Virus record (IMG/VR): IMGVR_UViG_2547132277_000011 | Strand: one strand, 5' to 3' | Length of the DNA: 8,833 nucleotides | DNA from: a virus | Lineage: Duplodnaviria; Heunggongvirae; Uroviricota; Caudoviricetes | Shown here: positions 1-8,833 of the stretch, piece by piece | How the letters are laid out: each line of letters opens with the position of its first letter | Numbering within the stretch: position 1 is the stretch's first letter | Translations under genes and position numbers: made by a program | Notes under the pieces: generated by a model | Seen by the model: only the letters and a program-made list of their open reading frames with translations | What the model was told of the DNA's origin: nothing | Database searches by the model: none

Positions 1-267
1 TTACTCTGCAGGTGAAGTCGGCCACTCAATATCAGGTGCGGTTGATGTATCAACACAGTTCAGCAACACCCGATACTTCTTCCAGGCTTCCAGCAACGAG
101 TTTTCTTCCTCCGTTGCGATCTCCAGATCTACAGCATCCTGAAGTGGCGCAATATGCTCACTGAATTCCTGGATGTAGAACTGTGTGGTGACGGTCTTCC
201 AGCCATTCGGCTCCTGCTGTATCGAAGCATACCAGGCTATTTCAATATCGCTATGCTGCGGCAGCAT
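1..267 (-). CDS. tfa: Tail fibre assembly (Tfa) family protein, short 88-aa form
   Basis: Complete ORF: ATG at 267..265, TAA at 3..1, with AAGGGG about 5 nt upstream of the ATG. The C-terminal ~55 aa ([53 protein letters not shown]) matches the conserved C-terminus of enterobacterial lambdoid Tfa proteins as I recall it (e.g. K-12 TfaR ...[25 protein letters not shown]...). The N-terminal ~35 aa is not recognisable. Very acidic (about 17 D/E versus 4 K/R). Confidence 0.7.
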
Positions 268-275
268 TTAACCCC

Positions 276-304
276 TTGTAATTCATCGCCACAATTGATT
301 TAAT
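276..304 (+). promoter_or_regulatory. Candidate sigma70 promoter for the methyltransferase gene (TTGTAA, 17-bp spacer, TTTAAT)
   Basis: -35-like TTGTAA at 276..281 and -10-like TTTAAT at 299..304 with a 17-bp spacer, 20 to 30 bp upstream of the ATGs at 324/336, in an AT-rich intergenic region. Sequence pattern only. Confidence 0.3.
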
Positions 305-323
305 TCACAAATAAAACTATAAC

Positions 324-992
324 ATGGTGAAATTAATGAAAAAAAACACAGATGATGGGGCTAAAATTTACACACCACTTACCCTAAAGCTTTATGACTG
401 GTGGGTTTTGGGAGTATCAAATCGGCTTGCATGGGGATGTCCTACAAAGGAACACCTTCTTCCACACTTTCTGGAACATTTAGGTAACAACCATCTGGAT
501 ATTGGTGTTGGAACTGGGTTTTACCTTACTCACGTACCTGAGAGTAGTCTGATATCTTTAATGGATTTGAACGAAGCTAGCCTGAACGCGGCATCGACAA
601 GGGCTGGGGAATCAAAAATTAAACATAAAATTAGCCATGATGTTTTTGAACCTTATCCCGCGGCATTACATGGTCAATTTGATTCCATTTCCATGTTTTA
701 CCTTCTTCACTGCCTGCCTGGAAATATATCTACAAAAAGCTGTGTAATACGCAATGCGGCGCAGGCCTTAACTGACGATGGAACTCTATACGGAGCCACA
801 ATTCTTGGTGACGGCGTTGTGCACAATAGCTTCGGTCAAAAACTGATGCGCATTTACAATCAAAAAGGCATCTTTTCAAACACAAAAGATTCCGAAGAAG
901 GCTTAACACATATACTCTCAGAGCATTTCGAGAATGTTAAAACCAAGATTAAAGGTACTGTAGTAATGTTTTCCGCTTCAGGGAAAAAATAG
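324..992 (+). CDS. ybcY: Class I SAM-dependent methyltransferase, UbiE/COQ5-like small-molecule type (not a DNA MTase by motif)
   Basis: 222-aa ORF with glycine-rich SAM-binding motif I (LDIGVGTG) and an upstream YDWWVLGVSNRLAWG segment resembling the UbiE-type motif. No DPPY/NPPY or PC/ENV DNA-MTase motifs seen. Start may be ATG 336 (GGTGA 5 nt upstream) rather than 324. Gene is markedly AT-rich (about 35% GC by hand count of the first 100 nt) compared with the neighbouring phage genes. The symbol is assigned from recalled synteny (a putative SAM MTase, ybcY, lies between tfaD and tfaX in K-12 DLP12), not from verified sequence identity. Confidence 0.85.
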   Translation: MVKLMKKNTDDGAKIYTPLTLKLYDWWVLGVSNRLAWGCPTKEHLLPHFLEHLGNNHLDIGVGTGFYLTHVPESSLISLMDLNEASLNAASTRAGESKIKHKISHDVFEPYPAALHGQFDSISMFYLLHCLPGNISTKSCVIRNAAQALTDDGTLYGATILGDGVVHNSFGQKLMRIYNQKGIFSNTKDSEEGLTHILSEHFENVKTKIKGTVVMFSASGKK

Positions 993-998
993 CATCCA

Positions 999-1033
999 GC
1001 CGCAGCACGTTCTTGCGCACGACGTGCTGCGGC
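999..1033. terminator. 12-bp perfect inverted repeat (GCCGCAGCACGT / ACGTGCTGCGGC) with an 11-nt loop, 7 bp after the MTase stop; possible bidirectional terminator or protein-binding site
   Basis: Arms at 999..1010 and 1022..1033 are exact reverse complements. No clean U-tract on either strand, so terminator function is uncertain. Confidence 0.35.
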
Positions 1034-1046
1034 ATAATCTCAATGA

Positions 1047-1175
1047 TTACTCCCTGACAGGGTTCGTAGGCCACTCAATATCAGGTGCAGTTGATGTACC
1101 AACACGGTTCAGCAACACCCTGCATGCCTTCCATGCCGCCAGCAATGATGTTTCCTCCTTCGTTGCATATACTGC
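1047..1175 (-). pseudogene. tfa: Tail fibre assembly (tfa) gene 3' remnant, C-terminal ~42 codons only
   Basis: Minus-strand frame translates to [42 protein letters not shown], homologous to the C-terminus of the 1..267 gene. Nucleotides about 1069..1170 are roughly 78 to 80% identical to 20..125 by hand alignment. The frame is closed by TGA at 1176..1178, so no N-terminal part remains. Confidence 0.65.
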
Positions 1176-1439
1176 TCACCTTTTTCACCCACGATTAACC
1201 AACAGCCAGATTCGCAGGCACGCCCCACCACGGCATATTCATACGCTTGCCATGTCCGAACATTTCAATCCAGCGATATTATGCCTGGGGTGTTCAAGCG
1301 CAATGAAGTACGTATTGTATCTTCGCGATTTTTTATAGGCTAATTGACGCGCAATTCTGAGCGGGGAGCGCACAATCAAACAGCACAGAATGGATCGCTG
1401 ATATTTATCCTTTTGTCGGTTTATCAAACAACAAGAGAG

Positions 1440-2654
1440 TCAATAGCGGATTGTCCCTACATCCATTTCTGGCGAATCCACTAACCAGAAATTATCTGGC
1501 TTTACAGCCAGAATGATCCAGGCAGTGTTTGTTGTTGATGACCAGGAAGGCAGCACATCGTATGCCGGGTCATCGCAAGAATCACGATAACCGTACTCAT
1601 TAAAAAGTGGAGCCATTGCTGCCACAAGATTCACCGCATTCAGCTCATTACCCAGCTTGCGCTCAAAAAGTGCCACACCTGCCGTTCCTTCCACCCACAC
1701 GCCACGGCTGTGACCACTATAACCATAATCAGGGTGGTACGGTGTGTAACCCGTGGTTTCCCTCGTACCAAATAAAAAACGCCCCATATATTTTCGGCAC
1801 TTAGCCGCTTTCTCAGCATCAATATTGGCAACAAACAATCCGCCCCAGGAAGACTGATCCAGCGCCGCTGCGTTGTCATAGTGGGTTGAATGAACCCCCT
1901 GTCGAAATCGGCCTTCATCTTCCACCCACAGACCTCTGATGATGCTCTTTGCCAGCCTGTCAGCCCGCTCACTGAAACCGTCAAATCCCAGCCGTCCCAT
2001 CAGTTCAAACAAAAACCAGATATCAACGTTATGCTCCAGTGCGCACCATTCGGCGACAAAAGTTTCATCAAAATTGCCGTCCACATAACGCCCCTGCCCC
2101 CCTTTATACAGGCCTTCACGCAGGTCGCCTGGTGTGCTCACCAGAAAAGTATCCAGCCAGGCAATGCCTGCCAATAGCTTTTCTCTGACCCGCGCAGTCT
2201 GAGTACCGTCCGGATACTTCTCCAGATAGAAAGCAAGAGCATAATAAACCCATGCCGCATTGCCCAAGCGGTAATAGGTACGCGGTGACATGGCAGACAG
2301 CCTGTTAACAAAAAACTTTACTCCACCGTTTTCATCAACAAGCGCACACAAGCCCGCAACGTATCTTTCTACAGCCTCATGTCGCTGAACCATCAACGCC
2401 AGTGCTGCCAGCGCCTGGTCATACGTGTAACACCGATCTTTCATCACCCTGATCACTTCGGGGTCTGCGTCCTCCGGCATCCAGTAGCTACGAATGAGCA
2501 GTGGAAACTCCAGCGTTGTGATCCACGCATTATCCTCAATCCGAATAAGACGAAACTGTTTTGCTCCCGTCCAGCAACGTCTGAAATAGAAAGTTCCGTC
2601 ACTATTCAAATTAGCGTCGCCGTTAAAATACTCTCCGGTTGTATAAGCATACAT
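1440..2654 (-). CDS. Hypothetical protein, 404 aa, function unknown (possibly an alpha-helical enzyme-like fold; alternatively the C-terminal domain of a larger deleted gene)
   Basis: Uninterrupted 1215-nt ORF with enterobacterial-looking codon usage; ATG at 2654..2652 with a weak SD. The frame is closed by TGA 12 codons upstream (2693..2691). No signal peptide or Walker motifs seen. Not recognisable to me as any lambdoid morphogenetic protein. Confidence 0.75.
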   Translation of the reverse strand: MYAYTTGEYFNGDANLNSDGTFYFRRCWTGAKQFRLIRIEDNAWITTLEFPLLIRSYWMPEDADPEVIRVMKDRCYTYDQALAALALMVQRHEAVERYVAGLCALVDENGGVKFFVNRLSAMSPRTYYRLGNAAWVYYALAFYLEKYPDGTQTARVREKLLAGIAWLDTFLVSTPGDLREGLYKGGQGRYVDGNFDETFVAEWCALEHNVDIWFLFELMGRLGFDGFSERADRLAKSIIRGLWVEDEGRFRQGVHSTHYDNAAALDQSSWGGLFVANIDAEKAAKCRKYMGRFLFGTRETTGYTPYHPDYGYSGHSRGVWVEGTAGVALFERKLGNELNAVNLVAAMAPLFNEYGYRDSCDDPAYDVLPSWSSTTNTAWIILAVKPDNFWLVDSPEMDVGTIRY

Positions 2655-3235
2655 ATCGACTTTATACTTTTCAGGTTCAGCCTGTTGCTCTCATCACTGG
2701 TCATGGGAATAAAGTCCGGCTCGAGCGCCTCCAGCCAGAAATGAACACCGGCAGAAGGCGTCAGGCTGTTTATGCGCCCGGAAACCATCTGGGCAAACAC
2801 CTCACCATCGCGCAGCCAGGTACGCAGCATCAGACGTTCCAGCATCGGACGGGTAAACTGCCCGGTGACCTCCGGACTGACAGACCATTCACTCCATCGG
2901 GTGCGTATCTCCGCTGCCAGATCACGGGCAATGGCCCCATTGCGTAATACCGGATGTGGCTCGACAATAATCCCGTTTTTCCCCACCACCCGTTCTTCCA
3001 GCTTGTCAAATACACCAATGACCAGATCGTGGTTGTTATCAAGGTAACGGGCCTGCTCACGTAACGACACGGCCCCGTACTGGCTTAACTGATCGGCAGT
3101 TCGGTTCTCCCGTCGGGCTTTGTGTGTCCGCGTCGTTTTTACGGCCTCATAAGCCTGGATCACCGCACGGGAACGCAGCCTTGCCGCTTTCCATCCTGGT
3201 GAAAAAACGCCAATCACATCATCAAGAATTGCCAT
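2606..3235 (-). pseudogene. B: Portal protein gene, N-terminal fragment (about 205 codons of an expected 500 or more); truncated near 2655..2700
   Basis: ORF begins MAILDDVIGVFSPGWKAARL... at ATG 3235..3233, overlapping the gpW stop (TGATG), which is the position of the portal gene in the lambda order Nu1-A-W-B. It stops at 2606 after about 209 codons, the last ~28 of which (SNRLNLKSIKSICMLIQPESILTATLI) look non-portal. The ORF-track start at 3307 is an upstream in-frame artefact inside W. Confidence 0.7.
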
Positions 3236-3453
3236 CAGAACCTCGCCAGCCGGTACCCGGGATGCCCCCGTCGTCGTGTAATCAGAGCCGCAAGGCGGCG
3301 CTCCCACTCCTGCCGCCCCTGCCGGATCTCAGATAAGTTTTCCATGGTCATCTGCTGACCATTAAAAGTGACGGATTTTCCGTCCAGCACCGCCATTTCA
3401 GCTTCCGTATAACGCTGAATCATGGCTTCGATATCATTCTGGTTCATAACCAT
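3235..3453 (-). CDS. W: Head-tail joining / head completion protein gpW-like (72 aa)
   Basis: Small ORF immediately downstream of the large terminase, overlapping it by 10 nt. The C-terminus ...ITRRRGHPGYRLARF resembles lambda gpW ...RRRGPAGFYV. Size and position match lambda W. Confidence 0.85.
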   Translation of the reverse strand: MVMNQNDIEAMIQRYTEAEMAVLDGKSVTFNGQQMTMENLSEIRQGRQEWERRLAALITRRRGHPGYRLARF

Positions 3454-5546
3454 CCTCCAGAAGTCAGCCAGGGGTTAACATCGTCAGTTACTGTTTTCTT
3501 CCGTTTTTGTTTTTTAACAGGCGTGGATACCGGTTCCGGTGAGGATGACGGTTCGGTACTGTCCTGGACACACTCCAGCCAGGTTTCCCGGCTCGCCCAC
3601 TCCGGTGCATCCGGCCAGCGGATCTTTTCGTATCCATGCAGAATGACCAGAGCCTCGGCATACACCATCAGGTCAAAAGCTTCGTTGGCACCGCGACCCG
3701 GCTTACTCCATTTCCCGTCACTGCTCCGCTCTTCATACGTCAGTTCGTCGTAAAACCAGCTCCCCAGCCAGTCAGGGAAATGCACATAGCCTGGACCTGG
3801 CGAGTCACGCCATAACGCGTTATTCACCCGGTCTTTCAGGGCATCCGTCTGAAGAAGCCAGAGCGGCACATCACCTGCGGCCTGCGCCCGGCGGCCCGTT
3901 CGTCCGGTGTTATCAGGGAATGTACGGCTGATCAGTTTTGCGCGCCGGATGCTGTCCCCCTTAAACAGGTAAATACGTTTACCAAGGCCATCACGACGGC
4001 AACGACGCCAGAATTTATAGGCATTATCAGTGACCCCGTCTTCACCGCCGGAGTCCACCGCCATTGCCATCAGTCGCATTTGTTGAGAAGGATCGGAGGC
4101 CAGCGGCCAGCTTTTATGAAAAACATCCGTCAGCAGGACATCCCAGTCTTCCGGATAGCTGGCCGGATCAATTCGCTGGCTCTCCCCGTCGCTGTCACCG
4201 CGCAATGACTGCGTGATGTTGTAACGATCAATAATCCAGCGTTCGCCACGGCTGCCATAGCCCGTTACCTGAACCACAAAACGGCGATGACGTCCCGCCT
4301 GCACATCCACTGTCGCCACAAGGAAATTAACGCCATCCGGCACACTGCGGGAAGGAACTGGCTCTGCCCGCTGCTCAAGCAGTTCACTTTTTCGTTGCTC
4401 CATGCTGGCGCGGGGAAGATAAGGTAATCCCCAGTCGGTATTGATAACCGTCTTGAGTGTTTCTTCACTTCCGGTTGTCTCGTATTCCTGTTCTGCAGTA
4501 AGCAGTTTGTAAACGAGTTGCGAGAGTGTCTGGTAAGCAGCTGCCGGACCCTCCATCCAGAATGACGCAATACGTGAGCGTCGGGGATCACCATAACGAC
4601 TGCCATCCGCATTGATGGATTCACCATCCCGCAACCAGACCCCACGTCCGTTCAGCTCACGTTTTTGTTCAGGCATAATCCGTCCTGAACAGGAAGGACA
4701 CTGAATATAAGCCGCCTCACTTGCCAGCACGGGAGCGGCAATATCACGGAAACCAGCAACCACATCGCCGCAGGGCTGAAAATACTCACCACAGTGTGGA
4801 CAAGGCCAGTACCAGCGACGGCGATCGCCACGGTTATAGAGCGACAGTATCCCCGTGGTTGGTGGAGCCTCATGCGGTGAAGTCCGTCGCCATTTCACAT
4901 CCTTCACATCCCTGCCGGGGGAACTCTCCACAAGCGTCATACCACTGGACATAAATGTTGTGGTACGTTTTGAGGCAAGAGAGAAAGCATCCCCCTCGCC
5001 ATCAATATCTTCCGGAAAACGGTCATAATCCGTCAGCGCGACGCATTTATAATCTGATGAGGACATGATATTGACTGACGGCCAGCCGATTTTCAGGTAG
5101 TTACCAGCAAGGAATGTTCTGTCATAAACGTTGTTGTCATTTTTGTTCGGACTCAGGCGACTGACCACTTCCGGGCTGACGCGAAACGTTCTGGCGAGTC
5201 GTTTTTTGGAGTGTTCGCGGGCTTTTTCCTCCGTCATCTGTATGATCAGCATATCAGCAGGATCGCAAATCACGTTGTAAATCACCCAGCCGTCAATCAG
5301 GCCGATAGTCTTACCGGTTCGTGCCGGGCCAACAAATATCACTGCGTCGTATTCACGCGAGGCCAGGCAGTTCATCGGCTCAATAACATACGGTGCCACC
5401 AGCGGATCCCACGGGACTGAATTCCCGGCCCCCATGGGCACCCGCATATACTGAGCAACGGCATCAGCAACCCGCATTCGTCTCGGTGCGCGAAGGATAT
5501 AACCTGAATCGGTTCGTGCTGCCTTTGCGGTTTCCTGATTCAGCAT
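3444..5546 (-). CDS. A: Terminase large subunit (lambda gpA family), 700 aa, apparently intact
   Basis: Walker A-like AVIFVGPARTGKT near the N-terminus; WYWPCPHCGEYFQ resembles lambda gpA ...ACPHCGEEQYL; C-terminal ...VYAEALVILHGYEKIRW resembles lambda ...CFVYALAALRISISRW. ATG 5546..5544 overlaps the Nu1-like stop (TAATG). Confidence 0.95.
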   Translation of the reverse strand: MLNQETAKAARTDSGYILRAPRRMRVADAVAQYMRVPMGAGNSVPWDPLVAPYVIEPMNCLASREYDAVIFVGPARTGKTIGLIDGWVIYNVICDPADMLIIQMTEEKAREHSKKRLARTFRVSPEVVSRLSPNKNDNNVYDRTFLAGNYLKIGWPSVNIMSSSDYKCVALTDYDRFPEDIDGEGDAFSLASKRTTTFMSSGMTLVESSPGRDVKDVKWRRTSPHEAPPTTGILSLYNRGDRRRWYWPCPHCGEYFQPCGDVVAGFRDIAAPVLASEAAYIQCPSCSGRIMPEQKRELNGRGVWLRDGESINADGSRYGDPRRSRIASFWMEGPAAAYQTLSQLVYKLLTAEQEYETTGSEETLKTVINTDWGLPYLPRASMEQRKSELLEQRAEPVPSRSVPDGVNFLVATVDVQAGRHRRFVVQVTGYGSRGERWIIDRYNITQSLRGDSDGESQRIDPASYPEDWDVLLTDVFHKSWPLASDPSQQMRLMAMAVDSGGEDGVTDNAYKFWRRCRRDGLGKRIYLFKGDSIRRAKLISRTFPDNTGRTGRRAQAAGDVPLWLLQTDALKDRVNNALWRDSPGPGYVHFPDWLGSWFYDELTYEERSSDGKWSKPGRGANEAFDLMVYAEALVILHGYEKIRWPDAPEWASRETWLECVQDSTEPSSSPEPVSTPVKKQKRKKTVTDDVNPWLTSGGWL

Positions 5547-6040
5547 TACTCCTCCCGCTGTAATTCCTCCTCATCATCCGCACCTGCTTCGGTCACCCGC
5601 AGGGCTATCTGATCGCGCAGATCATCAATAATGGACTGAACACGGCTCACAGCGGCAGGCTGCAGACCGCAGTCACGTTCAAGAATATCCGGTAATGTCT
5701 CCAGCACCTGCACGACCGCTTTTGCCCAGATGGCAAACTCTCGTCTGACATCACTGGCCGGAATGAGTTGTGCCGTTTCCTGTTCGAACTTAAGACGCTC
5801 ACGTTCAGACTGATACCAGGCTTTGCGCTCATGCGCGTCCATTTCGCCTTCTGCAACCGGCGGTGGTAATGCCAGAAATGCCGACACAATATCAACCACC
5901 CGATAAAGCTTGAGGTTGCTTTCATGCCCCCCTGCAACGGGTAGATTTTGCAGCCTTGCCGCAGCAGTCTGGCGATGTACACCTGACAGTGCCGCCAGTT
6001 GACTGATATTCAGCGTCAGATTTTTTAACTCTCGATCCAT
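5546..6040 (-). CDS. Nu1: Terminase small subunit (lambda Nu1-like), 164 aa
   Basis: N-terminal helix-turn-helix-like segment (LNISQLAALSGVHRQTAAARLQ) analogous to the lambda Nu1 DNA-binding N-terminus. GGAG SD 5 nt upstream of ATG 6040. Located about 175 bp downstream of the cosN-like sequence, as in lambda. Confidence 0.85.
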   Translation of the reverse strand: MDRELKNLTLNISQLAALSGVHRQTAAARLQNLPVAGGHESNLKLYRVVDIVSAFLALPPPVAEGEMDAHERKAWYQSERERLKFEQETAQLIPASDVRREFAIWAKAVVQVLETLPDILERDCGLQPAAVSRVQSIIDDLRDQIALRVTEAGADDEEELQREE

Positions 6041-6145
6041 ACCCGCTCCAGAATGTTTTAAACATGCATCTTGCGAACAACTTTAGGCAAACGGTGTTAG
6101 TGATGAACAAAAAACAATCAAAATCGACACCGCAAAAATAAAATC

Positions 6146-6169
6146 ACTGTAATATCAATACATTACAGT
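6146..6169. promoter_or_regulatory. Candidate IHF site (WATCAANNNNTTR match TATCAAtacaTTA at 6153..6165) centred in an 8-bp inverted repeat (ACTGTAAT / ATTACAGT); cosB-like
   Basis: Exact match to the IHF consensus, lying between the cosN-like sequence and the Nu1 start where lambda cosB carries IHF site I1. Arms 6146..6153 and 6162..6169 are reverse complements. Confidence 0.35.
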
Positions 6170-6198
6170 AGTGGTGATGACGAATGAAATTTCAAAAA

Positions 6199-6240
6199 CT
6201 AGCCTTTTTCCGCGACGCTCCCGCCCCGTGGCAGGCCACC
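6199..6240 (-). other. cos site: cosN-like cohesive-end region (predicted 12-nt end GGGCGGGAGCGT on the minus strand = plus 6215..6226)
   Basis: Minus strand reads GGGCGGGAGCGTCGCGGAAAAAGGCTAGTTTTTGAAATTTCATTCGTCAT, closely paralleling the lambda left end as I recall it (GGGCGGCGACCTCGCGGGTTTTCGCTATTTATGAAAATTTTCC...TTCGTCAT). The distance to the Nu1 start is similar to lambda. Confidence 0.55.
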
Positions 6241-6452
6241 CCACCGGAAGGACCCGCCAAAATGAGAGTGATTATCACCATTGCTGATGAATAAATTGAT
6301 GAAAATCATTGAAACGCCTTTCAGCAAGATAACGGCGACGGTCGTTGTTGAACTCCGTAACTCTGCTACTAAGGTTAAAAGCATGGCCATCTTTTGCCAC
6401 CGGCAAATCTTCAATGGATTTCCCCTGCCGGTTTTTTATTCCTCACATTATC

Positions 6453-6476
6453 GCAGCCCCTCAGTGAAGGGCTGCT
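6453..6476. other. 9-bp stem / 6-nt loop hairpin (GCAGCCCCT-cagtga-AGGGGCTGC) just downstream of the stop of the 6490..6855 ORF
   Basis: Perfect inverted repeat. No adjacent U-tract on either strand, so it is not called a canonical intrinsic terminator. Confidence 0.3.
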
Positions 6477-6489
6477 GTAATGCCTGCTG

Positions 6490-6855
6490 TTACTCAGTAA
6501 CGACCGCGCCTTCCGGTAATTTCATACCGGCAAATACCGGCAGCCCGGGGATCGTTATCTGCAGCTGGTTAGCCAGGGAGTTAATCTCAGCGACCAACAC
6601 TGGCTTCGTATAGCGCCATGCCGCCAGCCCTTGTCCACAGAAGCTCGCCATATCTTTTTTCTGATCAAACTCATGACACTTCATATTGAGCTGCGCACTT
6701 AAGCTGTTGCGATGCTGAAGTTCTCCGGTGAAGTAGTCATCCAGGACTTTATAGGCTGCATATTTAAATCCGGGGTTTAGCCATGCTGCATAATCATAAG
6801 CAACAAACTTCCCGCCATATGTTCCACCGTGTACACCGCGCTCAGTAAAAACCAC
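6490..6855 (-). CDS. Hypothetical protein; the N-terminal part resembles the C-terminal half of a KilA-N domain; possibly an N-terminally truncated remnant
   Basis: GVHGGTYGGKFVAYDYAAWLNPGFKYAAYKVL fits the KilA-N-type pattern G-T-W/Y...A...A-WL-S/N-P-x-F as I recall it. The only start candidate is GTG 6855 with a weak SD; the first ATG is internal. The frame runs directly in phase from the Rz stop (TAG 6879..6877). Confidence 0.4.
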   Translation of the reverse strand: MVFTERGVHGGTYGGKFVAYDYAAWLNPGFKYAAYKVLDDYFTGELQHRNSLSAQLNMKCHEFDQKKDMASFCGQGLAAWRYTKPVLVAEINSLANQLQITIPGLPVFAGMKLPEGAVVTE

Positions 6856-6876
6856 AGATTCGTGTTTTTTCTCCAG

Positions 6877-7344
6877 CTACTTAATGCGCTGGGTGCGGAT
6901 ATATTCCTGCGCCCCTTCCAGTTGCTTCTGCATCGTCATCAACCGTTCTCTGAGGGTGAAATAATCCCGTTCAGCGGTGTCTGCCAGTCGGGGGCTGGTT
7001 GCATTATCCATGCTGGTGGGTCCGGTGGCTTCACGCACGGCTGCGGAGCAACTGGCATTGACCCGCAGGCGCTTACGACCAGCGGCAACATCAGCGCGCA
7101 GAGTTTCATTTTCAGTTTTCGCATCGGCTAACTCCTTCGTGTATTTTGCATCGATCGCAGCAACATCACGCTGACGCTGCTGCATGTCAGCGATGGTGGC
7201 GGTCGCCTGCTTCAGCTCACTGACTTTTTTATCACGCTGTTCTTTGTAGGCGATGGCGTTATCACGGTAATGATTCAGCCCCAGACTAAGCACAACACAG
7301 GCCACCAGCAGCATAGCAATCACTACATACAGAACACGGTTCAT
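6877..7344 (-). CDS. Rz: Rz i-spanin (inner-membrane spanin), 155 aa from ATG 7344
   Basis: MNRVLYVVIAMLLVACVVLSLGLNHYRDNAIAYKEQRDK...DAKYTKELADAK...SPRLADTAERDYFTLRERL.TMQKQLEG matches lambda Rz near-colinearly. The ORF-track start at 7428 is an upstream GTG; I prefer ATG 7344, which aligns with the lambda Rz N-terminus. Confidence 0.9.
   Translation of the reverse strand: MNRVLYVVIAMLLVACVVLSLGLNHYRDNAIAYKEQRDKKVSELKQATATIADMQQRQRDVAAIDAKYTKELADAKTENETLRADVAAGRKRLRVNASCSAAVREATGPTSMDNATSPRLADTAERDYFTLRERLMTMQKQLEGAQEYIRTQRIK
6939..7124 (-). CDS. Rz1: Rz1 o-spanin (outer-membrane lipoprotein), 61 aa, embedded out of frame within Rz
   Basis: MRKLKMKLCALMLPLVVSACGS...CVKPPDPPAWIMQPAPDWQTPLNGIISPSENG matches lambda Rz1 (MLKLKMMLCVMMLPLVVVGC...PAWIMQPPPDWQTPLNGIISPSERG). 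Lipobox LVVSAC and a proline-rich body are present. It lies wholly inside Rz in another frame, as in lambda. Confidence 0.9.
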   Translation of the reverse strand: MRKLKMKLCALMLPLVVSACGSMPVAPQPCVKPPDPPAWIMQPAPDWQTPLNGIISPSENG

Positions 7345-7612
7345 ATCACCACCAACGGATTGCCCAGACCAGAACAGCGACCGCCACAAGGCGAATTGCA
7401 AAGGCCGTTGCCCGAATAAAATCAGCACTCATCTGTTTAAATAAATTGTTGTGTATGCAACCAGTGCAGTACAAATAATCCATGCAACTGGCGTCAGTAT
7501 ATGTCTGATGCCCCGGCATACCGCGATGATTTTTGCGGCATCGTCAGCACCCTGCGAAGTTGTTTCTGCTTTTATCATCAGTTGCCATGTCCCTCATGAC
7601 ACCCATCACCAC

Positions 7613-7895
7613 TCACGATTTCAGAGCAACAATCAATTTTGCCAGCCCATACAGCATCGGAGACACGGCGATGCCAACCGCCACCCACTTAATGGCAAAA
7701 GCCACCGCCCGGATAAGGCAGAGATTCGCCGTATTTTCTGTCTTATCTACAAACATATGCTATCGCTGCAACCGCAAAACCAATTGCCCCGATCATTGCC
7801 GATAATGCAAGAATAATTCCGGCAATATTTGCTGCTTTAGGTGTCATACTGCACCCTATACTCAGAAAGGTTTTATTGTTATCCTTTACCTGCAT
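7613..7895 (-). pseudogene. S-like class I holin remnant, apparently frameshifted into two short ORFs (7743..7895 and 7613..7756)
   Basis: Hand translation gives MQVKDNNKTFLSIGCSMTPKAANIAGIILALSAMIGAIGFAVAAIAYVCR* and, in a second frame, MFVDKTENTANLCLIRAVAFAIKWVAVGIAVSPMLYGLAKLIVALKS*. These resemble lambda S TMD1 ([27 protein letters not shown]) and the following FTKTVIDATMCAIIAWFIRD region. The frame break near 7745..7760 is at the position corresponding to lambda RGRYNGGAF. Both pieces are below the ORF-track size cutoff. Confidence 0.35.
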
Positions 7896-7927
7896 GAATT
7901 ATATCCATGTCTGATTTGTCAAAATGC

Positions 7928-7956
7928 AACCCCGGACTGTTCCCCCAGCCGGGGTT
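7928..7956 (-). terminator. Rho-independent terminator-like hairpin (8-bp stem AACCCCGG/CCGGGGTT, 13-nt loop) followed on the minus strand by GCAUUUUG; analogous in position to lambda tR' upstream of S
   Basis: Perfect 8-bp GC-rich stem at 7928..7935 and 7949..7956 with a U-run immediately 3' on the minus strand. A T-run also follows on the plus strand, so it could act bidirectionally. It sits directly upstream of the holin-like remnant. Confidence 0.5.
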
Positions 7957-8149
7957 TTACTTTTATTCACTTACCTTTTGCCAGTTTGCAGGATTTCGTG
8001 TTATCCGCTCGCGGGAGCACACGCCATTTTTCAGCAAAATATTCTGCTAGCTGTCGATACCCCAGCACACCAGTGCCGCTTCCTGGTCACGGCGAATAAC
8101 CTGTCCATAGCAGTTATTTGAACGTATGCGGCAATCGCGTCCACCATCT

Positions 8150-8833
<684 letters not shown>

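Follow-up and report, generated by a model that had tools for sequence, protein, structure and literature searches.

Cargo genes, or morons, are carried 3′ of fibre genes in a number of phages, as with lom and bor in lambda, Z/fun in P2 and, in the lambdoid prophages of O157, the loci for type III effectors. In the K-12 prophage DLP12, which is inserted at argU, the segment tfaD-ybcY-tfaX (near appY and ompT) is annotated as a tfa fragment, a methyltransferase (MTase) and a second tfa fragment. Literature searches for ybcY, tfaX and DLP12 turned up passing mentions only and no study dedicated to the module itself. In lambda, the interval from stf-tfa as far as the beginning of the b region contains a single full tfa, directly followed by ea47, and neither an MTase nor a second tfa end. 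According to the passage of PMC9608196 that cites North et al. 2019, Tfa combines a variable N-terminal fibre-binding domain with a conserved C-terminal helical domain.

The stretch analysed here, 8,833 nucleotides long and referred to below as the window, is a defective, decayed lambdoid prophage of E. coli inserted at potB/potC, with its edge abutting potB at the start of potC. Its positions 21-1166 align to K-12 as one BLAST segment, at 95% nucleotide identity, and all three parts recur there without change of order or orientation; the likeness to DLP12 that an earlier, sequence-only reading of this DNA had pointed to is therefore genuine. The module is common to both, and the prophages, one at argU and the other at potB/potC, are different. 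This is the ybcY-tfaX cargo module that many E. coli lambdoid prophages carry just 3′ of their side-tail-fibre genes, and it is a known kind of mosaic prophage scar, real but ordinary. Taken as a whole, the locus is in all likelihood best explained as such a moron, with the tfa scars acting as passive homology arms.

A repeat search of the window returned a single long direct repeat (family D1), whose arms at 17..117 and 1066..1166 align without gaps over 101 nt at 82% identity, slightly above the 78 to 80% that had been estimated by hand. BLAST of positions 1-300 against the remaining window gave the same pair and nothing else, with an E value of 4e-25 that rules out chance similarity, and in a MAFFT alignment the similarity widens to about 1-125 versus 1050-1175, and then ends. 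Translated on the minus strand, both arms give Tfa C-termini and both match Pfam Caudo_TAP. The sequence-only reading had the coordinates, strands and peptides of the two tfa ends right. Both copies match the 3′ end of lambda tfa at ∼88%. Among the surveyed loci, identity between the first copy (copy A) and the second (copy B) ranged from 80% to 96%, a spread in keeping with distinct tfa alleles that now and then undergo gene conversion. We conclude that each repeat is the 3′ end of a different tfa allele and that both are, as had been proposed, recombination scars at the tail-fibre locus: they are Tfa fragments, their junctions are shared between genomes, and fibre modules have been exchanged next to them.

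If this very genome had recently duplicated its tfa end in tandem and the MTase had then been inserted between the copies, the repeats would also be direct and close (1049 nt from start to start). The copies are however just 82% identical, their identity across loci is that of different tfa alleles, and the same structure with the same junctions recurs across thousands of genomes and several integration sites, as well as in free phages. This local origin was rejected on divergence and distribution, and we consider it scarcely credible.

Copy A is an 88-codon, TfaX-like chimeric open reading frame (1..267, minus strand). The Tfa C-terminal domain occupies codons 31-88 (nt 1 to ∼174), residues 31-87 matching positions 75-131 of the 131 in the Caudo_TAP profile (E 6.5e-25), and codons 1-30 (∼175-267) are not Tfa-like; homology to the tfa genes of lambda and PhiR26_1 stops near nt 165-174. 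Since copy A thus keeps more tfa homology (∼1-165/174) than copy B, it is the truncation of copy B that determines how long the repeat is in the window. In PHROGs, copy A matches phrog_2341 over 88/88 residues, and its N-terminal part matches phrog_3893; PGAP annotates it as a tfa pseudogene with a missing N-terminus, and no family was found for it in NCBIfam. Three different 3′ ends of copy A exist, homology to the window beginning at position 1, at 17-21 or at 43, and a 101-codon form has its last 14 Tfa codons exchanged for unrelated sequence. At the other end the arrangement is nearly fixed. Copy A keeps the same register beside the MTase in 88 of the 89 loci with sufficient flank, and is absent from the remaining one, while the MTase ATG lies 206 nt away in 86 of these 88 loci, the two others having a distance of 199 nt. 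Positions 118-330 are fully covered in 3436 genomes, and among the matches listed every row fully covering them was annotated as tfa followed by methyltransferase.

We considered whether copy A could be a working mini-Tfa, consisting of the C-terminal trimerisation domain only and transcribed divergently from the MTase, that poisons or modulates fibre assembly in lambdoid phages sharing the cell or superinfecting it. Of 88 loci, 69 retain an open frame of 88-101 codons, one PHROGs family is exactly 88 residues long, and changes between alleles fall at the three codon positions as 13/12/23, a third-position excess with a crude dN/dS of ∼0.45. A tfaX-side promoter within the spacer is listed by Shimada et al. 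2014 (PMC3946193), and the part retained is a discrete domain, as far as the Tfa account in PMC9608196 goes. Against this, 7 of 30 unique alleles, K-12 tfaX among them, have internal stops, the 3′ end exists in three versions, the 101-codon one without the last 14 Tfa codons, and the synonymous bias could come from functional tfa genes through recombination. Moreover, UPEC-type remnants have deleted copy A yet keep the MTase, and ∼360 MTase-positive genomes have no place fully covering 118-330 (3796 versus 3436). A mini-Tfa is thus improbable in our view, even though copy A, with its open frames, its 88-residue family and a crude dN/dS that is not 1, is not clearly dead. Our preferred reading is that copy A is a chimeric fossil, older than the scar formed by copy B.

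Copy B (1047..1175, minus strand) is a scar holding the last ∼40 codons of a resident tfa. Its open frame has just 42 codons and matches Caudo_TAP profile positions 95-130 (E 8.8e-13), and PGAP again calls a tfa pseudogene with a missing N-terminus. The scar abuts the 3′ remnant of a small membrane-protein gene (1176..1314, minus strand), which was recognised by translation and by alignment with ev243 gp25 and the surveyed locus L052, and which carries an additional 62-nt deletion. Beyond it lies the C-terminal part of a tail-fibre gene (1440..2678, minus strand, ∼404-412 codons), a match to the tail-fibre family phrog_13714 (E 1.8e-249, profile positions 228-631) for which an NCBIfam search gave no family, and which differs in type from lambda stf. 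This fibre part is joined at ∼2675-2680 to a truncated portal gene, the two being annotated by PGAP as "phage tail protein, missing N-terminus" and "portal, missing C-terminus", and homology with other genomes stops at 2680. Neither tfa copy has the full Tfa architecture of two domains and ∼190 aa, and neither lies directly 3′ of its own fibre gene, since the gp25-like remnant separates copy B from the fibre part and copy A follows the opposite-strand MTase. Both are gene fragments, not functional family members.

Phage ev243 shares the junction of scar B, as do at least 700 E. coli genomes and, in part, ∼1700, and this junction persists across alleles that are only 84-87% identical. For useless DNA, such a divergence would make it old; gene conversion importing tfa polymorphism could account for this. 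Across the 92 surveyed loci, the B side carried a full tfa in 25, the 42-codon scar of the window in 20, other truncations in 17, the K-12 type in 4 and no adjacent tfa in 26, counts that are descriptive only, as the loci include many near-identical prophages and are not independent samples.

In nine related loci, that of PhiR68_2 included, a Pin-type serine recombinase gene and ynaE lie between a full tfa and the MTase, which raises the question of whether the tfa ends are relics of a Gin/Cin/Pin-type invertible fibre segment. Such segments, however, hold their alternative tfa inverted, and the copies are direct here and in every surveyed locus. In addition, the sequence fused to copy A is not that of a fibre, no fibre-tip gene lies upstream of this copy, no recombinase gene was found in the window, and the long inverted repeats of the window are weak and unrelated to the tfa locus. 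This origin was rejected on the direct orientation of the copies, and it appears very improbable.

Between the two tfa ends, on the opposite strand as had been described, lies a YbcY-family class I SAM-dependent methyltransferase gene (324..992, plus strand, 222 codons as annotated; Pfam Methyltransf_12/23/25/11). The true start is likely the ATG at 336, the alignment to phrog_2132 beginning at residue 5 and M5 being invariant in 34 homologues. GC content is 40.5% in the gene, 50-53% in the flanks and 28.6% in the upstream spacer. The frame was intact in 89 of the 92 loci and none of the 36 unique alleles had an internal stop; with synonymous and nonsynonymous changes at 24:19 (crude dN/dS ∼0.22), the allele comparison indicates a gene that is intact and under purifying selection. 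It is kept even in a minimal DLP12 remnant, int′-tfa′-MTase-ompT. The gene is foreign, AT-rich DNA and probably encodes a prophage-expressed, host-modifying product.

As to its substrate, searches of Pfam, NCBIfam and folds matched no DNA-methyltransferase family or fold, only generic class I families, and a role in DNA methylation or anti-restriction is thus unsupported by family, sequence or fold. Weak sequence matches were to UbiG, JHAMT, RquA and PmtA, and the top-ranked fold and sequence likenesses were to PmtA, JHAMT, and phosphoethanolamine and natural-product methyltransferases. The AF2 model has a pLDDT of 90, and its best fold match, 8ys9, reaches a TM of only ∼0.6 with 15% sequence identity; against the NCBIfam PmtA equivalog the protein scored 15.7 bits for a cut-off of 390, so that this is a resemblance only. 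On the predicted structure, the enzyme resembles small-molecule or lipid methyltransferases rather than DNA methyltransferases. Homologues in Enterobacter, 61-64% identical, have no tfa ends nearby, one of them adjoining a Peptidase_S74 fibre fragment, and their genomic context gave no clue to function. The PmtA-, PMT- and UbiG-like fold is what suggests a lipid or small metabolite as substrate. Going further, the intact gene might be a lysogenic-conversion enzyme acting on a membrane lipid or small metabolite, and the tfa end plus hairpin a selected, portable linker for cargo; we put this forward tentatively and judge it rather unlikely. If true, such a linker would make the MTase, IpaH-like effectors and pin mobile among lambdoid phages.

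The spacer 5′ of the MTase contains predicted sigma-70-like hexamers, TTGATT-17-TATAAC (295..323, plus strand). These were spotted by eye and then matched to a published list, Shimada et al. giving this same string for ybcY, in the ybcY/tfaX spacer, from RpoD-holoenzyme SELEX and with an H-NS mark. A consensus promoter and terminator scan of 1-1500 made no calls, the hexamer site included. With its last letter one base 5′ of the annotated ATG, the putative −10 hexamer would cut off the GGTG that precedes the likelier start (336), and the true promoter may therefore lie elsewhere.

The convergent ends of the MTase and of copy B are separated by a hairpin with a perfect 13-bp stem (999..1033), which folds as RNA at −27.7 kcal/mol (z −4.65); neither strand shows a T-run beside it. 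Hairpins of the same family were found 3′ of the MTase in 92 of 92 loci, with a T-run next to them in some variants, and homology stops at 1032/1038 in 26 loci; the conserved MTase module has its right-hand boundary at the hairpin. After lambda tfa, the same hairpin occurs with one stem pair changed on both sides. This constancy is what would be expected if the tfa end plus hairpin were kept as a functional non-coding element, for instance a terminator or RNA-stability element serving both the late operon and the convergent cargo. Such a role would account for the hairpin and leave unexplained the tfa coding sequence, 100-170 nt long, that lies past it; copy A has no hairpin downstream in the genome of the window, and the covariation amounts to a single pair. 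We regard this function as unlikely, though it deserves more credit than the other alternatives considered here, and retain the reading of the tfa ends as passive arms.

MTase DNA was found at 4881 places in 3835 of 5426 complete E. coli genomes (∼71%), at ≥95% nucleotide identity save for one record at 90-95%. The module is also borne by isolated lambdoid phages, namely ev243, 2G7b, PhiR26_1, PhiR29, PhiR30, PhiR49, PhiR68_2, Kati and Turner. The suggestion that the MTase is a swappable cassette held in part. It can be present or absent: lambda has the tfa and the hairpin without it, and the surveyed loci L002 and L050 match at ∼98% on both flanks, L002 lacking the MTase and carrying a single hybrid tfa copy. 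In this empty site the left part is A-like and the right part B-like, with the crossover inside a 35-nt stretch identical in A and B. Because an MTase-less locus carries one A/B hybrid copy, gain or loss of the cassette proceeds through the repeats; the pair is as compatible with deletion as with insertion. A different gene replacing the MTase in the same register between two tfa ends was found neither among the 92 loci nor in spread samples, and the expected variability of cargo in this slot did not materialise, the same MTase being present at all 4881 places and copy A keeping one register in 88 of 89 loci. Such a constant MTase and left flank come close to what the sequence-only reading itself had said would speak against swappable cargo.

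What varies is the fibre side, together with extra cargo beside the MTase at the conserved hairpin (an IpaH-like effector, or pin with ynaE), the MTase itself being invariant. Exchange of the fibre side is seen between two phages. From ompT through the MTase to the equivalent of window position 1166, ev243 and PhiR26_1 are 99.5% identical; beyond it they carry unrelated fibre modules, followed by 93% identity in the fibre N-terminus, lom and J.

We infer the following order of events. The Tfa C-terminal helical domain is conserved across otherwise different Tfa proteins, and for that reason the 3′ stretch of tfa provides natural homology between different phages. Copy A would be the older fossil, 30 foreign codons joined to 57 tfa codons, which became attached to the MTase gene once and may have travelled with it ever since. 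Copy B would be the end of the prophage's own tfa, left when an ancestor swapped its stf-tfa for another fibre module, the crossover on the left being in the N-terminal region of the fibre and the junction on the right within tfa; because this junction fell inside the gene, ∼40 tfa codons and the downstream hairpin would have been left behind. The repeats would have remained passive, as homology arms for RecA- or Red-type insertion or deletion of the MTase plus one repeat, and fibre modules would likewise be exchanged through repeat homology.

To phage genomicists the scar anatomy should come as no surprise, and the locus is of use as a well-populated, clean example of lambdoid prophage evolution at the tail-fibre end. 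Each time a fibre module is replaced, the 3′ end of the former last gene stays behind, and the window contains three such nested remnants, the gp25-like remnant, scar B and the chimeric copy A. The conserved C-terminal coding patch of tfa also acts as a homology arm for cargo movement. For annotation, the lesson is that both "tfa" calls are fragments and that the MTase is the gene deserving attention.

Compared with K-12, the promoter-like string and the hairpin are identical, and the two loci differ in their state of decay: in K-12 a frameshift disrupts ybcY and tfaX contains an internal stop, whereas both frames are open in the window. That the K-12 copy is a pseudogene may, as a conjecture, be the reason why the MTase went unstudied. 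On the other side, a longer part of tfa survives in K-12 tfaD, which is joined to a terminase remnant, whereas copy B of the window is a 42-codon scar fused to the gp25-like remnant. The phages PhiR26_1 and ev243 carry the unit copy A-MTase-hairpin at 96-99% identity to the window, with the 101-codon copy A and its other 3′ end, beyond which come a hydrolase gene and ompT. The scar B junction of ev243 is exactly that of the window, while PhiR26_1, unlike the window, has a full 194-codon tfa at the B position. With morons in general, the module shares being an extra gene of deviant GC, present or absent between close relatives (L002 versus L050, and lambda without the MTase), as well as the occurrence of an IpaH-like effector beside the MTase in related loci. 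Its putative promoter- and terminator-like signals would be a further likeness. It differs from them in that the cargo stays attached to a fossil tfa end, and in its product, an uncharacterised methyltransferase.

The window holds a sole long direct repeat, between 17-117 and 1066-1166 (101 nt, ungapped, 82% identical). When positions 1-300 were compared by BLAST with the remaining window, this pair alone was returned (E 4e-25), and in a MAFFT alignment the similarity began at the stop codons and ended at ~125/1175. Both arms lie on the minus strand, translate to C-termini of the tail-fibre assembly chaperone Tfa and match Pfam Caudo_TAP, copy A (1-267) at profile positions 75-131 of 131 (E 6.5e-25) and copy B (1047-1175) at positions 95-130 (E 8.8e-13). 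Between them, on the plus strand, lies the methyltransferase (MTase) gene (324-992), which matches class I SAM-methyltransferase families of Pfam. GC content is 40.5% in this gene, 28.6% in the spacer before it and 50-53% in the flanks. The sequence-only reading had described two tfa 3' ends in direct repeat around an opposite-strand MTase, and had proposed checking the repeat by BLAST; the description was correct, and the comparison confirmed the repeat.

Ten E. coli chromosomes are 100% identical to window 1-2700. In one strain with the same region, B2C, it adjoins potB, and the prophage breaks the start of potC. Along the minus strand come first the lysis genes, split by an IS21-family element, then a DUF1441 small-terminase-like gene, the large terminase gene, a short head-tail gene, and a portal gene of the lambda family. 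This portal gene is cut after its first ~210 codons, and a deletion joint at ~2675-2680 fuses it to ~404 C-terminal codons of a tail-fibre gene, after which come copy B, the MTase (opposite strand) and copy A. As all head and tail genes are missing, the prophage is defective. The tail-fibre C-terminal region (1440-2654, minus strand) is matched by tail-fibre families of PHROG and by no family of Pfam or NCBIfam; the annotation of one genome calls it a 'glucosidase family protein'. At 8207-8833 (minus strand) and 8053-8151, the IS21-family element is inserted in the lysozyme gene, with istB inside the window and istA beyond it, and the B2C annotation has lysozyme fragments on either side of the element. 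An Rz-like lysis gene (6877-7428, minus strand) holds in another frame a 61-codon ORF from the ORF list (6939-7124, minus strand) with a lipoprotein-like signal (LVVSAC) at its start, which suggests a putative Rz/Rz1 pair.

To survey the flanks, 92 loci with an MTase of at least 98% identity, taken from the window's own genome, K-12, three phage records, 80 IMG/VR contigs and species-representative genomes, were put in register with the window. Copy A was found in 88 of the 89 loci having enough flank. The distance between its core and the MTase ATG is 206 nt for 86 of these 88 and 199 nt for the remaining two. An open frame of 88, 89 or 101 codons is kept in 69 loci; elsewhere the frame is broken, K-12 having 24 codons. 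Its 3' extremity takes three forms, with window homology starting at position 1, 17-21 or 43; in the 101-codon form, unrelated sequence stands in place of the final 14 codons of Tfa. Across the E. coli collection, 3436 genomes cover the whole of window 118-330, which comprises the spacer and the part of copy A outside the repeat, and every fully covering match listed is annotated as tfa beside methyltransferase. In a minority of E. coli loci copy A is missing as far as the equivalent of position 238, for example the UPEC-type DLP12 remnant int'-tfa'-MTase-ompT. This minimal remnant is seen at two loci of the argU region (L102, L103), with copy A deleted to that point and the MTase annotated as intact.

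The copy B side is the variable one. Many of the 92 loci are near-identical prophages, so that the following class counts are descriptive only: full-length tfa in 25, the exact window-type 42-codon scar, always with a gp25-like gene next to it, in 20, other truncations in 17, the K-12 type in 4, and no tfa end within 400 nt in 26. In these last 26, homology ends at 1032/1038, the outer base of a hairpin (999-1033), beyond which lie a gene for an IpaH-like NEL E3-ligase effector (15 loci), ynaE and a Pin-type recombinase (9) or other sequence (2). The effector gene, with LRR and NEL E3-ligase domains, stands in L011 (5985-7628) just past the hairpin, between the MTase and a DUF4376/fibre module; the same position is occupied in L013, L015, L017-19, L024, L027-29, L065, L068, L087, L089 and L090, and these loci come from Shigella flexneri, E. 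coli and provirus contigs. Two further loci, L014 and L020, carry two MTase-hairpin-tfa arrangements ~4.7 kb apart at one prophage end (1-212 and ~4450-5570), with ompT and a hydrolase gene between. MTase and copy A are thus a module that hardly varies, the variation lying in the fibre side and in the extra cargo at the hairpin. The idea of a swappable cargo survives only as the presence or absence of one fixed cassette; it is the fibre module that is exchanged, and further cargo is added at the hairpin.

Copy A is itself composite. Its homology to the tfa genes of lambda and of the lambdoid phage PhiR26_1 ends near nt 165-174, and codons 1-30 of its 88-codon ORF do not resemble Tfa, matching instead the N-terminal part of another small phage family, phrog_3893; it is therefore a chimera. 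The hairpin, with a 13-bp perfect stem (-27.7 kcal/mol, z -4.65), follows the MTase in 92/92 loci, a T-run coming next in some variants. In lambda this hairpin comes immediately behind tfa, and both partners of one stem pair are altered. In many loci the hairpin and spacer of the copy B side are repeated downstream of copy A (86% match to window 1000-1068), so that the unit originally repeated comprised hairpin and tfa 3' end.

The origin of copy B can be seen by comparing two isolated lambdoid phages. PhiR26_1 and ev243 are 99.5% identical from ompT through copy A, MTase and hairpin to the equivalent of window 1166, past which they are unrelated, ev243 having gp25, gp24 and another tail protein, and PhiR26_1 the 5' three quarters of tfa plus the side-tail-fibre gene stf; they are again 93% identical in the fibre N-terminus, lom and J. 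The difference is a fibre-module swap with its right junction inside tfa. In ev243, gp25 (a 97-codon membrane protein) stops directly before the kept tfa codons ('...[23 protein letters not shown]...'), and the same junction is found in the window. A 131-nt junction probe (1110-1240) matched at 84-100% identity; its coverage was at least 80% in 700 genomes and partial in 1718. Directly beside the scar, the window keeps the gp25-like small membrane-protein gene as a 3' remnant only (1176-1314, minus strand), with a further 62-nt deletion relative to ev243 and the collected locus L052. Three nested 3'-end remnants consequently lie downstream of the fibre gene: gp25', tfa' B and the chimeric tfa' A. 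Such nesting is to be expected if, whenever the fibre module is replaced, the end of the gene that had been last until then stays behind. These results support the earlier proposal of a recombination scar at the tail-fibre locus.

Tfa proteins bind the fibre through a variable N-terminal domain, and their C-terminal helical domain is conserved (PMC9608196, citing North et al. 2019). The kept tfa pieces correspond exactly to the latter, which is the stretch likeliest to be common to different lambdoid phages, and hence the likeliest crossover point. Inside single loci, identity between A and B ranges from 80% to 96%, which fits different alleles with occasional gene conversion. Five loci (L021, L044, L054, L059, L060) have a copy B cut at the equivalent of window 1120 and 94-96% identical to their own copy A, suggesting probable conversion between the two.

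One lambdoid prophage at ompW (L002) has the window's fibre gene without the MTase. Compared with the MTase-bearing locus L050, its left part, as far as and including the copy A position, is 97.8% identical, and its right part, beginning with the copy B hairpin, 98.4%; these two matches overlap by 170 nt. In a four-way alignment, its single copy is on the left identical to copy A of L050, including hairpin variants, and on the right identical to copy B, the switch falling inside a 35-nt stretch, around the tfa stop codon, that is identical in A and B. This is the product that would be expected from homologous recombination between the repeats, MTase and one repeat being deleted or inserted, in either direction.

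The MTase, a very common and conserved enzyme of the YbcY family, falls in phrog_2132, a family of unknown function. Since its homologues and the PHROG profile begin at residue 5, the ATG at 336 is its likelier start. Homologues of 56-69% identity occur across Enterobacterales, those of Enterobacter being chromosomal and without tfa ends nearby. In another association of MTase and fibre remnant, an Enterobacter chromosome (L097, 4336-5663) has a 61% identical homologue directly downstream of a Peptidase_S74 (endosialidase-chaperone) tail-fibre fragment, between flhE and a DUF1090 gene. Against solved structures and curated families, matches to UbiG, JHAMT, RquA and PmtA were weak. The AF2 model is confident (pLDDT 90), and its closest folds are bacterial phosphatidylethanolamine N-methyltransferase, JHAMT, and phosphoethanolamine and natural-product methyltransferases (TM ~0.6, identity 13-21%), with no DNA methyltransferase among the top fold matches. 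Of the 92 loci, 89 have an intact ORF, and the three without one belong to the K-12 lineage. Its 36 unique alleles have no internal stop, variable sites at codon positions of 12/6/25 and a crude dN/dS of ~0.22, compared with 7/30 unique alleles with stops, 13/12/23 and ~0.45 for copy A. TTGATT-17-TATAAC at 295-323, identical in K-12, has been proposed as promoter of ybcY, at an RpoD-holoenzyme SELEX site marked as H-NS-bound (PMC3946193); it is a predicted promoter, awkwardly near the start codon.

Of 5426 complete E. coli genomes, 3835 contain DNA of the MTase (268-1046), at 4881 places (at most 4 per genome), with identity of at least 95% except in one record (90-95%). E. coli-type MTase and tfa DNA, 97-100% identical, was also seen on short contigs of metagenome bins labelled Bacillus, Planococcaceae and Segatella copri (L088, L095, L100), most likely by contamination of the bins. 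K-12 MG1655 matches window 21-1166 in one aligned segment at 95% identity, annotated as tfa' (internal stop), methyltransferase (frameshifted) and tfa' (missing N-terminus), with appY and ompT as neighbours; the resemblance to the DLP12 arrangement tfaD-ybcY-tfaX, pointed out in the sequence-only reading, is supported. Among isolated lambdoid phages, PhiR26_1 has the order J-lom-stf-tfa (194 codons)-MTase-short tfa'-hydrolase-ompT, and PhiR68_2 stf-tfa-pin-ynaE-MTase-short tfa'-appY-ompT; in ev243 another tail protein is followed by two small genes, by a scar that has no annotation and is identical to copy B of the window, and by MTase and short tfa'. Annotations of the arrangement already exist for K-12 and for thousands of genomes, and it agrees with the standard view of how lambdoid phages evolve by modules.

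Follow-up and report, generated by a model that had tools for sequence, protein, structure and literature searches.

An intact ybcY gene at the end of a degraded lambda-like prophage

The window, i.e. the whole 8,833-nt stretch of viral DNA that was analyzed, carries an intact ORF of 222 aa on the plus strand (324-992, with the longest-ORF start at ATG324). The encoded protein is 100% identical to RefSeq WP_000239880.1 and matches phrog_2132 (function unknown) over its full length (positions 1-218/218, E=8.2e-156). At the nucleotide level, the gene is 98.1% identical to ybcY of the K-12 prophage DLP12, where the flanking tfa remnants are alike. The full-length profile match, together with orthology to the K-12 gene by identity and synteny, places it in the ybcY family; ORF 324-992 is intact, whereas its K-12 DLP12 ortholog ybcY is a pseudogene. 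Thus, the gene is already catalogued and is not new. An earlier note on this DNA, made from the sequence alone, missed the identity with well-catalogued ybcY; it also raised the possibility of a pseudogene, and the reading frame proved to be intact. Of 5426 complete E. coli genomes, 3831 (71%) carry the gene, some in as many as 4 copies, and most lambda-like prophages of the species have it as accessory cargo. It is also present in 15 records of lambda-like phages, which include ev243, 2G7b, Kati, Turner and the PhiR series.

The first 2.7 kb of the window are identical to ETEC-type E. coli chromosomes, e.g. that of B2C, in which a degraded lambda-like prophage borders on potB and this region forms its right end. 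A remnant of a tail fiber assembly gene (tfa', a tfaX-like 3' part) occupies positions 1-267 on the minus strand; it matches the C-terminal part only of Pfam Caudo_TAP, is a pseudogene according to PGAP, and is overlapped by a match to Rfam IS009 (RF02111; 41-244, 126.9 bits). The 3' end of a second tfa gene, likewise a PGAP pseudogene, lies on the other side of ybcY (1047-1166, minus strand). These left and right arms share a 101-nt direct repeat of tfa 3' ends (17-117 vs 1066-1166, 82% identity). Next come the C-terminal ~410 codons of a truncated tail fiber gene (1440-2678, minus strand; in PGAP a tail-protein pseudogene 'missing N-terminus'), which include a 404-aa ORF, and an N-terminal stump (~210 codons) of a lambda-type portal gene (2675-3307, minus strand; Pfam Phage_portal_2 positions 3-149/354; PGAP pseudogene). 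The genes that follow, all on the minus strand, encode a head-tail adaptor, a gpA-type large terminase, a DUF1441 protein in the small-terminase position, Rz with a nested Rz1-like lipoprotein ORF and, in the right part of the window, IstB of an IS21-family element by which the lysozyme gene is disrupted.

ybcY resides in a conserved AT-rich cassette

The earlier note described the gene as AT-rich, with about 35% GC over its first 100 nt, and took this as a sign of separate acquisition. The composition was confirmed by a GC profile, which gave 36% GC over the first 100 nt, and 40.5% GC and 35.9% GC3 for the whole ORF vs 50-55% GC and 50-63% GC3 for the neighboring phage genes. The spacer 5' of ybcY contains 28.6% GC. 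Separate acquisition was borne out by the recurrence of the same ~1.1-kb cassette across phage backgrounds and by the presence of homologs on plasmids and chromosomes of other genera.

This conserved mobile cassette (21-1166, no strand assigned) has the order tfa'-promoter-ybcY-hairpin-tfa 3' end. From position ~21/43 to 1166 it is 95-97% identical in K-12 DLP12, ev243 and PhiR29_1, and in Kati the similarity extends up to 1032; the flanks differ. In every case, ybcY is located between two tfa 3' ends and is oriented against the late genes. The gene order in the intact phages examined is J-lom-stf-tfa-[ybcY, opposite strand]-tfa', and in ev243 and PhiR29_1 the tfa' segment is followed by a gene for a 494-aa hydrolase and then ompT, with int next in ev243. 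In these phages ybcY is found in the non-essential b-region. The methyltransferase is prophage accessory cargo, in agreement with the earlier note. Because a conserved block with differing flanks is bounded by a tfa direct repeat, we infer that the cassette moves between phages via homologous recombination within the tfa genes.

The K-12 DLP12 copy shares with the window the tfa'-ybcY-tfa arrangement and the upstream element TTGATT-17-TATAAC. In contrast to the intact window copy, its start codon has been lost: a 2-bp loss turns ATG336 into ATA and shortens the following A-run, so the K-12 copy is dead. The surroundings differ as well, as the cassette of the window is the last element before the prophage end at potB, whereas appY-ompT-envY follow in DLP12.

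Translation start and expression signals

Comparison with homologs indicated that translation begins downstream of ATG324. M5 is the first residue of all homologs, the 218-position phrog_2132 profile covers residues 5-222, and ATG324 aligns with the Shine-Dalgarno sequence AAGGTG of the Klebsiella and Enterobacter homologs. The segment ATGGTGAAATTA (324-335, plus strand), with GGTG at 326-329, aligns with AAGGTG(A/C)AAT(T/C)A directly 5' of the ATG of these homologs and is likely a Shine-Dalgarno region rather than coding sequence. The element TTGATTTAATT is also kept upstream of the Klebsiella and Enterobacter genes. Based on these alignments, the true start is most likely ATG336, which would give a 218-aa protein from a CDS at 336-992 (plus strand), annotated as a ybcY-family class I SAM-dependent methyltransferase from the ORF, Pfam Methyltransf_12, phrog_2132, WP_000239880.1 and the AF2 model.

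A promoter-like element, TTGATT-17-TATAAC, was read directly from the sequence of the AT-rich spacer (296-323, plus strand). A genomic SELEX study of K-12 includes the same element among its constitutive RpoD-holoenzyme sites, assigned to ybcY, an entry that represents a pattern match within an RNAP-bound fragment and not a mapped transcription start (PMC3946193). H-NS binding is marked in the K-12 ybcY/tfaX spacer (PMC3946193). Our scan of positions 1-1500 for canonical promoters and terminators called none; TTGATT-17-TATAAC was skipped by this consensus scanner because the final base of its -10 hexamer is C. Since 12 nt separate the end of the -10 element from ATG336, the putative Shine-Dalgarno sequence would fall outside of the transcript, and the true transcription start is therefore uncertain. 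We infer that ybcY is either transcribed alone in the lysogen from this AT-rich, H-NS-bound spacer or silenced by H-NS.

Seven nt 3' of the stop codon there is a perfect 13-bp GC-rich hairpin (999-1033, no strand assigned; dG -27.7 kcal/mol, z=-5.7). No U-run follows it on the plus strand, and a U6 run is found on the minus strand 9 nt past the stem. Possibly, the hairpin serves as a 3' end or stabilizer that is common to the convergent transcripts.

ybcY appears to be under purifying selection

Codon comparison of the window allele with three phage alleles revealed 7-8 synonymous vs 2-3 non-synonymous differences. This pattern indicates purifying selection on ybcY in E. coli, despite its loss from K-12, and a gene that is functional and not decaying. 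These results bear on the idea that ybcY hitch-hikes with the tfa recombination module as a selectively neutral passenger and serves no function in present-day E. coli. The dead K-12 copy, the binding of the region by H-NS in K-12 and the K-12 ybcY mutant, which had no phenotype in the single screen found, are consistent with this idea. However, the ORF is intact in thousands of genomes (its 90%-identity cluster holds 6589 sequences of 222 aa), synonymous changes exceed non-synonymous ones, and the catalytic motifs are kept at a median family identity of 39%, and we therefore regard a neutral passenger as rather improbable. Two points count against the accessory role that we prefer for ybcY (see below): the prophage in the window is itself defective, and K-12 lives without a working ybcY at no obvious cost.

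The neighboring 404-aa ORF is the remnant of a tail fiber gene

The earlier note proposed that the methyltransferase might form one component of a defense or anti-defense module together with the neighboring 404-aa ORF. We found that this ORF corresponds to positions 228-631 of the 631-position tail fiber family phrog_13714 (E=1.8e-249) and is 98.8% identical to a tail protein of phiSTEC1575-Stx2k. A deletion joint between tail fiber and portal lies at ~2675-2680, and homology to the phiSTEC1575 tail module stops at 2680. Since the portal stump is joined directly to the tail fiber C-terminus, the deletion has removed the entire block of head and tail morphogenesis genes. Thus, as read from these alignments, the 404-aa ORF is a deletion scar and not a partner of the methyltransferase, and the proposal of a defense module fails on this ground.

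PADLOC returned no match for the 404-aa ORF and a marginal match of the methyltransferase to the generic mad2 model (E=0.0039, 14 bits). As the earlier note had stated, there is no cognate restriction gene in the window, and this holds for 15 kb on either side in the identical genome. The neighbors are tfa remnants, the truncated tail fiber gene and potB, i.e. not components of a restriction-modification or defense system. We therefore rejected both types of module: the candidate partner is a truncated tail fiber, PADLOC gave no significant match, restriction genes are absent within 15 kb, and no neighbor is conserved among 80 homolog loci.

YbcY is a class I methyltransferase, probably of the small-molecule type

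Pfam Methyltransf_12 (E=3.9e-9) matched the protein above its cut-off, as did three further generic domains of class I methyltransferases. Motif I reads D59-I-G-V-G-T-G65 and the motif II acid is D81; G61, G63 and G65 are 96-99% conserved in the family and D81 is 99-100% conserved, as expected of class I (Rossmann-fold) enzymes. The AF2 model (pLDDT 88.7) displays the seven-stranded alpha/beta class I fold. By these motifs and this model, YbcY is a class I SAM-dependent methyltransferase with an intact predicted SAM-binding core.

The earlier note classified the enzyme as a non-DNA-type methyltransferase, and our results agree with this, as class I domains are present and DNA-methylase motifs and a restriction partner are absent. 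Neither a (D/N/S)PP(Y/F/W) motif nor a PC(Q/K) motif occurs in the window protein. The lack of motif IV in a bare 218-aa domain speaks against the N6-adenine/N4-cytosine class, and the protein contains no PC dipeptide, which speaks against the C5-cytosine class; its sole 'ENV' tripeptide, at residue 203, lies in a C-terminal hairpin, out of context for motif VI. DNA methyltransferases were absent from the top 50-60 fold matches. Taken as a whole, the proposal that YbcY is half of a defense or anti-defense module with the 404-aa ORF, or else an orphan DNA methyltransferase that shields phage DNA, is extremely unlikely and largely refuted. The points in its favor are the accessory position in the prophage and the marginal mad2 match. 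Against it stand the origin of the 404-aa ORF by deletion, the presence of tfa genes as neighbors in intact phages with no partner in 80 loci, the missing DPPY and PCQ motifs and target-recognition domain, the fold matches, and the mostly chromosomal, non-phage contexts of the family.

RNA was the other nucleic acid to be considered, and a tRNA or rRNA methyltransferase might alter translation in the lysogen. However, YbcY is a bare 218-aa catalytic domain that lacks an RNA-binding extension, and RNA enzymes rank no higher among its matches than dozens of small-molecule enzymes. The neutral pI of 7.2, and the good conservation of no more than three basic residues, provide a mild argument against a nucleic-acid substrate. 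We consider an RNA target to be quite improbable.

Fold and profile searches placed YbcY among small-molecule methyltransferases, in no specific family. Foldseek matches included PmtA (8ys9), juvenile hormone acid methyltransferase (JHAMT), PfPMT, the CurJ and citrinin C-methyltransferase domains, CysG(N-16) and SgvM. Searches of PDB sequences and NCBIfam profiles matched the Rossmann core only, all below curated cut-offs. The NCBIfam model matched most often by family members was BioC (63/92, best E=1.3e-10), followed by UbiE, CpaM and NodS. The UbiE/COQ5-like character suggested by the earlier note held for the generic Rossmann core but not for the UbiE family itself: the UbiE models were matched weakly by 34-37 of 92 family members (best E 3e-8), none at its cut-off, and the window protein had no UbiE match at E<=0.01. 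YbcY shares with BioC, UbiE, UbiG and JHAMT the Rossmann core, motif I, the motif II acid and a post-beta-4 motif of the 'LxH/LEHV' type (LLHCLPG in YbcY), and differs from them in reaching no curated cut-off and in its family-specific N- and C-terminal signatures.

These similarities raise the possibility of a carboxyl O-methyltransferase (BioC/JHAMT/Tam-like), in which case YbcY would esterify a fatty-acid-like or dicarboxylic acid metabolite, e.g. for detoxification or to yield a volatile or signal ester. Juvenile hormone acid methyltransferases are the best PDB sequence matches of the family profile (E=1.6e-5), the BioC model leads the NCBIfam matches, and esterase or alpha/beta-hydrolase genes are found nearby in ev243, PhiR29_1, Enterobacter and Erwinia. 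However, the matches are restricted to the Rossmann core and remain below family cut-offs, and the hydrolases belong to differing families, occupy differing positions and do not form a recurrent neighbor cluster. We give this assignment a small chance of being correct.

Another specific assignment is that of a phospholipid or head-group N-methyltransferase (PmtA/PfPMT-like), which would act on phosphatidylethanolamine or on an ethanolamine/choline-type amine and alter the lysogen envelope. The best Foldseek match was PmtA of R. thermophilum (8ys9, E=1e-11, TMt 0.64-0.67, similar length), followed by PfPMT/PvPMT entries, and there was a weak match to the NCBIfam model of Legionella PmtA (E=0.0096, 15.8 bits vs a cut-off of 390 bits). 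In an hhalign comparison of the family with PfPMT, whose sequence was verified to be identical to PDB 3uj6, Y16, Y24 and H129 aligned with Y19, Y27 and H132, respectively (Prob 73%, E=3e-5); the alignment ends before the phosphate-binding C-terminal lid of PfPMT. Tyr19 and His132 form the catalytic dyad of PfPMT, and the presence of Y19F and H132A mutant structures in the fold list is consistent with this. YbcY, PfPMT (3uj6/3uj7) and PmtA (8ys9) are alike in being compact single-domain class I enzymes with an N-terminal lid helix, in addition to Y16/H129, which align with the PfPMT dyad. Y16/H129 is a candidate for a Tyr/His general-base pair acting on an N- or O-nucleophile. Counting against it are the 73% probability, the early end of the alignment and the fact that many class I methyltransferases have a His after beta-4 and an N-terminal Y..YD motif. 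Further points that favor the PmtA/PfPMT assignment are the N-terminal helix of YbcY, which is rich in aromatic and hydrophobic residues, the envelope-related b-region neighbors lom, ompT and bor, and a choline transporter gene adjoining the homolog on plasmid pEA29. This assignment is a sub-case of the small-molecule reading that we prefer and, stated so specifically, is unlikely.

A large family with variable neighborhoods

At 50% identity, the YbcY family resolves into 1748 clusters, of which 420 match at E<=1e-30. It is conserved over its full length. Family-specific signatures are YDWWVL..SN..AW.C.T at the N-terminus and YN.KGIF.N..D at the C-terminus. Among the 420 clusters, motif I is ~97% conserved and Y24, D81, H129, G157 and D189 are invariant; the residues at or near invariance, at a median identity of 39%, include Y16, Y24, D25, W37, C39, H57, D81, S121, H129, C130, K138, G157, N186 and D189. 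A metal site formed by the invariant C39, H57, H129 and C130 was considered as a possible feature. Longer homologs contained no informative extra Pfam domains except for one RCC1 fusion.

A scan of one genome per species identified a relative in at least 600 species. Most family members reside in non-phage chromosomal settings, and many carriers are environmental, including Pseudomonas, Dyella, Vibrio, Nostoc, Acidobacteria and Actinobacteria. We clustered the ORFs within +/-4 kb of 80 species-level loci and found no conserved partner. Thus, the conservation of gene neighborhood that the earlier note had suggested examining did not extend to any neighbor across these loci; the recurring neighbors were generic SDR, ABC-F and LysR families only, in mixed positions. 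DoxX and an esterase were evaluated as operon partners and rejected, since each occurs in few loci and is not recurrent across the 80.

At every locus inspected the gene stands alone, and its homologs in Salmonella, Enterobacter, Yersinia, Erwinia, Aeromonas and Klebsiella are monocistronic. The Salmonella homolog lies on an island that also holds sseJ, the Enterobacter homolog is chromosomal, that of Yersinia is near a GDSL autotransporter gene, that of the Erwinia chromosome is between an esterase gene and DoxX, and that of Aeromonas is among IS elements. The homolog that adjoins the choline transporter gene is from E. amylovora pEA29. On ~600 Klebsiella plasmids, including an IncFIB/IncHI1B virulence plasmid, the homolog directly adjoins rmpA-rmpD (rmpADC), peg-344 and iroN. 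The Klebsiella gene was reported among liver-invasion-associated genes, together with iro, iuc, peg-344 and rmpC (PMC9372168), which we read as linkage with the virulence plasmid. In R. equi, a homolog of 31% identity adjoins the virR operon in the vap island of pVAPA; the literature mentions it as a gene that is conserved in the island, 'with a potential regulatory role' (PMC5434932). In its annotated form, motif I of this copy is degenerate, and D81 and C130 are missing.

A specific tie of the family to virulence was considered and is weakened by the spread of the family in environmental Pseudomonas, Dyella, Vibrio, Nostoc and Acidobacteria. Because at least 600 species carry a relative and no partner was found in 80 loci, we conclude that YbcY represents a widespread single-gene function that has been captured repeatedly by mobile elements of host-associated bacteria and is not pathogen-specific.

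Proposed role of ybcY in the lysogen

Our preferred reading, which we hold to be probable, is that intact ybcY is a stand-alone, horizontally acquired accessory gene ('moron') in the b-region of lambda-like E. coli prophages. The enzyme would methylate a small molecule or lipid-like metabolite and not DNA. Y16 in the N-terminal lid helix and H129 after strand beta-4 probably activate an N- or O-nucleophile as a general base, as Tyr19/His132 do in PfPMT. The benefit would fall to the lysogen, through lysogenic conversion or metabolic detoxification, rather than to phage replication.

A broader reading is that YbcY enzymes are a recurrent host-adaptation factor acting on a host-derived or envelope amine or lipid, and that they were captured independently by virulence-linked elements. 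The elements in question are the lambdoid b-region with ompT, the hvKp plasmid (rmpADC, peg-344, iroN), the R. equi vap island, pEA29 and the sseJ-adjacent Salmonella island. If this were true, the YbcY product would contribute to in-host survival; we regard it as a long shot.

The annotation itself is routine: ybcY is a catalogued prophage accessory gene, and the proposed defense module does not exist. It is, however, one of the commonest uncharacterized cargo genes of E. coli prophages (~71% of complete genomes), and its methyltransferase family is large and strongly conserved, with some homologs in the virulence loci of the hvKp plasmid and the R. equi vap island. Identification of the substrate would annotate thousands of genes at once, and might also explain why ybcY travels with virulence determinants. 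No functional study came up in our literature search, which covered ybcY, b0562, STM1638, the homologs of hvKp and R. equi, and methyltransferases among prophage morons.

Among lambdoid b-region morons, ybcY occupies the same niche as lom, bor and ompT: it is located downstream of the tail fiber genes, is AT-rich and has a putative promoter of its own. Like these genes, it would be expressed, or could be, in the lysogen and would not be needed for lytic growth. lom, bor and ompT encode outer-membrane proteins with known roles, whereas YbcY is predicted to be a cytoplasmic enzyme. Finally, ybcY is physically linked to ompT in DLP12, ev243 and PhiR29_1.

Deletion and mosaic joints in the prophage

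At ~2675-2680 in the window, a deletion joint links the portal gene, of which the first ~210 codons are left, to a tail fibre of the phiSTEC1575 type reduced to its C-terminal ~410 codons. The deletion took out all head and tail genes, and the prophage is therefore defective. The ATG of the 404-aa ORF that neighbours the methyltransferase gene, itself part of this tail-fibre segment, derives from an internal Met. Downstream of the tail fibre lies a small ORF (1129-1428, minus strand), which is frameshifted in the window, whereas its counterpart in phiSTEC1575 is a 99-aa 'hypothetical protein'. The 3' end of this ORF has been replaced by the 3' end of a tail-fibre-assembly (tfa) gene, which places a second mosaic joint at ~1166-1221.

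The lysis region carries an Rz1-like lipoprotein ORF (MRKLKMKLCALMLPLVVSACGS...; 6939-7124, minus strand) that is nested out of frame within Rz (6877-7428, minus strand), as is customary for spanins. According to the annotation of an identical genome, the phage lysozyme gene is interrupted by the insertion of an IS21-family element, of which the ISEc62 IstB helper ATPase occupies 8207-8833 (minus strand).

Features at the ends of the methyltransferase gene

At 336-347 (ATGAAAAAAAAC), the start codon of ybcY is followed immediately by an A8 tract, which could be a slippage-prone on/off site. Comparison of 336-347 with the ybcY pseudogene of E. coli K-12 (positions 6013-6022 of that locus) showed a loss of 2 bp in K-12, which destroyed the ATG as well. 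Upstream of and divergent from the methyltransferase gene, a full-length match to the Rfam family IS009 (RF02111; 126.9 bits vs. a gathering score of 117) was found at 41-244 on the minus strand. This match overlaps the tfaX-like tfa remnant, and transcription of the remnant may yield a non-coding RNA. The convergent methyltransferase and tfa genes are separated by a GC-rich hairpin with a perfect 13-bp stem (999-1033; ΔG -27.7 kcal/mol, z = -5.7). No U-run adjoins this stem on the plus strand; on the minus strand the stem is followed, at a distance of 9 nt, by a U6 run.

Homologs on virulence elements and copies under Bacillus labels

A homolog with 65% identity is present on the K. pneumoniae hypervirulence plasmid pF16KP0084-1 (5820-7648 of the locus), where it adjoins rmpA-rmpD-(rmpC) divergently, with peg-344 and iroN nearby. 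Many hypervirulence plasmids of this kind carry two copies of the homolog. Another homolog (31% identity) resides in the vap island of P. equi pVAPA1643 (6103-6717 of the locus). Its SAM motif I is degenerate, with GARSA in place of GxGxG, the motif II Asp is replaced by Cys, and C130 by Arg. The vap-island protein may lack catalytic activity; alternatively, the N-terminal part of its gene model may be incorrect.

Copies 98-99% identical to the E. coli gene were also observed in HM037272.1, which bears the label 'Bacillus thuringiensis CT-43 plasmid', and in a MAG contig assigned to 'Bacillus sp.'; contamination or mis-binning in the public records is the most likely explanation.

Follow-up and report, generated by a model that had tools for sequence, protein, structure and literature searches.

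A deletion remnant of a lambdoid side tail fibre gene encoding a predicted (α/α)6 barrel in a degraded ETEC prophage

The window analysed here, a stretch of 8,833 bp, covers the end nearest potB of a degraded lambdoid prophage; the chromosomes of ETEC B2C and TW10598 are 100% identical to it, and 9 further complete genomes show 100% identity over window positions 1-8150. RefSeq annotates partial tfa genes, a class I SAM methyltransferase, a partial 'phage tail protein', a partial portal, an intact large terminase, a DUF1441 protein and lysis genes, with an IS21-family element disrupting the lysozyme gene. This element is ISEc62 (istA/istB), which covers window positions 8207-8833 and runs beyond them (L001:16053-18709); its insertion in the prophage lysozyme gene is present in B2C and TW10598 and absent from the nine genomes that match 1-8150 only, and MB06101 also carries ISEc62 in the lysis region, at another position. 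Four prophage tRNA genes (Ile, Lys, Thr, Gly) lie upstream of the lysis cassette (L001:19592-19901), and the Q antiterminator region of B2C is broken up, with a 111-nt 'antiterminator' fragment that inserted ORFs separate from a Q-family gene. The features at the locus, in window coordinates, are the following:

1..1166, no strand assigned: prophage end, adjoining potB and common to genomes with an intact fibre
1-174, minus strand: tfa fragment
324-992, plus strand: class I SAM methyltransferase
1047-1166, minus strand: tfa fragment
1215..1439, minus strand: degraded PHROG_1443-type gene region, 3' of the fibre stop (colinear with the intact phage; PHROG hits; identity with locus L006)
1440..2680, minus strand: whole fibre-derived DNA, parent codons 198-609 plus stop (PGAP pseudogene 'phage tail protein, missing N-terminus', 1440-2678)
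1440..2654, minus strand: 404-aa ORF with ATG start, codons 206-609 of a 609-aa lambda-Stf-type side tail fibre gene
1497..2462, minus strand: complete (α/α)6 six-hairpin barrel, by prediction, ORF residues ~65-386
2508..2654, minus strand: surviving half of a β-rich neck, ORF residues 1-49 (pLDDT 38-55 in the 404-aa model)
2606..3307, minus strand: portal-frame ORF that continues into fibre DNA in a frame other than that of the fibre ORF, with its stop at 2606
2675..3307, minus strand: lambda-family portal gene remnant, N-terminal ~210 codons (PF05136 profile 3-149 of 354; PGAP 'phage portal protein, missing C-terminus')
2676..2680, minus strand: deletion junction with 5-bp microhomology CTGAA (three-way alignment of intact portal, window and intact fibre)

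The 404-aa ORF lies directly after the broken-off portal gene and ahead of a tfa remnant, as an earlier, sequence-only reading of this DNA had it. That reading could place the ORF in no family, and for Pfam (E<=1), NCBIfam and PADLOC scans of the 404 residues, none of which returns a match, this stands; it does not stand for PHROGs, where the full-length parent falls into tail-fibre families over the region covered by the ORF (phrog_13714, E 2e-268). The identity of the ORF can be read directly from its matches. In phage genomes, tblastn finds a 99% identical full-length match within the 609-aa 'tail protein' (gene 80) of phiSTEC1575-Stx2k, an Stx2k-converting phage; its gene order runs from the tape measure through M/L/K/I-type tip genes, the host-specificity protein J and Lom to the fibre, a 99-aa ORF, DinI and the integrase, and the fibre thus occupies the slot of lambda stf, the side tail fibre gene. 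The protein database records the exact 404-aa sequence as 'phage tail protein, partial', and holds 608-aa proteins (P0002-P0005) that are 100% identical to it over all 404 residues and carry PF08400 at their N-termini. At the level of DNA, the ORF is 100% identical to the intact ORF of ETEC strain 214-4, where the parent gene follows J and lom, as it does in phiSTEC1575-Stx2k, and occupies the chromosomal site of the window. A comparison of genomic neighbourhoods finds the ORF recurring as the C-terminus of stf-type genes in both, and its start codon, ATG at 2654, corresponds to Met206 within the parent fibre.

Residues 3-93 of the parent match the PDB chain 9e7m (E 5e-49), which is the collar domain gpStfN of the Ur-lambda side fibre; this domain contacts gpV and gpM, and a flexible linker ties it to a trimeric stalk (PMC12617516). 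The PF08400 collar is present in the intact parent and absent from the window ORF, fibre codons 1-197 being deleted; the window copy is thus a fragment of a member of the PF08400 fibre family, not a functional member. Almost certainly the ORF is a pseudogene, the 5'-truncated remainder of a lambdoid side tail fibre in the stf position, left by a recent deletion of ~16.7 kb in a case of ordinary gene decay; RefSeq already flags the feature as a pseudogene. For a frame of 404 codons to be open by chance has a probability of (61/64)^404, or ~4e-9 per start; the frame is open so far beyond chance because it derives, very recently, from a functional gene. Synonymous codon differences from phiSTEC1575 number 3 and non-synonymous ones 4, a basis too small for interpreting a dN/dS-style comparison.

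The junction itself is directly visible in the alignment. The pentamer CTGAA is embedded in the portal gene as ..CAGG CTGAA TCAGGG and in the fibre gene as ..ATTT CTGAA CCAGAAAAG; the match to the intact portal starts at 2676, with portal-derived DNA above the crossover and fibre-derived DNA from codon Glu198 onward below it, the two being joined out of frame. The frame of the ORF is shut exactly 12 codons 5' of its ATG, as had been noticed (..SHDQ, two stops, EQQAEPEKYKVDM..), and both of these stops lie within the portal-derived DNA. What the sequence-only reading had entered as a caveat, namely that the ORF could be the distal ~400 residues of a larger side tail fibre fused here by deletion, is what the alignment gives: codons 206-609 of a 609-aa fibre behind a CTGAA junction. 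Exactly this junction occurs in 11 of 5,426 complete E. coli genomes, all of them 100% identical, which fits one event that was clonally inherited.

The undeleted state is closely modelled by 214-4: its prophage occupies the same site at potB, is accompanied by the same methyltransferase and tfa fragments and is nearly intact, its genes running in the order terminase, portal, protease/capsid, tail genes, tape measure, L, K, I, J, lom and a fibre frame open over 609 codons. Window positions 1966-2680 equal positions 1-715 of this locus (L010) at 100% identity, whereas positions 2690-8150 match it at 96.6% identity 16.7 kb further on; the flanks of the junction map to positions 715 and ~17,430 of 214-4. 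The gap of ~16.7 kb, which is the head and tail module that the earlier reading had found missing, indicates that a single deletion took the whole morphogenetic module together with fibre codons 1-197. As a literal ancestor 214-4 is rejected, since the identity seen at the fibre end does not extend to the portal-to-lysis region. The deletion, one illegitimate-recombination event at the 5-bp microhomology, runs from mid-portal to fibre codon 197; it removed the genes for capsid, tail tube, tape measure, tip, J and lom and, from the fibre, the collar, the stalk and half of the neck. The leftover frame is open solely because the deletion is recent; the remnant is no longer able to attach to a virion, and the prophage itself can make none. 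In 214-4 (L009:3001-4830) RefSeq annotates only the N-terminal 417 nt of the open fibre frame, as 'missing C-terminus', and leaves the remainder without a feature; many other genomes likewise have no annotated feature under the fibre match.

On its 3' side the fibre stop is followed by a 62-aa ORF (1239-1427, minus strand) with a TTG start, a frameshifted and diverged copy of a 99-aa PHROG_1443 protein. The intact gene, of a family without assigned function, directly follows the fibre in phiSTEC1575-Stx2k (L003:10228-10527) and may encode a fibre-specific chaperone that substitutes for tfa; the degraded 62-aa form is found too in locus L006, where the fibre is intact. L006:5010-11827 (GCA_049958015.1) lies at the same potB site and shows the intact lambda-Stf-type fibre (PF08400) directly after a tail module of Baseplate_J, a 461-aa fibre and Caudo_TAP, more suggestive of a myovirus than of a lambdoid phage; the baseplate cluster contains an inserted HSDR_N-domain gene. 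The prophage may be a hybrid, or its arrangement may have arisen through replacement, with recombination at the fibre/tfa boundary.

The sequence-only reading had regarded the ORF as an undescribed cargo gene, possibly partnered by the divergently placed methyltransferase. The methyltransferase (WP_000239880.1) is of low GC (~41-43%) and stands between two separate C-terminal tfa fragments; it resembles an accessory ('moron') gene that recombination within tfa has brought in, and the ORF lies near it at the prophage end, a typical place for such genes, as would suit a reading in which the two act together as an accessory or anti-phage system. They are, however, separated by a tfa fragment and the degraded small ORF, and their arrangement is not particular to the truncated gene: window positions 1-1500, which span the 3' end of the fibre, the small ORF, the tfa fragment, the methyltransferase and the second tfa fragment, differ from L006 by 3 mismatches, and 214-4 and TW10690 show the same layout of the prophage end. 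Since the methyltransferase adjoins an intact virion-type fibre in 214-4 and L006, the adjacency is older than the truncation, and in phiSTEC1575 the fibre is present without the methyltransferase. PADLOC yields 0 families for the ORF and, for the methyltransferase, only a mad2 match of 14 bits (E 0.004); the ORF shows neither a match to a defence model nor a conserved partnership with the methyltransferase, and from the sequence no functional pairing between them is seen. A joint system is therefore wholly improbable, and the notion of a cargo gene is refuted by the full-length, high-identity match to a tail-fibre C-terminus (99% in phiSTEC1575, 100% in the 608-aa proteins), a finding which the sequence-only reading had itself named as contrary to it.

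The domain that survives in the remnant is complete by prediction. The AlphaFold model of the 404 residues (pTM 0.81, with 152 residues at pLDDT >=90) has eleven helices in alternating pairs, and the predicted structure has the twelve-helix α/α toroid fold of the six-hairpin glycosidase-like superfamily. Among the top 50 Foldseek matches in the PDB there are only six-hairpin carbohydrate-active enzymes, at a probability of 1.0, including GH94 cellobiose/chitobiose/lactose phosphorylases, the MmpH endo-mannosidase, GH76 mannanases, GH78 rhamnosidases, GH63, GH100 and AGE-family epimerases; the best structural match in BFVD is an unnamed viral protein (E 4e-14). The model thus bears out the earlier guess of an α-helical toroid resembling hydrolases or epimerases. 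Sequence and profile searches of the barrel against the PDB give no match, and no match at curated thresholds to GH15, GH63/MGH1-like, GH94, GH76, GH88 or GH37 is found by Pfam or by PDB profile search. The sub-threshold Pfam matches of family members are all to six-hairpin hydrolases (MGH1-like/GH63, GH94, GH88, Trehalase/GH37), the best of them at E 0.001 with 16 bits against a cut-off of 27.

Residue conservation was assessed over 131 relatives of <45% identity and confirmed on a MAFFT alignment. Near-invariant are Y78, D79, R129, G131, E207, H208, N209, D211, W243, D260, D266, W270, W320, E322 and W379; the acidic residues D79, E207, D211, D260, D266 and E322 are 92-99% conserved in these distant relatives. 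Most of the near-invariant residues are located at or next to the N-terminal ends of the alternate helices 77-89, 130-146, 206-221, 265-276, 321-333 and 374-384. In glucoamylase-type (α/α)6 enzymes, the catalytic funnel is formed at the N-terminal ends of alternate helices.

With the barrel and every conserved residue intact, the question arises whether the host has kept the ORF as a standalone enzyme, translated from the ATG at 2654, whose free six-hairpin glycosidase would serve to remodel its own glycans or matrix, or to block superinfection. The absence of any amino-acid change relative to some intact alleles is, taken alone, compatible with selection for retention, and family members of standalone size occur. 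Decay of the same prophage has furthermore proceeded independently in B4103-1 (L002:4440-6706) and MB06101 (L007:2940-5206), where the fibre C-terminus is kept as well; there, terminase is fused to portal and ClpP to gpU, and the N-terminus of the tape measure is joined near fibre codon ~120-135, giving in MB06101 a 476-aa ORF that PGAP treats as a real gene ('hypothetical protein', WP_001595010.1). This path cannot precede the state of the window, since B4103-1 is without the terminase C-terminus and the portal N-terminus, both retained in the window; B4103-1 is thus rejected as its ancestor. Two independent truncations that retain the C-terminus argue weakly for exaptation; the retention is explained most simply by the position of the fibre 3' end at the prophage edge, where deletions would be unable to extend into the methyltransferase and potB. 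In the sister strain TW10690 (L008:3001-4829), moreover, a 1-bp deletion at fibre codon 390 of the same locus frameshifts the gene inside the barrel (PGAP names the C-terminal 214 residues 'glucosidase family protein'), which argues against selection to keep the domain in lysogens; the junction of the window, for its part, is restricted to the 11 clonal genomes.

Signals for expression point the same way. A promoter scan of window positions 900-3500 finds no σ70-like promoter on either strand, and terminator-like sites do not exceed shuffle expectation; the Shine-Dalgarno had been called weak, and in the sequence 5' of the ATG, AAAAGTATAAAGTCGAT, there is indeed no GGAG-type ribosome-binding site. 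The out-of-frame portal ORF overlaps the fibre ORF and ends 46 nt inside it, and by inspection the N-terminus of the ORF, MYAYTTGEYFNGD.., shows no obvious signal peptide. In the full-length AlphaFold model of the parent (pLDDT 81, pTM 0.71), a β-sandwich collar (1-77) is followed by a low-confidence linker, a long helix (101-139), a β-rich neck (~146-253) and the barrel (~269-590). The breakpoint at codon 197/198 falls within the neck, so that the deletion cuts through a folded unit, whose pLDDT of 71-96 (in blocks of 10 residues) drops to 38-55 in the remnant; the exchangeable C-terminal module begins not at Met206 but at parent residue ~147, as judged from conservation among homologues with unrelated N-termini. 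The remnant is therefore probably neither expressed nor functional, and its exaptation as a standalone enzyme is very unlikely. A more specific form of the idea, in which the stranded barrel is not inert and read-through transcription with a start at Met206 yields a free six-hairpin glycosidase co-opted by the ETEC host, which might for instance trim its own surface polysaccharide and thus keep out the phages using it, is a shade less likely again; were it true, the two decay paths that keep the fibre 3' end would reflect selection.

The module from which the remnant derives is widespread. An exhaustive HMMER search collects 485 cluster representatives (at 50% identity), 338 of them at E <=1e-10, which range from standalone proteins of ~400 residues, whose existence implies that a free barrel can in principle fold, to proteins of up to 5,243 residues. 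The module, consistently tail-associated, follows the anchors PF08400, PF12571 (tail-collar fibre), PF18668 (tail spike N-terminal), PF03406 and PF25613, and elsewhere a C-terminal spike domain like that of T4 gp5 or a nozzle protein of T7 type; it is exchanged as a distal domain among virion anchors, in the manner of a receptor-binding depolymerase module, with conservation setting in at ~147 whatever the anchor. Distant copies are present in Microbacterium phages, where their annotation is minor tail protein, as well as in Thermus phage phiYS40 and an E. coli jumbo phage. A 494-aa homologue in Escherichia phage ph0011, an Asteriusvirus jumbo phage (L004:4746-6230), is 59% identical over the whole 404 residues; its neighbours are numerous small hypothetical genes, with a DNA methyltransferase and an RnlA-type RNA ligase nearby, and do not form an obvious tail module.

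The parent resembles the lambda (Ur-lambda) Stf in its slot after J and lom, in its collar (9e7m, PF08400) and in the linker and long helix that follow. At 609 residues it is much shorter than Stf, which has a length of about 770 residues; it is not followed by an intact tfa chaperone gene, and the copy in the window is without the whole of the Stf-like N-terminus. The distal parts differ as well, that of Stf being a gp37-like intertwined fibre with an OmpC-binding tip (PMC12617516), whereas the parent has the β-rich neck and the (α/α)6 barrel. In the intact fibre, trimers would dock on the tail tip through the collar (residues 1-~93), and the linker with the long helix ~101-139, presumed to form a trimeric stalk, would present three barrels; each of these would bind, and probably cleave, the surface polysaccharide of the host, speeding adsorption before J engages its receptor. 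Such a role would be analogous to that of lambda Stf (PMC12617516), but with an enzymatic tip.

Whether the tip is enzymatic bears on an alternative in which the barrel of the parent fibre is a non-catalytic, lectin-like receptor-binding domain and no depolymerase. The tip of lambda Stf is a pure OmpC binder (PMC12617516), the barrel belongs at the sequence level to no GH family, and its structural neighbours also include non-hydrolytic enzymes, namely epimerases, isomerases and terpene cyclases. Yet D79, E207, H208, D211, D260, D266 and E322 as well as five tryptophans are near-invariant in the 131 relatives, from very different hosts, and such conservation fits an active site better than a variable binding surface; the faint Pfam matches, too, are all to hydrolases. 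A lectin is accordingly a credible but rather unlikely reading, and the barrel of the intact fibre would be a glycan-recognising, probably glycan-cleaving tip of the depolymerase type, acting on host surface polysaccharide during adsorption. That the intact family constitutes an uncurated glycoside-hydrolase family, carried at the tail-fibre tip in phages of Proteobacteria, Actinobacteria and Thermus, is a proposal with even prospects.

Compared with known six-hairpin enzymes (the GH15-like dextran dextrinase 9ju0, MmpH 7qsj, GH94, GH76, GH63 and AGE epimerases), the barrel shares only 6-14% identity and differs in being carried on a virion fibre; the structural scores form a flat plateau, so that no single GH family is closest. 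It is a further member of the recognised but rare α/α-toroid class of predicted phage depolymerases, which are likewise carbohydrate-enzyme-like toroids located distally on receptor-binding proteins, with exchangeable anchors (DepoScope; a Klebsiella prophage survey). This class is defined computationally. In DepoScope, α/α-toroids make up 11 of 984 fold hits (1.1%) and were left out of model training for having too few examples (PMC11326577); the α/α-toroid reference entries examined in its fold table are PL8 lyases. The Klebsiella prophage survey counts 29 among several thousand, <1% (PMC12491483). Literature searches turned up no experimentally characterised fibre of the family of the barrel, and no relevant experimental work on an α/α-toroid or six-hairpin tail fibre of E. 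coli prophages or on phiSTEC1575-Stx2k.

As a locus, the window is typical of the cryptic-prophage remnants of E. coli, with which it shares a degraded lambdoid prophage, partial portal, lysozyme, Q and tfa genes together with an IS insertion, and a truncated structural gene left open by a recent microhomology-mediated deletion; its sole oddity is the complete enzyme-like domain encoded by the stranded piece. The locus thus matters little in itself, being a recent deletion remnant in a cryptic ETEC prophage, not to be counted among new cargo or defence genes. More useful is the preserved domain: it stands for a broad family of 485 clusters, without a Pfam or NCBIfam model of its own and with no solved structure by sequence search, which shows an enzyme-like residue pattern and has been shuffled among many kinds of phage tail anchor. 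Since α/α-toroid tips make up ~1% of predicted phage depolymerases and lie outside the training of current predictors, a characterised representative would improve the annotation of host range and of depolymerases, and might define a new glycoside hydrolase family.

Follow-up and report, generated by a model that had tools for sequence, protein, structure and literature searches.

The closest textbook case for the locus described here is DLP12 of E. coli K-12, in which packaging genes run straight into fibre-region remnants (nohD - aaaD - tfaD - ybcY - tfaX) and the head-tail module has been deleted. The DLP12 deletion extends from within the large terminase gene to a tail fibre assembly gene, and aaaD, a 309-nt terminase A pseudogene, abuts tfaD. 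Defective prophages of the O157 Sakai type are likewise lambdoid and carry deletions and IS insertions in morphogenesis and lysis genes, while int/xis and regulatory genes are kept. The defective prophage pool of E. coli O157 Sakai was reportedly the subject of work by Asadulghani et al. in 2009. Our literature search for the specific element studied here returned nothing specific, only general accounts of cryptic prophages and of the potC site. Cryptic prophages without progeny-production genes are common in bacterial chromosomes (PMC6832061), and potC is a documented insertion site of lambdoid (Stx) phages (PMC8065619).

We analysed a stretch of DNA of 8,833 nt, hereafter the window, which is 100% identical to positions 3,100,374-3,109,206 of the chromosome of E. 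coli strain B2C, isolated from human stool in Viet Nam. The B2C prophage is lambdoid and is integrated, unlike DLP12, between potB and potC, forming a phage block bounded by host genes. Its int/xis genes adjoin potC, and its tail fibre end adjoins potB, which lies just past the right prophage end (the window 1..1166 side). The element retains int/xis, early and regulatory genes, Q, the holin gene, Rz/Rz1 and a complete terminase. We saw no virulence cargo within the window. Other lambdoid sequences are present in the same chromosome, which has 10 places matching the window. The features of the window are collected in Table 1.

Table 1. Features of the 8,833-nt window; positions are counted from its first nucleotide.
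Feature	Position	Strand	Basis or remark
Tail fibre assembly fragment 1	1..174	-	PGAP; Caudo_TAP Pfam match; right prophage end
Class I SAM methyltransferase, intact	324..992	+	PGAP; methyltransferase Pfam match
Tail fibre assembly fragment 2	1047..1166	-	PGAP; Caudo_TAP Pfam match; right prophage end
404-aa ORF (fibre remnant)	1440..2654	-	
Side tail fibre gene, 3' two-thirds (nt 590-1830 of a gene of 1,830 nt, 609 codons)	1440..2680	-	1,241 nt
Truncated portal ORF	3235..2606	-	209 codons plus stop, 630 nt
Read-through tail of the portal ORF, out of frame in fibre sequence	2606..2675	-	22 codons plus TGA; translation LKSIKSICMLIQPESILTATLI, then stop
Junction: 5-bp microhomology CTGAA	2676..2680	-	One copy kept, no filler bases
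Portal gene, 5' part (codons 1-187 of 502)	2676..3235	-	Third base of codon 187 at 2675
Double in-frame stop TGATGA in portal-derived sequence	2696..2691	-	Translation Q, two stops, then EQQAEPEKYKVDMYAY
Small head-completion (W-position) gene, intact, 70 aa	3235..3447	-	WP_001072975.1
Large terminase subunit, intact, 700 aa	3444..5546	-	GpA_ATPase 2-247 of 247; GpA_nuclease 1-294 of 294
DUF1441 protein in the small-terminase (Nu1) position, intact, 164 aa	5546..6040	-	PF07278 at 141 bits; annotated intact
Small lysis-region ORFs, then Rz with embedded Rz1, then a short ORF with an ORF11CD3 domain		-	
End of the IS21-family element ISEc62 (istB), inserted in the lysozyme gene; lysozyme fragment 8053..8151	8053..8833	-	IstB_IS21 Pfam match

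The likeness to DLP12 lies both in the direct passage from packaging genes to fibre-region remnants and in the right end, where window 21..1166 has 95.3% identity to the DLP12 arrangement tfa - SAM methyltransferase - tfa. However, the terminase and W genes are intact in the window, its breakpoints fall in portal codon 187 and side tail fibre codon 197, and its methyltransferase is intact, whereas that of K-12 is a pseudogene (ybcY). The deletion in the window is analogous to, but distinct from, the nohD-aaaD-tfaD arrangement. We propose that one internal deletion of about 16.3-16.7 kb in a potB/potC lambdoid prophage fused the portal and side tail fibre genes at a CTGAA repeat, once, in the ancestor of a clade. 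From the comparisons described below, we estimate the probability of this reading at roughly 0.93.

The portal ORF runs on the minus strand over the span that an earlier reading of the letters alone (the sequence-only reading) had given, and it overlaps the upstream 70-aa W-like gene by a single base, in TGATG, where the stop TGA runs into the start ATG, also as read there. The portal gene of strain 1EC213 sits in the same context, likewise with a 1-nt overlap of start and stop, and the W-like protein itself, under one accession, is common to B2C and the intact 1EC213 prophage. Residues 1-187 are identical (187/187) to the 502-aa portal protein WP_000985939.1 of 1EC213. The ORF matches PF05136, the lambda-family portal profile, with 100 bits (E 2e-28; profile positions 3-149 of 354), above the family cut-off of 32.9 bits. 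That identity and this family match dispose of one condition that the sequence-only reading had named as refuting it, a fragment matching no portal protein. Against TIGR01539 the score is 132 bits over profile positions 2-154 of 457, below the full-length (equivalog) cut-off of 172.7 bits, while an intact 502-aa relative scores 452.6 bits over positions 2-457. The missing share amounts to 63% of the protein, residues 188-502, corresponding to TIGR01539 positions 155-457. A full-length portal protein is required for the dodecameric ring. The stump, as judged from these profile matches, is a gene fragment and not a functional member of the family.

Alignment to full-length portals, which the sequence-only reading had proposed, puts the end of homology at residue 187, and DNA homology to intact portal genes stops at 2676. 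The read-through that it had recognised is real; its estimates of about 181 or 205 portal codons and about 28 codons of read-through give way to 187 and 22. The final 22 residues (LKSIKSICMLIQPESILTATLI) have no portal counterpart, and the DNA that encodes them is 99.7-99.85% identical to the fibre gene of relatives. The breakpoint, at 2676-2680, lies within the bracket of 2655-2700 that had been predicted, and the stop noted near the junction upstream of the 404-aa frame proved to be a double one, TGATGA, which closes the fibre reading frame just upstream of the junction. What follows the junction had been taken for foreign sequence. This was mistaken: the DNA there belongs to the prophage's own side tail fibre gene, of which it is the 3' 1,241 nt.

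The 404-aa ORF begins at an internal Met of that fibre gene, which is an open 609-codon frame in strains F9792 and 214-4 and in phage phiSTEC1575-Stx2k. Its product shares 99% identity with the C-terminal part of the phiSTEC1575-Stx2k "tail protein", and at the DNA level the B2C-type genomes match the fibre-gene query over its range 590-1830. An identical 404-aa sequence has an entry as "phage tail protein, partial", on 76 contigs. When the 475-aa fibre stump of strain MB06101 was used as the query in place of the 404-aa form, the homologues were mostly proteins of 605-609 aa with a PF08400 prophage tail fibre N-terminal domain, matching at 87-97% over the query. The only other matches of the 404-aa sequence are, at 59% identity, a hypothetical protein of Escherichia phage ph0011 and, at 22-30% identity, Microbacterium, Thermus and Coprococcus phage proteins, some of them annotated as minor tail proteins. 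The PGAP annotation already treats both sides of the junction as truncated: its label for 2675..3307 is "phage portal protein, missing C-terminus", and that for 1440..2678 is "phage tail protein, missing N-terminus".

Alignments to portal-bearing relatives start at 2676, and those to fibre-bearing relatives end at 2680, so that the two overlap by the five bases CTGAA. On the minus strand the window reads AACAGG-CTGAA-CCTGAAAAG; the portal parent, in the 1EC213 allele, reads AACAGG-CTGAA-TCAGGGCG, and the fibre parent reads ATATTT-CTGAA-CC(A/T)GAAAAG. CTGAA is therefore found at both parental endpoints, in the portal gene (1EC213) and in the fibre gene (B4103-1, F9792 and 214-4), with mismatches directly on each side. 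By the chance-overlap formula (k+1)(1/4)^k(3/4)^2, an overlap of 5 bp or more is calculated to be expected at about 0.5% of random junctions. The breakpoint has neither a transposable element nor a site-specific recombination site; portal coding sequence abuts fibre coding sequence. With collinear flanks, nothing inserted and one copy of the repeat kept, the junction has the appearance that a microhomology-mediated deletion would leave. Two substitutions within 25 nt of the junction, at 2655 and 2673, differ from B4103-1, MB06101 and F9792, and we considered them as scars of error-prone repair. We rejected this explanation because the intact fibre gene of 214-4 has both bases and matches window 2618..2680 at 100%; they are therefore ordinary allelic variants that existed before the deletion.

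The size and content of the loss were obtained by comparison with near-intact versions of the same prophage in F9792 and 214-4, which occupy the same potB/potC site and have an identical right end. Phage phiSTEC1575-Stx2k had been a candidate for an intact reference and was rejected: the fibre gene is all that it shares, with a portal and head genes of a different type, and F9792 and 214-4 therefore served as references. From the fibre to the potB end, window 1..2680 aligns ungapped with B4103-1, MB06101, F9792 and 214-4 at 99.7-99.85% identity (99.74% for F9792, 99.85% for 214-4). On the other side of the junction, window 2690..8150 aligns ungapped with F9792 at 96.6%, and window 2690..5967 aligns with 214-4 at 94.6%, the compared 214-4 locus ending there. 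Both blocks are collinear with one intact prophage, in the same order and orientation. Between them lie 16,294 bp in F9792 and 16,713 bp in 214-4, including in each a complete head-tail module. In F9792 coordinates, 15 whole head and tail genes and parts of two more (portal and fibre) are lost. The lost interval starts with the 3' 63% of the portal gene, a ClpP-like prohead protease/major capsid fusion gene and a DUF2190 gene. It continues with a small gene annotated as "DNA breaking-rejoining protein", a tail protein gene, U, the tail tube gene, G and T, and ends with the tape measure gene, homologues of M, L, K (C40 peptidase), I and J, lom, and nt 1-589 of the fibre gene.

These comparisons bear out the sequence-only reading where it had called for a loss of well over 10 kb, by a large deletion and not a frameshift, and they define the endpoints, with the microhomology between them, that it had hoped intact relatives would provide. 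Its alternative wording, "deletion or replacement", can be narrowed to an internal deletion. Its statement that no head, tail or fibre genes follow is correct for the head genes and for nearly all tail genes; a fibre remnant and two tail-fibre-assembly fragments are nevertheless present. The packaging genes upstream are intact, as it had maintained: both domains of the 700-aa terminase are complete, its length equals that in intact relatives, and the DUF1441 and W-like proteins are present. It had also held that the prophage cannot make virions. The underlying loss is evident, and since no head gene and hardly any tail gene remains, the element would presumably be unable to build virions by itself.

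In our reading, a single deletion joined portal nucleotide 560 to fibre nucleotide 590. The two stumps are out of frame with each other, and the portal frame runs 22 codons into the fibre sequence and stops. The 5-bp microhomology, the lack of filler and the flanking mismatches point to illegitimate, RecA-independent recombination, likely by replication slippage or microhomology-mediated end joining. The event would have occurred once, in the ancestor of a small enterotoxigenic clade, and would have been inherited vertically since. Its product would be a defective (cryptic) prophage lacking the means to build capsid or tail, in keeping with a host-flanked phage block that has lost virion genes relative to intact relatives. 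The lysozyme gene is broken separately. Lysozyme pieces flank istA/istB on both sides in the PGAP annotation, relatives without the IS cease to align with the window at 8150, and the sole IS in the window begins at 8151; the splitting of the gene by ISEc62 is a second inactivating lesion of the same prophage. Deletion, IS insertion and retained int/xis and regulatory genes together recall the O157 Sakai type.

The immediate parent of this deletion is a reconstructed one and not one observed, none of the compared genomes having both exact parental alleles. The left arm (2676..8150) finds its best match, at 99.2%, in a prophage located at rspB in strain 1EC213, and F9792 and 214-4 reach only the 96.6% and 94.6% given above. 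This mosaic similarity, set beside the 99.7-99.85% of the right arm to intact potB/potC prophages, is what would be expected if two prophages, or a resident and an incoming phage, had recombined illegitimately, placing a packaging-lysis module onto the fibre stump of a decayed resident. That a fibre gene can exist as a stump is known from a sister lineage, represented by B4103-1. However, that same lineage, at the same potB/potC site, has the same packaging and lysis allele (window 4156..8150, 99.3% identical), and the left-arm allele is therefore native to the locus. On either side of the junction the genes have the order and orientation of one intact prophage, and homologous exchange, as in lambdoid mosaicism generally, accounts for the allele differences without a second illegitimate event. 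Since the packaging allele is shared with the sister lineage at this site, a simple deletion within the element is the economical reading, and we regard the replacement as improbable. The sister lineage also has a deletion from the tape measure gene to the fibre gene, and for this reason the ancestor of the B2C-type prophage might already have lacked some tail genes, in which case the event would have removed less than 16 kb.

A role for the remaining genes may also be considered. Int/xis, early and regulatory genes, a complete terminase and the W-like gene are kept, which makes it conceivable that the element is a helper-dependent, satellite-like passenger in the capsids of a co-resident lambdoid phage; defective lambdoid prophages are sometimes mobilised with the help of other prophages (review, PMC8065619). 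We would give this possibility, together with that of the 404-codon domain, retained in two lineages that decayed independently, being an expressed and selected carbohydrate-active protein of benefit to the host, a very small chance.

Alternatively, the arrangement could have been kept because the 209-aa stump or the 404-aa fibre domain, domesticated and possibly glycosidase-like, is useful to the host. In favour, the frame of 404 codons has stayed open; so has a 475-codon stump in the sister lineage, which decayed independently and in which this stump has a protein annotation; and the annotation of one genome at the fibre-gene match lists a "glucosidase family protein" beside the fibre protein. 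Yet open frames are to be expected, because the deletion would be recent (4-10 substitutions in 2.7 kb relative to the relatives). By eye, the ATG at 2654 is preceded by no recognisable Shine-Dalgarno sequence (aaagtataaagtcgatATG), and two stops upstream close the fibre frame. The domain is normally a trimeric fibre tip, anchored via an N-terminal domain that is now missing, and searches of its sequence against Pfam, NCBIfam and PDB produced no match to a family or structure that would speak for an enzymatic role. A benefit to the host is, on this evidence, very improbable.

Prophage regions are repeat-rich and prone to misassembly, so that the junction could in principle be a collapse or chimera in one assembly. 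We searched 5,426 complete E. coli genomes with a 121-nt junction probe, which matched end to end at 100% identity in 10 of them: B2C, 99-3165, F5656C1, 2011EL-1370-2 (O6:H16), FMU073332, LR882973, E70, E143, E272 and E1624. About 1,865 further genomes matched just one of its halves. The 10 genomes were sequenced independently, in different laboratories and countries, they are always annotated with portal and tail protein pseudogenes at the junction, and the sequence at the junction is unique and does not coincide with a long repeat. An identical junction in 10 genomes therefore argues against an assembly artefact, to which we give almost no weight, and indicates a single event that would have been inherited vertically in a small enterotoxigenic E. 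coli clade.

A simple frameshift or sequencing error, with the rest of the portal encoded in another frame through 1440..2654, can be set aside with near certainty: nothing more than a change of open frame near 2654-2693 speaks for it, and the portal homology in another frame by which the sequence-only reading would have let itself be overturned is absent. When the 502-aa portal was searched with tblastn against the window in six frames, only residues 1-187 were matched (the other hits have E values of at least 0.2), a BLASTP comparison of the portal with the 404-aa ORF yielded nothing better than E 0.26, and that ORF is a phage tail fibre at 99% identity.

The internal deletion that we favour can be compared with a further remnant of the same prophage, in E. 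coli O27:H7 strains B4103-1 and MB06101. This sister remnant has the same site and the same right end, and the shared parts of its packaging and lysis genes show 99.3% identity. It differs in having three other deletions, from terminase to portal, from protease to U and from tape measure to fibre, and of its portal the C-terminus survives and the N-terminus is lost, the reverse of the state in the window.

In summary, this is ordinary prophage decay, and both pieces were already pseudogenes in public (RefSeq/PGAP) annotation. The main value of our results lies in the correct annotation of the locus and in a base-pair record of one decay step in a potB/potC lambdoid prophage of an enterotoxigenic clade. 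The junction, present in 10 of the 5,426 complete genomes, could serve as a clonal marker for this clade. Together with the three deletions of the sister lineage, it neatly illustrates how one and the same prophage has been eroded independently, in association with microhomology.

The fibre fragment retained at the portal-fibre deletion carries a C-terminal domain for which sequence searches of Pfam, NCBIfam and PDB returned no match. A hypothetical protein of Escherichia phage ph0011 is 59% identical to it, and its other phage homologues are all distant (22-30% identity) and come from Microbacterium, Thermus and Coprococcus phages, part of them being annotated as minor tail protein. In F9792 and 214-4, the strains with a near-intact version of the prophage, the fibre gene has an open frame of 609 codons, yet PGAP annotates it as a truncated gene comprising the first 417 nt only. 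In one E. coli genome, a 'glucosidase family protein' is listed beside the fibre protein in the annotation under the fibre match.

At 2655 and 2673, no more than 25 nt from the junction, the window differs from three relatives by two substitutions. These could be read as a scar of the repair event. We rejected this reading, as the intact fibre gene of 214-4 has both bases, which are therefore pre-existing alleles.

Features of the B2C prophage and of its sister lineage (L001, B2C locus; L003 and L004, B4103-1/MB06101 loci; L006 and L008, loci of relatives)
Feature	Window	Locus	Description
Two tail-fibre-assembly gene fragments	1-1166		either side of the methyltransferase
Class I SAM methyltransferase	within 1-1166		222 aa; strand opposite to both fragments
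Side tail fibre, C-terminal domain	1440-2654	L006 37222-39051; L008 18823-20652	~400 aa
ORF with ORF11CD3 domain	6490-6876		directly downstream of Rz
Rz/Rz1 pair	6877-7344 and 6939-7124		typical layout
Prophage lysozyme gene with ISEc62	8053-8833	L001 20053-22709	gene interrupted by ISEc62 (IS21 family, istA/istB)
Four tRNA genes (Ile, Lys, Thr, Gly)	beyond window	L001 23592-23901	between Q antiterminator region and holin gene
Sister-lineage prophage		L003 8837-13897; L004	
Deletion 1 (vs 214-4)			~9.5 kb; fibre nt ~357 to tape measure
Deletion 2 (vs 214-4)			~3.1 kb; U to prohead protease
Deletion 3 (vs 214-4)			~1.7 kb; portal N-terminus, W, terminase C-terminus

Two blocks of the window resemble DLP12, the cryptic lambdoid prophage of E. 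coli K-12. The block containing the methyltransferase is 95.3% identical to tfaX-ybcY-tfaD, although the methyltransferase is a pseudogene in K-12 (ybcY) and intact in the window. The Rz/Rz1 pair, in which a lipoprotein-like ORF of 61 aa is embedded in another frame of the Rz gene, shows 82% identity to rzpD/rzoD. In the B2C annotation, the neighbouring ORF11CD3 ORF is a pseudogene with 'missing N-terminus' and adjoins Rz without a gap, whereas in relatives the gene is intact and separate, with a length of 363 nt and a 21-nt spacer. Between 2676 and 8150, the window differs from the related intact prophage of 1EC213 by a 1-nt indel at some point.

In the nine other genomes with the exact portal-fibre junction, the match to the window stops at 8150. 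ISEc62 is thus absent there at that position, and the portal-fibre deletion predates its insertion. The MB06101 copy of the prophage also has ISEc62, elsewhere in the prophage. The four-tRNA cluster is also present in the F9792 and B4103-1 prophages.

B4103-1 and MB06101 carry the B2C prophage, also between potB and potC, but with three other deletions when 214-4 is taken as the reference. Of their portal, the C-terminus remains while the N-terminus is gone, the reverse of the situation in the window. This shows that one prophage has been eroded independently in two lineages, the B2C type and the B4103-1/MB06101 type.

Follow-up and report, generated by a model that had tools for sequence, protein, structure and literature searches.

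The 550 nt before the Rz gene of this prophage (positions 7346–7895) very probably hold four real, selected mini-genes, A to D, and not the debris of lysis genes. The explanation that we favor, which comes close to an even chance when its inferred steps are included, is that A–D form an intact accessory array in a lambdoid late operon of the class II holin/YdfR/lysozyme type, where they fill the slot that separates the endolysin from Rz/Rz1. It is quite possible that the four peptides are late-expressed lysis modulators. The window, that is, the whole 8,833-nt stretch of DNA analyzed, carries the operon on its minus strand, and every feature described below lies on that strand unless otherwise stated.

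Across the 1,451 bases searched, the window is 100% identical to E. coli strain B2C (NZ_CP035874.1), and it is part of a cryptic lambdoid prophage. The annotation of the matching genome shows the prophage to be a remnant: its portal is truncated and it lacks structural genes. The original prediction of a decayed cassette was therefore correct for the prophage as a whole, but it does not apply to the interval, which has not decayed into holin or endolysin debris. The order of the cassette is class II holin, YdfR, lysozyme, an insert of about 700 bp, and Rz/Rz1. The holin of the cassette (71 aa, class II) is annotated as intact upstream of 7346–7895 in the matching genome, as are YdfR and lysozyme at upstream positions. 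Rz, the i-spanin (6877–7344, 155 aa; Pfam PF03245, E = 1.3e-49; RefSeq "lysis protein" WP_001529875.1), is intact, and so is Rz1, the o-spanin lipoprotein (6939–7124, 61 aa; Pfam PF06085, E = 1.4e-18). The Rz1 gene is nested within Rz in another frame, and the pair qualifies as a two-component spanin.

The endolysin was predicted to have been specifically lost. An endolysin-sized ORF is indeed absent from 7346–7895, where the longest ORF has 121 aa and lies on the plus strand, but the 3′ end of the gene is present at 8050–8150 and the remainder lies beyond an IS21-like insertion. Residues 141–177 of the lysozyme of an intact relative match 8160–8050 by tblastn (E = 1e-18), the sole significant lysozyme match in the window, and the rrrQ-type remnant (8047–8150) consists of about 34 codons and the stop codon TAG at 8047–8049. 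Next to it are an IS21-like terminal segment (8151–8206), reaching up to the prophage junction, and the 3′ part of istB (8207–8833; ORF 8207–8722), annotated in NZ_CP035874.1 as the helper ATPase of the IS21-like ISEc62; both istB and ISEc62 run past the end of the window. The alignment of IS-free genomes to the window begins at position 8150 and runs downward from there, which places the IS/prophage boundary at about 8150/8151 with an uncertainty of a few bases. In the matching genome, lysozyme fragments flank istA/istB and the lysozyme is annotated as partial; in 100%-identical relatives, it is intact with 177 aa. In this strain, the lysozyme is inactivated by the ISEc62 insertion outside 7346–7895, not by loss. 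The array copy in the window is in a dead prophage, may do nothing there, and probably makes no difference to the host.

A frameshifted holin was also predicted in the interval; the real holin is the intact one upstream, and no frame of 7346–7895 is holin-like. When the cassette holin or lambda S (a query sequence entered by hand) was searched by tblastn against all frames of the interval, all E values were at least 1, and the best anywhere in the window was at least 0.58. The best lysozyme match within the interval comprised five residues (E = 1.1). The all-frame tblastn searches with holin, YdfR, and lysozyme showed that the interval is unrelated to these genes, an outcome that the original prediction had itself named as refuting it. 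Holins are marked by two or three transmembrane domains, with a charged tail at the C terminus, whereas each of A–D has a single hydrophobic segment.

Mini-gene A (7743–7895) encodes 50 aa with a single hydrophobic helix and a net charge of +3, and B (7613–7756) encodes 47 aa predicted to form a single long helix, with the same net charge. C (7429–7578; 49 aa, net charge +2) has a conserved N-proximal IIAxCRGIRHxLTPxAW motif followed by a hydrophobic helix, and D (7346–7432; 28 aa) is a shortened paralog of B that ends in RWW before the stop codon. The translations of C and D are exactly those given in the original prediction. It also noted two hydrophobic pieces in different frames, which exist as A and B and overlap by 14 nt, but they are not S-holin-like, each being a full-length member of its own family. 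Together, these four hydrophobic ATG-initiated ORFs of at least 28 aa, all on the operon strand, tile 93% of the 550 nt. Among dinucleotide shuffles, none of 5000 contained four such hydrophobic ORFs and 1 of 5000 reached 93% coverage, and the tiling is beyond chance. The GC content is 0.47 in the array versus 0.54 in the flanks (Rz, the lysozyme 3′ end, and terL). The plus-strand ORF of 121 aa (7451–7816) was read as spurious: it is antisense to the selected genes and spans a B–C junction that occurs only in this arrangement.

Hydropathy analysis showed that all four peptides are cationic, with one hydrophobic segment of helix length and C-terminal flanks of 0–5 residues. With their long uncharged cores and low hydrophobic moments (0.15–0.33), A–D are closer in character to transmembrane helices than to amphipathic ones that act at the membrane surface. 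The AlphaFold model of B is a helix over residues 2–46 (pLDDT 85), and that of C is a helix over residues 9–48 (pLDDT 81).

The dN/dS values in the annotated frames were 0.09–0.32 across A–D and were the lowest of all frames for each gene. For A, dN/dS was 0.10–0.18 at a dS of about 1, compared with 0.8–1.9 in the shifted frames. The value for B was 0.15 over 20 DNA alleles, and its frame is the sole one that is open in all alleles with a low dN/dS. C gave 0.09, with 10 of its 13 variable sites at codon position 3. D was weakly discriminating, with 0.32 versus 0.42 in one antisense frame; its alleles differ by conservative changes (V/I, D/E, and F/L), and codon position 2 accounts for 1 of the 20 variable sites. 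These substitution patterns indicate that A–D are under purifying selection, with a small margin over one antisense frame in the case of D. An alternative that was mentioned with reserve in the original prediction, the retention of small membrane-active peptides, is supported by the conservation, the selection, the helix models, and the hydrophobic cores.

The four mini-genes represent three families, B and D being paralogs. In HMM searches, A matches phrog_12997 over residues 6–48 of 50 (E = 5.4e-7), and its relatives in E. coli and Citrobacter are 74–84% identical. B matches phrog_1115, phrog_3246, and phrog_4493 with E values of 4e-19, 8.7e-15, and 1.7e-13, and D matches the same profiles with 0.017, 2.3e-5, and 2.4e-6, respectively. 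The B family contains 88 homolog clusters, and its core AFAIKWVAVGIAVSPMLYGLAKL is invariant across homologs; the C family contains 29 homolog clusters from E. coli and Salmonella, among which identity falls to about 70% and 12 residues never vary. BLASTP aligned B and D with 11 of 18 residues identical (E = 8e-5), and their DNA shares a repeat of 40 nt with 70% identity. An intermediate, P0168, links the two: it is full-length, ends in RWW, and keeps the whole B-like peptide. No matches to A–D were obtained in Pfam (at E ≤ 1), NCBIfam, or PADLOC, or with the B alignment against representative genomes, and an exhaustive profile search for the B family returned 11 representatives, all close, with no deeper homology. 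The mini-genes were not described in the full-text literature searched, including by RefSeq accession. To judge from these searches, A–D appear to belong to no named, described family.

Several other gene structures were considered. The possibility that A and B are a single frameshifted gene was ruled out by standalone B-type (38–60 aa) and A-type (49–50 aa) genes. B matches only the C-terminal half of PHROG profiles of 67–90 aa, and standalone B-type genes in viable phages carry their own Shine–Dalgarno (SD) sequence; the longer B forms are ORF-calling extensions or rare E–B fusions. The possibility that C and D are a B-type gene split by an insertion was rejected as the main reading, C being a conserved family itself. 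This split-gene reading had been suggested by Salmonella P0073, in which a C leader is placed on a B core, and leader swapping between families is real. No alignment was found between A and C as possible paralogs; their sole resemblance is the "MQVK.N" N-terminal leader of the long C forms.

Elsewhere, these families reappear in new combinations with related mini-genes, flanked by any of three endolysin types on one side and two terminal-gene types on the other. The slot has 24 different fillings among 87 loci, and the endolysin there is a lysozyme or of the GH108 or M15 type. Of 5426 complete E. coli genomes, 1807 (about one-third) carry the B core or more, and family members were found in O157:H7 and in the isolated phages 569R3, PhiR5_1, PhiR12_3, and Stx P27. 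B and D are present in viable, plaque-forming phages, and the same ORFs also adjoin intact lysozyme genes, with strain 99-3165 as an example that has all of A–D; A and C had no tblastn match in the phage-isolate collection. D and parts of the array are unannotated in several phage records. Stx phages carry an E-type gene and, as other cargo in the same slot, Ant. In the Qin cassette of K-12, rrrQ overlaps rzpQ with nothing between them, and because this cassette does without the mini-genes, A–D are considered accessory, dispensable cargo. Relatives of A and C are not confined to lysis cassettes: some follow tail-fibre genes, and others are beside an integrase (int/AlpA) or near baseplate genes. 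A and C, at least, are thus not specific to lysis and resemble generic mobile cargo. One B–C–D array is placed after an Ig-domain structural gene. The families are independent of the type of holin, endolysin, and terminal gene, and this speaks against any of these proteins being a specific partner.

The mini-genes are closely packed. B starts 14 nt inside the end of A in a different frame, and the start of D overlaps the stop of C at ATGA. The last codons and stop of D form an SD-like sequence, GGTGGTGAT, directly before the Rz ATG. The stop of D was predicted to overlap the Rz start, but one base lies between the TGA (7348–7346) and the ATG (7344–7342). Only weak SD sequences, or none, precede A (at 7895), B, and D, so the translation of these three genes would rest on coupling. 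This packing suits translational coupling, and the Rz junction, as read from its bases, appears to be built for coupled translation.

In the reading of A–D as an accessory array of the late operon, the mini-genes would be transcribed only within the Q-antiterminated late transcript, which would read through the hairpin described below. When lysis occurs, the peptides would insert into the inner membrane and may act as dispensable modulators of the membrane steps of lysis, such as the triggering or timing of the holin or the action of the spanins, and D would additionally deliver ribosomes to Rz. A bolder version, which we consider unlikely, is that B/D and the slot-sharing E-type and F-type mini-proteins constitute an unrecognized, dedicated class of components of Gram-negative lysis cassettes, namely small inner-membrane peptides that tune how spanins or holins act, or how one hands over to the other, and that are hard-wired translationally to the last lysis gene.

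It is also conceivable, though somewhat improbable, that A–D are classic morons expressed from the repressed prophage to the benefit of the lysogen, for instance as small inner-membrane peptides for superinfection exclusion or envelope modification, with the slot being merely permissive. The relatives of A and C at the prophage end after tail-fibre genes and beside int/AlpA are at textbook moron sites, the GC content of the array is below that of its flanks, the array is missing from the otherwise syntenic K-12 Qin cassette, and Ant occupies the same slot in Stx phages. A terminator scan found, as predicted, a terminator-shaped hairpin at the lysozyme/cargo boundary (7925–7957; AAAACCCCGG...CCGGGGTT with a T-rich tail), with a folding energy of −22.3 kcal/mol and z = −3.75. 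When hairpin variants were folded individually for comparison, the stem was kept with compensatory changes in four contexts, in which it travels with the A unit, a point in favor of morons; other phages have different hairpins at the same place, with three different sequences in all. However, this hairpin is upstream of the genes and would block an independent transcript, not define one, and no terminator was found by scanning between D and Rz, where the junction seems made for coupled translation. A consensus scan for sigma-70-like promoters on the gene strand (7200–8150) found none in or just upstream of the array. A candidate promoter of its own, a perfect TTGACA (7922–7917) and TATAAT (7903–7898), was rejected: the two elements are only 13 nt apart and are unconserved in spacing and sequence. 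The absence of PADLOC matches also speaks against this explanation.

A narrower objection concerns D, whose peptide might be incidental, the gene being a short upstream ORF whose stop and GGTGGTGAT supply ribosomes and an SD sequence to Rz or a lipoprotein gene. An unchanged junction, ...CGT TGG TGG TGA T ATG, is shared by 31 loci and leads into Rz or a lipoprotein gene, with three different downstream genes in all, and D shows the weakest frame-specific selection of the four (0.32 versus 0.42). D also looks like a B-type gene that has lost an internal stretch and whose reading frame now extends into the linker. We nevertheless regard an incidental peptide as decidedly unlikely, given the conservative substitutions, the almost invariant codon position 2, and the full-length, RWW-ending P0168, which keeps the entire B-like peptide.

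There is little probability that A–D act as small membrane toxins, like those of type I or abortive-infection systems, or as auxiliary depolarizing peptides, which would kill or depolarize the cell once expressed and would otherwise be silenced by antisense RNA or by a lack of transcription. Their 28–50 aa, single hydrophobic helix, and positive charge do resemble peptides of the Hok, TisB, or Ldr type, and hok/gef is in the same cargo region as a Salmonella relative of C. Against this, consensus scans of the opposite strand within the array found no promoter- or terminator-like sites, and Rfam, including its known antitoxin sRNAs, gave only sub-threshold chance matches, searches that leave room for a novel sRNA. 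There were no toxin matches in Pfam, NCBIfam, or PADLOC, and four tandem, co-oriented genes coupled to Rz are unlike known type I modules. That the interval consists of non-functional, frameshifted holin and endolysin fragments of a decayed cassette is scarcely credible: although the prophage is a remnant, the endolysin is truly inactivated in this strain, A and B overlap in different frames, and A weakly matches a holin PHROG through its TM segment alone (E = 0.036), no frame of the interval matches holin, YdfR, or lysozyme, whose true genes are upstream, each ORF is full-length in a conserved family under purifying selection, and the same ORFs occur beside intact lysozyme genes, with B and D in viable phages.

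For annotation, the practical consequence is that runs of tiny hydrophobic ORFs in lysis cassettes should not be annotated as wreckage of holins or endolysins. The endolysin–spanin junction of enterobacterial lambdoid phages is a busy cargo slot of shuffled, selected, and very common mini-genes. Should even one of these families influence the timing of lysis or the function of spanins, a pathway regarded as well understood would gain a component, and the release of Stx could be affected as well, given the E-type gene in Stx phages. As exclusion factors, the mini-genes would instead make up an abundant group of mini-defence genes that has been overlooked.

Among known systems, one comparison is with lambda S and the class II S21/EssQ family, to which the real holin of the cassette belongs. 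S21 is built from two transmembrane domains and ends in a charged tail. Like these holins, A–D are small, hydrophobic, and in the same operon, but each has only one helix, and none is similar in sequence to the holin of the cassette (71 aa). Antiholins and other regulators of lysis cassettes include P1 LydB, P2 LysA, and T4 RI. The releasin gp25 of phage Mu is a further accessory membrane protein of a lysis cassette (PMC9239132). A–D resemble these four proteins as small membrane proteins beside endolysin and spanin genes, co-oriented with the late operon and dispensable for the basic holin–endolysin–spanin scheme. They differ in having no Pfam or PHROG lysis annotation and no sequence relationship to them. 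A–D are also independent of the holin and endolysin type, in contrast to the known regulators, each of which targets one particular holin or SAR endolysin.

Type I toxins such as Hok/Gef, TisB, Ldr, and Ibs offer a comparison at the level of the peptide. A cationic lysis peptide, the "disruptin" gp28 of phage phiKT, is encoded in a lysis cassette (bioRxiv 10.1101/515445). A–D share with these toxins and gp28 the size range, the single helix, and the net positive charge, but they differ from type I toxins in having neither an antisense RNA signature nor a family match. The setting of gp28 is also different, since spanins are present here and no substitute for outer-membrane disruption is needed.

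The moron concept of Hendrix and Juhala describes accessory cargo between conserved lambdoid genes (PMC3594210), and it has been applied to late operons (PMC2629481). Like morons, the array is present or absent between syntenic cassettes, shifted in GC content, and mosaic, with A and C at other cargo sites. Unlike morons, it has no detected sigma-70-like promoter, and its hairpin is upstream, not downstream. It further departs from them in that its units are only 28–50 aa, stacked four deep, and its last gene appears translationally fused into the operon.

The minus-strand interval 7346-7895, between the 3' end of the lysozyme gene and Rz/Rz1, contains four intact mini-genes that are under selection and encode cationic single-helix peptides: A (7743..7895, 50 aa), B (7613..7756, 47 aa), C (7429..7578, 49 aa) and D (7346..7432, 28 aa). 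A and B, which are read in different frames, share 14 nt, and the C stop and the D start share ATGA. Together, these ATG-initiated ORFs (28 aa or longer, each including a 15-residue window of strong hydrophobicity) account for 93% of the interval; among 5000 dinucleotide-preserving shuffles of the interval, four such ORFs were never obtained (0/5000), and 93% coverage was reached once (1/5000). The original prediction had described this string of small hydrophobic ORFs, the absence of an endolysin-sized ORF from the interval and a terminator hairpin, which was found with a T-rich tail at 7925-7957, and all three observations held. Its headline interpretation, a decayed lysis cassette with a lost endolysin, was wrong, and its hedged alternative, that the ORFs were retained as small membrane-active peptides, proved right. 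The D stop (7348-7346), thought to overlap the Rz start, is adjacent to it, one base from the Rz ATG at 7344. Two plus-strand ORFs of 121 aa (7451-7816) and 90 aa (7533-7805) run opposite B and C and are most probably spurious, as they cross a B-C junction peculiar to this arrangement and selection is no more evident in the antisense frames.

The lysozyme gene sits upstream of the array and is broken by an insertion sequence. Window positions 6800-8250 match the E. coli strain B2C chromosome (NZ_CP035874.1) at 100% identity, and approximately 30 other complete genomes match equally well from position 8150 downward. The B2C lysozyme gene is interrupted by the IS21-like ISEc62 (istA/istB). The window starts within istB, so it includes no more than the IS end (from 8151 up) and the 3'-terminal ~34 codons of the lysozyme gene (8050-8150; the TAG stop is at 8047-8049). 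The cassette gene order was read in the insertion-free relative, strain 99-3165: tRNA genes, a class II holin (71 aa), a YdfR-family protein, the lysozyme rrrQ (177 aa), ~700 bp in which a 47-aa and a 28-aa "hypothetical protein" are annotated, Rz (155 aa, labelled "lysis protein"), a truncated KilA-N/ORF11CD3 gene, a gene for a DUF1441 protein, the large terminase gene and a portal gene that is also truncated. In the window, every gene concerned lies on the minus strand. The YdfR-family gene, found between holin and lysozyme in this cassette type (L001:3201-3515 in a comparison locus, outside the window) and also in the K-12 Qin and O157:H7 cassettes, is a further uncharacterised lysis-cassette resident.

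All window frames were searched by tblastn with the holin, YdfR and lysozyme of the intact relative and with lambda S and R (provisional sequences, indicative only). The sole real match was lysozyme residues 141-177 at 8160..8050 (E = 1e-18), and nothing in 7346-7895 scored better than E ~1. A-D had no match in Pfam, NCBIfam or PADLOC. Hence 7346-7895 has no relationship to genes for holin or endolysin.

Only a remnant of the prophage is present. The portal gene (lambda family; 2606-3307, minus strand) ends after profile position 149 of 354 and abuts a 404-aa ORF without a Pfam match (1440-2654, minus strand), a junction that marks the deletion of the head and tail genes. Beyond this ORF, two Caudo_TAP (tail-fibre-assembly) C-terminal fragments (1-267 and 1047-1145, minus strand) that end in the same 11 residues lie on either side of a plus-strand gene (324-992) for a 222-aa SAM-methyltransferase-like protein. 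This gene looks like cargo in a tail-fibre region, which is possibly invertible.

Selection was evident in the annotated frames. For the B core (20 DNA alleles from 87 loci), dN/dS was 0.15 in the annotated frame and 0.41-10 in the other five, and only the annotated frame was both open in all alleles and low in dN/dS. C (3 alleles) gave 0.09, with 1.6 and 2.3 in the shifted sense frames and stops in the antisense frames; 10 of its 13 variable sites fall at codon position 3. A, compared across three contexts, gave 0.10-0.18 (dS ~1), and its other frames 0.8-1.9. For D, the value was 0.32 with variable sites distributed 9/1/10 by codon position, and frame discrimination was weak because one antisense frame reached 0.42. 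Each peptide has a net charge of +2 to +3 and one hydrophobic segment, and AlphaFold modeled B and C each as one continuous helix (pLDDT 85 and 81, respectively).

B matched three PHROG families with no assigned function (E = 4e-19). Its homologs from E. coli and Salmonella form 88 clusters, in which the core AFAIKWVAVGIAVSPMLYGLAKL(V/I)(I/V)ALKS is almost invariant behind variable N-terminal leaders. D matched the same PHROGs, shares 11 of 18 residues with B and contains a 40-nt DNA repeat of it at 70% identity; D is a shortened paralog of B, and a Salmonella protein of B length ending in ...RWW links the two types. This B/D intermediate (P0168, 49 aa) persists with an Rz gene beside a SopD-family gene and IS110 in a small Salmonella prophage remnant (L090:2501-3101, L091); its listing in 1647 blocks of the collection could result from clonal sampling or from the pair having been retained. 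The homologs of C fall into 29 clusters with identities as low as ~70%, and its 12 invariant residues lie mostly in IIAxCRGIRHxLTPxAW; A matched phrog_12997, with relatives in E. coli and Citrobacter at 74-84% identity. The leaders are swapped among families: an E-type leader (E being a further family of the same slot) is found on a C body, a B core can carry a C leader, and an "MQVK.N" leader is common to A and the long C forms. The B/D superfamily is a narrow one, since 1.84 billion proteins yielded 11 representatives, and a full-text literature search returned no description of these proteins.

IMG/VR was searched with the B alignment, and all small forward ORFs were classified. Between the endolysin gene and the last lysis gene there were 24 different fillings, including two more single-helix mini-gene families, E (43-44 aa) and F (31 aa). 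B-E was found at 34 loci, A-B-C-D at 15 (the window included) and F-E-B-D at 8; others were B-D, B-C-D, A-B, B alone and B-E-B-D. The endolysin of these cassettes is an rrrQ-type lysozyme, a Glyco_hydro_108/PG_binding_3 enzyme or a Peptidase_M15_4 enzyme, the holins are class II or Phage_holin_8 with Phage_holin_3_7, and the terminal gene is Rz/Rz1 or a 60-aa lipoprotein gene (phrog_7528). In the cassette type with Phage_holin_8 and Phage_holin_3_7 and a GH108 or M15_4 endolysin (L019-L030, L037, L077, L079, L086), this last gene encodes a 60-65-aa lipoprotein that replaces Rz/Rz1 (e.g. L027:2868-3050). Its family has no assigned function, its lipobox is LLVGC and no partner the size of an i-spanin lies close to it. 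Possible identities are an o-spanin-like protein without a partner, a novel disruptor of the outer membrane and a lipoprotein for exclusion.

Isolated phages 569R3 and PhiR5_1 carry F-E-B plus an unannotated D, PhiR12_3 carries B-E, Stx phage P27 carries Ant-E, and O157:H7 has the order holin, YdfR, lysozyme, B, E, Rz. The 28-aa D is unannotated directly upstream of Rz in the deposited records vB_EcoS-569R3/705R7/783R2 and PhiR5_1 (L003:1081-1176, L004:1600-1695). Among 5426 complete E. coli genomes, 1807 have some or all of the interval, in most cases the B core, and 30 have the whole array. In K-12 Qin, rrrQ and rzpQ overlap with nothing between them; the array is therefore accessory.

The genes are joined by short common linkers. 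At 31 loci, the last D codons and stop (CGT TGG TGG TGA) make GGTGGTGAT, one base ahead of the ATG of Rz or the lipoprotein gene; B is followed by TGA-GTGGTGAT-ATG when the lipoprotein gene is next, or by an AGAGGA Shine-Dalgarno sequence when E is next. Across four contexts, the hairpin 3' of the lysozyme gene is preserved, with compensatory changes in the stem (CCCCGG/CCGGGG, GCCCCGA/UCGGGGC, GCCCGGA/UCCGGGC). Three unrelated terminator-shaped hairpins occupy this site in different lambdoid phages (window 7925-7957; L005:1340-1380; L006:1700-1740), so a structure there is functionally conserved within the Q-antiterminated operon; possible roles are insulation against non-Q transcription, RNA processing or stabilisation, and a boundary for recombination. 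The ~90 nt directly 3' of the lysozyme stop (7958-8046; GCAGAATATTTTGCTGAAAAATG...GATAACACGAAATCCTGC.AACTGGCAAAA..TAAGTGAATAAAAGTAAAA) are also conserved in phages with differing downstream cargo (L003, L005, L006, L029), and no ORF or RNA family explains this conservation. The promoter scan found no sigma-70-like promoter on the gene strand, and the region had no Rfam family, antisense promoter or antisense terminator. A TTGACA/TATAAT pair picked by eye was rejected, as its 13-nt spacing is wrong and it is not conserved.

A-D are thus cargo inserted between the endolysin and spanin genes, in the same orientation, tightly packed with the late operon and with no detectable promoter of their own. 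We infer that they would be transcribed solely by Q-modified polymerase running through the hairpin and translated by coupling, with D also feeding ribosomes to Rz. The peptides would enter the inner membrane late in infection and may modulate the membrane steps of lysis without being essential to it. The chief alternative is that A-D are prophage-expressed morons, such as exclusion peptides. It is favored by the wider distribution of A and C, whose relatives occur at other cargo sites (after tail-fibre genes, beside int/AlpA, and near AntA and baseplate genes); however, the lack of a promoter and the coupling of the array to Rz argue against it. One B-C-D array is placed after an Ig-domain structural gene, and the GC content of the array is 0.47, compared with 0.54 in the flanks. 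At a Salmonella locus (L094:2501-3009), a C-family gene (51 aa) follows tail-fibre genes, near a hok/gef gene, and its stop overlaps the start of a DUF1353 gene; it may have a different partner there. That A-D are toxins is less likely. The proposal of frameshifted holin and endolysin debris is effectively refuted, as no frame of the interval resembles holin, YdfR or lysozyme.

As late-operon cargo, the array is of modest interest in a dead prophage; the interest would be greater if the widespread B/D/E/F peptides prove to be genuine lysis-cassette components. The lambdoid lysis module is usually viewed as four genes (PMC2629481). These uncharacterised genes belong to a known kind of feature, the accessory cargo genes of a phage late operon.
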